From: an uncultured Salinisphaerales bacterium
GTDB lineage: Bacteria; Pseudomonadota; Gammaproteobacteria; Nevskiales; CAJXLF01
NCBI GenBank assembly: GCA_913055805.1
Contig: CAJXLF010000014.1
Location: 2,326-66,325, forward strand
Direction: 5' to 3'
DNA length: 64,000 nucleotides
This document shows, piece by piece, positions 1 through 64,000 of this stretch. The position numbers and the translations under genes are program-made. A model generated the notes under the pieces. That model was not told the origin of the DNA and searched no databases. It worked only from the letters and a program-made list of their open reading frames with translations. The stretch's first letter is position 1, and every line of letters starts with the position of its first letter.

Positions 1-7883: not shown

Positions 7884-9242
7884 TCAATTCTCCAGATTCA
7901 GTTTTTTCAGCCGGTAGCGAAACTGGCGAAAGCTCAGGCCCAGCAGTTCCGCCGCTCGGGTTTTGTTGTATTTGGTTTTTTCAAGTGCTTCGCGGATAAG
8001 CTGGCGTTCCTTTTCGGCTATTTCTTCCTCAAGAGAAAGGTCCTGTGATTCTGCAGAATCAGTGGTGTGGAATTTTGAGCCTTGAGGCTGAGGGAGTTGG
8101 AGGTCGTCGCTGTTGATCAGGTTGGAGTCAGCCAGGGTGATGGCTCGTTCCAGAATGTTCTCGAGTTCTCTGACGTTTCCGGGAAAGTGGTAGCTATAAA
8201 GTGCGTTTAACGCATCCTTGCTTAGTGATGTAGGGGGCAGGCCGAGTTCTTCACTCATGTCCCGTAGAACATGTTCACAGAGCAGCTGAATATCCTCTCT
8301 GCGGTCACGTAAGGCGGGTACGTCGAGTTGTATGACGTTCAGACGGTAGTAGAGATCGCGCCGGAAACTGCCGTTTTCCACCATCTTGTCCAGAGACTGA
8401 TGGGTTGCGCTCAGAATGCGGACATCGATGGGTTCTTCCTGCTGTGCGCCCACGGACCTTACGCGCCGTTCCTGGATTGCGCGCAGTAACTTGACTTGCA
8501 TATGCATGGGCAAGTCGGCGACTTCGTCCAGGAAGAGGGTGCCACCATGGGCCGTCTGGAAAAGCCCCGGCTTGTCTTTGACAGCGCCGGTAAAACTGCC
8601 TTTTACATGGCCGAATAATTCACTTTCCATCAGTTCTGTGGGAATTGCGCCGCAATTGACTGGGACGAAAGGTTTATCTGCCCTGGGACCTTGTTGATGG
8701 ATCAGCCGGGCAACCAGTTCCTTGCCGGTGCCGGATTCGCCGCTGATGTAGACCGGCGCCTGGCTGCGTGCGAGTTTGGCGATCAGGCCGCGGAGTTGCT
8801 GAATTGAAGCTGACTCGCCGATCAATTCGGGCAGATCCTGCTGCCGGCTCTCTGATTTCGGCAGGCTGACCGCTTTCTCGACCAGTCCCTGCAAGGTGGC
8901 GAGATCGACCGGTTTTGAAATGAAATCGAATGCCCCGGCCTTCAGGCTCTCGACGGCATCTTCCACGTTGCCGTAGGCGGTGATCACCGCCACGGGCAAG
9001 TCGGGGTAGTGCTCCTGTATGTGACGGACGATATCCAGGCCGCGGCCGTCGGGCAGCCGCATATCTGTCAGGCAGATGTCAAAACTGCCGTTCTTGAGTT
9101 GCTGTAGTGCGGATTTGACGTCCGGCACGGCGATTGAGTCACCCCCCATGCGCTGCAGGGTGATTTCCAGCAGCTCACGTATGTCTGCTTCGTCGTCAAT
9201 GACCAAGGCCTTGAAGCGGCTGGCAGCTGACGGGTTGCTCAT
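7884..9242 (-). CDS. pilR: sigma54-dependent response regulator PilR
   Basis: Receiver domain (KALVIDDE...LTDMRLPDG), AAA+ domain (GESGTGKE Walker A, GSFTGA sigma54 contact loop) and C-terminal Fis-type HTH. ATG 9242 overlaps the pilS stop (ATGA). Confidence 0.9.
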   Translation of the reverse strand: MSNPSAASRFKALVIDDEADIRELLEITLQRMGGDSIAVPDVKSALQQLKNGSFDICLTDMRLPDGRGLDIVRHIQEHYPDLPVAVITAYGNVEDAVESLKAGAFDFISKPVDLATLQGLVEKAVSLPKSESRQQDLPELIGESASIQQLRGLIAKLARSQAPVYISGESGTGKELVARLIHQQGPRADKPFVPVNCGAIPTELMESELFGHVKGSFTGAVKDKPGLFQTAHGGTLFLDEVADLPMHMQVKLLRAIQERRVRSVGAQQEEPIDVRILSATHQSLDKMVENGSFRRDLYYRLNVIQLDVPALRDRREDIQLLCEHVLRDMSEELGLPPTSLSKDALNALYSYHFPGNVRELENILERAITLADSNLINSDDLQLPQPQGSKFHTTDSAESQDLSLEEEIAEKERQLIREALEKTKYNKTRAAELLGLSFRQFRYRLKKLNLEN

Positions 9243-10885
9243 GCGGCCCATTCCAGATTGCTGGTAAACAGAATGCGAAAGCATGCACCTTGCTTGCGGC
9301 CGGGGACAAGCCTGAGTTGTGCGTGATTGCATTCGCAGAGTTCGCGCGCGATGTACAAGCCCAGGCCTGTGCCACCGTAAAGGCTGGTATAGAAAGGTTC
9401 GAAAATCTGTTCTGCGATTTCCCGTGAAATACCCGGACCGTTATCGCAAATATCCAGATAGGGACGGGAGGATTCTGTATCGATACCTGCTTGAAGGCTG
9501 ACAATGCTTACCGGGCTGTCCTGGCCGGCATGCTGTACGGCATTCTCCCAGAGATTGTCGATGATCTGCCGCAGGTGGCCGGGGTCGAAACGCACTTGCA
9601 GGTTCTCGGGTACATCCGACAGCTGGAACGCCAGCTTGCAGCCCTGATGGCTGTGCATATATTCCTCGCTGACCTGTTCCAGCCAGTGCCGTAGATCAAT
9701 AACCTCAGGTACGGTTTGCTCACGTTTGGAAAGATTCAGCACGTTGATGACGATCTGATTAATACGTTGGCAGTGGCGTTCAATAATGCTCAGCAGGCGT
9801 TGCTCTTCTTCGGGAGTGTTTTCCCATTGCTGAATAAGCTGGCTGGCGTGGCTGATGGCGCCAAGCGGATTGCGGATTTCATGGGCAATACTTGCTGTCA
9901 GTCGGCCCAGTGCGGCCAGCTTGATTTGCTGCGTCTGTTCCCCAAAGCGCTGGGCATCTTCGAGGAAAATCAGTGCGGGACCCTGGGTTGCGCCGGGGCC
10001 GAGGCGATTGAAATGCGGTAGCAGGGTCTGCCCGTTAATCTCCATGAGTTTGCCGTCGAAGGTGGGCTGCGGGCTCTGACGCCAGGCGTTGAGTTGACCG
10101 ACGAGCTCCGGTGAAACCCTGGCCAGCGGCAGGCCGGTGATGCTTTCCCTGGTGGCATTGAGCAGGCGGGCGGCAGCATGGTTGTGCATGCGGATCCGGC
10201 CTTGTTCATCCAGTACCAAAACACCCACGGCCATGTGCTGGATCACGCGTTCGTTCAATTGCGAAAGATTGGCCAGATCAATACCCCGCTTTTCGGCCAG
10301 TAGGGCATTCAGGCGGGCGCGCTGGGCAAGCGTGTTGGCAGCAATGGTGACAATGAAAAGCAGCACGCCGATGATGCCGGCCACTGTGTAATCGGCGCCG
10401 GGCGCCAGAGAATAGAGTGCGCGTGCGATCTCTTCTCCCAGCAGCGCCAGGCTGGCGAGGGCGGCCAGCAGTGCCGACATGCGTCGTGGCAACAGGATGC
10501 CCAGGCCGGCTACAGGCGTGAGCATGAGCACACCCAGCCCGCTTTCCATGCCTCCGGTCACCATGACCAGTGCCGTAGTCAGCGTGATGTCCGCACCGGC
10601 CTGGCCATAGACCTGGATGCGGATGCCGGGCCAGCGGAACAGCAGGCTCATGGAAATGAGCGAGGCTACGATCAGGTAGAGTCCGCATAACGCGGGCAAC
10701 CACTGGGTCAGCAGGTTCGGGTACAGGCTGTCGGCCTTGGCGGTAAACCACAGGCCGAAGATCAGGGCAGCGATGGCCCAGCGGTAAATGCTGAGCGCAC
10801 GCAGTGCGCCCCAGTTTTCCTCGCTGCCATTGGCGGGGACATGGCTCATCCTGGTGGAATCACTGCCGTTCATGGGCGCGTGCAT
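9239..10885 (-). CDS. pilS: Sensor histidine kinase PilS
   Basis: Polytopic N-terminus, PAS-like segment, H-box SIAHEIRNPLGAI, and HATPase N/G boxes (DNGPGI, GGTGLGL). The start is uncertain; the alternative ATG at 10849 would remove the overlap with the upstream gene. Confidence 0.85.
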   Translation of the reverse strand: MHAPMNGSDSTRMSHVPANGSEENWGALRALSIYRWAIAALIFGLWFTAKADSLYPNLLTQWLPALCGLYLIVASLISMSLLFRWPGIRIQVYGQAGADITLTTALVMVTGGMESGLGVLMLTPVAGLGILLPRRMSALLAALASLALLGEEIARALYSLAPGADYTVAGIIGVLLFIVTIAANTLAQRARLNALLAEKRGIDLANLSQLNERVIQHMAVGVLVLDEQGRIRMHNHAAARLLNATRESITGLPLARVSPELVGQLNAWRQSPQPTFDGKLMEINGQTLLPHFNRLGPGATQGPALIFLEDAQRFGEQTQQIKLAALGRLTASIAHEIRNPLGAISHASQLIQQWENTPEEEQRLLSIIERHCQRINQIVINVLNLSKREQTVPEVIDLRHWLEQVSEEYMHSHQGCKLAFQLSDVPENLQVRFDPGHLRQIIDNLWENAVQHAGQDSPVSIVSLQAGIDTESSRPYLDICDNGPGISREIAEQIFEPFYTSLYGGTGLGLYIARELCECNHAQLRLVPGRKQGACFRILFTSNLEWAA

Positions 10886-11087
10886 GCTGCTCGTTGCAGA
10901 ATGTTTTACCCGACTCGGTAATGGCCTGGCTGCGCGGCAGGTGCACGCCGCAGTGGGCGCAGGTCACCATGTCTTCGTAATCCACCTGTTTCGGGCGTTC
11001 GGTTTTGGCGGGGCCAATAATGCGCCGGATAAGCCGGAAAGCTATCCAGAGCACGATGGCAAGTAGCAGAATTCTGAGTAATGGCAT
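10860..11087 (-). CDS. Small membrane-anchored zinc-ribbon protein (PP0621-family-like)
   Basis: MPLLRILLLAIVLWIAF TM helix followed by CAHCGVHLP...FCNEQH. This small protein is typically found just upstream of pilS in pseudomonads (from memory). Start chosen at the internal ATG. Confidence 0.55.
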   Translation of the reverse strand: MPLLRILLLAIVLWIAFRLIRRIIGPAKTERPKQVDYEDMVTCAHCGVHLPRSQAITESGKTFCNEQHARAHERQ

Positions 11088-11327
11088 ACTGGCACGGGCC
11101 GTGCTTATGTGTATGCCCAATACTGTAACCGAGCCGCGTTAAAGTGGCACAGTATTTTGGTTGCCGGCTTTACGCTGGCATGGCGAACGTGGAGAATCCC
11201 CAGGCGATTACTGCTGCATTGGGATGATGTGCCGGCCCGCCGGTGCGCATAACATTCCACAGACTTTTTTCTGTTCGGCGCCCGCACCAACATGAGGCGC
11301 CAAGTACCAAGAAGGGGCGTCAGGCAT

Positions 11328-12491
11328 ATGAACCTGCACGAATATCAGGCAAAAGAAATCTTTGCAAAATACGGAGTGCCCACTGGCAAGGCACAGTTGG
11401 CTACAAGCGGTGATGAAGCGGTCAAGGCCGCGGAATCCCTCGGCGGCAAGCGTTGGGTGGTGAAGGCCCAGGTGCATGCCGGCGGGCGCGGCAAGGCCGG
11501 TGGCGTGAAGCTGGTCGACACCATGGACGAAGTGCGCAGCGCCACCGACGGTATGCTGGGCCAGCGTCTGGTCACCAAGCAGACCGGCGCTGAAGGTCTG
11601 CCGATCAACAGTGTGTTGATCGAAGAACCGCAGGACATTGCGCGTGAACTCTACTTAAGTGTGCTGGTGGATCGCGGCAGTGAGCAGATCGTGTTCATGG
11701 CTTCGCAAGACGGCGGCATGGACATCGAGGAAGTGGCCGAGTCCACCCCGGAACGCATTCTGACTCTGGGCGTGCATCCGGCTTCCGGCTTGCAGGGCTA
11801 CCATGCCCGCCGCCTGGGCTTCTTCCTGGGTTTGTCCAAGGAACAGATCGGTGCTTTCGGCAAGGTGCTGACCGGTCTGTACCGCATCTTCATGGAATGC
11901 GATGCCTCGCTGGTGGAAATCAATCCGCTGATCGTGACCGGCTCCGGCGACCTGCTGGCGCTGGACGCCAAGCTTAATTTCGACGACAACGCGCTCTATC
12001 GCCGGCAGGAAATCGCCGCCATGCGCGACCCCAGCCAGGAAGACGAGGCCGAGCGCGAGGCCGCCGAACATGACCTGAACTACGTCACGCTGGACGGCGA
12101 CATTGGCTGCATGGTCAACGGCGCCGGCCTGGCCATGGCGACCATGGACATCATCAAGCTGCACGGCGGCCAGCCGGCCAACTTTCTGGATGTGGGCGGC
12201 GGCGCCACCGCCGAGCGCGTCACCGAGGCCTTCAAGCTCATCCTCAAGGGCAGCCATGTGAAGGCCATCCTGGTGAACATCTTCGGTGGCATCGTGCGCT
12301 GCGACCTGATTGCCGAGGGCATTATCAAGGCGGTGGAGCAGGTGCACCTGAGCGTGCCGGTCGTGGTGCGCCTGGAAGGCACCAACGTGGAGAAGGGCCG
12401 CGAAATGCTGGACAGCTCCAGCTTCAACATCATCGCCGCCACCGATCTGACTGACGCCGCCACCAAGGTTGTGGCTGCGGCCAAGGGATAA
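11328..12491 (+). CDS. sucC: Succinyl-CoA synthetase beta subunit
   Basis: [18 protein letters not shown]... with an ATP-grasp domain. GAAGGGG SD upstream of ATG 11328. Confidence 0.95.
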
Positions 12492-12501
12492 GGGGATATT
12501 A

Positions 12502-13371
12502 ATGAGCATCCTGATTAACAAGGACAGCAAGGTCATCTGCCAGGGCTTTACCGGTAAGCAGGGCACCTTCCATTCCGAGCAGGCCATTGCCTATGGCACC
12601 AATCTGGTCGGCGGTGTAACGCCGGGCAAGGCCGGTGAAACACATCTCGACCGTCCGGTATTCAATACCTGCCACGAGGCCGTGGCGGAAACCGGTGCCG
12701 ACGCCAGCATGATTTATGTGCCGGCGCCGTTTGCAGCCGACGCCATTCTTGAAGCCGCTGACGCCGGCATCAAGGTCATCGTCTGCATCACCGAGCACAT
12801 CCCGGTCATCGACATGATGAAGGTCAAAGCCGTGCTGCGCGAGAAGGACTGCGTGCTGATCGGACCCAACTGCCCGGGCGTGATTACGCCGGGCGAATGC
12901 AAGATCGGCATCATGCCGGGCCATATTCACCAGCCGGGCAAGGTGGGCATCGTGTCGCGTTCCGGCACCCTGACCTACGAAGCCGTGTTCCAGACCACCA
13001 ATAACGGCCTGGGTCAGTCCACCTGCGTGGGCATTGGCGGCGACCCCATCCACGGCATGGGCTTCATCGACGTCATCAAGCGTTTCCAGGATGACCCGCA
13101 GACCGAAGGCATCATCATGGTCGGCGAGATTGGCGGCAGCAAGGAAGAGGAAGCGGCAGCCTACATCCAGGCCAACGTGACCAAGCCGGTGGTGGCCTAT
13201 ATCGCCGGCGTGACCGCACCGCCGGGCAAGCGCATGGGCCATGCCGGCGCCATCATCTCCGGTGGCCAGGGCACGGCCGACGCCAAGTTCGAGGCGCTGG
13301 AAGGGGCCGGTGTGAAAACCGTGCGCTCGCCGGCCGACCTGGGCGCTGCCATGCTGGAAGCGCTGGGCTGA
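12502..13371 (+). CDS. sucD: Succinyl-CoA synthetase alpha subunit
   Basis: [24 protein letters not shown]...; the phosphohistidine loop is [10 protein letters not shown]. Confidence 0.95.
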
Positions 13372-13391
13372 ACGCTCGCATTGACCTGAAG

Positions 13392-13419
13392 TGGCCGGCA
13401 TAATGCCGGCCATTTTATT
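13392..13419 (+). terminator. Rho-independent terminator after sucD
   Basis: TGGCCGGCA-taa-TGCCGGCCA followed by TTTTATT. Confidence 0.6.
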
Positions 13420-13440
13420 CAGGCGTCGTATACTGAAAAC

Positions 13441-15075
13441 ATGAGCGCAGAATCCGTGAAAGTCGTCCTTGCCCAGTTGAATCTCTGGGTGGGCGACATT
13501 GAAGGCAATGTCAGCAAGATCATTGCCGCTGCAGAAAAAGCCCGTGATGAATTGGGTGGCGACCTGTTGGCTGCGCCCGAACTCGGCGTGCTCGGTTATC
13601 CACCCGATGACCTGTTGTTACGCTCCGGGCTGCCGGCGGCAATCGCCCAGGGGCTGGAGCGTATCCGTGAGGCTTCACAGGGCATACACATCATTGTGGG
13701 TTTCCCCGAATTTACCGAAGAGGGCACATACAACGCCGCCGCGGTATTCCGTGATGGCGAACAACTGGTGCGTTATCGCAAACAGTGTCTGCCGAACTAT
13801 GGTGTCTTTGACGAAAAACGCCATTTCCAGCGCGGCCGCGAACCTGGTCTGTTCAGCCTCAAGGGACTCATCTGCGGCCTGACCATTTGCGAGGATATCT
13901 GGGAAGCTGCGCCGGCCACGCGGGCCCGGGAAGCGGGCGCCAAGTTGCTCATTAATATCAATGCCTCGCCCTTCCAGGTGGGCAAGTCGGGTGAGCGGGT
14001 GCGGGTGCTGGCCAAGCGTGCTCGGGAAACCGGTCTGAATATCCTCTATGTGAACTGCGTAGGCGGCCAGGATGAGCTTATCTTCGACGGTGATTCCCAG
14101 GCCTGCAACGCCGAAGGCGAAACCGTATTCCGCGCCCCCAGTTTTGAGGAAGATCTGTATCCCGTCTCGGTGGATATGCAGGGCCGTATTCTCAGCCACG
14201 AGCCGCCCGGCCGTTATCCTTCCGACGAAGGGCTGGTGTGGCGCGGCCTGGTGCAGGCGATTCGGGATTACGTGAACCGCAACGGCTTCAAGGGCGCGCT
14301 GCTCGGATTGTCGGGGGGCATTGATTCAGCAGTAACCCTGGCTTTGGCGGTGGATGCCCTGGGGCCGGATCGGGTGTGGGCCGTTTCCATGCCGTCACGC
14401 TATACCGCCGGCATGAGCCGCGATGATGCAGCCGAGCAGGCCCGGGCGCTGGGTGCGCGCTACGATGAAATCGCCATTGAACCGATTTTTTCCGCCTATC
14501 TGGACAGCCTGGCGCCGCTGTTCGGCGATGCGCCTGCCGATCTGACGGAAGAGAATCTGCAGTCGCGTTCACGCGGGGCGCTATTAATGGCGTTGTCGAA
14601 CAAGTTTGGGTATCTGGTGTTGGCCACCGGCAACAAGAGTGAAATGGCGGTGGGCTATGCCACGCTCTATGGCGATATGTGTGGCGGTTTTGCACCGTTA
14701 AAGGACGTTTACAAAACCCTGGTCTATCGTCTGGCTGAGTATCGAAATACCCAGGAAGAGGGTGTGGAAGCCATTCCTTCCCGCGTGATCGAACGCCCAC
14801 CGTCCGCCGAGCTGCGTCCGGACCAGAAAGATGAAGACAGTCTTCCGCCTTATGATGTGCTTGATCCCCTGATTCAGGCCTATGTGGAAGAGGGACGCTC
14901 GATTGCGCAGCTATGCGGTAACAATGTCGACGAGGAAACCGTGCGGCGGGTGGCCGGCCTGATCCGGCGCAGTGAGTACAAGCGCCGTCAGGCGCCCCCG
15001 GGGCCGAAGATTACCCAACGGGCCTTCGGTCGTGATCGCCGTTATCCGATTACAGCGGTTTACGGGGACTTGTAA
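13441..15075 (+). CDS. nadE: Glutamine-dependent NAD+ synthetase
   Basis: N-terminal CN-hydrolase domain plus a C-terminal synthetase domain with the PP-loop LSGGIDSAV. Confidence 0.9.
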   Translation: MSAESVKVVLAQLNLWVGDIEGNVSKIIAAAEKARDELGGDLLAAPELGVLGYPPDDLLLRSGLPAAIAQGLERIREASQGIHIIVGFPEFTEEGTYNAAAVFRDGEQLVRYRKQCLPNYGVFDEKRHFQRGREPGLFSLKGLICGLTICEDIWEAAPATRAREAGAKLLININASPFQVGKSGERVRVLAKRARETGLNILYVNCVGGQDELIFDGDSQACNAEGETVFRAPSFEEDLYPVSVDMQGRILSHEPPGRYPSDEGLVWRGLVQAIRDYVNRNGFKGALLGLSGGIDSAVTLALAVDALGPDRVWAVSMPSRYTAGMSRDDAAEQARALGARYDEIAIEPIFSAYLDSLAPLFGDAPADLTEENLQSRSRGALLMALSNKFGYLVLATGNKSEMAVGYATLYGDMCGGFAPLKDVYKTLVYRLAEYRNTQEEGVEAIPSRVIERPPSAELRPDQKDEDSLPPYDVLDPLIQAYVEEGRSIAQLCGNNVDEETVRRVAGLIRRSEYKRRQAPPGPKITQRAFGRDRRYPITAVYGDL

Positions 15076-15079
15076 CCTG

Positions 15080-15157
15080 CGTCATTCCCGCGAAAGCGGG
15101 AATCTGCGTTTCGCAAGATGGATTCCGGTTAAATGCGCTGCATTTCCCGGAATGACG
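15080..15157. repeat. REP-like palindromic intergenic element between convergent nadE and bamD
   Basis: Perfect hairpin ATTCCCGC-GAAA-GCGGGAAT (15084-15103), nested in the outer inverted repeat CGTCATTCC (15080-88) / GGAATGACG (15149-57). Its spurious translations (RESGN..., IP...GMTG) are typical of a widespread proteobacterial repeat family. Confidence 0.5.
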
Positions 15158-15162
15158 GGTTC

Positions 15163-16038
15163 TCAGGCTTTCGGCGGCGGCAGCAGCTGATCGTCATCGT
15201 CGCCGAATGGCCACAGATCAAAGCCGGTGTCGGCATCCGGATCAAAGCCCGGGTAGTTCAGATCGAGCACGGCGCGGGCATCGGCGGCCAGGTCTTTCAT
15301 GCCGAGGCCGTCATAGGATTGCTGTATGACCAGCAGGGCGCGCGGAATGGCTCTGGTGCCCTGGTATTTCTTGAGAATATCCTGCGCCCGGCGGCTGGCG
15401 GCCACATAGGCCTTGCGGCGCAGATAGTACTCGGCCACATAAAGTTCGTTGCGCGCCAGGCGGTCACGTAGCCAGAGCATGCGTTTCTGCGCATCAACCG
15501 CATAGGCGCTGGCCGGGTAACGCTGGATCAGCAGGGCAAAGGCTTCAAAAGCCTGGCGCGCTGCTTCCGGGCTGCGCTCTGAACTGTCCAGTTGCAGCAC
15601 GGTTTCAAGGGATTGATCAATACTTTCCTGGTAAATCACCCCGCGCAGATAGTAGATGTAATCAATATCGGGATGGCGGGGGTGTTGCTTGATAAAGCGC
15701 GAAGCGGCCGCCAGGGCCTGCTCGGGGCTGAAGGCCCGGTGGTAGGCGTAAATGCTTTCCATCTGCCCCTGGGTGGCATAGCGGGTGAACGGATAGTTCG
15801 CTTCCAGGCGCCGGTAGAAGTCGAGTGCGCTCTCGGCATCTCCCGCATCCAGGCTGGCGCGCGCACTGGCGTACAATTCCGGCGCAGTCAGTTTTTCTAT
15901 CTGTCTTTCCTGGCCGCTGGCGAAGGGGTTGCGCAGCAGGGGACCATCGTTGGCGCAGCCGCTGGCAAGGGCGACTAACAGGGCGAAGCCAACGAATCTG
16001 AATAGGGCTGGTTGCGTCTGGCGCGATCGGGATAGCAT
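15163..16038 (-). CDS. bamD: Outer membrane protein assembly factor BamD
   Basis: Lipobox LASGC and TPR-like repeats. Conserved divergent pairing with rluD. Confidence 0.9.
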   Translation of the reverse strand: MLSRSRQTQPALFRFVGFALLVALASGCANDGPLLRNPFASGQERQIEKLTAPELYASARASLDAGDAESALDFYRRLEANYPFTRYATQGQMESIYAYHRAFSPEQALAAASRFIKQHPRHPDIDYIYYLRGVIYQESIDQSLETVLQLDSSERSPEAARQAFEAFALLIQRYPASAYAVDAQKRMLWLRDRLARNELYVAEYYLRRKAYVAASRRAQDILKKYQGTRAIPRALLVIQQSYDGLGMKDLAADARAVLDLNYPGFDPDADTGFDLWPFGDDDDQLLPPPKA

Positions 16039-16154
16039 GTTAATCGGGCTGTGTTTCGCGTGTTTGAATAAAAGCGGAAGCTGGTCAGTATACCTGAAGC
16101 AAAAAGGGATGCCGGCGATTTCCGTTTTTCAACTGAAAAGGCTTGCTTCAAGGC

Positions 16155-17117
16155 ATGACGGCTGAGCAGATTTACCGGGTCACCGTACCCGACGAGCTGG
16201 CGGGTGAGCGTCTGGACAAGGCGCTTGCGAGTATCTGGCCGGCGTTTTCCCGCAGCCGCCTGCAGGGCTGGATGCGTAATGGAGCGCTGCTGGTGGATGG
16301 TGAGCGGCCAGCCCAACGCACCGCCGTCCGGGGCGGTGAGCTGGTCGAGTTGACGCTGACGCCGGAACCGGAGGTCTCGCTTGCGCCTCAGGCCATCTCC
16401 CTGGATGTGGTTTACGAGGACGAGGATTTGCTGGTCATCAACAAGCCGGTGGGTCTGGTGGTGCATCCCGGCGCGGGCAATCCTTCCGGCACCCTGCAGA
16501 ACGCCTTGTTGCATTACGCTCCGGAGGTCGAAAGCGTGCCGCGCGCAGGCCTGATTCACCGCCTGGACAAGGACACCAGTGGCCTGCTTGTGGTGGCCAG
16601 GAGTGAACGTGCTCACACCGCTCTGACGGCAGCCATGCAGGCCCGGAAAATCGAACGGGAATACTGTGCAATTGTTTGTGGCGTATTGACGGCAGGTGGC
16701 CGGGTCGATGCGCCTGTGGGCCGTCATCCCCGCGACCGAAAGCGCATGACGGTGCGCAGTAGCGCGCGTCCGGCAGTGACGCATTATCGTGTGATCGAGC
16801 GTTTTCGCCGCCATACCTATGTGCGACTCAAACTGGAAACCGGGCGCACTCATCAGATACGCGTGCATATGCAGCATCTGAATCACCCTCTGGTTGGCGA
16901 CCCTGTTTACGGTGGGCGCTTGCAGTTGCCGCCTGGCGCCGGGGAATCCTTGCGCGAGGCGTTACGGCATTTTCGCCGCCAGGCTTTGCACGCACGACGT
17001 CTGGCATTGCTCCACCCGGTCAGCGGGGAGTCTCTGAGCTGGAAGGCGCCGCTGCCGGCGGATATGCAAACACTACTCGCAGTGTTGCGTGAAGATGCGC
17101 AAACCCATGACGGGTAA
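16155..17117 (+). CDS. rluD: 23S rRNA pseudouridine synthase RluD
   Basis: S4 domain plus the HRLDKDTSGLLVVA catalytic motif. ATG 16155 is preferred over the track TTG at 16143. Confidence 0.9.
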   Translation: MTAEQIYRVTVPDELAGERLDKALASIWPAFSRSRLQGWMRNGALLVDGERPAQRTAVRGGELVELTLTPEPEVSLAPQAISLDVVYEDEDLLVINKPVGLVVHPGAGNPSGTLQNALLHYAPEVESVPRAGLIHRLDKDTSGLLVVARSERAHTALTAAMQARKIEREYCAIVCGVLTAGGRVDAPVGRHPRDRKRMTVRSSARPAVTHYRVIERFRRHTYVRLKLETGRTHQIRVHMQHLNHPLVGDPVYGGRLQLPPGAGESLREALRHFRRQALHARRLALLHPVSGESLSWKAPLPADMQTLLAVLREDAQTHDG

Positions 17118-17874
17118 CACACTCGATTTGCTGGCCGACGGTGTGCGGGTTTTGCGTCCGGACTGGCCGGCGCCTGCGGCTGTGCAGGCGGCGGTCACTA
17201 CACGTTACGGTGGCGTGAGCCAGGGCGCATATGCGTCGATGAATCTCGGAACACACGTGGGCGACGATCCGCAGGCAGTGGCCGCCAACAGGCGTGTGCT
17301 GCGCCATGCGCTGTCTCTGCCGGAGGAGCCCGTCTGGCTGCGGCAGGTTCATGGAACGGATGTGGTAATGGCAGAGGCTGCGGCGCAGGATGCTGCCGCG
17401 GATGCGGCTTACTCTGCTCAGCCGGGCAGGGTATGTGTGGTCATGACAGCTGATTGCCTGCCGGTGTTTTTCTGTGACCGGACGGGGACGCGTGTCGCCG
17501 TGGCGCATGCGGGCTGGCGTGGTCTGGTTTCGGGTGTGCTGGAGGCCACGATTCGCCATATGGGTGTGCCGGCCGGGGAACTGCTGGCATGGCTGGGTCC
17601 GGCGATCGGGCCGTTGGCTTTCGAAGTGGGGGGCGAGGTTCGACAGGCTTTTGTCGGCCGGGATAAACACAGCGATGTCTGTTTCGTACCCTCCGCGAGG
17701 GCGGGGCATTATCTGGCGGATATCTACGCGCTGGCGCGTCGTCGTTTGCATGCCTGTGGGCTTTCCGAGGTAAGCGGTGGCGGCTTGTGTACCTATGGCG
17801 ATGCAGAGAGCTTTTTCTCCTATCGGCGTGATGGCGATTGCGGTCGCATGGCCAGTCTGATCTGGCTGGTTTGA
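17107..17874 (+). CDS. pgeF: Peptidoglycan editing factor PgeF / YfiH (DUF152, laccase-domain protein)
   Basis: Motifs HGTDV, TADCLPVFF and HAGWRG. ATG 17107 overlaps the rluD end by 11 nt. Confidence 0.85.
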   Translation: MTGNTLDLLADGVRVLRPDWPAPAAVQAAVTTRYGGVSQGAYASMNLGTHVGDDPQAVAANRRVLRHALSLPEEPVWLRQVHGTDVVMAEAAAQDAAADAAYSAQPGRVCVVMTADCLPVFFCDRTGTRVAVAHAGWRGLVSGVLEATIRHMGVPAGELLAWLGPAIGPLAFEVGGEVRQAFVGRDKHSDVCFVPSARAGHYLADIYALARRRLHACGLSEVSGGGLCTYGDAESFFSYRRDGDCGRMASLIWLV

Positions 17875-17924
17875 CGCTTTTGATACCATAGCGCCTCCGC
17901 AGAGCCTTCGCGCCGGTGTCAGAC

Positions 17925-18710
17925 ATGTCTCTACTTTTCTGGATTATTCCCTTCAGCCTGCTGGGTGGGTTGCTCAGTACCCTGGGCGCGAGCCTGCTGT
18001 TATTGCTTTCGAATGAGCGCCTGACACGCTGGATGCCGGGTCTGGTAAGCCTGGCCATTGGCGCGCTGCTGGCGGCCGCATTTGTAGGTTTGTTGCCGCA
18101 CGCCATTGAGATGGTTGAGGGCACGCAGGCAGTACACAAGCTGGGGCTGACCGTGCTCGCCGGTATTTTGCTGTTCTTCACATTGGAGAAAATGGTCTTG
18201 TGGCGCCACAGTCATGATCACGATCATGGGCACGGGGTAAGCCACCAGGCAGGTCACAAGCTTTCCAAAGGTGCAGTCGCCGCAATTCTGGTGGGAGACG
18301 CCGTGCACAATGTGGTGGATGGCTTACTGATAGGCGCCGCTTTTCTTGCCGATGTGCATCTGGGCATCATGACCAGCCTGGCGGTCGCGGCCCATGAACT
18401 GCCTCAGGAAATGGGCGATTTCGTGATTTTGCTGCACAGTGGCATGCGCGCGAGCCGGGCTTTGTGGCTGAATCTGGCGGCCAGCCTGACGACGGTTTTA
18501 GGCGCTTTGCTGGCCTATTATTCCCTGTCTACCGACTGGTTGCCCTATGCCCTGGCCATAGCCGCTGCCAGTTTTATATATGTGGCTGTTGCCGATCTTA
18601 TTCCCAGCCTGCAGCGCCGTACCGGGCTTTTAACCAGTGTCGGTGAACTGTCACTGATTGCCGTCGGAGTGGTCGCCATTACCCTGGCGCATTTCAATCT
18701 ACATGTCTGA
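17925..18710 (+). CDS. ZIP family metal (zinc) transporter
   Basis: His-rich loop HSHDHDHGHGVSH and the HELPQEMGDF ZIP signature. An alternative GTG start lies at 17916. Confidence 0.8.
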   Translation: MSLLFWIIPFSLLGGLLSTLGASLLLLLSNERLTRWMPGLVSLAIGALLAAAFVGLLPHAIEMVEGTQAVHKLGLTVLAGILLFFTLEKMVLWRHSHDHDHGHGVSHQAGHKLSKGAVAAILVGDAVHNVVDGLLIGAAFLADVHLGIMTSLAVAAHELPQEMGDFVILLHSGMRASRALWLNLAASLTTVLGALLAYYSLSTDWLPYALAIAAASFIYVAVADLIPSLQRRTGLLTSVGELSLIAVGVVAITLAHFNLHV

Positions 18711-19001
18711 AACGGCTTTTTAAGACAAGGCATTAGCACGGCTTTATGTTGCGCGTGAACGGTGGGTTTGGTACAAACTCCCAGTGAATGAATGTGGCGA
18801 ATCGGGGGTTGCCACAATCGATCAAAAGATTAAAAACATATATGCAGTCCGGCGGACTATCCGTTTGGACGGGAGGAGGGATGCACTGCAGGGATCGTTG
18901 CGTTCTTCAGGAATTGCTTCCTCTGATGTTTGCGGCCGGCATAACCATGCCGGATCGGATGAGAACAGGGTGCCTGGGTGCAGGAGAGAGAGGGGTTGAT
19001 T

Positions 19002-21311
19002 ATGGCGTTGCCTGATACGCTTTTTAATGTACGTCGCCGGTTTACGGTATTCACTTTTTTGTTTCTGGCCTGGCCGCTTTCTGCCCAGGCACTGGAATTC
19101 GACCTCTGGGGAATCAGCGGCACATTGGATAACAATGTGACCATTGGTGGCGCCTGGCGCATGGAGGAGCGAAATCCGGACCTGATCGGCAAGAGCAGCT
19201 TGCAGCCAGGGTTGTGTACCGCACGCCGATCAGACGGCAGTCTGGGTAACAAGGAAGGCCATACTGGCAGCCCAACGCCCGGCAATGTCGGCGGCACCTG
19301 TAATGCGACCACCGATTCCAGCGTGAATCAGGCCTATGTCACTGAGCCGGGCTTTTTCTCGCCCAATACGGATAACGGCAACCTGAATTACGACGAGGGT
19401 GATGTGGTTTCCGCTGCTGTCAAATGGACGGGCGATCTGGTGCTGAATATGGGCTCGCTCAGCGCCTTCATCAGAGGCGTTTATTTCTTCGATGAAACCA
19501 ACAACGACTTCGACGAATTTCATCCGGATACAACCCTGCAGCCCCGCGAAACACGTCGTTCGGATGCAATAAACGACAACATCGGCACCGATTTCGATAT
19601 TCTCGACGCTTATCTGACCTACAACTTCGAACTCTTTGATCGTTTCGTCTCATTGAAGGTGGGCGACCAGGTGATCAACTGGGGTGAGAGCGCCTTCCTG
19701 GTACCGGGTAGCATCAATAACATCAATCCGCCCGATGTAACACGTTTGCGTCTGCCGGGATTCAATGTGAAGGAGCTGTTCCAACCCTCCGGCATGGTGC
19801 ATCTGGCCACTGATCTGACGAACACCATTTCCATGGAGCTTTTCTATCAGTATGAATGGGTGCCGGTCGTGCCCGATCAGGCGGGAAGCTTCTGGTCGAC
19901 TAGTGATATTGCCGGTGGCGGCACCTATGCCATGCTCAGTTTTGCCAAGGCGCCGGAAGATCCAAATGGTGACTACAACGCTTCAGAAAACCCGGATGAC
20001 CCGATCGGCCTGATTTCCAGCGCCAGCCGTACGTTGCAGCGTGGACCTGACCGTACGGCGGATGACGGGGGGCAGTATGGTGCGGCCATTCGCTATTTTG
20101 CTGAAAACCTGAATGGGGGTACCGAATTCGGTTTCTACTACCAGCGCTACCATTCCCGTCTGCCCATCGCCAGTTTCTATGCGGCCAATGGCACCTGTAT
20201 CAATGAGGGCAGCAATAACGTGGTTCTCGCGATAGCTGACTGTGGCATTGGAGGGCCTTTCGGGCGTCTGGGTGTAGGCAGTGTAACGGGACTGCTGGCT
20301 TCGCAAGGTTTGCCGATTCCCGCCGAGTTACAGGGGCTGGCGGATACCGTGCGTATTGGTCTGGCGAATGAACCGGTGCCGGTGGATACCGCCCGCGTCT
20401 TCCTCGAATATCCGGAAGACCTTGATATGTACGGCCTGAGCTTTAACACCCTGTTGGGTGATTGGGCCTGGTCAGGTGAGGTGGCCTATAGGCCAGAAAC
20501 ACCTCTGCAGATTCATACCACTGACCTCACGCTGGCGGCGGTTAACCCGGCTTTCCCGAATCATGCGTTGGCTATTCCGGGCGTGGGCAATCTGCCTAAT
20601 CGGCGCCTGGCGGCTCCGGATTACATCACTTCATTCCGTGGCCGTAATCCCAGTACCGAGGAAGGGCGAGTGAAGCCGGGCGAGTACATTCCTGGTTTCG
20701 AGATGATGAAAACCTATAATCTGGAAAGTACTTTCCTGCGTACCATCGGCGGTGACAACTTCCTTGGCGCGGACCAGATTGCAGTTATTCTGGAGCTGGG
20801 CGCGACCTTTGTGGACGATTTCCCGGATATCACCGAAGTACAATTCAACGGCGATGGCGCCGATACCCACTTCAGTAATGGTGCGGATGGTACGGTGTCG
20901 CCCCGTGACACGGCTGATTTGACCAATTCGAGCGGCGACGGCCTGGTGAATACAGGCTGCGCTGGCGATCTGAATGCTTGCCGTCAGAACCCGACGCAAC
21001 AAGACGAAAGCGCCTTCGCCACCGAGTGGTCCTATGGTTATCGCTTTATCACGTTGGTTACGTACAATGACGTCTTCCTCGGCGTCAATGTGGCGCCGCT
21101 CTTAGGAGTGTTCCATGATGTGGGAGGCATTTCGCCGGGGCCGGGAGGCAACTTCATTGAAGATCGTGTCGTATCGCTGGCCGGTTTGCAGTTCGACTAC
21201 CTGAGTAAGTGGAATGCCGAGCTCCGTTACACGGACTACAGTGGCGGCGGTGTGAACCATCAGCAAAACGACCGTGATTTCATCTCCCTCTATGTGGGGT
21301 ATCAGTTCTGA
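19002..21311 (+). CDS. DUF1302-family outer membrane beta-barrel protein
   Basis: Signal peptide ...AWPLSAQA, N-terminal FDLWGISGTLDNNVTIGGAWRMEERNPDLIG typical of DUF1302, and C-terminal ...YVGYQF. GAGAGAGAGGGG SD upstream of ATG 19002. Confidence 0.7.
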   Translation: MALPDTLFNVRRRFTVFTFLFLAWPLSAQALEFDLWGISGTLDNNVTIGGAWRMEERNPDLIGKSSLQPGLCTARRSDGSLGNKEGHTGSPTPGNVGGTCNATTDSSVNQAYVTEPGFFSPNTDNGNLNYDEGDVVSAAVKWTGDLVLNMGSLSAFIRGVYFFDETNNDFDEFHPDTTLQPRETRRSDAINDNIGTDFDILDAYLTYNFELFDRFVSLKVGDQVINWGESAFLVPGSINNINPPDVTRLRLPGFNVKELFQPSGMVHLATDLTNTISMELFYQYEWVPVVPDQAGSFWSTSDIAGGGTYAMLSFAKAPEDPNGDYNASENPDDPIGLISSASRTLQRGPDRTADDGGQYGAAIRYFAENLNGGTEFGFYYQRYHSRLPIASFYAANGTCINEGSNNVVLAIADCGIGGPFGRLGVGSVTGLLASQGLPIPAELQGLADTVRIGLANEPVPVDTARVFLEYPEDLDMYGLSFNTLLGDWAWSGEVAYRPETPLQIHTTDLTLAAVNPAFPNHALAIPGVGNLPNRRLAAPDYITSFRGRNPSTEEGRVKPGEYIPGFEMMKTYNLESTFLRTIGGDNFLGADQIAVILELGATFVDDFPDITEVQFNGDGADTHFSNGADGTVSPRDTADLTNSSGDGLVNTGCAGDLNACRQNPTQQDESAFATEWSYGYRFITLVTYNDVFLGVNVAPLLGVFHDVGGISPGPGGNFIEDRVVSLAGLQFDYLSKWNAELRYTDYSGGGVNHQQNDRDFISLYVGYQF

Positions 21312-21355
21312 GCAGGTGGCTGCTTTCGACGCCTGTAACAATTAGGTGACTGGGA

Positions 21356-22333
21356 ATGCAACAGAGAAAAAAGACTGTGTGTAAGCGCTTCGGATGGGGG
21401 AGTGCGCTCACTGTCCTGGCGGTGTGCTGGGCGGCTAACGTACAGGCGGAGGAGGCGCAGCCGGCAGAAATCATGCCGTTGGCGCCGAAATCCCTGTTAC
21501 TTGATCTGGCGGATACGGGCGAAAACTATGTTGCGGTGGGCGAGCGCGGACACATCCTGTTGTCTGCGGACGGTCAGTCCTGGAAGCAGGTTAATGTGCC
21601 CACCCGCAATATGTTGACCACTGTCTACTTTACCGACGGTAACAACGGCTGGGCCGGCGGACATGACTCTTCCATTGTGCATACCAAGGACGGCGGCAAG
21701 ACCTGGAGCCTGCAGAACTGGGATCCCGAGCTGGAAAAGCCGGTGCTGGATGTCTTTTTCCTTGATTCCGAGCGGGGTTTCGCCATTGGCGCCTATGGTT
21801 TGTTGCTGCGCACCTTTGATGCCGGCCAGACCTGGGAGCAGCACGATGACCCGATCACCGAGGACGAGTTGCATTTCAGTGCGCTCGCACGGCTCGGCGA
21901 CGGCACTCTGCTGATGGCGGGCGAGGCTGGCAGCCTGGCAAGGTCCTTCGATGAAGGTGAAACCTGGGAAGCCATGGATTCGCCTTACGAGGGCAGTTTT
22001 TTCGACGTCGTACCGCGAGGTGAAAAGGGCGCAGTTGTTCTGGGATTGCGCGGCAACGCTTTTGTCGCCGAAGACGTCACCACGGCAACCGCCGACAGCT
22101 GGCTGCGGCTGCAAACAAACACACAGCAGAGTTTCATGGGTGGAACGATGATGCCTAACGGCAATGTGGCGCTGGTAGGTATCAACGGCGTGGTGCTGGT
22201 GGTGAGTCCCGATAACTCAACTACCTTGCTTGAGAATCCCGAGAATATGGGGCTCTCCGGCGTCATTTCGATGCGCGATGGTTCCGCTTTGCTGACTTCC
22301 GGCGAAGGCGGCACATACATCTTCAAGCGCTAA
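21356..22333 (+). CDS. Ycf48/BNR-like beta-propeller protein (secreted)
   Basis: Signal peptide. Repeated S.DGG.TW Asp-box-like motifs (SADGQSWKQ, TKDGGKTWSL, FDAGQTWEQ, FDEGETWEA). Confidence 0.7.
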   Translation: MQQRKKTVCKRFGWGSALTVLAVCWAANVQAEEAQPAEIMPLAPKSLLLDLADTGENYVAVGERGHILLSADGQSWKQVNVPTRNMLTTVYFTDGNNGWAGGHDSSIVHTKDGGKTWSLQNWDPELEKPVLDVFFLDSERGFAIGAYGLLLRTFDAGQTWEQHDDPITEDELHFSALARLGDGTLLMAGEAGSLARSFDEGETWEAMDSPYEGSFFDVVPRGEKGAVVLGLRGNAFVAEDVTTATADSWLRLQTNTQQSFMGGTMMPNGNVALVGINGVVLVVSPDNSTTLLENPENMGLSGVISMRDGSALLTSGEGGTYIFKR

Positions 22334-22364
22334 CAGGCGCGGGCAACCTCAGAGAGATAGCGTT

Positions 22365-24761
22365 ATGAAGAATCCGTTTACGCAAGAAAATATTCTGCGT
22401 GTTGTCGAGCCGATAGTTTACGGCAAGCGCATCCTGATGCTGGTCATCTTGCTGCTGCTCACGGCTTACCTGGGTTATGAAGCCTCCAAGACGCATGTGG
22501 ATGCAGGCTTTGAAAAATCCATTCCGCTCGAACATCCCTACATGAAGGTGCTGAAGAAGTATCAGGACGACTTCGGTGGCGGTAACACTATTCTGGTTTC
22601 GCTGATTAATCGCAGCGGCGAGGATATCTACAACGAAAAGTTTCTGGATACGCTCAGGCAGGCAACGGACGAAGTCTTCTTCCTGCCCGGGGTAGACCGT
22701 TCCAAGGTGACGTCGATATTTACGCCCAATGTGCGCTATATCGAAGTGGTCGAAGGTGGCTTCGCCGGTGGTAACGTGATACCGGCAGAGTACGCGCCAA
22801 ACCAGGAAATGTTCGACCTGGTGAAGACCAATGTAGGCAAGGCCGGCATCATCGGTCGTCTGGTGACCGAAGATCAGAAAGGCGCCATGATTCAGGCTGA
22901 ATTGCTTGAATTTGATCCGGTTACCGGCGAGAAGCTTGATTATCGCGAAGTGGCCCACCAGCTTGAGGAGAAGCTGCGCGTCAAGTTCGAAACCGAGGAT
23001 ATCAGCGTTCACATCATCGGCTTTGCCAAGGTCATTGGCGACGTCACCGATGCTGCGCTAGAAGTGGCTTCGTTCTTTGCCCTTGCCCTGGGTATGACCA
23101 TGGTGCTGCTGTGGTTGTACACCGCCTCCTTCAAGCTGTCGATTGTGGTGCTGGTCTGTTCGCTGGTGGCCGTGGTCTGGGAATTCGGTCTGCTGACACT
23201 GGCCGGCTTTGGTCTTGATCCCTTCGCCATTCTGGTGCCATTCCTGATCCTGTCAGTCAGTACCAGTCACGGTGTGCAGTACGCCAATGCCTGGGTGGCC
23301 GAAATCGATGACGGGCTTGAGCCTTTCGAGGCTTCGCTTAGGACCTTCAGGCGTCTGGCGATTCCCGGTACGACGGCATTGATTACGGACGTGGCGGGCT
23401 TCCTGACGATTCTCCTTATCGAGATCGACATCATTCAGGAAATGGCCTGGAACGCCGCTTTCGGTATGGCGGCGATTATTGTCACTAACAAGATTCTCTG
23501 CCCGATCTGGCTGACCTACATCAAGATCAAGGATCTGGATGCCTTCCGTCAGAAGCAGATCAAACGTGAGCAGATGGGTGATGGGCTGTTCAAGCTCATG
23601 GCCAAGATCACCCGACCCGTGCCGGCGGCGACCACGCTTGTTATTTGCGGTCTGTTGCTGGGCTGGTCGTTTTACAAGTACGGTGATCTGAAAGTAGGCG
23701 ACGCCCAACGCGGCGTTCCGGAACTCTGGCCGGATTCCCGGTATAACCAGGACTCCAATGCCATTACGGATAACTTCGCCATTGGTACGGACATTCTCAA
23801 GGTAGTGGCTGAAACCAAGGCCGAAGCCTGTATCGATTATCACGTGATGGAGGAAATCGACCGCTTTACCTGGCATATGGAGAATACGACGGGTGTGCAG
23901 TCTGTCATCTCCCTGGTGCAGATCGGCAAGCAGGTGAATTCCGGGTTTAACGAGGGCAATCTCAAATTCAAGATGGTGCCCCGCAACCGCTATGTGTTGT
24001 CGCAGGCCATCACGCCGGTACCGACCTCCAGTGGTCTGCTCAACCCTGACTGCTCGGCTATGGCTATCGTGATCTTCACCGAGGATCACAAAGCCGAAAC
24101 AATTCATCATATCGTGGATACAGTTAAGGCCTTTGATGCGGCCAATTCCGGTACGGAAGTGAATTTCTCGCTGGCCTCGGGCAATGTCGGCGTCATGGCG
24201 GCGACCAACGAGGTGGTCGAGGACAAGGAAAAGGAAATCGTCTACTACGTGTATGGCGTCATCATTCTCTTCCTGTGGCTTTCCTGGCGCTCTTTCTCGG
24301 GCCTGTTATGCGTGGTGTTGCCCCTGTATCTGGTGTCTCAGATGGCCTACGCGGTCATGGCGGTGCTGGACATCGGCATGAAAGTGGCCACCTTGCCGGT
24401 CATTGCACTGGCCGTGGGTATTGGTGTGGACTATGGCATCTATATCTACGCCACCCTGCGCGAGGGTTACAAGGATTTCCATCTTTCACTGGAAGACGCC
24501 ATGTACCGCACGCTGCGTAAGACCGGCAAGGCCGTGCTCTTTACCGGCGTCGCGTTGGGCGGTTCGGTCGCGACCTGGCTGTTGTCGGACCTCAAGTTCC
24601 AGGCCGATATGGGCATCATGCTGGTCTTCATGTTCACCGCCAATATGTTTGGCGCGCTGCTCGTGATCCCGGCGCTGGCCTACTTCCTGATGAACTATGA
24701 TGTGCCGGGTGAGAAGAAGGAATTGCACGAGATCGACGAATCCCAGTCGACCGCGCATTAG
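22365..24761 (+). CDS. RND-superfamily (MMPL/HpnN-like) exporter
   Basis: 798 aa with two blocks of about six hydrophobic helices, each preceded by a large soluble loop. The N-terminus is typical of the RND transporters encoded with DUF1302/Ycf48-like genes. Confidence 0.75.
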   Translation: MKNPFTQENILRVVEPIVYGKRILMLVILLLLTAYLGYEASKTHVDAGFEKSIPLEHPYMKVLKKYQDDFGGGNTILVSLINRSGEDIYNEKFLDTLRQATDEVFFLPGVDRSKVTSIFTPNVRYIEVVEGGFAGGNVIPAEYAPNQEMFDLVKTNVGKAGIIGRLVTEDQKGAMIQAELLEFDPVTGEKLDYREVAHQLEEKLRVKFETEDISVHIIGFAKVIGDVTDAALEVASFFALALGMTMVLLWLYTASFKLSIVVLVCSLVAVVWEFGLLTLAGFGLDPFAILVPFLILSVSTSHGVQYANAWVAEIDDGLEPFEASLRTFRRLAIPGTTALITDVAGFLTILLIEIDIIQEMAWNAAFGMAAIIVTNKILCPIWLTYIKIKDLDAFRQKQIKREQMGDGLFKLMAKITRPVPAATTLVICGLLLGWSFYKYGDLKVGDAQRGVPELWPDSRYNQDSNAITDNFAIGTDILKVVAETKAEACIDYHVMEEIDRFTWHMENTTGVQSVISLVQIGKQVNSGFNEGNLKFKMVPRNRYVLSQAITPVPTSSGLLNPDCSAMAIVIFTEDHKAETIHHIVDTVKAFDAANSGTEVNFSLASGNVGVMAATNEVVEDKEKEIVYYVYGVIILFLWLSWRSFSGLLCVVLPLYLVSQMAYAVMAVLDIGMKVATLPVIALAVGIGVDYGIYIYATLREGYKDFHLSLEDAMYRTLRKTGKAVLFTGVALGGSVATWLLSDLKFQADMGIMLVFMFTANMFGALLVIPALAYFLMNYDVPGEKKELHEIDESQSTAH

Positions 24762-24778
24762 ATTCCCCTCGGAACTGC

Positions 24779-24810
24779 AAAGGCCCCGCAATGCGGGGCC
24801 TTTCTTATTT
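24779..24810 (+). terminator. Rho-independent terminator after RND gene
   Basis: GGCCCCGC-aat-GCGGGGCC followed by TTTCTTATTT. Confidence 0.7.
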
Positions 24811-24850
24811 CCACAGCTCCCTTATATCTCTCTTGACTCAGGGGGGAGGC

Positions 24851-25711
24851 TTATCCAGGCTTGCGGTGGCCCTCGCAGGGCAGAAAGCTCAGTGTCATGT
24901 CTTCGATGCGCAGGGCGATCAGTTGGCCACCCCACACGCAGCCGCCATCGAGGCCGTAGACACGCGCGCTCGACCACACGACCTGTCCCAGCGTCGACCA
25001 GTGGCCGAACACAATGCCCGCCTCACGATGCCGCCGGTTCGGATGTGCAAACCAGGGCTGGCTGCCTTGCGGCTGACTGCCGGGTGCGCCCTTTTCCTCC
25101 AGCGCCAGACTGCCATCGGGCAGGCAGTAGCGCATCCGTGTCATGCAATTAATGATAAAGCGCAGACGATCCAGGCCGCTGAGTGATGCATTCCAGACAA
25201 GTGGCTGATCGCCGTACATTTCTGCGAACAACGCATTGTGATCCGGCCCGCGGAGAGTGTTCTCGACTTCAGCGGCCAGGGCTTCAGCCTCGTCCACTGT
25301 CCACTGTGGCGCCAGGCCGGCATGTACCAGCACCCATTCATGAGGCCAGTTGGGTCGCTTCTCGCGGTGCAGTAGCGGGCGGTGGCGTAACCACTCAAGC
25401 AGAACCGCGCTGTCCGGGGCATCCAGTACGGATTGCAGGCTGGGGTCGAGCCTGCGTTGTTTGACGCCGGCAGCTGCGGCGAGCAAATGCAGGTCGTGGT
25501 TGCCCAGCACGGTGACAGCGGCCTCGCCCAGGGACATGACGTAACGCAGTACTTCTGCTGATTGCGGGCCGCGGCTGACCAGATCGCCGGTGAGCCAGAG
25601 GCGGTCTTGATCAGGGTCGAACCCGACCCGTTCCAGCAGTTGCTGAAGCTCATCATGACAGCCCTGAATGTCGCCGATGGCATAGGTGTGCCGGATCTTG
25701 TGCTTTGCCAT
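24851..25711 (-). CDS. apaH: Bis(5'-nucleosyl)-tetraphosphatase, symmetrical (ApaH)
   Basis: Metallophosphatase motifs GDIQGC, GDLVSRGP and GNHD. Confidence 0.9.
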   Translation of the reverse strand: MAKHKIRHTYAIGDIQGCHDELQQLLERVGFDPDQDRLWLTGDLVSRGPQSAEVLRYVMSLGEAAVTVLGNHDLHLLAAAAGVKQRRLDPSLQSVLDAPDSAVLLEWLRHRPLLHREKRPNWPHEWVLVHAGLAPQWTVDEAEALAAEVENTLRGPDHNALFAEMYGDQPLVWNASLSGLDRLRFIINCMTRMRYCLPDGSLALEEKGAPGSQPQGSQPWFAHPNRRHREAGIVFGHWSTLGQVVWSSARVYGLDGGCVWGGQLIALRIEDMTLSFLPCEGHRKPG

Positions 25712-25713
25712 GT

Positions 25714-26520
25714 TCAGGATTCTCCAGGCGTAAGTGCGTGCAGTCGGTTGGCCAGCGCGGCGAACTGCGCCGGTGTGACGCGTTCAGCGCGCAATGACGG
25801 ATCAATACCCGCCGCAAGGATGTCCTCGCGGCTGCAAAGCGCTTTCAGTGCATTGCTGAGGGTTTTCCGACGTGTGCTGAAAGCGGCATCCAGTACCTTC
25901 TGATAACTGTCCCGGTCATGAATCTCGAATTCAGGGTGGCAGGGTGTCAGTCGAACAATGGCCGAATCGACCTTGGGGGGCGGGTTGAAGGCGCCAGGTT
26001 TGACCTTGAACAGATATTCACAACGCACATGGGCAGCGAGGCTGGCGGACAGTCGCCCGTAGGCCTTGTCGCCTGGCAGGGCCACCATGCGGTCGACCAC
26101 TTCCTTTTGCAGCATGAAATGCATGTCGTGAATACGGTCGGCGAAATGCAGCAGGTGAAAAAGCAGGGGCGAGGAGATGTTGTACGGCAGGTTGCCCACC
26201 AGCCGCATAGGGCGTCCCTGTGTATTCAGGCTGCCGAAATCAAATTTGAGGGCATCCGCCTGGTGCACGATGAGTTCGCCGGCGCCGGCGCACAGGTTTT
26301 GCAGATGGGGAATGACATCACGGTCGAGTTCAACCACCTGAAGCGATCCCAGCCTGCGTAACAGGGGCACCGTCAGTGCGCCGAGTCCGGGGCCTATTTC
26401 CACGACGAAATCATTCTCCCGGGGCGATACGGCCTGCAGTATCCGGTCGATGATAATGGGGTCATGCAGGAAGTTCTGTCCAAAGCGCCTGCGCGCGCGA
26501 TGCGGCTGAGGTGCGGACAT
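25714..26520 (-). CDS. rsmA: 16S rRNA (adenine1518/1519-N6)-dimethyltransferase RsmA/KsgA
   Basis: RFGQNFLHD motif and SAM-binding VEIGPGLGALT. ATG 26520 overlaps the pdxA stop by 1 nt. Confidence 0.9.
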   Translation of the reverse strand: MSAPQPHRARRRFGQNFLHDPIIIDRILQAVSPRENDFVVEIGPGLGALTVPLLRRLGSLQVVELDRDVIPHLQNLCAGAGELIVHQADALKFDFGSLNTQGRPMRLVGNLPYNISSPLLFHLLHFADRIHDMHFMLQKEVVDRMVALPGDKAYGRLSASLAAHVRCEYLFKVKPGAFNPPPKVDSAIVRLTPCHPEFEIHDRDSYQKVLDAAFSTRRKTLSNALKALCSREDILAAGIDPSLRAERVTPAQFAALANRLHALTPGES

Positions 26521-27551
26521 CACGCGTAACCTTCTGTCGATATGGGTTTTTTCCGGTTGCTGGCCAGTTGACTTGCCACTTCCAGTGCATAGGCGAAGCT
26601 GCCGTCATCGGCACGCCCGCTGCCGGCCAGGTCCAGCGCAGTGCCGTGGTCTACCGAAGTACGGATCAGGGGCAGGCCTAATGTGATGTTTACGGCGCGT
26701 CCGAAGCCGGCGTGCTTGAGCACGGGCAGGCCCTGGTCGTGGTACATGGCCAGTACCGCATCCGCAGTTTCCAGGTATTTGGCCGTGAACAGGGTATCGG
26801 CAGGCAGTGGGCCACTGATATGCATGCCCTCGGCGCGACAGCTCTCGAGTACTGGCCGGATGATCTCTTTTTCCTCAGTCCCCAGATGTCCTTCCTCGCC
26901 TGCGTGCGGATTGAGGCCGGCGACCAGGATATGGGGGCGGGCAATAGCGAAGTCATTCTGCAGCACCCGATGCAGTGTTTGCAGGCAGTGATGTATCTTG
27001 GCGGCAGTGATGTGTTCGGCAACATCACGCAGAGGCAGATGGGTGGTGACGAGAGCTACGCGCAGCCCCGGGGTGGCCAGCATCATGACCGGCTCTGACA
27101 CAGAGCAGACCTCGGCGAAAAATTCAGTATGTCCGGAAAATGGAATGCCGGCTTCGTTGATGACGGATTTCTGCACCGGTCCGGTCGTAATGGCCTCTGC
27201 CTCGCCTGCCAGGCAGAGGCGGGCAGCCTGACTCAGTGTTTCGAGCACATACGGGGCGTTGCGTGGATCAAGCCGGCCTGGCGCTGAATCCACCTGCAGG
27301 TCCACGGGCAGGATGTTCAGCCGGCCACTGCATGCCTCGGCGGTGTTGCGGACGGGATGAATGGCTACAGGTATTCCCAGCAGCTTCGCACGGTCGTTTA
27401 ACAGGCCAGGGTCCGCAATGGCAATCACCCGGCCTTTAAAGTCGGTAACAGCATTTGCGGCCCACTGAAGCAGAATGTCCGGCCCGATGCCGGCGGGTTC
27501 GCCGGGTGTGACCAGCAGGCGCGGCGTGTTGCCGATATCAGCCGCCTTCAC
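26520..27551 (-). CDS. pdxA: 4-hydroxythreonine-4-phosphate dehydrogenase PdxA
   Basis: LLVTPGEPAGIGPD N-terminal motif. GTG 27551 is preferred; ATG 27599 is the alternative. The track extension to 27869 runs antisense-free through the surA 3' end and is not credible. Confidence 0.85.
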   Translation of the reverse strand: MKAADIGNTPRLLVTPGEPAGIGPDILLQWAANAVTDFKGRVIAIADPGLLNDRAKLLGIPVAIHPVRNTAEACSGRLNILPVDLQVDSAPGRLDPRNAPYVLETLSQAARLCLAGEAEAITTGPVQKSVINEAGIPFSGHTEFFAEVCSVSEPVMMLATPGLRVALVTTHLPLRDVAEHITAAKIHHCLQTLHRVLQNDFAIARPHILVAGLNPHAGEEGHLGTEEKEIIRPVLESCRAEGMHISGPLPADTLFTAKYLETADAVLAMYHDQGLPVLKHAGFGRAVNITLGLPLIRTSVDHGTALDLAGSGRADDGSFAYALEVASQLASNRKKPISTEGYA

Positions 27552-28893
27552 TGCCGTTGCTGTCTTCCATGCCTGGAATGCGATACTCCACGTAGGCATC
27601 GCCACGCAGCCGGCGCAGCCAGCGGTCATATTCCTCGCTGGTACGGCGTTGACGCAGGTGATTTCTGGCTCTGGCGCGCAGCTGTTCATTGGTGATGTCG
27701 CGTTCACGCCGGTCCAGAACCTGGGCAACGTGCCAGCCAAACATGCCCTGGAAGGGTTCGCTGACGACCTGTTTTTCCAGGCTCTCGATTTTCTCGCGGA
27801 AATTCGGTTCGAAGCCCTCAGGTGACTGCCAGCCGAGATCGCCGCCCTCGCTCGCACTGCCGGGATCATCGGAATGCTCCCTTGCCAGCTCGGCGAAATC
27901 GGTGCCGTCCTGTATCTGCCGGTAAATGTCCTGTATCAGTGCTGCGGTGGCTTCTGCATCGCGAATTTCGTTTGGTCTGAGCAGGATATGGCGGGCGTGG
28001 ACTTCCTTTTCCACCAGCCGTTTGCCGCTGGTGCGCGTGTCTTCCAGTTTGACGATATGGAAGCCGCTGTCGCTGGTCAGCAGCGGTCCGATATCACCCT
28101 TTTTCATGCCGGGAACGGTGTCCGCAAAGATTGTCGGCAGCAGATGTCCCTCAATCCAGCCAAGATCGCCGCCTTCAAGAGCCTGCTGCCCATCCGATTC
28201 CTTCTGCGCCATTTGCGCGAAATCGGCGCCTTCCTGCAATTCACCCAGCAGTCGTTCCGCTTTTTTGCGGGCGGTCTGGCGGGCGTCGGGGTCCACGTTG
28301 GGCGGCACGGCCACCAGAATCTGGAGTATGCGGTATTCGCGGCCACTGTCTTTTGCCTCAGCCTGCAGAAGCAGATCCACATCCCGGTCGGTCACCGTGA
28401 CGCGACTATCGACTTCACGTTGTCGGAGCCGATTGATAAGGATCTCGTCGCGGAGTTGCTGTCGGTAAAAATTGTAGTCGATACCTTCGTTGGCCAAGGC
28501 TTCGCGGAAGGTTGGCAGGTCCATGTTATTGCGCTGCGCCAGTGTTTCCAGAGCATGGTTGATGTCTTCGTCACCGACGGTGATGCCGGTGGTTTTTGCG
28601 CGTTGTGTCTGCAGGCGGGTGAGAATCAGGCGTTCGAGTACCCGGCGTTGTAAATCGTCCTGCGGAGGGATGGGCGCACCCTGGCTGCGAAGCTGACGCA
28701 GTATTTCCTTTTCGGCGCTTTCAAGCTCACTGGCCAGAATAATGTCTTCGCCGGCCACGGCAACGATACGATCGAGTGATTCGGCAAAGGCCGCCGGAGC
28801 CGTTGACAAGAGGAATAGGCCGCATAGTAATCCGGCAGCAGCAGCGAGAAACCGGCTCATGGGCGGGCGTTGGGTGGTCGTATATTTATTCAT
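27538..28893 (-). CDS. surA: Periplasmic chaperone / PPIase SurA
   Basis: Signal peptide, SurA N-domain and two parvulin domains. Conserved lptD-surA-pdxA order. An alternative ATG lies at 28860. Confidence 0.9.
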   Translation of the reverse strand: MNKYTTTQRPPMSRFLAAAAGLLCGLFLLSTAPAAFAESLDRIVAVAGEDIILASELESAEKEILRQLRSQGAPIPPQDDLQRRVLERLILTRLQTQRAKTTGITVGDEDINHALETLAQRNNMDLPTFREALANEGIDYNFYRQQLRDEILINRLRQREVDSRVTVTDRDVDLLLQAEAKDSGREYRILQILVAVPPNVDPDARQTARKKAERLLGELQEGADFAQMAQKESDGQQALEGGDLGWIEGHLLPTIFADTVPGMKKGDIGPLLTSDSGFHIVKLEDTRTSGKRLVEKEVHARHILLRPNEIRDAEATAALIQDIYRQIQDGTDFAELAREHSDDPGSASEGGDLGWQSPEGFEPNFREKIESLEKQVVSEPFQGMFGWHVAQVLDRRERDITNEQLRARARNHLRQRRTSEEYDRWLRRLRGDAYVEYRIPGMEDSNGSEGG

Positions 28894-28898
28894 CAAAA

Positions 28899-31106
28899 TC
28901 AGTAATTTACGTTGCGCAAGGGGTCGCGTTCCAGCAAGCTGTCGAAGTTGTCGCCAAACTGCGCCAGACCCAGTAGATCAAATTGGACGTAGAAAGCGTT
29001 GTTATGTTCCCCGAGGTCGCCGTTCAGATAGCGGCGGAAGGCAGCCATCACGGACCAGCAGCAGCTGCGGTATTGCAGGCCGATCAGGCTTTCGATGTCC
29101 TCGTCATCCTTGAGTGAGTAATTCCAGCGGCCGATCGCCCGCCACTGCTGACCGAGAGGTACGCCAAAGCTGAGGTCGGTCTGTTCAAGCAGTTGACGGC
29201 GGAAGCGGTAGGCCACGCCTACCAGGCGTTCCTGTTCGTCGTTGTAGCGAACCCGTACGCTACCGCGGTTGAATTCGCTGTCATCGGTGTCGTACTGGGC
29301 CGACACACCGGCAGTCCAGTTGCGACGGAAGTGCCACTGAATGTCGTTGACCAGGTCAGATTTGCTGTTGTCTGGCTGCGGGGCGCCCGGCAGGAAGACC
29401 TCGGGATCGCTGAAGCGGTAAATCTGTCCCAGGCTGTATTCCAGCCAGACGCTGCCGTCATCGGCATCCAGCCAGCGCGAGGTGACTGCCAGTGCGACAT
29501 GGTTGGCGTCGCCAATGCGGTCCACGCCTGTATAGCGGTTTTCCTCAAACAGGCGGTAGAACAGGAAGTCCGGATCACCGCTGTCGAAGATGGGCAGGTC
29601 GTCCTGCTCTTCGCGGGATACGTACTGGTAGAAGACGCGCGGCTGCAGAGTCTGCAGCCGTCCGCCGCTCAGCAGACGTTCATAACGCTGCCCGAATTCG
29701 ACGTGGAAGCTGGGCAGTGTGCGGTCCGGCTGGTCATCCACGCCGAGGGCAACGTTATCCAGGCGATAGGCTGTGTAGCGCAGCGCCGCTTCGCTGTCGA
29801 TGTAATTGCCGCCGTTATCCCATTTCCAGCTGACGCGCGGGCGTAGATCAAAGCGTTCGCCGGCGACACGGGTGTCGTCATCATGCTCGAAGCTTGTAGC
29901 TTCGCTGTCCAGGCCAAACTGGAAACCGACCATATAGGGTGTAATGACGTGCAGGCGCACTTGCGGCAGGCGGGTATAGGGGCGGTCTGTGAGGGCGATG
30001 GCGTTGTCGATGGTCTGATAGTCCTGGACCACCGCGCTGCCCCAGAACCAGCGACTCGGTTGCCAGCGAATGCTCAGCCCCTGATCAAGATGCGTCTGTG
30101 CATTGGCGCCAACGTTGGTATCCAGATCGCGGAAGTAATCGTTATCACTGATGCGGGAATAGTCCACGTTTATGCGGCTGTGCGTAGTGAGGTAGCCGTC
30201 ATGCCTGTAGAACACCAGGTCGCGGTCATCGTTGGTGCGTTCGTCATCAAACAGATGTTCGCCGGCCAGCACGCCACTGCCGCCAAGGGCCAGATAACGG
30301 AATTCGCCGCCCAGCTGAAAACCACGTTCGGACATGTGCCGGGGCGTCAGTGTGGCATCGTAATTGGGCGCTATATTGAAATAATACGGTGTGCTGATGT
30401 CAAAACCCGTATTTTCCGAATCGCCGATTTTGGGAGGCAGGAAGCCGGTCTGGCGGCGTTCGTCAATCGGGAACCAGAAATAAGGCATGTAGAGAACGGG
30501 CACATCCTTGACGCGCAGCTGGGTACCCCAGGCCTTGCCCCAGCCGGTGTTGTTGTCCAGTTCCACGCGTTTGGCCTTGAGCGTCCAGAATTCTTCACCT
30601 TCCGGGCAGGTGGTGTATTCGGCATTATCCAGTGCAAGGCTGCCCTGGCCGTCACTGGAGAGCACGTCTGCGCTGCCGCGCGCCATACCCTGAGTCATGG
30701 CAAAACGGCTGTCGTAGAACTCACCTTTTTCCCGGGCGACCTCTAAATCGGCGCTTTCGGCGGCAACGCTGAATTCCTGTGAGCGAAAGCGGGCATTGCC
30801 TTTGACCTGGGCGCGGCCGGTATCGCGGTTATAGCGGATTTCATCCGCCTCCATGGCGCGACCTTCCTGTTCCAGACGTACGTTGCCGCGTAATACCGAA
30901 TTGCCGCCATCATCCAGCTCCGCCGAGTCGGCAGTCAGTTCAGTCGGGGCATCGGGGTTTTCAGGCAAGGCGACATCCACAACCTTGGGCAATGGGCACT
31001 CCATGGCCAGGCCAGGCAGTGTCACCAGACTGAGTACAGCGAACAGGCTTGCCGAGCGCAGGCCCGGCGACCGGGGGCGTGTCAGTTTCTGGGTTTTCAA
31101 GACCAT
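28899..31106 (-). CDS. lptD: LPS-assembly outer membrane protein LptD
   Basis: 735 aa with an OstA-like N-domain followed by a large beta-barrel. Located upstream of surA. Confidence 0.9.
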   Translation of the reverse strand: MVLKTQKLTRPRSPGLRSASLFAVLSLVTLPGLAMECPLPKVVDVALPENPDAPTELTADSAELDDGGNSVLRGNVRLEQEGRAMEADEIRYNRDTGRAQVKGNARFRSQEFSVAAESADLEVAREKGEFYDSRFAMTQGMARGSADVLSSDGQGSLALDNAEYTTCPEGEEFWTLKAKRVELDNNTGWGKAWGTQLRVKDVPVLYMPYFWFPIDERRQTGFLPPKIGDSENTGFDISTPYYFNIAPNYDATLTPRHMSERGFQLGGEFRYLALGGSGVLAGEHLFDDERTNDDRDLVFYRHDGYLTTHSRINVDYSRISDNDYFRDLDTNVGANAQTHLDQGLSIRWQPSRWFWGSAVVQDYQTIDNAIALTDRPYTRLPQVRLHVITPYMVGFQFGLDSEATSFEHDDDTRVAGERFDLRPRVSWKWDNGGNYIDSEAALRYTAYRLDNVALGVDDQPDRTLPSFHVEFGQRYERLLSGGRLQTLQPRVFYQYVSREEQDDLPIFDSGDPDFLFYRLFEENRYTGVDRIGDANHVALAVTSRWLDADDGSVWLEYSLGQIYRFSDPEVFLPGAPQPDNSKSDLVNDIQWHFRRNWTAGVSAQYDTDDSEFNRGSVRVRYNDEQERLVGVAYRFRRQLLEQTDLSFGVPLGQQWRAIGRWNYSLKDDEDIESLIGLQYRSCCWSVMAAFRRYLNGDLGEHNNAFYVQFDLLGLAQFGDNFDSLLERDPLRNVNY

Positions 31107-31248
31107 GTCTCGCTTTGCTGTGCGTATCAGGACGCTGTGACGATTGTTCGTGGTGAGGCCATTATGCGAGGATGGCCGCTAGTGGCGCAACGTAGCCCTG
31201 TTTTCGGTCCCTGCGTTATAAACTGTAAAAACGAATCACGGGGTACCT

Positions 31249-32259
31249 ATGTCCGAGTCCAATCTGAGTACGCAGTCCGAGAATCCGCCCGACCAGCGAC
31301 TGCTGGCGATCAACGAGTGGTTGCGCGGGGTGCTGCTTGAAGGTTTCGAGCCTCTGGAGCCTGCGTCTTCGGATGCCAGCTTCCGACGCTATTTCCGTAC
31401 CGTCAGTCAGGGGCGCAGCTATATCATCATGGATGCGCCGCCAGCGCAGGAAGACAGCCGTCCCTTTATCAAGGTCGCCGATTTGCTGGCTCAGGCCGGT
31501 CTGCATGCGCCCCGTGTACTGGCCCAGGATCTGGCGCAGGGTTTCCTTTTGCTCACGGATATGGGTAGCCAAACCTATATGTCAGCCGTGCAGACCGGCG
31601 ATGCCGATAGCCTGATGCGGGATGCCGTGGACGCGCTGGTTGTCTGGCAGCAGGCCAGTCGCGAGCAGGTCTTGCCGCTTTATGATCGTGCCTTGCTACA
31701 GCGGGAACTGGATCTGTTTCCCGACTGGTATGTGGCGCGCCATCTGCAGCGTGAGCTGAATGCTGACCAGCGGGAAGACTGGCAGCAGGTCTGTCATTTA
31801 CTGGTCGATGCCGCACTGGCGCAGCCGCGTGTCTATGTGCATCGGGACTACATGCCGCGCAATCTCATGGTCTGTGACCCTAATCCCGGCATTCTGGATT
31901 TTCAGGACGCGGTCGAGGGGCCCATTGCCTATGACGTGCTTTCTTTATTCAAGGATGCGTTCCTGAGCTGGGCGCCGGAGCAGGTGGCAGGTTGGCGGCA
32001 TTACTACTGGGCACAGGCTCAGGCGGCGGGGCTGCCGGTGGGTGAGGAGGCAGATTTCATTCGCGCCTTCGACTGGATCGGGTTGCAACGTCACTTGAAG
32101 GTCATCGGCATTTTTGCACGCATCCGCTACCGCGATGGCAAACCGCACTATCTGGAAGATGTGCCACGCTTTGTTCGGTATATACGCGAGGTGCTGCCGG
32201 CTTATGAAGAAATGCTGCCGCTGGCGCGGTTGTTTGATTCGTTGGGGATGGCGGCCTGA
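31249..32259 (+). CDS. amgK: N-acetylmuramate/N-acetylglucosamine kinase (APH-fold), AmgK-like
   Basis: Phosphotransferase catalytic loop HRDYMPRNLMV. Divergent from lptD and coupled to a MurU-like gene, as in Pseudomonas. Confidence 0.7.
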   Translation: MSESNLSTQSENPPDQRLLAINEWLRGVLLEGFEPLEPASSDASFRRYFRTVSQGRSYIIMDAPPAQEDSRPFIKVADLLAQAGLHAPRVLAQDLAQGFLLLTDMGSQTYMSAVQTGDADSLMRDAVDALVVWQQASREQVLPLYDRALLQRELDLFPDWYVARHLQRELNADQREDWQQVCHLLVDAALAQPRVYVHRDYMPRNLMVCDPNPGILDFQDAVEGPIAYDVLSLFKDAFLSWAPEQVAGWRHYYWAQAQAAGLPVGEEADFIRAFDWIGLQRHLKVIGIFARIRYRDGKPHYLEDVPRFVRYIREVLPAYEEMLPLARLFDSLGMAA

Positions 32260-32966
32260 TGACGGGGGCGATGCCGGTCATGATCATGGCGGCAGGACGC
32301 GGCGAACGTATGCGTCCGCTGACCGATAGCAGGCCCAAGCCATTGCTGGAGGTGGCAGGCAAGCCGCTGTTGGCCTATCACCTGGAACGCCTGGCCGATG
32401 CCGGATTTAGCCGGGTGGTGGTTAATCTGGCTTATCTCGGAGATCAGATTGAGACCTGGCTGGGCGACGGTAGCCGTTTTGGCATGCGTGTGCGTTACTC
32501 GCGTGAACCCGAGGGCGCCCTGGAGACCGGCGGGGGGATGCGTCATGCCCTGCCATTGCTCGGGCCCGGGCCGTTCATGGTCGTGAATGGCGATGTCTGG
32601 ACCGATTATCCTTTCGTGCAATTGCGTGAATTTACTCTGGCCGACAAGGACCTGGCGCATCTGGTGATGGTGCCCAATCCACCCCAGCATCCGGAAGGTG
32701 ATTTCGTACTGAATAATGGACGTCTCAGTCAGGGCGATTGCGAACGGCTGACCTATAGCGGCATCGGGGTTTACCGGGCGGAGCTGGTTGCCGGTGAGCG
32801 GCCTGATCGCTTTCCATTGGCGCCATTGCTGATTCAGGCGATGAATCAGGGCCGGGTGAGCGGTGAGTGTTATCGGGGTGGCTGGGATGATATTGGCACG
32901 CCGGCGCGTCTGGAGGCGCTGGCTCAGCGTCTGCAGGCGCCCGCGCGCCGGGCAGTGGACCGCTAG
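32259..32966 (+). CDS. murU: N-acetylmuramate alpha-1-phosphate uridylyltransferase, MurU-like
   Basis: MIMAAGRGERMRPLT nucleotidyltransferase loop. The start overlaps the amgK stop by 1 nt. Confidence 0.7.
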   Translation: MTGAMPVMIMAAGRGERMRPLTDSRPKPLLEVAGKPLLAYHLERLADAGFSRVVVNLAYLGDQIETWLGDGSRFGMRVRYSREPEGALETGGGMRHALPLLGPGPFMVVNGDVWTDYPFVQLREFTLADKDLAHLVMVPNPPQHPEGDFVLNNGRLSQGDCERLTYSGIGVYRAELVAGERPDRFPLAPLLIQAMNQGRVSGECYRGGWDDIGTPARLEALAQRLQAPARRAVDR

Positions 32967-32986
32967 CAGCGCGGGAGCCGTAAGCG

Positions 32987-34411
32987 GTGGGTCAGGAAAT
33001 CGATCACTGGCAATTCGCGGAGGCAGACCGCAAGGCGTTTTTCGAACGTCTGCTTTCCGAAACACAGCACCTGACCCAGTGGGAGGCGGCGGGACGATTT
33101 CTGGATGCTCCGGCCACAGTAGGTTATGAACTGGAGTCCTGCCTGGTGGATCAGCAATTCCGGCCCGCTGATGCCAACAGCGAATTTATTCAACGCCTGT
33201 CGGTGCCGGCGGTGGTGCCGGAACTGGCCCGTTCCAACGTTGAATTCAATGGCCCACCGCAGGAACTGGCAGGTGACGGGCTGTTGAAGTTGCATCGGGA
33301 ACTCGACGAGTCCCTGGGGCGGGCGCGCGAAGTCGCCAGGGGTTTGGGTCTGAAAATTCTCATGATAGGTATTCTGCCGACACTGCGGGAAGATGATCTC
33401 TGCCTGCAGCATATTTCCGAATCCCGGCGCTATTACGCCATGAATAGCGCGCTGGCCGAACTGCGGGGCAGCGAGACCGTCAGGTTGCATATTCGGGGTA
33501 ATCGCAGGGAACCCGTCGTTGGAGCGCAGGAATATCGTGGTGAATTCGACAGCATCATGCCTGAGTCGGCAACCACTTCATTCCAGCTGCATATGCGGCT
33601 GCCAGTGAGCTATGCAGCAGCCTGGTACAACGCCTCCCTGCTGGCCAGTGCCCCGGTGCTGGCGGTTTCTGCCAATGCGCCATTGCTGTTTGGTCATGAC
33701 TTATGGGCGGAGACAAGGATCCCCGTCTTTAGCCAATCGGTGAATGTGCCTGGCGTGCACTATGTCAATTTCGGACAGGATTATCTGCGTACCGAGGTGA
33801 GCGAACTTTTCGAGCGCAATCTGCGTTATCCCCCACTGCTGCCGGTGGCAATGGAAGAACGAGGGCTGCCGCATCTGAAGCTGCACAATGGCACGATCTG
33901 GCGCTGGAACCGGGTGATACTGGATGGTGACGACGATGAGCCGCCCCGGCAGCACCTGCACTACCGGCTTGAACATCGCAGCCTGCCGAGTGGGCCGAGC
34001 ACAATTGACATGGTTGCTAATGCTGCATTCTTCTGGGGGCTGATGACTGCGCTCAGCGAGACGGATCCCGGCATCAGCTTTCATCGTGCACGACTGAATT
34101 TTTATCGTGCCGCGCGCTATGGCATGGATGCCCGGTTACGTTGGCGGGACGGGCGCGAATACGCCGCCTGCGAATTGATTGAGGCGCAGTTGTTGCCGGC
34201 GGCGCGGCAGGGATTGATACGTATGAATGTTAATGGCGATGCAATTCAACACTACCTGGGGGTGATTCGTGAGCGGGTCAGGCGTGGGCTCAGCGGTGCG
34301 GGTTGGCAGCGTGCCTGGCTGCGGCGTCATGGCGGCGGCATAAGCGACATGCTGGCTGCCTACGAGGCCCATCAATGGTCTGGACGACCGGTGGCGGAAT
34401 GGGAAATATAG
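32987..34411 (+). CDS. Glutamate-cysteine-ligase family 2 (GCS2/YbdK-like) carboxylate-amine ligase, long form
   Basis: VGYELESCLVD... and overall GCS2-like pattern. GTG start with a GGGAG SD. 474 aa. Family assignment is by eye only. Confidence 0.55.
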   Translation: MGQEIDHWQFAEADRKAFFERLLSETQHLTQWEAAGRFLDAPATVGYELESCLVDQQFRPADANSEFIQRLSVPAVVPELARSNVEFNGPPQELAGDGLLKLHRELDESLGRAREVARGLGLKILMIGILPTLREDDLCLQHISESRRYYAMNSALAELRGSETVRLHIRGNRREPVVGAQEYRGEFDSIMPESATTSFQLHMRLPVSYAAAWYNASLLASAPVLAVSANAPLLFGHDLWAETRIPVFSQSVNVPGVHYVNFGQDYLRTEVSELFERNLRYPPLLPVAMEERGLPHLKLHNGTIWRWNRVILDGDDDEPPRQHLHYRLEHRSLPSGPSTIDMVANAAFFWGLMTALSETDPGISFHRARLNFYRAARYGMDARLRWRDGREYAACELIEAQLLPAARQGLIRMNVNGDAIQHYLGVIRERVRRGLSGAGWQRAWLRRHGGGISDMLAAYEAHQWSGRPVAEWEI

Positions 34412-34413
34412 GA

Positions 34414-35427
34414 ATGCTGGCTGAATATGACTGCCTGCCCGAAGGTTTCCTGGAGGCGGACGTCACTGAGTTAAGCCGTCTCCTGGGCGGGCCCAGTCTG
34501 ATTCATTTGCCCGGGGAAGAAACCCGACCGCTATTTCTTTCCATGCTGCTGCATGGTAACGAAACCACGGGGTTCCTGGCTGTGCAGCGGCTTCTCAGGG
34601 AATTCGGCAAACGCCCCTTGCCGCGTGCACTTTCCCTGTTTGTTGGCAACGTTGAGGCAGCCGCGCAGGGGCTGCGCGTGTTACCCGGACAGAATGATTT
34701 CAATCGCATCTGGCCGGCGGCGGATGGCACGGCGGCCGCACTGGCCAGCGCGCAGGAAGCGCGGATGACAGCCCATGTTGTCAATCAAATGCGTCGCCAA
34801 AATGTTTTTGCCAGCATTGATCTGCACAACACCAGCGGCCGTAATCCGCATCATGCCTGTGTGACTACGCCGAGTGCGGCCAATCTTTATCTGGCCAGCA
34901 TGTTTTCGCGCCAGATCTTGCACTTCAACAGTCCCGCGGGTGTGCAGAACATGGCCTTTGATGGCTTGTGCCCCGCGATAACGGCAGAGTGCGGGCAGGC
35001 GGGGCGCAGTGATGGCGTGGGTCTGACCGTTGAGTTCCTGCATCGTTGCCTGCATTTGAAAACCTTGCCGCAAACCATGCCCGAAGGGGATTTTGAGCTC
35101 TATCGCTCTCTGGTTCGGGTACAGATACCCGAACGGATCGATTTCAGTTTTGGCGCATCCGGCGCGCCCTTGAAGCTGGTTGCCGATATGGACGGTTACA
35201 ACTGGCGGGAACTGCCGGTGGGTACGCAGATAGCGACCGTGGAGGGCGTGTCCGGTCCTGTATTGGCTGCACTGACGCCCGACGGCCGCGATGTGGCGCA
35301 TGAGTTCCTGGAGCGGGATGGTGAAAAATTGCGTACCCGACGCCCCCTGGTGCCAGCCATGGTGAGCCTTGATCGGGGCATCATTAGACAAGACTGCTTG
35401 TGCTATTTTTTGGAGCGTGTATCCTAA
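34414..35427 (+). CDS. Succinylglutamate desuccinylase/aspartoacylase (AstE/AspA, M14-like) family zinc hydrolase
   Basis: LLHGNETTG zinc-binding motif. ATG lies 2 nt after the upstream stop. Confidence 0.6.
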   Translation: MLAEYDCLPEGFLEADVTELSRLLGGPSLIHLPGEETRPLFLSMLLHGNETTGFLAVQRLLREFGKRPLPRALSLFVGNVEAAAQGLRVLPGQNDFNRIWPAADGTAAALASAQEARMTAHVVNQMRRQNVFASIDLHNTSGRNPHHACVTTPSAANLYLASMFSRQILHFNSPAGVQNMAFDGLCPAITAECGQAGRSDGVGLTVEFLHRCLHLKTLPQTMPEGDFELYRSLVRVQIPERIDFSFGASGAPLKLVADMDGYNWRELPVGTQIATVEGVSGPVLAALTPDGRDVAHEFLERDGEKLRTRRPLVPAMVSLDRGIIRQDCLCYFLERVS

Positions 35428-35490
35428 CTTACTGTTCCTGCCTGTCGTCGGGATGACGGTGTGCGGGAGGCCTTTAAGGAAGGGGGAATT

Positions 35491-35967
35491 ATGCGTTTGC
35501 CTTGGCAACTAATCCTGTTGGCTGGCGGCCTCAGTACAGTGGTGGCCTGTGCGCCCAGTCAATATCATGCAGATCGTGAGTCTTTGCGCGTGGTTACTGT
35601 GGTGCCAACCGAAACCTATGAATCCAACGGTGAGCTTGCACGCACCGAAAGCATCATTGCGCATGCCGAAGAGGCCAATGCGCGGCGTCATGACCCTGCC
35701 ATGCTGGCTGCGGCTTACGACAAGCTCGAATCCGCACGCGCCGCTTTTGCGATGGCGGAAGAAGACGACGAGATGGATGAGGATGATGACGGCTTCATCA
35801 ATGCCTTGTGGCTTTCTCAGGAAGCACTGGCTGACGCCGAGTTGGCGCTGGCTAATGCTGAAGCCAACAAGGAAGAAGCGCGTCTGGTAGAACTGCAGAA
35901 GAACGTGCAGGCTTTGCGGACCGAACTCAAACGCATGGCTGATGACATGGTGGAGGGTGAAGAATGA
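35491..35967 (+). CDS. DUF4398-like lipoprotein with acidic tract
   Basis: Lipobox TVVAC and helical content. Contains the acidic tract EEDDEMDEDDDG. Confidence 0.55.
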   Translation: MRLPWQLILLAGGLSTVVACAPSQYHADRESLRVVTVVPTETYESNGELARTESIIAHAEEANARRHDPAMLAAAYDKLESARAAFAMAEEDDEMDEDDDGFINALWLSQEALADAELALANAEANKEEARLVELQKNVQALRTELKRMADDMVEGEE

Positions 35968-36797
35968 TAAAGCGACTCTTACCAGCCGCTGTCTTGATGG
36001 CCGCTGGAGCGGTGCCGCTGTTATCCGGTTGTGCTTCCACCGGTTACGGTGCTGAAGAACTGGAGCGGGCCCGAGCCGCAGTGGCGCGTGCCGAGCAGAA
36101 CCCTTCCGTGGGCAGTCATGCACCGGTAGATCTGAAAAAAGCCCAGGAAAGTCTCGGCCGTGCCGAGTACGTCTGGTATGAAGAAGACGGTAGCCTTGAC
36201 GAGGAAGAAGGCAAGCACGTTGTGCATTACAGCTATCTCGCCGAGCGTTATGCCAGCGTGGCTGAAGCCAAGGCGCGCAAGGCCGATGCCCAGCTGATCT
36301 GGGAACGTACTCTGGCGGAACAGGCTGAGGCGACGCGAGAAGCCAAGGCGATTGGAGCCGCACAGCGCGCCAAGCTGGCTGAACTGCAGCGTCAGATTGA
36401 CGAATTGCAGGCCAATCAGGCCACTACGCGTATCGATGATAATCGCGGCCTTGTGATTACGCTCTCGGACGTACTGTTCGCCTTTGACAGTGCGCATGTG
36501 AGCAATGAGTACGGCGCCATGGTGCAGCGTGTCGTGACGTTCCTGCAGGACAATCCCGACTACACGCTGACGGTGGAAGGGCATACCGACAATACCGGTA
36601 CCGACTCCTACAACCAGGCGCTGTCAGAGCGTCGCGCGGACTCCGTGCGCCAGGCGTTGGTCCAGTACGGTGCAGATCCCGGCCGTGTTTTTGCGGTAGG
36701 TTTTGGCGAATCCCGTCCAGTGGCGAGCAACAGTACCCATGAAGGCCGGGCTCAGAACCGCCGCGTGGAAATCGTGATTAACCGCGCCGCACAGTAA
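35964..36797 (+). CDS. OmpA-family peptidoglycan-binding lipoprotein (DUF4398-like N-domain)
   Basis: Lipobox LLSGC. C-terminal OmpA_C motif TDNTGTDSYNQALSERRADSV...NRRVEIV. ATGA overlap with the upstream gene. Confidence 0.8.
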   Translation: MIKRLLPAAVLMAAGAVPLLSGCASTGYGAEELERARAAVARAEQNPSVGSHAPVDLKKAQESLGRAEYVWYEEDGSLDEEEGKHVVHYSYLAERYASVAEAKARKADAQLIWERTLAEQAEATREAKAIGAAQRAKLAELQRQIDELQANQATTRIDDNRGLVITLSDVLFAFDSAHVSNEYGAMVQRVVTFLQDNPDYTLTVEGHTDNTGTDSYNQALSERRADSVRQALVQYGADPGRVFAVGFGESRPVASNSTHEGRAQNRRVEIVINRAAQ

Positions 36798-36820
36798 GCG
36801 AAAAAAGCGGAGCTTCACAA

Positions 36821-36849
36821 AAAAGCGCATCTTAGGATGCGCTTTTTTT
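36821..36849. terminator. Bidirectional rho-independent terminator (ompA-like / lipA convergent pair)
   Basis: AAAA-GCGCATC-ttag-GATGCGC-TTTTTTT, with A- and T-tracts on both sides. Confidence 0.75.
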
Positions 36850-36901
36850 ATGAGTTGGAGATTGTGGCAATGCGGTGCCGAGCTGGCCCGTAATCTGGCG
36901 A

Positions 36902-37891
36902 TCAGGCGACGGCTTCTGAAAAGCTGCCTTCCGCCTGCAGGTCGGCATGATAAGAGGAACGCACCAGAGGCCCGCTGGCGACATGCTTGAAGCCCATCGC
37001 TTCGCCAACTTCGCGCAGGCGGTTGAATTCATCGGGATGCACATAGCGCACCACTGGCAGGTGGTGGCGGCTGGGTTGCAGATACTGTCCCAGAGTCAGC
37101 ATATCGACATTGTGATCGCGCAAATCCTGCATCACTTGTTCAATTTCACTGATTTCCTCGCCCAGGCCAAGCATCAGTCCGGATTTGGTGGGGACTTCAG
37201 GGTGGCGTTCCTTGAAGCGTTGCAGCAGCGAAAGGGACCACTGGTAATCGGAACCCGGGCGGGCCTGTAGATAAAGGCGCGGCACAGTCTCCAGGTTGTG
37301 GTTGAACACGTCCGGCGGGCTGTCCCAGAGGGCGTCCAGGGCGGGATCCATGCGGCCGCGGAAGTCCGGAACCAGAACCTCGATACGAATTTCAGGATTC
37401 CGCGTTCTGACTTCGCGAATGCAGCTTGCGAAATGAGCGGCTCCGCCATCCTTGAGATCGTCCCGGTCCACTGACGTGATCACCACGTAGCGCAGGCCCA
37501 TGGCCTTGATGGTTTCTGCCAGGTGCAGGGGTTCATCGCCATCCAGTGCCTGCGGCCGCCCGTGGGCGACGTCGCAGAACGGGCAGCGCCGTGTGCAGAT
37601 ATCGCCCATGATCATGAATGTCGCTGTGCCCTTGCCGAAACATTCATCCAGATTGGGGCAGGAGGCTTCCTCACAGACGGTATGCAACCGCTGCTCGCGA
37701 AGTACATCCTTAAGACGTTTGACCTGAGGGCTGTGGCTCAGCCGTATGCGAATCCAGTCGGGTTTGCGCAACGGCGTTTCGGTTGGTTCAACTTTAACCG
37801 GAATACGCGCCATCTTTTCCGCGCCGCGCTGCTTGCGCGACGGGTCAGGCTGGACAACAGACGCCAGTGAAACAGGTTCTTGTTCGCTCAT
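36902..37891 (-). CDS. lipA: Lipoyl synthase
   Basis: Radical-[13 protein letters not shown] plus the N-terminal cluster [15 protein letters not shown] 37891 is preferred to the track TTG at 37912. Confidence 0.9.
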
Positions 37892-37908
37892 GAGGCGCAC
37901 ATTGTAGC

Positions 37909-38748
37909 TCAAGCGGCGCGGCTGCTGCTTTGCTGCTGATGCAGGTGTACGTCCATTTGCGGATAGGGAATGCCGATTCCGGCATCATCCAGCGCAAGCT
38001 TGATGGCTTCGGTCAGGCTCCACAGCGTTGGCCAGTATTCTGAGGTATTCACCCAGGGGCGGCACAGAAGCACGACAGCACTGTCACCCAGCTCGGAAAC
38101 AGCTATGACGGGGGCAGGTTCGGGCAGAATGCGTTGCTCGGCGGCCAGCACGTTCTCAAGAATCTGGCGGGTCTTGCGCAGGTCCGCGTCGTAACTGACC
38201 CCTACCTTCAGATCAATGCGCCGCGTCGGTTCACTGCTGTAGTTCACGATGGCGCCGTCCCAGATGCTGGCGTTGGGGATGTGAACGATCTGGTTGTTGC
38301 CCGTTCGCAAGACGGTTTTCACCATGTGGATTTCCACTACCGTGCCGGATATGCCGCCGGCATCGACGAAGTCGCCGATACGAAACGGCCGGAACATCAC
38401 CAACATGATGCCCGCAGCAAAAGAGGACAGCTGCTTTTGCAGACTGAGTCCTATCGCCAGGGCAGAACCACCAACGATAGCGGCGGCGGCTGTTGTGTCC
38501 ACGCCCAGGTGCCCGAGTGCGGCGATGATGGCGAACACCGCCACGACAGCCTGGGCAATCTTGCCTATGAAGCTGGCCAGGGCCTGGTCCTTGCGTGTGC
38601 GCAGGATCATACGCTGGATCAGGCCATTTACACGGCGGGCTATCCACAGGCCGGCAACGAGAATGAGGGCTGCGATAGCAAGCTTGACCAGAAATGGTTG
38701 CGCCCATTCAAGAAGGGTCGTCATATCGGGTAAGTTTTCGAAGGACAT
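37909..38748 (-). CDS. Small-conductance mechanosensitive channel (MscS family)
   Basis: Three N-terminal TM helices and the MscS beta-domain motif [26 protein letters not shown]. Confidence 0.85.
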
Positions 38749-38772
38749 GCGAGCTCCTACTCGGCGTATGTG

Positions 38773-39936
38773 CTAATGACCCGGCACACCTTCAGTGCCG
38801 GGTTTGAAACGAAAGATCTGATAGGGGGCATGCGCGGTGATGTTGCCGGGCAGGCGCCCAATGACATGCTGCAGACTGCTGCAGGCAATATAAAGCCAGC
38901 CGTCCGGTCCGAAACTGAAGCCGTCCGGCCAGCGCAGGCGCTCGTCCTTGAGCAGTGTGCGCAGTTCACCCGAGGGGCTCAGGCTCAGCACGGCCGAATG
39001 TTCCAGGTCGGAAATATAGATGTTGCCCTGCCGGTCGACGCTCAGACCGTCGCTCATGGTTTTTTCGGCAAATCGTTCTATGCGGGCATAAAGTTCTTCG
39101 CGGGGCAGTTTGGGATTGAGCAGGTCATCCGTGTGCACCCGATAGAGGAAATTGTTGGTGACTGGAGCGAAATACAGCCACTCTCCTTTGGGGTCGAGCA
39201 CGATGGAATCCACGCCGGGGCGGATGGCTACCAGCCCGAAAGCCTGCATTTTCCTGCCTTGTACCACGGGAATATATTCTTCGGCGACGACGCTTTCATG
39301 ATTTTCCACTGCGCGGCGTGCGTTGCGGTTCTGGACGTCGTAAACAATGAGTCCGGGATTTTTGGCGAAGAAGCTGGCGTCTGCGATGTAGAGGGTCCTG
39401 CCGTTGGGCGCAACCTGGAAGTCATTGAGGTGCGAACCCAGGCCGGCGATGCCGGGCGGGAACACATATTCATGTACTACCCGTCCATCTTCCAGGTCGA
39501 AAGCCAGCAGACGGGCGGCGTCAAACCCATGATGCCCGTTGTCCAGTGTCCAGAGACGGTTGTAGCGATCAATGCGCAGAGACAGGACATTGCGGAAGTA
39601 ACGCGGCTCATAGCGACCGTCTTCGTGTCGACCGGTCTGGAAAGCCAGGTTGGGGAACGGGTGGGGTTGCCCGTCTACCAGTTGTACTACCTTGAGCTCA
39701 GGGCGAGCTTCAGGATGTTGCGTAAAGAAAATGCGGCCGTCGACCGAGACGGCAATATTGCCGGGCGGGTTGTCCAGATTGGCAACCGTTTCCAGAGCAT
39801 CGCCGGACAGGCTTGGCTCGCCGCTGCGATCGGGGAAACTGTCGTCTCCGCCGCCGTAGATGTGGCGCAGGCCTGTGGCTGCGCCGATCACCAGCAGAAT
39901 GAGCAGTATCCCCAGAAACTTCAGTCCCCTAAGCAT
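38773..39936 (-). CDS. Yellow/major-royal-jelly-protein-like (or SMP-30/LRE-like) beta-propeller, membrane-anchored or secreted
   Basis: N-terminal hydrophobic anchor. Motifs NRLWTLDNG, LYIADAS...GLIVYD, LYFAPVTNNFLYRV and QGNIYISD resemble bacterial yellow-family proteins. Confidence 0.55.
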   Translation of the reverse strand: MLRGLKFLGILLILLVIGAATGLRHIYGGGDDSFPDRSGEPSLSGDALETVANLDNPPGNIAVSVDGRIFFTQHPEARPELKVVQLVDGQPHPFPNLAFQTGRHEDGRYEPRYFRNVLSLRIDRYNRLWTLDNGHHGFDAARLLAFDLEDGRVVHEYVFPPGIAGLGSHLNDFQVAPNGRTLYIADASFFAKNPGLIVYDVQNRNARRAVENHESVVAEEYIPVVQGRKMQAFGLVAIRPGVDSIVLDPKGEWLYFAPVTNNFLYRVHTDDLLNPKLPREELYARIERFAEKTMSDGLSVDRQGNIYISDLEHSAVLSLSPSGELRTLLKDERLRWPDGFSFGPDGWLYIACSSLQHVIGRLPGNITAHAPYQIFRFKPGTEGVPGH

Positions 39937-39960
39937 CTTGTCGGCTCAGCCCCCGTATCT

Positions 39961-40617
39961 TCAGTTCGTGGCTTCGTGCTCGCAGACAATGGTTTCGTAT
40001 ACCGGCCGAATGCGGTTAACCAGCAGGCAGAATAGCTTGGCGGTGCGTTCGGTGTCATAGCGCGCAGAGTGTGCAGCCTGACTATCCCATTCCAGTCCGG
40101 CGACTTCAACAGCGCGCGACAGAACCGTCTGCCCCAGCCCAATGCCGGCCAGTGTGGCGGTGTCGAATACACTGAAAGGATGGAAAGGGTTGCGCTTGAT
40201 GCCGCTGCGCTCAACCGCCGCATTCACGAAACCCAGATCGAAATGGGCGTTATGACCCACGAGCACTGCCCGTGTGCAGCCTTGTTCCGAAACCTCTCGC
40301 CGCACTTCCTTGAAGATGCGGTTCAGGGCCTCGCGTTCGTCCAGCGCCGGGCGTAGCGGGTGATGAGGATCTATGCCGTTGACCTCGAGTGCAGCGCGCT
40401 CGATATTGCTGCCTTGGAATGGCGCCACGTGATAATTCATGGTGGTTTTCGGAACCAGATCACCGTTGGCGTTGATTTCCAGGGTTACCGCGGCAATTTC
40501 GAGCAGGGCGTCGGTTTTGGCATTGAATCCGCCGGTTTCCACGTCAATTACGACAGGCAGAAAGCCGCGAAAACGGTGGCGCATGGCTGTGATGGTGCCG
40601 TCGTCGGCGTCGATCAT
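39961..40617 (-). CDS. rnt: Ribonuclease T
   Basis: [18 protein letters not shown]h exonuclease N-terminus. ATG 40617 forms an ATGA overlap with the pyrC stop. Confidence 0.9.
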
Positions 40618-41654
40618 TGAATATCCTGAAGCCGCCAAGGCAGCTGTTGTCCGGCGTGCAAGGGTACGATGCTGCCGCCAGCGTAGGGGAATTCGCCGGG
40701 CACTGTCCATGACTCTTTCAATAGCGTGATCTGGCTGGTGTTGCGAGGCAGGCCGTAGAAATCGGCCCCATGATGGCTGGCGAAGGCTTCGAGCCGGTCC
40801 AGCGCACCGACGCTCTCAAAGGCGGTGGCATAGAGTTCCAGCGCGGCAGGGGCTGAAAAGCAACCGGCGCAGCCGCAGTCGCTTTCCTTGTCATGCCGGG
40901 CATGCGGAGCACTGTCGGTGCCGAGGAAGAATTTCGCGCTGCCGCTGGTGGCAGCCGCCAGTACGGCTTCCCTGTGTTGTTCCCGTTTGAGAACGGGAAG
41001 GCAGTAATGGTGCGGCCGCAGCCCGCCGCTGAACAGGGCGCCTCGATTCAGCAGGCAATGCTGCGGCGTGATGGTGGCGGCCACGTTATCGGCAGCGCCG
41101 GAGACAAAATCGACGGCCTGACGGGTGGTAATGTGCTCCAGCACCAGTTTCAGGCCGGGGACATCGGCAATCAGCGGCTTAAGTATCTGTTCTATAAACA
41201 GGGCTTCACGATCGAAGGGGTCGACATCGCTACCGGTGACTTCGCCATGTATCTGGAACACCATGCCACGTTCTGCCATGCGTTCCAGCACCGGGTAGCA
41301 GCGCCTGAGGTCGGTCACGCCGGCATCCGAGTTGGTGGTGGCGCCGGCCGGATAGAGCTTTACCCCGTATATCAGGCCCGAGTCCATGGCGCGGTCGATT
41401 TCGTCAGGCGCAGTGTTGTCGGTGAGATACAGCGTCATCAGCGGTTCGAATGCCATGCCGGCGGGAAGTGCCTGAAGAATCCGCTGCCGGTATTCCAGCG
41501 CTTGCGCAGTACGGGTAACCGGTGGCTTCAGATTGGGCATGATGATGGCGCGTGCGAACTGGCGGGCAGTGTGGGGAAGCGCAGCAGACAGCGCTGCACC
41601 GTCCCGAACATGCAGATGCCAGTCGTCCGGGCGTGTCATGGTTAAGCTTTGCAT
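40614..41654 (-). CDS. pyrC: Dihydroorotase (homodimeric type)
   Basis: [12 protein letters not shown]...IMPNLKPPV closely parallels E. coli PyrC. Confidence 0.9.
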
Positions 41655-41726
41655 AGGCCCACATTATGCCATGCCGTATAATGCGTTCTTTAGCCATTCA
41701 GAAATTTCCCTTTATTTTTCTCTTAT

Positions 41727-42935
41727 ATGACGGACGTTAAGAAAGTCGTGCTCGCCTATTCCGGCGGCCTGGATACCTCAGTCATTCTCAAATGGTTGCA
41801 GGATGTATATGCCTGCGAGGTAGTGACCTTTACTGCAGATATCGGCCAGGGTGAAGAACTGGATCATGTGCGCCCCAAGGCGGAAGCGCTGGGTGTGGAG
41901 GAAATCTTCATCGACGATTTGCGCGAGGAATTCGTACGGGATTTCGTGTTCCCGATGTTTCGCGCCAATGCGATCTATGAAGGTGAATACCTGCTGGGCA
42001 CCTCCATAGCCCGGCCGCTGATCGCCAAGCGCCTGGTGGAAATCGCCGGCCAGACCGGTGCCGACGCAGTTTCCCACGGCGCCACTGGCAAGGGTAACGA
42101 CCAGGTGCGCTTTGAATTGGGCGCCTATGCCCTCATGCCGGGCGTGAAAGTGATTGCACCCTGGCGGGAATGGGACCTCAATTCCCGCGAGAAGCTGCTG
42201 GCCTATGCCGAACAGCACGATATTCCGATTCAGAAGCAGGGCAAGAAGAGTCCCTATTCTATGGACGCCAACGCCCTGCATATTTCCTACGAGGGCGGCG
42301 TTCTCGAAGACCCCTGGGCCGAGGCCGAGGAAGATATGTGGCGCTGGAGTGTATCGCCCGAGCAGGCGCCTGATCAGCCGCGCTATCTGGAACTGAGCTA
42401 TGAGCAGGGTGATGTGGTCGCCATTGATGGCGAGCGCATGACACCCTATCAGGTGCTGGATTCGCTGAACCGCATCGGCGGCGAAAACGGGATCGGCCGG
42501 CTGGATATCGTGGAAAACCGTTACGTGGGTATCAAGTCGCGCGGTTGTTATGAAACGCCGGGTGGCACCATCCTGCTCAGGGCGCATCGCGCCATTGAGT
42601 CCATCACGCTGGACCGTGAGGTGGCGCACCTCAAGGATGAGCTGATGCCGCGTTATGCAAGCATGATCTATAACGGTTACTGGTGGAGCCCGGAGCGCAA
42701 CGCGTTGCAGACACTCATTGACGAAACCCAGAAACCCGTGAATGGTGAAGTGCGCCTGAAGCTGTACAAGGGCAATGTCAGCGTGGTCGGTCGCAAGTCG
42801 GCTTCCGACAGTCTGTTTGATGCCTCGATTGCGACCTTCGAAGACGATGCCGGCGCTTACAACCAGGCCGATGCTGACGGTTTTATCAAGCTCAACGCCC
42901 TGCGTCTGAAGCTGGCGGCCCGGCGTGGCCGGTAA
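41727..42935 (+). CDS. argG: Argininosuccinate synthase
   Basis: [15 protein letters not shown]-binding motif. 402 aa. Confidence 0.95.
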
Positions 42936-42944
42936 ACGCCCTGC

Positions 42945-43166
42945 ATGACGACCGAGAAACGCCTGGATGAACTGGAGAGCCGGCTGGCTTTCCAGGATGA
43001 GACTATCCGGGTGCTCAATGACACGGTAGCCGCCCAGGATCAGCAGCTGTTGAGTATGCAGGCGGAACTAAAGTGGGTGAAGGCGCGTCTTACTGAGCTT
43101 GTGCGCAGTATGGCGGATTCTCCCGTGGCGTCGGAATCCGAGGAAACCCTGCCGCCACATTATTAA
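42945..43166 (+). CDS. slyX: SlyX family protein
   Basis: 73 aa coiled coil, RLDELESRLAFQDETIRVLNDTV. Confidence 0.75.
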   Translation: MTTEKRLDELESRLAFQDETIRVLNDTVAAQDQQLLSMQAELKWVKARLTELVRSMADSPVASESEETLPPHY

Positions 43167-43290
43167 GGGCCGCTCTGGCAGGCTGAGTCAGCAACGTCAT
43201 CTGCCGGCATAGTGTGAACAGGCCCTGAGGTGTACACTGGCCGCCTTCCGAGGAGCCGGTTTAATTCTGATTTTGATAAAGGATCAAACA

Positions 43291-44061
43291 ATGAGATTAC
43301 GTTTTTTGATGCTCGTGCCAGCCGCCGCGGTGCTTGCCGCCTGCGGAGGAAGTGAGGGGCAAGGGCAGAAAGTGAGCAGCCTGGACTCATTCGAGCAGAA
43401 GTACAGCTATGCGCTGGGCCAGGACATTGGCAGTTCGCTCTCCAACCTGCCCATGCAGGTGGAAATGGATTACCTCGTGCAGGGTCTGCGTGACGCCAGT
43501 GCGGGGGATGCAACCCTGCTGAGCGAGGAAGATGCCCGTCAGGTATTGCAGGAATTCACCCAGAAGGCGCAGGCAGCCCAGTTGGAGCAGCGTCAGACCC
43601 AGGCGGCCGACAATCTGGCTGATGGTGAGAAGTATCGTGAAGAAAACGCTGCCCGCGAAGGTGTAACCACAACTGAAAGCGGTTTGCAGATCGAGACCCT
43701 GGCAGCCGCCGAAGGCCCACAGCCGACGGTCGAAGACCGGGTGAGCGTGCATTACACCGGTACTCTGATCGACGGTACCAAGTTCGACAGCTCGGTAGAT
43801 CGCGGCCAGCCGGCCACTTTCCCGCTGAATGGCGTGATCAAAGGCTGGACCGAAGGCCTGCAGCTGATGAATGTGGGCGGTAAATATCGCCTGGTGATTC
43901 CGCCGGAACTCGGTTATGGCGCCAGCGGCGCGGGTCAGAAGATTGGCCCGAATGCGACGCTGGTTTTCGAAATCGAACTGCTGTCTATCGAAGGCCAGGG
44001 CGATGCCGAAGCGGACGAGGCGGAAGCTGAGGAAGCTCCGGAAGAAGAGACCGAAGAGTAA
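43291..44061 (+). CDS. FKBP-type peptidyl-prolyl isomerase lipoprotein (FkpA/FklB/Mip-like) with acidic tail
   Basis: Lipobox LAAC, N-terminal dimerisation helix, and FKBP core VHYTGTLIDGTKFDSS...GWTEGLQLM...LVFEIELL. AAGGA SD upstream of ATG 43291. Confidence 0.85.
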   Translation: MRLRFLMLVPAAAVLAACGGSEGQGQKVSSLDSFEQKYSYALGQDIGSSLSNLPMQVEMDYLVQGLRDASAGDATLLSEEDARQVLQEFTQKAQAAQLEQRQTQAADNLADGEKYREENAAREGVTTTESGLQIETLAAAEGPQPTVEDRVSVHYTGTLIDGTKFDSSVDRGQPATFPLNGVIKGWTEGLQLMNVGGKYRLVIPPELGYGASGAGQKIGPNATLVFEIELLSIEGQGDAEADEAEAEEAPEEETEE

Positions 44062-44063
44062 AC

Positions 44064-45125
44064 ATGTTACGGCGGGTTACTGCCGTACTGTTGATATCGA
44101 CAGCCGCCCAGTTTCTGGGCGGCTGTTCTTTTTTGGACCGCAGCATCGGTTATTACACACAGAGTGCTTTCGGGCATCTTGATCTGATGCGTCGCAGCCG
44201 GCCCATCGATGACTGGCTGGCTGATGCGCAGACCAGCGGCGAGTTAAGGCAGCAGCTTGAGCGTGTTCTGGCAATGCGGGAATTTGCCGTTGCTTCTCTG
44301 TCATTGCCCGATAACGGCAGTTATCTGGACTATGCGGACCTTGGACGCGAACATGTGGTATGGAATGTGTTCGCCACTCCTGAACTTTCCCTGGAACCCG
44401 TCAAGTCCTGTTTTCCGGTGGTCGGCTGTCTGAGTTACCGGGGTTACTTTGAGCAGGCGGATGCCGAGCGTGAGGCTGAGCGATTACGTGCCTTGGGTCA
44501 TGACGTGTTCGTCGGTGGCGTCTCGGCCTATTCGACGCTGGGCTGGTTTGCCGATCCTGTACTGAACACCATGCTGCGCTGGTCGGAGCCGAGGTTGGCC
44601 AGTGTGCTGTTTCACGAAATGGCCCATCAGAAGGTTTACCTGGACGACGATAGCGCCTTCAATGAGGCTTTTGCCACGGCCGTAGGGGATATCGGCGTCA
44701 CGCGCTGGCTGGAGGCAAACGGGCAGGCGCAGCGACTGCAGAGCTGGCGTGAATACAAAGCGCGTAAAACCGATTTTATAGAGTTGGTGAATGAGACGGC
44801 CGGGCGCCTGCGACGGCTCTATGCGCGCCAGGCGGATGTCCAGGCACTGCGTGCCGCCAAGAAAGAGATCCTGGAGGATATGCGGCGCCGGTATTATGCG
44901 ATGCGTGACGGAGACTGGGCCGGTTACAACGGTTATGACGAATGGTTTACCCAGGTGAACAACGCTCGTATTGCCGCGGTGTCCACATACCATGAGTGGG
45001 TGCCGGCTTTTCTCAACCTGCTCGATGCGAATGGCGGTGATCTGCAGGCCTTTTATCAGGCTTGTACGCAGGCCGGGGCGTTATCCCCGGAGCAGCGTCG
45101 CGTCTGGCTCAGGCAATATCTCTAA
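44064..45125 (+). CDS. Putative zinc aminopeptidase lipoprotein (DUF2265-like)
   Basis: Lipobox LGGC and the HEMAHQ zinc motif. Confidence 0.65.
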   Translation: MLRRVTAVLLISTAAQFLGGCSFLDRSIGYYTQSAFGHLDLMRRSRPIDDWLADAQTSGELRQQLERVLAMREFAVASLSLPDNGSYLDYADLGREHVVWNVFATPELSLEPVKSCFPVVGCLSYRGYFEQADAEREAERLRALGHDVFVGGVSAYSTLGWFADPVLNTMLRWSEPRLASVLFHEMAHQKVYLDDDSAFNEAFATAVGDIGVTRWLEANGQAQRLQSWREYKARKTDFIELVNETAGRLRRLYARQADVQALRAAKKEILEDMRRRYYAMRDGDWAGYNGYDEWFTQVNNARIAAVSTYHEWVPAFLNLLDANGGDLQAFYQACTQAGALSPEQRRVWLRQYL

Positions 45126-46366
45126 TGGGCACCGGGACTTAACCCGGCCATTGTTCCGGACGGGGGCTGAGCGCCATGCAGGCGTATTAACAGCCGATGC
45201 CCGACTTTATCATCCCAGTTGAAGCTGTTTTGCAGCACCACCACGGCGTGCTGGTTGTCCATATCCAGTCCGAGATAACTGCTGTAGCCCGCCACGAAGC
45301 CGATCGCATAGTGAATTTTCTGTTCGCCGATACGGTCCTGCTCCCAATCAATGGCCTGAAAAGAATGATCTTCACGTTCAAGCCGTACCCGCAGGCTGTC
45401 CGCAAAGGCGTTTTTCAGTTCTGCACTCGGGGCAGCAAAATGCGCTTTGGCGAATGTCAGTATGTCCTGTCCGGTGGCATGCATTGCGCCTGTTGCACGC
45501 ATGATCGGGGTGAAGTCCCAGTCGGGAACGGGATCGCCACGCTTGATAAATCCCGGCTGGTCGCCGGCATAACCGCGCGCTCGGTGCAGTTCATCGGGCA
45601 GGGCCGAGAGCGAAAGAGCCGTGTTGTGCAGCGCCAGCGGAGTGAAAAGATTTTCTTCCAGCAGGTCTTCCAGGGATTGACCACTACGCAGTTCGAGAAT
45701 GTGTCCCAGCAAGGCGAAGCCAAAATTGGAGTAGGTATAGCCGGGTGGGCCCAGTGCCTCGAAATGACTCAGAAAGCTGTATAGATAATCCTGATCAAAG
45801 TGGTCGTAAAAGCTTTCGCCAGTGAACAGGTAGCGGACAAAATAGGAAAACGTCTGTACGGTCATTGGCTGGCGCGGCAGGCCTGAGGTGTGAGTGGCCA
45901 GTTGCTCCAGGGTGATGCTGGCAGCATCTTCGCTGAGCGCTGTACCCTCAGGTAACAGTTCGTCGAGTCGATCATCCCAGTTGAGCAAGCCGCGTTGGAC
46001 AAAGAGACTGACCAGACTGCCGGTATAGAGTTTGGTCAGCGAGCCAATGGGAAAGACAGTCTGTGCATCCGGTGGGGCGTCAATCCGTTTGTCGTAGATG
46101 CCATAACCGTAGAAACGCATCCCCGTACCGGACGTATAAACTCCGACCAGCAGTCCCGGTGTGATGCCATTGTCAACCAGTGGGGCGGCCAGTTCGTTCA
46201 CCTCTTGCCGCAGGCTGGCGGCGTCACTGATGGGTGAGGTGTGCTTCGGAACGTCGATGTGGCGACTGGAAAGCGTGATGCAGGCGCTTAGCCAAAGGCA
46301 TAGCGCCGTGCAGATCATGGACTGTCCCGCTCGAATAATGGTGTTCAGGGTCTTGGACAAGGACAT
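45122..46366 (-). CDS. Serine hydrolase of the beta-lactamase/PBP (class C/AmpH-like) family, lipoprotein
   Basis: Lipobox LSAC, SxxK (SLTK) and YxN (YSN) motifs. GGGAGCG SD upstream of ATG 46366. The 3' end overlaps the convergent gene by 4 nt. Confidence 0.75.
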   Translation of the reverse strand: MSLSKTLNTIIRAGQSMICTALCLWLSACITLSSRHIDVPKHTSPISDAASLRQEVNELAAPLVDNGITPGLLVGVYTSGTGMRFYGYGIYDKRIDAPPDAQTVFPIGSLTKLYTGSLVSLFVQRGLLNWDDRLDELLPEGTALSEDAASITLEQLATHTSGLPRQPMTVQTFSYFVRYLFTGESFYDHFDQDYLYSFLSHFEALGPPGYTYSNFGFALLGHILELRSGQSLEDLLEENLFTPLALHNTALSLSALPDELHRARGYAGDQPGFIKRGDPVPDWDFTPIMRATGAMHATGQDILTFAKAHFAAPSAELKNAFADSLRVRLEREDHSFQAIDWEQDRIGEQKIHYAIGFVAGYSSYLGLDMDNQHAVVVLQNSFNWDDKVGHRLLIRLHGAQPPSGTMAGLSPGAH

Positions 46367-46507
46367 CTGCAATCGCTCCCGCTCCTTTTTATTCTCTGAA
46401 GAGCGCATTCTAGTGCGCTATCGATTCAGAACACCACCGCAGTCCTGCGACTGCTTGCGGCAAGCGGCATTCATTACCAGGGGGTGCTTGGCGTAAACTC
46501 CACATCC

Positions 46508-48433
46508 ATGTCACAAGAAAAAAACATTGATTCTGCACAGAGCCCACGTCAATTGAGTTGGCGGGCGGTATTGCTGGGTATCCTGCTGTCCATGCTGCTG
46601 GCTGCCGCCAATGCCTATCTGGGGCTGTTTGCCGGCCTGACCGTTTCCGCATCCATTCCCGCGGCCGTGGTGTCCATGGCCATTCTGCGCTGGTTCCGTA
46701 CCTCGGGGGTGCTGGAAAACAATATTGTGCAGACCGCGGCGTCAGCGGGTGAGGCCATCGCAGCGGGCGCCATTTTTACCTTACCGGCACTGATCCTGCT
46801 CGATTACTGGGTGGATTTCGAATATCTCTGGGTGGTCTTTCTCTGTGGAGTTGGTGGTTTGCTGGGGGTGCTGATGACCGTGCCATTGCGGCATGCATTG
46901 GTGGACGAAGCGAAGCTGCCGTTTCCGGAGGGGCAGGCCACCGCCGCCGTGCTCAAGGCGGGACACGGCGAACTGGAGCATGCGTCCGGCGGTTATCAGG
47001 CGCGTGAAGGTATGCGCCTGTTGTTGCTGGGCGCACTGGTGGCGGCAGCCGCCAAACTGGCAACCGGTGGATTGAAGCTCTGGCAGGGTATCGCCGGCGT
47101 GGGCGTTTCGGCGGGTGGTGCGGTGACCTATCTGGGCGCGAATCTGTCACCGGCCTTGCTGGCGGTAGGTTATATCGTGGGCCTGAATGTTGCCCTGCTG
47201 GTGTTTGCCGGTGGCGTAATTACCTGGCTGGTGGCGGTACCGCTGTATGCCTGGTGGGTGGGAGTGGAACCCGGGGGCGATCCTGCTGCGGTAGCCATGC
47301 AGCTGTGGAGTACAAAACTGCGATTCATGGGTGTGGGCGCCATGCTGGTAGGTGGTCTGTGGGCACTGTGGAGTATGAGGGCCACACTCACGGGTGGATT
47401 GCGCGGCATGGCCGACAGGGCCGGGACCGCGGCTGACGACCTGCCGCCGTCGCTGCTGCTGAGTATGACTGCGTTGCTGACGGGCGCCATGCTGATTTAT
47501 TACACAGGCCTGTTGCCGAGCGTCTGGATAGCCGCGCCGCTGACGCTGGTCATGCTGCTGGCGGCTTTTCTCTTTTCAGCCGTGGCAGCCTACATGGCCG
47601 GCCTGGTCGGATCCTCCAATAATCCGATATCGGGTGTCACTATCGCCACCATCCTGCTGACTGCTCTCGGGCTCAAGCTGCTTGTGGGGCCGGGTGAGAC
47701 AGGCCCGGTGGCGGCAGTGCTGGTAGGGGCGGTCGTGTGCTGCGCGGCGGCTATCGGCGGTGACAATCTGCAGGACCTGAAGGCGGGTGCGTTGCTGGGC
47801 GCCACGCCCTGGAAACAGCAGTTGGCCCAAATGATCGGGGTCGTCAGTGCAGTGCTGGTGCTGGCGCCAGTCATGTCATTGTTGCTGCATGCCTACGGCA
47901 TCGGCGTGCCGGATGCCGAGCATCCCGAGCCTTTGCCTGCGCCGCAGGCTACCCTGATGGCGGCGGTTGCCGGAGGTGTGTTCGGCGAAGACATGCCCTG
48001 GGACCTGATAGCTGTCGGGGCGTTGATAGCTGTCCTGGTTGTGTGTGTGGACGAGTGGTTGCGTCGCCGGCAAAGCAATGTGCGGGCGCCGGTACTGGCC
48101 GTGGCGGTCGGCATTTATTTGCCCCTGAAGTATTCAGTGCCCATTGCGGTGGGTGGTTTGGCTGCCTATTGGGCCAAACGCCGCCTGGGCGGGGAGCAGG
48201 GCCGCCTGGGTATTCTGCTGGCAGCGGGTCTGATCACCGGTGAGGCGCTCATGGGCATCGCCCTGGCTGTGCCTATCGTGCTCAGTGGCAGCAATGATGT
48301 GCTCAGCCTGCTTGAGCCGGCCCTGACCGAGGCCATTGGCGCCTGGCCGGCGTTTCTTTTGTTTGTGGCGCTGTGTGTGTGGTTGGGCAGGATTCTTCCT
48401 CAGGCCGAGGCGTATTACAGGAACCGTCCATGA
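46508..48433 (+). CDS. OPT-family oligopeptide transporter
   Basis: 641 aa, highly polytopic. The N-terminus ...LSWRAVLLGILLSMLLAAANAYLGLFAGLTVSASIPAAV is typical of bacterial OPT proteins. Confidence 0.8.
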   Translation: MSQEKNIDSAQSPRQLSWRAVLLGILLSMLLAAANAYLGLFAGLTVSASIPAAVVSMAILRWFRTSGVLENNIVQTAASAGEAIAAGAIFTLPALILLDYWVDFEYLWVVFLCGVGGLLGVLMTVPLRHALVDEAKLPFPEGQATAAVLKAGHGELEHASGGYQAREGMRLLLLGALVAAAAKLATGGLKLWQGIAGVGVSAGGAVTYLGANLSPALLAVGYIVGLNVALLVFAGGVITWLVAVPLYAWWVGVEPGGDPAAVAMQLWSTKLRFMGVGAMLVGGLWALWSMRATLTGGLRGMADRAGTAADDLPPSLLLSMTALLTGAMLIYYTGLLPSVWIAAPLTLVMLLAAFLFSAVAAYMAGLVGSSNNPISGVTIATILLTALGLKLLVGPGETGPVAAVLVGAVVCCAAAIGGDNLQDLKAGALLGATPWKQQLAQMIGVVSAVLVLAPVMSLLLHAYGIGVPDAEHPEPLPAPQATLMAAVAGGVFGEDMPWDLIAVGALIAVLVVCVDEWLRRRQSNVRAPVLAVAVGIYLPLKYSVPIAVGGLAAYWAKRRLGGEQGRLGILLAAGLITGEALMGIALAVPIVLSGSNDVLSLLEPALTEAIGAWPAFLLFVALCVWLGRILPQAEAYYRNRP

Positions 48434-48990
48434 ATGAATTCAGGGTGGAGGCCGGTTGGTTGCAGGCCGTGCGGCATGTGCAGTCACCGAATTACGATGA
48501 GCGGCCGCCGGGTAGCCCGATCGACTTGCTGGTGATTCACGGCATCAGTCTGCCGCCCGATGAATTCGGCGGACCCTGGATAGATGCGCTGTTCACCAAC
48601 CGTCTGGATCCGGAGGCGCATCCCTATTTTGCCGAAATTGCAGGACTGGAGGTTTCGGCGCATGTGCTGATTCGTCGTGATGGCGAAGTGGTGCAGTATG
48701 TGTCGTTCGACAATCGTGCATGGCACGCGGGAAAATCCTGTTTTGAGGGGCGCGAGCGCTGCAATGATTTCGCCATTGGTATTGAACTGGAGGGCACCGA
48801 CGAGCGGGCCTATGAACCGGTACAATACGCACAATTGGCTGCGGTGACTCGCGCCCTGCAGGTCGCCTATCCCGGTATTACCAGGGAGCATATTGTCGGG
48901 CACAGCGATATAGCACCAGGCCGCAAAACCGACCCCGGCCCCGGATTTGACTGGGAGCGTTATAGAAAAATGCTGGAGAATGACCAATGA
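48430..48990 (+). CDS. ampD: 1,6-anhydro-N-acetylmuramyl-L-alanine amidase AmpD
   Basis: Amidase_2 motifs SPNYDERP, AWHAG and GHSDIAPGRKTDPG. ATGA overlap with the OPT stop. Confidence 0.9.
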   Translation: MNEFRVEAGWLQAVRHVQSPNYDERPPGSPIDLLVIHGISLPPDEFGGPWIDALFTNRLDPEAHPYFAEIAGLEVSAHVLIRRDGEVVQYVSFDNRAWHAGKSCFEGRERCNDFAIGIELEGTDERAYEPVQYAQLAAVTRALQVAYPGITREHIVGHSDIAPGRKTDPGPGFDWERYRKMLENDQ

Positions 48991-49871
48991 CATTAATCGG
49001 CATACTGGTAGCCCTGTTGGTCGAGCGTGCGCTCAGCCATGTCAGGGAGTGGCGTGAGCATGCCTGGTATAGCCGCTATGTGGACTGGCTGGCTGGGCAA
49101 TCCTGGGCGCGCTGGGTCTGGGAGACCCCTTGGGGTTTGCTGATGCTGATAGCTGCGCCCCTGTCCGTGGTTGCTCTGCTACAGGGACTGTTCGATGGCG
49201 GCGTGCTGGAGCTGCTGGGTCTTGTTTTCTCTATTCTGGTGCTGATTTTCTGTCTTGGGCCTCGGGATCTGGGCGAGGAGGTTAACGCTTATCTTCGCGC
49301 CAGCGAGAACGGCGACCAGGCGCAGATGGAAGAGATTGCCAGGGACCTGGGCGTCGCGCCGGCGACGGGCAGGGGTGGACGCTCTCAGTCACTGGTGACT
49401 GCAGTGGTGGTGCAACAGCACGAGCGTGTGCTGGCAGTGCTGTTCTGGTTCTACTTGCTGGGGCCGGTGGGTGCAGTGTTCTATCGTTTTGCCGCAGGCT
49501 TGCCAGGGTTGCTTGAGCGCCGCGATTGTTCCATGGATTTACTGGAAATGACCCGCAGATTGCATGCCGTGCTGGCCTGGTTGCCCGCGCGCGCGGTCGC
49601 CGGGCTCTATATGCTTGCGGGCAGTACAGATGATGCCCTGGCCAACTGGAAATCAGCCCATGACGAGCCCCTGGAAGACTGGGGCGAGCAGACCTGGCGG
49701 CTGCTCGCCGAAGTGGGGTGTGGCGCCATGCAGATTGAAGATGGTAATAACCGTCCGGTCGATATGGACACCGCCGAAAGCCTGCAGGAAGCGCTGGCTC
49801 TGGTGCGAAGGGCACTCTTGCTGGCGCTCGGCGTGCTGGCGGCTTTTACCCTGGGTGGCTGGCTGGTCTGA
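48987..49871 (+). CDS. ampE: AmpE-like inner membrane regulatory protein
   Basis: MTLIGILVALLVERALSH... and membrane topology. ATGA overlap with ampD. Confidence 0.75.
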   Translation: MTLIGILVALLVERALSHVREWREHAWYSRYVDWLAGQSWARWVWETPWGLLMLIAAPLSVVALLQGLFDGGVLELLGLVFSILVLIFCLGPRDLGEEVNAYLRASENGDQAQMEEIARDLGVAPATGRGGRSQSLVTAVVVQQHERVLAVLFWFYLLGPVGAVFYRFAAGLPGLLERRDCSMDLLEMTRRLHAVLAWLPARAVAGLYMLAGSTDDALANWKSAHDEPLEDWGEQTWRLLAEVGCGAMQIEDGNNRPVDMDTAESLQEALALVRRALLLALGVLAAFTLGGWLV

Positions 49872-49907
49872 GCCTTTGAATCCCATTTGATTTAGACAGG
49901 ACAATAA

Positions 49908-50696
49908 ATGTCACAGGACATGCCTTTGAGCAGTCTGCTTGAGACTGCGCAAAAAGCGGCCCGTGCCGCAGAACAGATTATTCGCAAATATTACGAGACC
50001 GATCTTGCTGTCACAGTGAAGTCAGACAACAGCCCGGTGACGGAGGCGGACGTACAAAGCGAGGCCGCCATAAAGGAAGTGCTGTCCGCGGCTTTTCCGG
50101 ATCACGGGTTTTACGGTGAGGAACTCGGTCAGCAGTCCATGGACGCTGACTACATCTGGTTGATTGACCCGATTGATGGCACCAAGAGTTTCGTGCGCCG
50201 CTACCCCTTCTTTTCCACCCAGATCGCCTTGATGCACAAGGGTGAACTGGTGCTGGGCGTGTCCAATGCACCAGCCTTCAACGGCAGCCAGGGCGAAATG
50301 GCCTGGGCGGCCAAAGGGCAGGGCGCCTGGCTCAACGGCAACCCCGTCAGGGTGAGCGATGTCGATAGTCTGGCACAGGCCACGTTGTCGACCGGTAATA
50401 TCGCGAGCCTGGCGCGCTCGGAGCGCTGGGGGCGTCTGGGCGTATTGATTCCGCAGGTGCACCGCATCCGTGGCTACGGCGATTTCTACCATTACCATCT
50501 GCTGGCGTCGGGCTGCATCGACGTGGTGGTGGAGTCCGACGTGAATATTCTGGATATTGCCGCGCTCACCGTGATTCTGCGCGAGGCCGGCGGCGACATC
50601 ACCAATCTGGAAGGCGAACCGGTGGGTCTGGAAACCACCAGCGTGCTGGCTACCAACGGCCGGCTGCGCAAGGCGGTAGTGGATATCCTGGGTTAG
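49908..50696 (+). CDS. Inositol monophosphatase family protein (possibly histidinol-phosphatase HisN)
   Basis: Motifs PVTEAD, GEELG and WLIDPIDGTKSF. Confidence 0.8.
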   Translation: MSQDMPLSSLLETAQKAARAAEQIIRKYYETDLAVTVKSDNSPVTEADVQSEAAIKEVLSAAFPDHGFYGEELGQQSMDADYIWLIDPIDGTKSFVRRYPFFSTQIALMHKGELVLGVSNAPAFNGSQGEMAWAAKGQGAWLNGNPVRVSDVDSLAQATLSTGNIASLARSERWGRLGVLIPQVHRIRGYGDFYHYHLLASGCIDVVVESDVNILDIAALTVILREAGGDITNLEGEPVGLETTSVLATNGRLRKAVVDILG

Positions 50697-50713
50697 GCGC
50701 AGGGAGCACATCA

Positions 50714-51481
50714 ATGTTCGAATGGATATACATGCCCGAAGCCTGGGCGGCGCTGGCCACCCTGACGCTGCTGGAAATCGTGCTGGGCATAGACAACATC
50801 ATTTTTATCTCCATTCTGGTGGGGCGCCTGCCCGAGCATCAGCGCCGCCGCGGCCGGCTGATCGGGCTGAGTCTGGCCATGCTGACCCGCATCTTGCTGC
50901 TGTTCTCGCTGACCTGGGTGATGGGCCTGACCGCGCCCTGGTTCACTGTGCTGGGCGAGGAAATCTCCGGGCGCGATCTGATTCTGCTGGGCGGCGGCCT
51001 GTTCCTGCTGGGCAAAAGCTCGCTGGAAATCCATCATGCGCTGGAAGGTGAGGCCGACAGCGGCAGAGCCGGCGGCAGTGCCAATTTCTATTCCATTCTG
51101 ATTCAGATCGCCGTGATCGATATCGTCTTTTCGCTGGATTCGGTGATCACCGCGGTCGGTCTGGCCGAGCATCTGGCGGTGATGGTGGTGGCTATTGTGA
51201 TTTCGGTGGGTGTGATGATGGCGGCTGCAGGCTCTATTAGTGCTTTTGTTGACCGTCATCCGACCATCAAGATGCTGGCGCTGAGTTTCCTGATCCTGAT
51301 CGGTTGCATGCTGGTAGGCGAAAGCCTGGACCTGCATGTGCCCAAGGGTTACATCTACTTCGCCATGGCATTCTCGGTGTCGGTGGAGATGCTCAACATT
51401 CGTATTCGCAGCAAACGCAAGGTGGAGCCGGTGCACTTGCGCAAAGCACTGAAGACTGAAGATCAAGCGGTGCAGAAGTAG
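50714..51481 (+). CDS. TerC family integral membrane protein
   Basis: LEIVLGIDNIIFISIL and a second LDSVITAVG repeat. AGGGAG SD. Confidence 0.85.
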   Translation: MFEWIYMPEAWAALATLTLLEIVLGIDNIIFISILVGRLPEHQRRRGRLIGLSLAMLTRILLLFSLTWVMGLTAPWFTVLGEEISGRDLILLGGGLFLLGKSSLEIHHALEGEADSGRAGGSANFYSILIQIAVIDIVFSLDSVITAVGLAEHLAVMVVAIVISVGVMMAAAGSISAFVDRHPTIKMLALSFLILIGCMLVGESLDLHVPKGYIYFAMAFSVSVEMLNIRIRSKRKVEPVHLRKALKTEDQAVQK

Positions 51482-51511
51482 CGTTGCTGAACCAGTGCTT
51501 GCATTGGCGCA

Positions 51512-51609
51512 CTGTGGCGCACATGCTCTCGAAATGCTGCAAGTACGTCCCTGTACCCTCCGTTGGTGACGTCCATGTCGCCAACGGTTCGAGAGCAGGC
51601 ACACCACAG
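51512..51609. other. ~100-nt structured intergenic element (long imperfect inverted repeat enclosing an 11-bp hairpin)
   Basis: Arms CTGTGGCGCACATGCTCTCGAA (51512-33) and TTCGAGAGCAGGCACACCACAG (51588-609) pair at 18 of 22 positions. Inner hairpin CCGTTGGTGAC-gtccat-GTCGCCAACGG (51560-87). No U-tract. Confidence 0.3.
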
Positions 51610-51679
51610 TGCTCGGTCTGGCGGCTGGCTTGCTTTGCGACCGTTGCCGGCAGGGTGCTTGGGATGAGCTCCCTGGCAG

Positions 51680-52411
51680 TTAGCTAAGACTGTCGCGCAG
51701 GACTTCCGGAAATTCCTCGCCACGCAGACTGACCACCGGCCAGCCATGGGTGCGCGCCGTACCTTCCAGCTGCGGGTCGGGATCGACCGCCACCGGATAA
51801 TCTACTTCCCTGAGCAGCGGCAGGTCATTGTGCGAGTCGCTGTAGAACCAGCAGCAGCCGGGTTGGCGGCCCTGTTCCTCGAGCCAGAGGTGCAGGCGTT
51901 TGATCTTGCCGTCCTGGAAGCAGGGAATGCCGGCGATTTCTCCGGTGTAGCGGCCGTCGCGGATTTCCGGGTCGGTCGCCAGCAGGGTTTCAATGCCCAG
52001 CATGTCGGCAATGGGTTCGGTCACGAAACGGTTGGTGGCGGTGAGAATCAACGGAACATGTCCGGCATCGCGATGCGTCTGAATCAACGCTGCGCTGTGT
52101 GTTGCCACGATCGGGCGGATTTTTTCCTGCACGAATTCAGCGCGCCAGCCCGCCAGTTTTTGCGGGTCATGCTGTGTCAGTGGCGTGAGGCTGAAGCGCA
52201 GAAAGTCATAAATATCCAGTTCACCGGCCTTGTATTGCTCGTAGTAGCGGCGGTTTTCGCGTTGGTAACCGGGGCCGTCGACGATGCCGCGTTCCACCAG
52301 AAACTGGCCCCAGAGGTAGTCGCTATCCCCGGCCAGCAGGGTATTGTCCAGGTCAAAAATGGCCAGCGGCGCTTCACGCGACGGGCTGCTTGGATCAGTC
52401 TGTGTATTCAT
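51680..52411 (-). CDS. HAD-IB family hydrolase (SerB-like)
   Basis: FDLDNTLL motif I and HAD-IB cap. Divergent from rppH, as in pseudomonads. ATG 52411 is preferred to the TTG at 52420. Confidence 0.75.
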   Translation of the reverse strand: MNTQTDPSSPSREAPLAIFDLDNTLLAGDSDYLWGQFLVERGIVDGPGYQRENRRYYEQYKAGELDIYDFLRFSLTPLTQHDPQKLAGWRAEFVQEKIRPIVATHSAALIQTHRDAGHVPLILTATNRFVTEPIADMLGIETLLATDPEIRDGRYTGEIAGIPCFQDGKIKRLHLWLEEQGRQPGCCWFYSDSHNDLPLLREVDYPVAVDPDPQLEGTARTHGWPVVSLRGEEFPEVLRDSLS

Positions 52412-52525
52412 GGCGCGCAAAGCATACGTGAAAGCCGGGTGGCCGGACAGTAGAAGGCGAGCTTGCCGTGCCGGGGCAGATGGCCCAAACTTCCTGTTAG
52501 TTAAAGATTAGGCATTTTTCGAGCC

Positions 52526-53092
52526 ATGATTGATTCGGACGGCTTTCGGCTCAATGTCGGCATTATCCTGAGTAATGAAGAGGGTAAGCTTCTTTGGGCC
52601 AAGCGCATCGGGCAAAACGCCTGGCAGTTCCCTCAGGGGGGTATGCAGGAGGGTGAAACACCCGAGGACGCCTTGTACCGCGAACTCGAAGAGGAAGTCG
52701 GCCTCATGCCCGAGCATGTTGAAGTGCTCGGTAGCACCGAACGCTGGCTGAGGTATCGCCTGCCGCGGCGATTTATCCGTCGCGGCAAGAAGCCTCTGTG
52801 CATTGGGCAGAAGCAGAAATGGTTCATGCTGAAGCTGATTGCCGATGAACAGAATTTGCGCTTCGATAGCACCAGCAAGCCGGAATTCGACGGCTGGCGC
52901 TGGGTTGAGTACTGGCATCCGGTGCGCGAGGTGGTTTTTTTCAAGCGTGAGGTCTACCGTCGAGCCTTGCAGGAACTGGTCACCCACATGCCGCCGGCGG
53001 TGCGCCGTAGCGGGCCACGCCGGAAAGCGCGTAATTGCTTCAAACCCCTGAATCAACGGGCGCGCAGATCGGATTCCGCGCGTTCTACCTGA
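52526..53092 (+). CDS. rppH: RNA pyrophosphohydrolase RppH (NudH)
   Basis: Nudix box [23 protein letters not shown]. Confidence 0.9.
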
Positions 53093-53893
53093 CTAATCAT
53101 CGTGCCGGCTATGCAGACGGCGAAGACGCCGTCGCCGGCTGCGCTGGAATCTGAGCCATAACCACAGGCCGGTGATACCCAGAAGCACGAAAATCACGGC
53201 CATGGCATCCATAAGCCAGACCCCCATGTGACCGAATAGCCGGCCACTATGTGCATCCAGAATCAATCGCTCCCAGTTCAATGCCTGATACCTGGCCTGC
53301 TCAACGAGTTTGCGGGTCAGTTCCGGGGGCAGTTCGGAGCTGTGGTATTGCACTTCAATACTGCGGGTTGCCGGTTGCCAGTCAGGCCAGTTGGCGGCCA
53401 GCGGGTCTGCAGAAAACAGCCCGCGTTCAGTTGCCAGCAGTAGATTCCCACTCTCTGATGCAACGGCAGTTATGCGCCCTGGCAGATCGAGTCCCTGCAA
53501 CTGGTCCAGTACTTCCGCCTTGTCATTCAGCAGCCACAGAGACTCGCGGCTGGCTGCCGCCCAGAGCAGACCAAGGCGGGTGAAGCCGACAGGGGGTGTG
53601 CCCTGGCCGATCAATTGCTCGTTGAGATAAAGATGGCCATCGACGTGACTCAGCCAGTGCTGTTCCAGTCGCAAACCGGTTTGTGGGGGCTGCGGTTGAA
53701 TGCCGTAATGAGACTGTAGCCAGTGCCATTCTGCGCCAAGTTGGTCGAGTTTCAGTTGATGGCTGTGTTGCAGGAGGATGCCGCTGAAGGCAAGCCAGAT
53801 CACAAACAGGGCACTGATGATACCCAGCCAGCGATGCCAGCGATAAAGCGAGCGCAGTTGTTTGCTCAGTGGCTTGGGGCCGCGCCGTGTCAT
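53093..53893 (-). CDS. PepSY-associated TM helix protein (putative membrane reductase subunit)
   Basis: LYRWHRWLGIISALFVIWLAFSG N-terminal helix and C-terminal HSGRLFGHMGVWLMD... helix with conserved His residues. ATGA overlap with the upstream FMN-binding gene. Confidence 0.65.
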   Translation of the reverse strand: MTRRGPKPLSKQLRSLYRWHRWLGIISALFVIWLAFSGILLQHSHQLKLDQLGAEWHWLQSHYGIQPQPPQTGLRLEQHWLSHVDGHLYLNEQLIGQGTPPVGFTRLGLLWAAASRESLWLLNDKAEVLDQLQGLDLPGRITAVASESGNLLLATERGLFSADPLAANWPDWQPATRSIEVQYHSSELPPELTRKLVEQARYQALNWERLILDAHSGRLFGHMGVWLMDAMAVIFVLLGITGLWLWLRFQRSRRRRLRRLHSRHDD

Positions 53894-54471
53894 GAGCTAC
53901 TCGCGCGGTTGCGGCTGGATACTGTGGCAGACTCGTCATTGACGTGTCTGTGGTAAATCAGCGCCAGCCGGGCAAGTTTGCGCATTGCGTTGACTGATAG
54001 AGTGGCGCCGGAAATGCCGTCGATAGTCCGGTCCAGATTCAGGTCGCTGTCGATGGTTGCATTATCAAATTGTGCCGTGAACTGCGGGTAGCGGATTTCC
54101 CAGCCCCGGCTCTCGCGAAAAACCAGTACGCGCGTGTCTATGAGACGGTCGTCTTCCACGACAAAGCCGGCGGTTATTGGTTCTTCTTTACCGATTTCTT
54201 CCAGAATCCAGATGCTGCGACTACCGCTTTGCCAATAGCGCTGACGCAAAGCCAGGGGCCTGTGACCGAGGATGGTTTCGGTTTGAGCTCGCAGATCACC
54301 GGTAATCCACAGACTTTTGGCGTCTCCGGCCTGAGGCAGTTGCTGCGCAACATAGGCCTCAGGCTCAAGATATACCTGCTCCGCCCAAACCGGGGCGCAA
54401 CCCAGCAGGAGCAGGGCTGCAAGCGGGTTGCGCAGGTAAGGCAAGATTGTTCCGGACCAGGCTGTGGGCAT
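53890..54471 (-). CDS. Periplasmic FMN-binding domain protein with flavinylation motif
   Basis: Signal peptide. The C-terminal DGISGATLS matches the ApbE-type covalent FMN attachment motif (D..SGAT). Confidence 0.7.
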   Translation of the reverse strand: MPTAWSGTILPYLRNPLAALLLLGCAPVWAEQVYLEPEAYVAQQLPQAGDAKSLWITGDLRAQTETILGHRPLALRQRYWQSGSRSIWILEEIGKEEPITAGFVVEDDRLIDTRVLVFRESRGWEIRYPQFTAQFDNATIDSDLNLDRTIDGISGATLSVNAMRKLARLALIYHRHVNDESATVSSRNRASSS

Positions 54472-54481
54472 TATTCGCTCA

Positions 54482-54513
54482 AATAAAAAAGGTGCGCCAT
54501 GCAGCGCACCTTT
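54482..54513 (-). terminator. Rho-independent terminator after porin gene
   Basis: Minus strand reads GGTGCGC-tgcatg-GCGCACC followed by TTTTTTATTT. Confidence 0.7.
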
Positions 54514-54537
54514 AATGATAGTGAGAATGAGTTAGAT

Positions 54538-55761
54538 TTAGAACTGGTAGCCAACACCCAGATTGAAACCGTTACGATCTTGTCCGTTTTCATTGTCCTG
54601 GCTCTGGTAGTCAGCCTTGAGCACTACGTTCTGGTGTAGCCACCAGTTCACGCCGACATCCCATTGTTTCTTTTCGCTGTCGATACTGTCGTCACCGGCT
54701 TGGTTATCCCAGACGTTATAACGTGTGAACAGTCCCACGGTTGGCGTGACTTTCCAGGAGGGCTCGATATAGAAGCCTTCCTGGGTATCGGCGCCATTGG
54801 CATCCGCCGCGCTACCCTTGATGTCCCACATTGCATACAGGGCGCGCAGGCCGAAGGGGCCGCGTGTAAATACGGCATGGGCCTCGTACAGGTGGCCGGC
54901 GTCGACGTTATCGCCACTTTGCTGCGTGATATCAGACTGGTACTGATAAGTACCGGCAATTTCCAGACCCGGCATGCCGGTCCATTTCAGGCGGGAAGTA
55001 AATGCCAGATCCTTGGCGTCGGCCTCCGCTGTTTTCTGGCGGCCGCCACGGACCGCAATACTGCCCGTAGGATCAACTTTGAGGCCTTCATGAATAGCCC
55101 CGTCCCAGGTCCAGCCATCGGCCACGCGCCAGGTCAGCCCGGCGCCGCCGGCCCACCAGGTAGTGGGAATGATGGCGTTTTCCACCGGGTTGCGTTCCAC
55201 GCCATAGAAGGTCGGCGGCTCGTGGGTTTCATTGAGAATGCCCACGGGCAGCAGGAACAGACCGCCGCGTGCAGTGAGCTGGTAGTTGACGTCATATTCG
55301 ATGTAGGCCTGTTCAAGTTCCACCTCGCCTGGACCGCTGCCATCGTCGGTGTCCTTGGTAAGTGCGTGTTCGAGTTCCAGTTCCGAGAAGAAACGCAGAC
55401 GATCGGTGAATTGATGGCTGAAGAACAATACAAAACGATGAAAGTCGATGCGGTCCAGGTCACTGGCGCCGCCTTCACCGTCCAGATTGTTGTAATGCAG
55501 TTCGCCATAGCCGCCGATGTCGGTTCGCTCGGCCCAGGAAAGCTTTTTGCTCTGCTCGGCCTGTTCATCGGCGATGACTTCGATTTGTTCCTGCTGCTGG
55601 GTCTGCTGCTCAGCGATTTGCGCCTTCAGGGCTTCCAGTTGGGCCTCCAGCGCCTGGATGCGCCGATTCAGGTCGTCAGAGGCCGAGGCGCCGGGTGTGG
55701 TGACTAGCAGAATGCCTGCAATGAGGCTGTAAACAGCGGTGTGCTGCAGTTTGAATTGCAT
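54538..55761 (-). CDS. Outer membrane beta-barrel porin with N-terminal coiled coil
   Basis: Signal peptide ...PGASA, coiled coil RIQALEAQLEALKAQIAEQQ, alternating beta-strand pattern, and C-terminal LGVGYQF. GGGAGAG SD upstream of ATG 55761. Confidence 0.65.
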   Translation of the reverse strand: MQFKLQHTAVYSLIAGILLVTTPGASASDDLNRRIQALEAQLEALKAQIAEQQTQQQEQIEVIADEQAEQSKKLSWAERTDIGGYGELHYNNLDGEGGASDLDRIDFHRFVLFFSHQFTDRLRFFSELELEHALTKDTDDGSGPGEVELEQAYIEYDVNYQLTARGGLFLLPVGILNETHEPPTFYGVERNPVENAIIPTTWWAGGAGLTWRVADGWTWDGAIHEGLKVDPTGSIAVRGGRQKTAEADAKDLAFTSRLKWTGMPGLEIAGTYQYQSDITQQSGDNVDAGHLYEAHAVFTRGPFGLRALYAMWDIKGSAADANGADTQEGFYIEPSWKVTPTVGLFTRYNVWDNQAGDDSIDSEKKQWDVGVNWWLHQNVVLKADYQSQDNENGQDRNGFNLGVGYQF

Positions 55762-55846
55762 GAACTCTCCCTTGGCGCAAAGGCCTGTGTTTATCGTATC
55801 CACGGCCCTCTACCGTGGTGGCTCGTGATATTACGCCTATGATAAA

Positions 55847-55865
55847 GATGGCGCAAATCATTCTC
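55847..55865. promoter_or_regulatory. Fur-box-like operator upstream of porin gene
   Basis: GATGGCGCAAATCATTCTC matches GATAATGATAATCATTATC at 13/19 by hand. It shares AATCATTCTCATT(C/T)GCG with the bfd box and lies ~90 nt upstream of ATG 55761. Confidence 0.45.
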
Positions 55866-55967
55866 ATTCGCGCAAATTCTGTGCTGAGCAGGCCGAGGTG
55901 GAGTGCCCTGACTGTGCTCGAAAGCCTTTTATTTCAAGCGTTGTGGGCAAGAGGGAAAATTATATTT

Positions 55968-55986
55968 GCAAATAAGAATCATTATC
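55968..55986. promoter_or_regulatory. Fur box overlapping an orphan plus-strand promoter
   Basis: GCAAATAAGAATCATTATC matches the Fur consensus at 15/19 by hand. It sits between a putative -35 TTGCAA (55966-71) and -10 TAGTCT (55990-95). Confidence 0.6.
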
Positions 55987-55999
55987 GTTTAGTCTGTGT

Positions 56000-56097
56000 T
56001 GGCTGGCTCCTTATGCAGCATTTGCGTTGGCGCAGATGTGGAGTCATGCGTTTCTCTCCGAAACCTTGCCGGGCGGTGTTGCCGCCCGGTTTTTTTT
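56000..56097 (+). ncRNA. Candidate Fur-regulated small RNA (RyhB/PrrF functional analogue); 5' end approximate
   Basis: A Fur-boxed promoter upstream and a strong intrinsic terminator at 56069-56097, with no ORF in between. C/U-rich stretches (GGCTCCTTA, TTTCTCTCC) could act as anti-SD seeds. Located next to bfd-bfr. Confidence 0.45.
56069..56097 (+). terminator. Orphan rho-independent terminator
   Basis: CCGGGCGG-tgttg-CCGCCCGG followed by eight T. There is no upstream plus-strand CDS to terminate. Confidence 0.8.
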
Positions 56098-56122
56098 GGC
56101 TAGCGGGGGGCTGTCCATGTCT

Positions 56123-56141
56123 ATGATTGACAATCATTCTC
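56123..56141. promoter_or_regulatory. Fur box overlapping the bfd promoter
   Basis: ATGATTGACAATCATTCTC (13/19 by hand) contains a consensus -35 TTGACA (56127-32), ~50 nt upstream of bfd ATG. Confidence 0.55.
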
Positions 56142-56191
56142 ATTTGCGTTTAACTGGCAACATCTGCATAACCGCTGGCGTGGTGCCACAC

Positions 56192-56416
56192 ATGTATGTA
56201 TGTCTTTGCAATGCTGTCACTGACCGGAAAATCCGCGAAGCCGTGGGTGAGGGTTGTTGCAGCATGCGTGACCTGCAGACTACGCTCGGCGTTGCCGCCC
56301 GTTGCGGCAAGTGTGCCTCCAGTGCGCGCGATGTGCTGGTTGATGCTTTGCATGAAAAAGCGGCACATGTCCAGACGTCTAACGTGACGCCTATTCGCAA
56401 TCGCACTGCAGCCTGA
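56192..56416 (+). CDS. bfd: Bacterioferritin-associated ferredoxin
   Basis: MYVCLCNAVTDRKIREAV...CGKC [2Fe-2S] BFD motif, closely parallel to E. coli Bfd. The track ORF start at 56027 is an extension. Confidence 0.85.
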   Translation: MYVCLCNAVTDRKIREAVGEGCCSMRDLQTTLGVAARCGKCASSARDVLVDALHEKAAHVQTSNVTPIRNRTAA

Positions 56417-56495
56417 CAAACCCGTCAGGGAACGCTAATCCTTCATAGTCGAGTTTTTACGGCTGAGCAGCCGGACGGATTCTGTGTGTCAGAAT

Positions 56496-56514
56496 GGCAA
56501 TGCGAATCACTCTC
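56496..56514. promoter_or_regulatory. Weaker Fur-box-like site upstream of bfr promoter
   Basis: GGCAATGCGAATCACTCTC (13/19 by hand) lies ~60-80 nt upstream of a putative -10 TATACT (56576-81). Confidence 0.3.
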
Positions 56515-56616
56515 ATACTCATTTAAATTTCTTTTAAAAACAACAGTTTAAACTTTATATTCCGCCCTGGTTTGCTATACTTTGCAGGTATCCAAAAACA
56601 TCTGACGGAGTTGATC

Positions 56617-57096
56617 ATGAAGGGTGACCCCAAAGTCATCGAGTACCTGAATAAGGGTCTGAAAGCCGAGCTGACAGCCATTAACCAGTATTTTCTGCAT
56701 GCCCGCATGTATAACAACTGGGGGCTGGACAAACTGGGCGCAAAAGAATACGAAGAATCCATCGACGAAATGAAGCATGCGGACAAGCTGATTGAGCGAA
56801 TCCTGCTGCTGGAGGGCCTGCCCAATGTTCAGGATTTGGGCAAGGTCATGATTGGCGAGGATGTGCCGGAGATGCTCAAGTGTGACCTGGATCTCGAATA
56901 TCAGGCACACCCGCTCTACAAGGAAGCGATTGGTTACTGCGAGTCAGTGGGCGACTATGTCAGCCGGGAGCTGTTCGTGGACATCCAGGAAAGCGAGGAA
57001 GAGCATATCGACTGGCTGGAAACCCAGCTGGAACTGATCGAGAAGGTCGGCTTGCAGAATTATCTGCAATCCCAGATGAAGCCCGCCGAAGACTGA
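56617..57096 (+). CDS. bfr: Bacterioferritin
   Basis: [36 protein letters not shown]...IDEMKHAD includes the heme-ligand Met. ACGGAG SD. Confidence 0.95.
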
Positions 57097-57123
57097 GTAT
57101 AAGAAGGCTGGAGAAGAAGAGCG

Positions 57124-57156
57124 GCCCCCGAGCGACTGGCTCGGGGGCTTTTTTAT
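57124..57156 (+). terminator. Rho-independent terminator after bfr
   Basis: GCCCCCGAGC-gactg-GCTCGGGGGC followed by TTTTTTATTT. Confidence 0.8.
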
Positions 57157-57164
57157 TTGCGTCT

Positions 57165-57587
57165 TCAGAAAGGTTTGACAATAGCCAGAATCACAATGCT
57201 TATCAGCAATACCGAAGGTACTTCGTTGAAGAAGCGGTAATAGCGGCTGCTGCGGGTGTTGCGATCATCACGGAATCGGCGCACGTAGCGACCGCAGACA
57301 TGATGGTATACAAACAGCACGGCAACCAACATGAGTTTGGCATGCAGCCAGCCCTGACCGTGGTAGGCTTGCCAGGCGTAGCTGAGCAGAAGCCAGACGC
57401 CGAAAAGCAGGGTGAGCGCGGCACCGATATTGGTCATGATCAGCAGGCGCCGCTCCATGATTTTGAATCTTTCAATGCTCGTGCTGTCAGTGGCATCAGC
57501 GTGGTAAACAAACAGCCGTGGTAGGTAAAAAAGTCCTGCAAACCAGGTGACCATGAACACAATGTGGAAGGCTTTGATCCATAACAT
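57165..57587 (-). CDS. hemJ: Protoporphyrinogen IX oxidase HemJ (UPF0093/CopD-like)
   Basis: MLWIKAFHIVFMVTWFAGLFYLPRLFVYH..., 140 aa with 4 TM helices. GGAG SD upstream of ATG 57587. The track extension to 58043 is antisense to argC. Confidence 0.8.
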   Translation of the reverse strand: MLWIKAFHIVFMVTWFAGLFYLPRLFVYHADATDSTSIERFKIMERRLLIMTNIGAALTLLFGVWLLLSYAWQAYHGQGWLHAKLMLVAVLFVYHHVCGRYVRRFRDDRNTRSSRYYRFFNEVPSVLLISIVILAIVKPF

Positions 57588-57692
57588 GGCGTATACTCCG
57601 CGCCCTGACAATTCAGGCGGCATCATACCGTAGTAGCGTGATTGCCGGGTGTTGAAAACCTTGAAATAGCAAGCAGGTGGAAGCTGTAAGAC

Positions 57693-58733
57693 ATGATTAG
57701 GGTGGGCATTGTCGGAGCGACCGGGTACACCGGTGTGGAACTGTTGCGCCTGCTGGCGGGGCACCCCGAGACGGAGGTGGTTGCCATCACTTCGCGACAG
57801 GAAGCCGGACAGCGCGTGGACGCCATGTTTCCGAACCTGCGCGGTCATGTAGAACTCGAGTTCACCACGCCTGCCGAGGCGGATCTGACGGCCTGTGATG
57901 CAGTCTTTTTTGCGACGCCGCACGCCGCGGCCATGCATATGGTGCCGCAGCTGCTGGAAGCCGGCGTGCGGGTGATCGACCTGTCGGCGGATTTCCGCCT
58001 CAAGGACGCTGAAGTCTGGGCGCAATGGTACGGCGAAAGCCATGCCTGTCCCGAGTTGCTGCCCGAGGCCGTGTACGGCTTGCCGGAAATGTCACGCGAA
58101 GCCATTCGTGAAGCCCGACTGCTGGCCTGTCCGGGCTGTTATCCCACAGCTATTCAACTCGGCTTTCTGCCTTTGCTGGAAGCCGGCCTGGTGGATACCT
58201 CCCGTTTGATTGCCGACGCCAAGTCCGGTATCAGTGGCGCCGGGCGCAGTCTCAAGGTGGGTAGCCTGTTGGGTGAGGCCGCTGACAACTTCAAGGCCTA
58301 CGCGATTGGTGGGCATCGCCATGTGCCTGAAATACGGCAGCAGCTGAATGCCGCCGCCGGGGAAGCTGTGGGCGTGACATTTATTCCGCATCTGGTGCCC
58401 ATGATCCGGGGTATTGAAGCTACGCTATACGCGGAACTCAAGGAAGTCGCCGGCGATTTGCAGACACTGTTTGAGCAGCGTTACGCGAACGAGCCTTTCG
58501 TGGACGTCATGCCACCCGGAAGTCACCCGGAAACACGGAGTGTGCGCGGCAATAATACCTGCAGGATAGCGGTGCATACCCTGCCGGCGGACCTGGCACC
58601 CGGACGTGTCGTGGTCTCCAGCGTGGTCGATAACCTTACCAAGGGCGCGGCTGGGCAGGCTGTGCAATGTTTTAATCTCATGTTCGGGTTTGACGAGACA
58701 CTTGCCCTGCAGTCGCCGGCCCTGTTGCCCTGA
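57693..58733 (+). CDS. argC: N-acetyl-gamma-glutamyl-phosphate reductase
   Basis: [11 protein letters not shown]ossmann motif and catalytic ACPGCYPTA. Confidence 0.95.
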
Positions 58734-59482
58734 TGGCTACCAAAAGACTGGTTGTTACTGAGCACGCACCCTGGCGGCAATGGGTCTGGGTTGCCGCGCT
58801 GGCCACGGTTTTCGGAGTAGGCAGTTACGCGCTGTATTCCTATGCAGTTTCGAGGTTGCCCTACGAATGGGAGCAGTTGGAAGTCGAGCGCGCAAAACTG
58901 GAGGGTGAGCGTAAGGAGCTGGCCCGCGAGATTCGCCAGCTCAAGGATGATAATCGCCATCTGGCCGAAACCATTGTTTCACTTGAGCGTGGCGTGGAAA
59001 TCGAGAAGGAATCCGCCAGGGCATTGCAGGAAACCTTGAGTGATATGCAGGCGCAGTTGGCGGCTCAGGAAGAACAACTGGCTTTTTATCGTGGTATCGT
59101 GTCGCCAGATCAATCCAGGGCCGGACTACGTATCTATGATTTCGAGGTTCGCGATGGTGGTGAGCCCGGATTGTTTATTTTTGACCTGATCCTGATTCAG
59201 GCTGTGCGTCATGACAAGAGTGTGGAAGGTGACGTTTCCGTGGAAATCCGGGGTATGCAAGGTGGGGTTGAGAAGCGTCTTTCCCTGCAGCAGGTTTCTG
59301 TAGCCCAGGACAAACGCTTGACTTTCTCCTTTCGCTACTTTCAGGATTTGAGCGGAGCGTTTAGGCTACCCAAGAGTTTTCGGCCAAGTGCCGTGCACAT
59401 CAAGGTTAACGCAAATGGCAGTGGCGCCGCTGTGGAACAGGATTTTCAATGGACTGCGGTGCGAGAGCGCACAGGAGCATAG
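58733..59482 (+). CDS. Membrane-anchored coiled-coil protein of unknown function (possibly DUF6776-like)
   Basis: One TM helix (WVWVAALATVFGVGSYALYSY), a long coiled coil and a beta-rich C-domain. The start overlaps the argC stop (TGATG). Confidence 0.5.
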   Translation: MATKRLVVTEHAPWRQWVWVAALATVFGVGSYALYSYAVSRLPYEWEQLEVERAKLEGERKELAREIRQLKDDNRHLAETIVSLERGVEIEKESARALQETLSDMQAQLAAQEEQLAFYRGIVSPDQSRAGLRIYDFEVRDGGEPGLFIFDLILIQAVRHDKSVEGDVSVEIRGMQGGVEKRLSLQQVSVAQDKRLTFSFRYFQDLSGAFRLPKSFRPSAVHIKVNANGSGAAVEQDFQWTAVRERTGA

Positions 59483-59485
59483 ATA

Positions 59486-59953
59486 ATGTGGGGTAATGAA
59501 AAGGAACGCAGCAGCAAGTCAAATGGAGCGAGTGTGGATACATTGATTGGTCGCCAGACTGAATTGCAAGGTGATATCCGCTTCTCCGGTGGCTTGCACA
59601 TCGACGGTACCGTGAAAGGCAAGATCATGGCCGACTCCGACAAGAACGCTACGCTCAGTGTGAGCGAAAGCGGGCGAATCGAAGGCGATGTGCGTGTGCC
59701 GAATCTGGTGCTCAACGGCGTTATCGAGGGTGATGTACACGCAACGCAGCGTATTACGCTTTCGGCCAACGCACGCGTGAATGGCGATGTGTATTACAAA
59801 ATTATCGAGATGAACAGTGGTGCGCTGGTAAACGGTCAGCTCGTTCATGAGAGCGCCGATCAGATGGAAGCACTGACGCATGAAAATGCAGTTTCCGAGC
59901 CGCACAAGAGCAGTCTCAGTGCTGCGCCGGAGCGCGAGGCAGAATCCGTTTGA
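59486..59953 (+). CDS. Bactofilin (polymer-forming cytoskeletal protein)
   Basis: Repetitive beta-helix pattern G.I.G....L.V...G.V.GDV (DUF583). CAGGAG SD. Confidence 0.85.
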   Translation: MWGNEKERSSKSNGASVDTLIGRQTELQGDIRFSGGLHIDGTVKGKIMADSDKNATLSVSESGRIEGDVRVPNLVLNGVIEGDVHATQRITLSANARVNGDVYYKIIEMNSGALVNGQLVHESADQMEALTHENAVSEPHKSSLSAAPEREAESV

Positions 59954-60015
59954 TCAGAGTGCCCGCGGTTGGCTTATAATGTATATCCAACCATTTAGAT
60001 TGGTTTTATGCGTTT

Positions 60016-60354
60016 ATGAGTGAAGAGCAAGCTCTGATATTTACGGATACTGCTGCCAGCAAGGTCAAAGAACTGCTGGACGAGGAAGGAAACCCTTCCC
60101 TGATGCTGCGGGTATTTGTCAGTGGTGGAGGCTGTTCGGGCTTCCAGTACGGTTTTGTATTTGACGAAAGCGAGCAGGACGGTGACACCCGTATCGAAAA
60201 GGGTGGGGTGACGTTGCTTGTCGATCCCATGAGTGTTCAATATCTGACGGGCGCCGAGATTGATTATAGTGATGGCGCTGCCGGTGCCCAGTTCGTGATT
60301 CGTAATCCCAATGCTGCCACGACCTGCGGTTGCGGCTCCTCTTTCTCAATCTGA
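60016..60354 (+). CDS. erpA: Iron-sulfur cluster insertion protein ErpA
   Basis: A-type carrier with [10 protein letters not shown] and C-terminal CGCGSSF. Confidence 0.9.
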
Positions 60355-60386
60355 GCGTTTGTCCTGGCCCGGATAGATTGAGGACA

Positions 60387-60428
60387 GACATAAAAAGCCG
60401 TGCATTAGCACGGCTTTTTTTATGTCTG
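60387..60428. terminator. Bidirectional rho-independent terminator (erpA / M23 peptidase convergent pair)
   Basis: AGACATAAAAAGCCGTGC-atta-GCACGGCTTTTTTTATGTCT. Confidence 0.8.
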
Positions 60429-60442
60429 CGGGATTTGCGGAC

Positions 60443-61828
60443 TTATTCGGAGGCGTCAGCCAGTTGAATTTCGGCGAGCGTGGCCAGTTGTGCGACCAGC
60501 GGCTGTATGCCATGCAGATAGTCTGCCCGGTATTGTCCGGGTAGTGGGTCGGCTGCCGGGATCTTCACGGTCAGTGGATTCACGTGGACATTGTTCACGC
60601 GGAATTCATAGTGCAAGTGCGGGCCGGTGGCCAGGCCGGTTGAGCCTACATAACCGATGATTTGACCTTGCTTGACGCTGCTTCCGGTGCGCAGGTCCCG
60701 GGCAAAACGCGACATATGACCGTAGAGTGTGCTGTAACGTGAGCCGTGCTTGAGAATGATGACATTGCCGTAACCCCGCTTGCGGCCGCGGAAGGCGATC
60801 TTGCCATCACCGGTGGCCTTGATGGGGGTGCCCGTCGGAGCGGCATAATCCACTCCCTTGTGTGCACGAATGCGGTTGAGAATAGGGTGACGGCGGCGCA
60901 GATTGAAATGCGAACTGATGCGGGCGAAGTCCACCGGTGTTCTCAGGAAAGCCTTGCGCATGGCATTGCCCTCGGCATCAAAGTACTGCGTAACGCCATC
61001 GTCCATTGTGTAACGGAAGGCCTGGTGTTTCTTGTGGCGATTGACGAATTCGGCCGCCAGTATGTCGCCGTTGCCGACTTTCTCGCCTTCGCAATAGATT
61101 TCTTCATAGACCACCGAAAAACGGTCGCCGGAGCGGATATCCAGGGCGAAGTCGATGTCCCAGCCAAATACTTCGGCCAGCTCCATGGCCAGTTGGTTTG
61201 TGAGCCCGGCGCGGCGGGCGGCCAGGAACAGCGAGCTGTCGATGTTGCCTGCGGCATAGGCGACGCGACGCTCTACGGGGGCTTCCAGTACGTTGCTGAT
61301 GAAGCCTTCGTCGGTTCGAATAATCTGCAATGTGCGGATTTTGCTGAGATCGTAGCGCAGTTCTGCGATATGACCACTGCCATCACGGAGTACCCGCAGT
61401 TCTTCGCCGCTGCGCATGCGGGTCAACTGCTTGGCGTCCTTGTTCAGTCGGACAATAGTCATCCAGTCTTCGGTGGGCAGGTTGTAGGTGTCAAACAGGC
61501 CGGATAGCGTATCCCCAGGCTTGACCCGTATGGTCAGCCAGTCTTCCTGTTTCTCTTCGAGTTCAGCGGTAAGGTCGGTATCGTAAGGTTGGGTATCCGC
61601 ATAGGCGGCTGCCAGTGAGGTTGGTGCGGTATCGCTGGCTGCGATATTCAGTTCCTGCTGGGTCTGGGCGATGGTGGGTTGGCGGCCTGCATCCGCATTC
61701 TCGCCAATCAGGGCGAGGGTTACACCTGCCAGGGATGCGCATAGCCCAAGCCCGAGCCAGGTCATGTGTCCACGCAGCCGGGACCGGGCCGTGGAATGCT
61801 CTGCGATATAATCGTGCCTTACGCTCAT
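60443..61828 (-). CDS. M23 family peptidoglycan DD-metalloendopeptidase (MepM/YebA-like) with OapA/LysM-like domain
   Basis: HKGVDYAAPTGTPI and GPHLHYE zinc motifs, the VKPGDTLSGLF domain, and an N-terminal TM anchor. Confidence 0.85.
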   Translation of the reverse strand: MSVRHDYIAEHSTARSRLRGHMTWLGLGLCASLAGVTLALIGENADAGRQPTIAQTQQELNIAASDTAPTSLAAAYADTQPYDTDLTAELEEKQEDWLTIRVKPGDTLSGLFDTYNLPTEDWMTIVRLNKDAKQLTRMRSGEELRVLRDGSGHIAELRYDLSKIRTLQIIRTDEGFISNVLEAPVERRVAYAAGNIDSSLFLAARRAGLTNQLAMELAEVFGWDIDFALDIRSGDRFSVVYEEIYCEGEKVGNGDILAAEFVNRHKKHQAFRYTMDDGVTQYFDAEGNAMRKAFLRTPVDFARISSHFNLRRRHPILNRIRAHKGVDYAAPTGTPIKATGDGKIAFRGRKRGYGNVIILKHGSRYSTLYGHMSRFARDLRTGSSVKQGQIIGYVGSTGLATGPHLHYEFRVNNVHVNPLTVKIPAADPLPGQYRADYLHGIQPLVAQLATLAEIQLADASE

Positions 61829-62006
61829 TAATGTCGCCTGTATGGGTTCCCCGGACAGCGGGGGAGTATTTTCCTAGCCCCTTGAGTCGCTAAATAACCA
61901 TAAAAACGAGCATTTAGCAAGCTTTTTGAGAGTAAAATCTCACTAGGCCGGGGCATGGGGCATGAGCCAGCCAGTAATAACTTTGAAATATTTGTAGGAG
62001 CTAACC

Positions 62007-63218
62007 TTGCGCAACATCGACGACGCAGTCGCCGAAATCCGCCGTGGTGCGGATGAGATTATACCCGAGAATGAGCTGAAGTCTCGTCTTGAGGCTGCGG
62101 TAAAAGAAAAACGTGGTTTACGCATCAAGGCGGGTTTTGATCCCACTGCGCCTGACCTGCACCTTGGCCACACAGTCCTGTTGAATAAGCTGAGAGTGTT
62201 TCAGGAGCTGGGTCATGAGGTAATTTTTCTGATCGGTGATTTTACCGGCATGATCGGCGACCCTACCGGCAAGAATGTCACCCGTCAGCCACTGAGTGCC
62301 GAGCAGGTGGCTGAAAATGCACGTACATATGAGGCCCAGATATATAAGGTCCTCGACCAGAGCAAAACACGCATCGAATTCAATTCCCGTTGGCTGGGAG
62401 AAATGTCGGCGGGTGACCTTATAAGTCTGGCTGGAAAACATACGGTGGCCCGTATGCTTGAGCGTGATGATTTTTCCAGGCGTTACAGTAGTGGCCAGCC
62501 GATAGCCATTCATGAGTTCCTGTACCCGCTTATTCAGGGCTACGATTCTGTGGCGCTGGAGGCCGACATCGAACTGGGTGGGACGGATCAGAAATTCAAC
62601 CTGCTGGTTGGCCGGCAATTGCAGCAAGCTTATGGGCAGACGCCGCAAATCGTGTTGACGATGCCAATCCTTGAAGGGCTGGACGGTGTGCAGAAGATGT
62701 CCAAATCCCTGAATAACTATATCGGCATCGGTGAGCCGCCTAATGAGATGTTTGGCAAGGTGATGTCAATCTCGGATGAGCTGATGTGGCGCTGGTTCGA
62801 ATTGCTCAGCTTCAGGCCCATGAACGAGATAGAAACGTATAAGGCGCAGGTAAGTCAGGGCGCCAACCCGAGAGACATCAAGTTCCTTCTGGCAAGGGAG
62901 ATAGTAGAGCGTTTTCATGACGCCACGGCTGCCGAGGGAGCGCAGCAGGCATTTGTGGCTCAATTCCAGAAAGGCGCCGTGCCGGATGATGTGCCTGAAT
63001 GCACGCTGCAGGATGCCGGCGAAGGTATTGCGCTGCCCGTCCTGATCAAACAGGCAGGGCTCACCTCAAGTACTTCCGAGGCGATGCGAATGCTCAAGCA
63101 AGGGGCTGTGAAGCTGGATGGCGAGCGCGTGGAGGACAAAAATCGCATTTTTACGGCGGGTAGCAAGCATTTGTTGCAGGTCGGAAAGCGTCGTTTTGCC
63201 CGTGTTTGCGTGGTTTGA
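62007..63218 (+). CDS. tyrS: Tyrosine-tRNA ligase
   Basis: HIGH-type motif (DLHLGH), KMSKS, and a C-terminal S4-like domain. TTG start at 62007 lies 6 nt after AGGAG. Confidence 0.9.
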
Positions 63219-63242
63219 TGCCGCTGTGCCGGGAAAGTGTGA

Positions 63243-63299
63243 ACTTTTTTTTGCGAAACTGTTGACACTCTCTCGCGCACCCCTATAATACGCGCCTCC
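63243..63299 (+). promoter_or_regulatory. rrn P1-type promoter (UP element, -35, -10, GC discriminator)
   Basis: T-rich UP-like tract 63245-52, TTGACA 63262-67, 16-nt spacer, TATAAT 63284-89, then the GC-rich ACGCGCCTCCC. Confidence 0.8.
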
Positions 63300-63311
63300 C
63301 AACACGGGACA

Positions 63312-63324
63312 CGTTCTTTAACAA
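63312..63324 (+). promoter_or_regulatory. rrn leader boxA antitermination element
   Basis: CGTTCTTTAACAA compared with boxA consensus TGCTCTTTAACAA. Confidence 0.6.
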
Positions 63325-63484
63325 AGCAAGCAAGTGATTTGTGTGGGTGCTCCTGAAGTATGGTGAAAGCCATATATTTAAGGGCATCAAACATAGCCAA
63401 CGTGCTATGGAGATAGCTCTTTCGGCAGACGTTTTCACCTTGTTTATATAAGGAGTTAACCGAAGCCGATCCAGTTTGAAGTTT

Positions 63485-64000
<516 letters not shown>

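What the first reader, a model, noticed from the sequence alone, without database searches (positions are those of the whole stretch)
55960..56100. Orphan Fur-box promoter plus strong terminator: candidate Fur-repressed small RNA next to bfd-bfr
Seen: the best Fur-box match in the window (GCAAATAAGAATCATTATC, 15/19 by hand) lies between a TTGCAA -35 and a TAGTCT -10 facing the plus strand. About 75 nt downstream is a textbook intrinsic terminator: 8-bp GC stem plus T8, at 56069-56097. The interval has no credible ORF, and no upstream plus-strand gene could own the terminator, since the neighbouring porin gene is on the other strand. The interval contains C/U-rich stretches (GGCTCCTTA, TTTCTCTCC).

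Established: RyhB, PrrF, ArrF and NrrF are ~90-120-nt Fur-repressed sRNAs built this way, and they repress iron-storage and iron-using protein mRNAs.

Inference: this is a lineage-specific functional analogue. I see no obvious sequence identity to RyhB or PrrF from memory.
Basis: partly seen in the sequence, partly recalled or inferred. Interest (0 to 1): 0.7.

Follow-up and report, generated by a model that had tools for sequence, protein, structure and literature searches.

The report
New Fur-controlled small RNA beside bfd
A roughly 96-base non-coding RNA gene with an iron-repressor (Fur) binding site in its promoter and its own terminator sits just upstream of the iron-storage genes bfd-bfr, is conserved in seven related uncultured bacteria, and matches no described RNA family, so it is probably a new lineage-specific counterpart of the iron-sparing RNAs RyhB and PrrF.

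Summary
The Fur box at 55968-55986 matches the consensus at 15/19, the best match in the window. It overlaps a TTGCAA/TAGTCT promoter. An 8-bp GC stem plus T8 terminator lies at 56069-56097.

It is more than a chance pairing of motifs. I found homologues in seven distinct loci from uncultured gammaproteobacteria whose nearest labelled relatives are 'Nevskiales' MAGs. Each lies immediately upstream of bfd. Each has the same parts:
- a -35 TTGYAA, a Fur box in a 17-18 nt spacer, and in six of the seven a TAnnnT -10;
- a variable 5' hairpin;
- an invariant exposed GUUUCUCUCCGA;
- a terminator whose upper stem covaries.

The neighbouring Bfd proteins are only 45% identical between the two subgroups. 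No ORF is conserved. The 126-aa 'Bfd' that gene callers report here is an over-extension through the terminator.

No Rfam family reaches its threshold: PrrF scores 16.6 bits against a cut-off of 90, and RyhB and NrrF give no match.

The most likely reading is a Fur-repressed, trans-acting RNA that pairs with ribosome-binding sites through its C/U-rich core. Its targets are not identified, and pairing with the neighbouring bfr, bfd and porin mRNAs is not significant. The RNA is missing at this position in several close relatives.

It is a new member of a known kind, of moderate interest.

The parts
55966..55971 (+). -35 hexamer TTGCAA of the sRNA promoter
   Evidence: Sequence. TTGYAA sits at the same position in all 7 homologues.
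55968..55986 (.). Fur box GCAAATAAGAATCATTATC, overlapping the -35 and the spacer
   Evidence: 15/19 to the consensus, the best match in the window, with 0.06 expected by chance. Read on the other strand it matches the local motif AATNATTCTNATT that the porin and bfd promoters share. Fur boxes of 12-16/19 sit at the same place in the five homologues scored.
55990..55995 (+). -10 hexamer TAGTCT (18-nt spacer)
   Evidence: Sequence. Five other homologues have TATTAT, TATTCT, TAACAT, TAAACT or TATTCT at 17-18 nt spacing; L144 has the weaker TAAAAA.
56002..56097 (+). Predicted sRNA transcript, about 96 nt. The start is estimated from the -10; the end is the T8 tract.
   Evidence: Fold energy -43.8 kcal/mol, z = -4.96, with 0 of 200 shuffles folding as well. 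Homologues are 75-110 nt. Expression was not tested.
56004..56046 (+). 5' hairpin: outer stem UGGCUCC/GGAGUCA, a 7-nt internal loop UUAUGCA, and an inner stem GCAUUUGCG/CGCAGAUGU
   Evidence: In L134 and L136 the outer stem is kept (G.U becomes A-U in L136). The inner stem has a different sequence in each but still pairs.
56050..56061 (+). Invariant core GUUUCUCUCCGA, a C/U-rich putative seed that resembles the anti-Shine-Dalgarno sequence
   Evidence: Identical in all 7 distinct homologues. The UCUCC is unpaired, or sits in a loop, in every single-sequence fold.
56068..56097 (+). Intrinsic terminator: GC-rich stem 56069-56089 plus U8 at 56090-56097
   Evidence: Covariation across homologues: 95% of cells paired, 4 pairs with changes on both sides, 0 of 500 shuffles reach the observed score, and versions with the 3' partners shifted by 1-3 columns collapse to 27-60% paired.
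56127..56147 (+). Context only: bfd's own promoter and Fur box (TTGACAATCATTCTCATTTGC), 30 nt after the sRNA terminator
   Evidence: It is nearly invariant in all bfd loci, with or without the sRNA. This shows that bfd does not depend on the sRNA promoter.
56192..56416 (+). Context only: bfd (74 aa, PF04324), true start ATG 56192
56617..57096 (+). Context only: bfr (bacterioferritin, 159 aa, PF00210)

Best explanation
This is a stand-alone gene for a non-coding RNA of about 96 nt, the first described member of a small, previously uncatalogued family.

How it most likely works:
1. Fur bound to Fe2+ sits on the box that overlaps the -35 and spacer, and keeps the gene off when iron is sufficient.
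2. Under iron limitation the RNA is made together with the neighbouring Fur-controlled bfd and the porin/PepSY operon.
3. The RNA ends at its own intrinsic terminator.
4. It acts in trans. The invariant, exposed C/U-rich core GUUUCUCUCCGA, between a 5' hairpin and the terminator, pairs with purine-rich ribosome-binding regions (GGAGAG-like). This would lower translation and stability of target mRNAs, most plausibly those of non-essential iron-containing or iron-storing proteins. That is the logic of RyhB and PrrF.

Shown here: the sequence features, their conservation, the structure and covariation, the lack of coding potential, and the absence of any Rfam membership.

Inferred: Fur binding, iron-dependent expression, trans action, any Hfq dependence, and the identity of the targets.
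For: 1. The Fur box is the best in the window and one of three exact copies of the local Fur motif. All three lie within 300 bp, in front of iron genes.
2. There are seven distinct homologues: window, L134, L136, L027, L141 (L142 is identical over the aligned stretch; L143 differs at one base), L144 and L145, plus a truncated one in L133. Each lies directly upstream of bfd and shares the -35 TTGYAA, a Fur box in the spacer, a 5' hairpin, the invariant 12-nt core and a terminator; six of the seven also have a TAnnnT -10.
3. Conservation is selective. Bfd is only 45% identical between the window and L027, yet the core is identical. Within the window subgroup, the intergenic spacers and the bfd 5'UTR are not conserved, while the promoter, outer stem, a 27-nt core block and the terminator are.
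4. The terminator helix covaries: 4 pairs change on both sides, and 0 of 500 shuffles reach the observed score. The inner 5' stem has a different sequence in each member of the window subgroup but still pairs.
5. Fold z-scores run from -1.85 to -5.07. The core is unpaired or in a loop in every homologue.
6. No conserved start codon or frame exists, and lengths differ by non-multiples of 3.
7. A covariance model of the 3' module scores 63-75 bits on the nine copies. The next best score in 728 kb is 20 bits or less.
8. bfd keeps its own perfect -35 and Fur box downstream of the terminator, including in relatives that lack the RNA, so the RNA is a separate unit.
Against: - No expression data exist, and the organism is uncultured.
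- The -10 is weak (TAGTCT), and a generic promoter scan missed it.
- No convincing target was found. Pairing of the core with the translation start regions of bfr, bfd, the porin and an ErpA-like gene is within the range of shuffled controls. The best site in the window is a DUF1302 outer-membrane protein gene, which has no known link to iron.
- The RNA is absent at this position in five related loci: L004, L006, L138, L139/L140 and L146. It is therefore dispensable or relocated in those lineages.
- All but one homologue were found by looking next to bfd, so the adjacency to bfd is partly an effect of how I searched.
Confidence: 0.6

Rival explanations
1. It is a real Fur-controlled trans-acting sRNA, but its regulon is not the RyhB/PrrF-type iron-sparing set. 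It might instead tune outer-membrane or uptake proteins, or some unrelated set of mRNAs with GGAGAG-type ribosome-binding sites.
For: The best predicted site in the window is the translation start region of a DUF1302 outer-membrane protein gene (GGAGAGAGAGG at about 18983-18996, -26.9 kcal/mol, the best of 531 candidate start sites). The bfr and ErpA-like start regions are not significant. The RNA is encoded among envelope and iron-uptake genes (porin, PepSY).
Against: Only about 56 genes could be tested, a small part of the genome. The DUF1302 hit has z of only -2.5 against its own shuffles, and its conservation was not tested. Other Fur-repressed sRNAs whose targets have been studied (RyhB, PrrF, BrrF, IsrR) include iron-protein mRNAs among their targets (PMC7377471, PMC9410917).
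Confidence: 0.2
2. It is a cis-acting leader or second upstream promoter for bfd. Transcripts from the Fur-box promoter would read through a leaky or conditional terminator into bfd, and the short RNA would be only an attenuation product.
For: It always lies directly upstream of bfd and in the same orientation. In the L027 subgroup the U tract abuts the bfd -35. Some homologues have interrupted U tracts, for example L136 UCUCUUCGG.
Against: bfd has its own perfect -35 TTGACA and Fur box after the terminator. That promoter is identical in relatives that lack the RNA. I could see no alternative anti-terminator pairing: no upstream segment is complementary to the terminator's 5' arm. The conserved part is a single-stranded C/U-rich stretch, not a ligand-binding fold. 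The window's terminator, a 10-bp stem plus U8, looks strong.
Confidence: 0.08
3. The transcript is incidental. The Fur box and terminator would be there to insulate or co-regulate the divergent porin operon and bfd, for example as extra Fur-binding sites or a transcriptional roadblock, and the RNA would have no function of its own.
For: Fur boxes are dense in this 300-bp region. The unit is absent in several relatives, which keep the porin and bfd Fur boxes.
Against: An incidental transcript would not keep a 12-nt invariant core, a 27-nt invariant block within the subgroup, a structure-preserving 5' hairpin and a covarying terminator across lineages whose Bfd is 45% identical.
Confidence: 0.08
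4. It is protein-coding: either a small peptide (such as the 35-aa GTG ORF at 55996-56103) or the N-terminal extension of Bfd that gene callers annotate (126 aa from 56036).
For: The gene caller output lists a 126-aa Fer2_BFD protein that spans the region. One frame relative to the core is free of stop codons in all homologues.
Against: The extension runs through a strong terminator and bfd's own promoter. All Bfd homologues start at MY(V/I)C(L/I)C. No conserved start codon or Shine-Dalgarno sequence exists, lengths differ by non-multiples of 3, and conservation is confined to 12 nt plus the stems.
Confidence: 0.02

Closest known systems
PrrF1/PrrF2 of Pseudomonas (Rfam RF00444) and ArrF of Azotobacter
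   Same: - A Fur box overlaps a sigma-70 promoter.
- The RNA is about 100 nt, with hairpins, then a single-stranded C/U-rich stretch, then a GC-rich terminator. PrrF has AUUAUCUCCUCAUCAGGC where this RNA has GCGUUUCUCUCCGAAAC.
- It occurs in gammaproteobacteria.
- The window subgroup also carries CUCCUYAUGCAGC in its 5' hairpin, which recalls the CUCCUCAU of PrrF.
   Different: - It scores only 16.6 bits against the PrrF gathering cut-off of 90. Most of that score comes from the promoter/Fur box and the terminator.
- The homologues give no PrrF match at all.
- The genomic context differs: it lies next to bfd, whereas in P. aeruginosa the prrF genes lie next to the phu heme-uptake locus (PMC7948967).
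- It is a single copy, not a tandem pair.
RyhB of Enterobacterales and Vibrio (Rfam RF00057)
   Same: It is a Fur-repressed, independently terminated sRNA of about 90 nt. RyhB represses bfr, sdh, sodB, acn and erpA, which is the function proposed here by analogy.
   Different: There is no sequence or structure match, even at E <= 10. The RyhB seed is not a UCUCC-type anti-SD motif. Predicted pairing with the local bfr and ErpA-like start regions is not significant.
BrrF of Burkholderia (PMC7377471)
   Same: It is an iron-starvation-induced sRNA with a lineage-restricted sequence, which lowers TCA-cycle and oxidative-stress genes.
   Different: BrrF is processed from the 3' end of the hemP mRNA and has no Fur box of its own (PMC7377471). 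The RNA here has its own Fur-box promoter and terminator.
mmgR / alpha-r8 (Rfam RF00519 'suhB') of alphaproteobacteria
   Same: This is the best Rfam score (27.3 bits). The layout is the same: a 5' hairpin, then GCGUUUC-CUCCC-type C/U-rich linker, then a terminator.
   Different: The score is below the gathering cut-off of 41. Only one homologue (L134, 22.6 bits) repeats the match. To my knowledge mmgR responds to nitrogen status rather than iron, and it belongs to a different class of bacteria. The resemblance is one of architecture, meaning convergence on an anti-SD linker, not membership.
IsrR (Staphylococcus) and FsrA (Bacillus)
   Same: These are Fur-repressed sRNAs whose C-rich motifs pair with Shine-Dalgarno regions of iron-protein mRNAs (PMC9410917). 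The proposed mode of action is the same.
   Different: They are unrelated in sequence, come from Gram-positive bacteria, and have several C-rich motifs rather than one invariant core.

Membership tests
PrrF (RF00444) | Scores at or above the Rfam gathering cut-off (90 bits) against the covariance model | tested here: not met
   16.6 bits, E about 1-6. No match in six homologous loci at E <= 5.
PrrF (RF00444) | Fur box overlapping the promoter | tested here: met
   15/19 Fur box at 55968-55986, between the -35 and -10. This feature is shared by all Fur-regulated promoters and is not specific to the family.
RyhB (RF00057) | Match to the covariance model | tested here: not met
   Not listed among matches with E <= 10 over 55700-56700 or 55940-56110. 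Nothing reaches the gathering score in the whole window.
NrrF (Rfam) | Match to the covariance model | tested here: not met
   No match at E <= 10.
mmgR / suhB (RF00519) | Scores at or above the gathering cut-off (41 bits) | tested here: not met
   27.3 bits in the window, 22.6 bits in L134, and no match in the other homologues.
Functional class: Fur-repressed trans-acting sRNA | Own promoter with an overlapping Fur box | tested here: met
   The promoter geometry is conserved in all 7 homologues, and the Fur box in the five scored.
Functional class: Fur-repressed trans-acting sRNA | Own intrinsic terminator, non-coding, with conserved structure | tested here: met
Functional class: Fur-repressed trans-acting sRNA | Expression induced by iron limitation or loss of Fur | not testable with these tools
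   The organism is uncultured and no expression data were accessible.
Functional class: Fur-repressed trans-acting sRNA | Base-pairs with mRNAs of iron-using or iron-storing proteins | tested here: inconclusive
   Only the 64-kb window and short loci could be scanned. bfr, bfd, the porin and the ErpA-like gene are not significant. The best site is a DUF1302 gene.
Functional class: Fur-repressed trans-acting sRNA | Dependence on an RNA chaperone (Hfq or ProQ) | not testable with these tools
   The only support is the generic layout of a U-rich tail after a terminator hairpin.

The most novel reading that the evidence does not exclude
The RNA, bfd and bfr form one compact Fur-controlled 'release, don't store' cassette. 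When iron runs out, the same signal would switch on Bfd, which mobilises iron from existing bacterioferritin, and an sRNA dedicated to shutting down new synthesis of iron-storage or iron-consuming proteins. The sRNA-bfd pair would then be gained and lost as a unit. That would explain its constant position and its patchy distribution among close relatives.
Probability: 0.15. Interest if true: 0.55.

Novelty: new member of a known kind. Interest (0 to 1): 0.4.

Why it matters
Fur-repressed sRNAs are the post-transcriptional half of bacterial iron homeostasis. They are known by sequence only in a few cultured lineages: RyhB, PrrF/ArrF, NrrF, BrrF, and FsrA/IsrR. Each is lineage-specific, so homology searches miss them elsewhere.

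This finding adds a family from uncultured environmental gammaproteobacteria. It comes with a defined promoter, a candidate seed and a covariance model, and could be added to Rfam. It gives a concrete handle for reading iron stress in metatranscriptomes of these organisms. It also adds one more case of an anti-Shine-Dalgarno-type seed under Fur control, which may be convergent.

It does not change the general picture of how such regulators work.

Tried and rejected
1. A metagenome-wide exact-pattern scan for GCGTTTCTCTCCGARACC returned 49 hits. All lie in unrelated sequence, mostly coding, and none has the following terminator. The scan did not even recover the window's own sequence, so that collection lacks this organism.
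2. A viral-contig scan for the core plus terminator gave nothing.
3. BLASTN and nhmmer with the 141-nt region against 80 porin-anchored genome loci found only a weak hit in L027. That hit proved real on inspection.
4. The small hairpin GUUUC/GAAAC around the core is predicted in the window. I rejected it as a family feature because L141, L144 and L145 have GAGCC there.
5. I rejected the extended 126-aa Bfd as a mis-called start.
6. I tested bfr as the obvious neighbouring target in four loci. The pairing energies are indistinguishable from shuffles.
7. The ErpA-like, porin, argC and bactofilin translation start regions are not significant either.
8. Looking up cluster members to name the organism returned no names.
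9. Literature searches for the motif, or for an sRNA next to bfd, found nothing relevant.
10. In thirteen more distant bfd loci, read by eye, the bfd Fur-box promoter is conserved but no Fur-box-plus-terminator unit precedes it.

Full report
**1. The observation**

- -35 TTGCAA lies at 55966-55971.
- The Fur box GCAAATAAGAATCATTATC lies at 55968-55986.
- -10 TAGTCT lies at 55990-55995, after an 18-nt spacer.
- A hairpin CCGGGCGG/CCGCCCGG at 56069-56089 is followed by T8 at 56090-56097.

A scan of the whole window with the 19-bp Fur consensus ranks this box first at 15/19. Base-order shuffles give 0.06 such matches per window. The terminator scan finds the hairpin independently.

Read on the opposite strand, the box is a copy of a local motif, AATNATTCTNATT. 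That motif has three exact copies in 64 kb. All three lie between 55856 and 56144: in front of the divergent porin operon, in front of this unit, and in front of bfd.

The promoter hexamers are weak (7/12), and the generic promoter scan did not report them.

The left neighbour is on the minus strand. It is a Porin_O_P gene at 54538-55761, followed by FMN_bind and PepSY_TM genes. The terminator therefore cannot belong to an upstream plus-strand gene.

**2. The annotated ORF is an artefact**

Public gene calls on identical metagenome contigs give a 126-aa Fer2_BFD protein that starts at 56036. That ORF runs through the terminator and through bfd's own promoter. All Bfd homologues begin MY(V/I)C(L/I)C, which corresponds to ATG 56192. 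The true bfd is 56192-56416, and the upstream 156 nt of the called ORF are not coding.

**3. Structure**

The predicted transcript folds into three parts:
- a long 5' hairpin, with outer stem UGGCUCC/GGAGUCA, an internal loop and an inner stem;
- a short linker that contains UUUCUCUCC;
- the terminator.

The energy for 56003-56098 is -43.8 kcal/mol, with z = -4.96 and 0 of 200 shuffles folding as well.

**4. Known RNA families**

Nothing in the region reaches an Rfam 15 gathering score. With permissive thresholds the best matches are:
- mmgR/suhB, 27.3 bits against a cut-off of 41;
- PrrF, 16.6 bits against a cut-off of 90.

The PrrF alignment shows that the score comes from the promoter/Fur box, which the Rfam PrrF model includes, and from the terminator. 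RyhB and NrrF do not appear even at E <= 10. The homologues found later give no consistent Rfam match. The RNA is not a member of any catalogued family.

**5. Relatives**

The window comes from an uncultured bacterium. Identical copies occur on JGI and ENA metagenome contigs.

A genome-collection search with the porin returned 80 loci. The nearest are MAGs labelled Nevskiales or unclassified Gammaproteobacteria. Three of them (L004, L006, L027) have the same divergent arrangement, with the porin operon on one side and bfd-bfr on the other.

L027 carries a clear homologue between the porin and bfd. It has a Fur box in a TTGTAA promoter, then GCGTTTCTCTCCGAGACC, then a CCCGGGCGG/CCGCCCGGG terminator. 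L004 and L006 have a shorter intergenic region with only the porin and bfd Fur boxes.

An exact-pattern scan of the metagenome collection gave only chance hits in unrelated, mostly coding, sequence.

The productive route was to search for Bfd proteins with an alignment and then fetch the DNA that encodes the closest ones. This gave further homologues:
- L134;
- L136;
- L141, L142 and L143, together with L144 and L145;
- L133, where only the terminator end survives at the edge of the contig.

L138, L139/L140 and L146 lack the RNA. L137 is cut off at the bfd Fur box, so it cannot be scored.

**6. What is conserved**

Alignments A4 and A5 and the promoter table show these features across the seven distinct sequences:
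- -35 TTGYAA;
- a 17-18 nt spacer, with Fur-box matches of 12-16/19 in the five homologues scored;
- -10 TAnnnT in six of the seven (L144 has TAAAAA);
- a 5' domain that varies in sequence but always forms a hairpin;
- an invariant GTTTCTCTCCGA;
- a terminator with a constant CCCGGG base and a varying upper stem;
- bfd's promoter, ATTGACAATCATTCTC, which either abuts the U tract or follows within 30 nt.

The RNAs are 75-110 nt long. They fall into two subgroups: the window, L134 and L136 in one, and L027, L141, L144 and L145 in the other. The Bfd proteins of the two subgroups are about 45% identical, so the identity of the core is not explained by recent common ancestry.

Within the first subgroup, the intergenic spacers and the bfd 5'UTR cannot be aligned. 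The promoter, the outer stem with CUCCUYAUGCAGC, a 27-nt block (TGGAGTCATGCGTTTCTCTCCGAAACC) and the terminator are conserved.

The terminator helix is 95% paired across the set. Four pairs change on both sides, 0 of 500 shuffles reach the observed score, and pairing drops to 27-60% when the 3' partners are shifted by 1-3 columns.

The inner 5' stem has a different sequence in the window, L134 and L136, yet it pairs in each. The outer stem shows G.U changing to A-U.

The small GUUUC/GAAAC hairpin predicted in the window is not conserved, because the second subgroup has GAGCC there. The core is best described as exposed.

No start codon or reading frame is conserved, and lengths differ by non-multiples of three.

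**7. Specificity and distribution**

A covariance model of the 3' module (R1) was searched over 94 sources totalling 728 kb. It scores 63-75 bits on the nine full-length copies. The next best scores, 20 bits or less, are terminators read on the other strand. The window has one copy. None of the other 79 porin loci has one, and about 16 of those carry bfd.

In thirteen more distant relatives the bfd Fur-box promoter is almost unchanged, but coding sequence or another gene's terminator precedes it.

The family therefore appears confined to a narrow clade, and within that clade it is present or absent locus by locus. All but one homologue were found by looking beside bfd. Copies elsewhere in the genomes that lack it here cannot be excluded.

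**8. Mechanism**

The architecture is that of a classical Fur-repressed, trans-acting sRNA:
- a Fur box over the promoter;
- an independent terminator with a U tail;
- a structured 5' domain;
- an invariant single-stranded C/U-rich stretch that mimics the anti-Shine-Dalgarno sequence and would pair with GGAGAG-type ribosome-binding sites.

RyhB, PrrF, BrrF and IsrR work this way on mRNAs of iron-using proteins (PMC7377471, PMC9410917). By analogy I propose iron-sparing regulation. This step is inferred.

I tested the obvious local targets. Pairing of the core region with the translation start regions of bfr (four loci) and bfd (seven loci) is no better than shuffled controls. Pairing with the porin, an ErpA-like Fe-S carrier gene and others in the window is not significant either.

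Across 531 candidate start sites in the window, the best site is that of a DUF1302 outer-membrane protein gene: GGAGAGAGAGG just upstream of ATG 19002, at -26.9 kcal/mol. Its z against its own shuffles is only -2.5, and I could not test whether the site is conserved.

The window is a small part of the genome, so this says little either way.

**9. Rivals**

- **Leader or attenuator for bfd.** This is unlikely. bfd keeps its own perfect -35 and Fur box after the terminator, with or without the RNA, and I could see no anti-terminator pairing.
- **Incidental transcript from a Fur-site cluster.** This does not explain the invariant core or the compensatory changes.
- **Coding readings.** These fail on frame and start-codon conservation.
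- **Real sRNA with a different regulon.** This remains open.

**10. Comparison, novelty and score**

The RNA works like PrrF or RyhB on present evidence, but it fails the membership test for every catalogued family. It also differs from BrrF, which is cut from the hemP 3' end and has no Fur box of its own (PMC7377471). Literature searches for the motif, or for an sRNA beside bfd, returned nothing relevant.

I classify it as a new member of a known kind. I put interest at 0.4. It is a solid, well-delimited new sRNA family with comparative support and a clear experimental path, but it is not conceptually surprising.

Noticed in passing
window 56036-56191: Public gene calls extend bfd to 126 aa by starting at ATG 56036. 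The extension reads through the sRNA terminator and bfd's own promoter. The true start is ATG 56192. A similar over-long call (133 aa) exists in L135.
   Followed up: yes
window 53093-55761 (minus strand), Fur box 55853-55871: This is an operon of a Porin_O_P-family porin with a coiled-coil N-terminus, an FMN_bind protein and a PepSY_TM protein, behind a Fur box. It looks like an iron-regulated outer-membrane and reductase system. The porin has more than 500 relatives across Gammaproteobacteria and Betaproteobacteria, often near bfd-bfr.
   Followed up: partly
window 56496-56514: A fourth, weaker Fur-like box (13/19, GGCAATGCGAATCACTCTC) lies in the bfd-bfr intergenic region. It sits just upstream of two overlapping promoter-like sites at 56533-56581 that would drive bfr separately from bfd.
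   Followed up: no
window 18983-19004: The ribosome-binding region of a DUF1302 outer-membrane protein gene (19002-21311) reads GGAGAGAGAGG. It is the best predicted pairing partner of the sRNA core in the window (-26.9 kcal/mol). The significance is weak, and conservation was not tested.
   Followed up: partly
L139 1465-1495 and L140 150-180: In relatives that lack the sRNA, the short spacer between the porin and bfd Fur boxes contains GACCGGGCTTGGCTTTTTGG. This resembles the 3' arm and U tract of the sRNA terminator, and may be the scar of a deletion.
   Followed up: no
L135 250-345: A different Fur-box-preceded stretch lies upstream of bfd in a JGI contig. It has a hairpin plus a U-rich run (CCACC...GGTGGTCTTTCTTC) and no similarity to the family described here. 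It may be an unrelated analogue, or just the promoter region of the divergent gene.
   Followed up: no
L007, L008, L010, L014, L016, L019, L020, L024, L029, L034, L036, L039, L041 (about 40-85 nt upstream of bfd): The bfd promoter with its embedded Fur box (ATTGACAATCRTTCTCATT) is almost invariant across twelve of these thirteen very distant gammaproteobacterial and betaproteobacterial MAGs and isolates (the Thiohalobacter locus L016 has a different Fur box). It is much more conserved than the bfd coding sequence.
   Followed up: partly
window 63485-64000: The 5' part of a 16S rRNA gene runs off the end of the window (Rfam SSU_rRNA_bacteria, 443 bits). It could be used to place the organism, but no rRNA reference set was available here.
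   Followed up: no
L145 1-2308: In this homologous locus the left neighbours are a TonB-dependent receptor and a cytochrome b-type (Ni_hydr_CYTB) gene on the same strand as the sRNA. In L134 the left neighbour is an unrelated 164-aa gene. So only the link to bfd is constant, not the link to the porin.
   Followed up: partly
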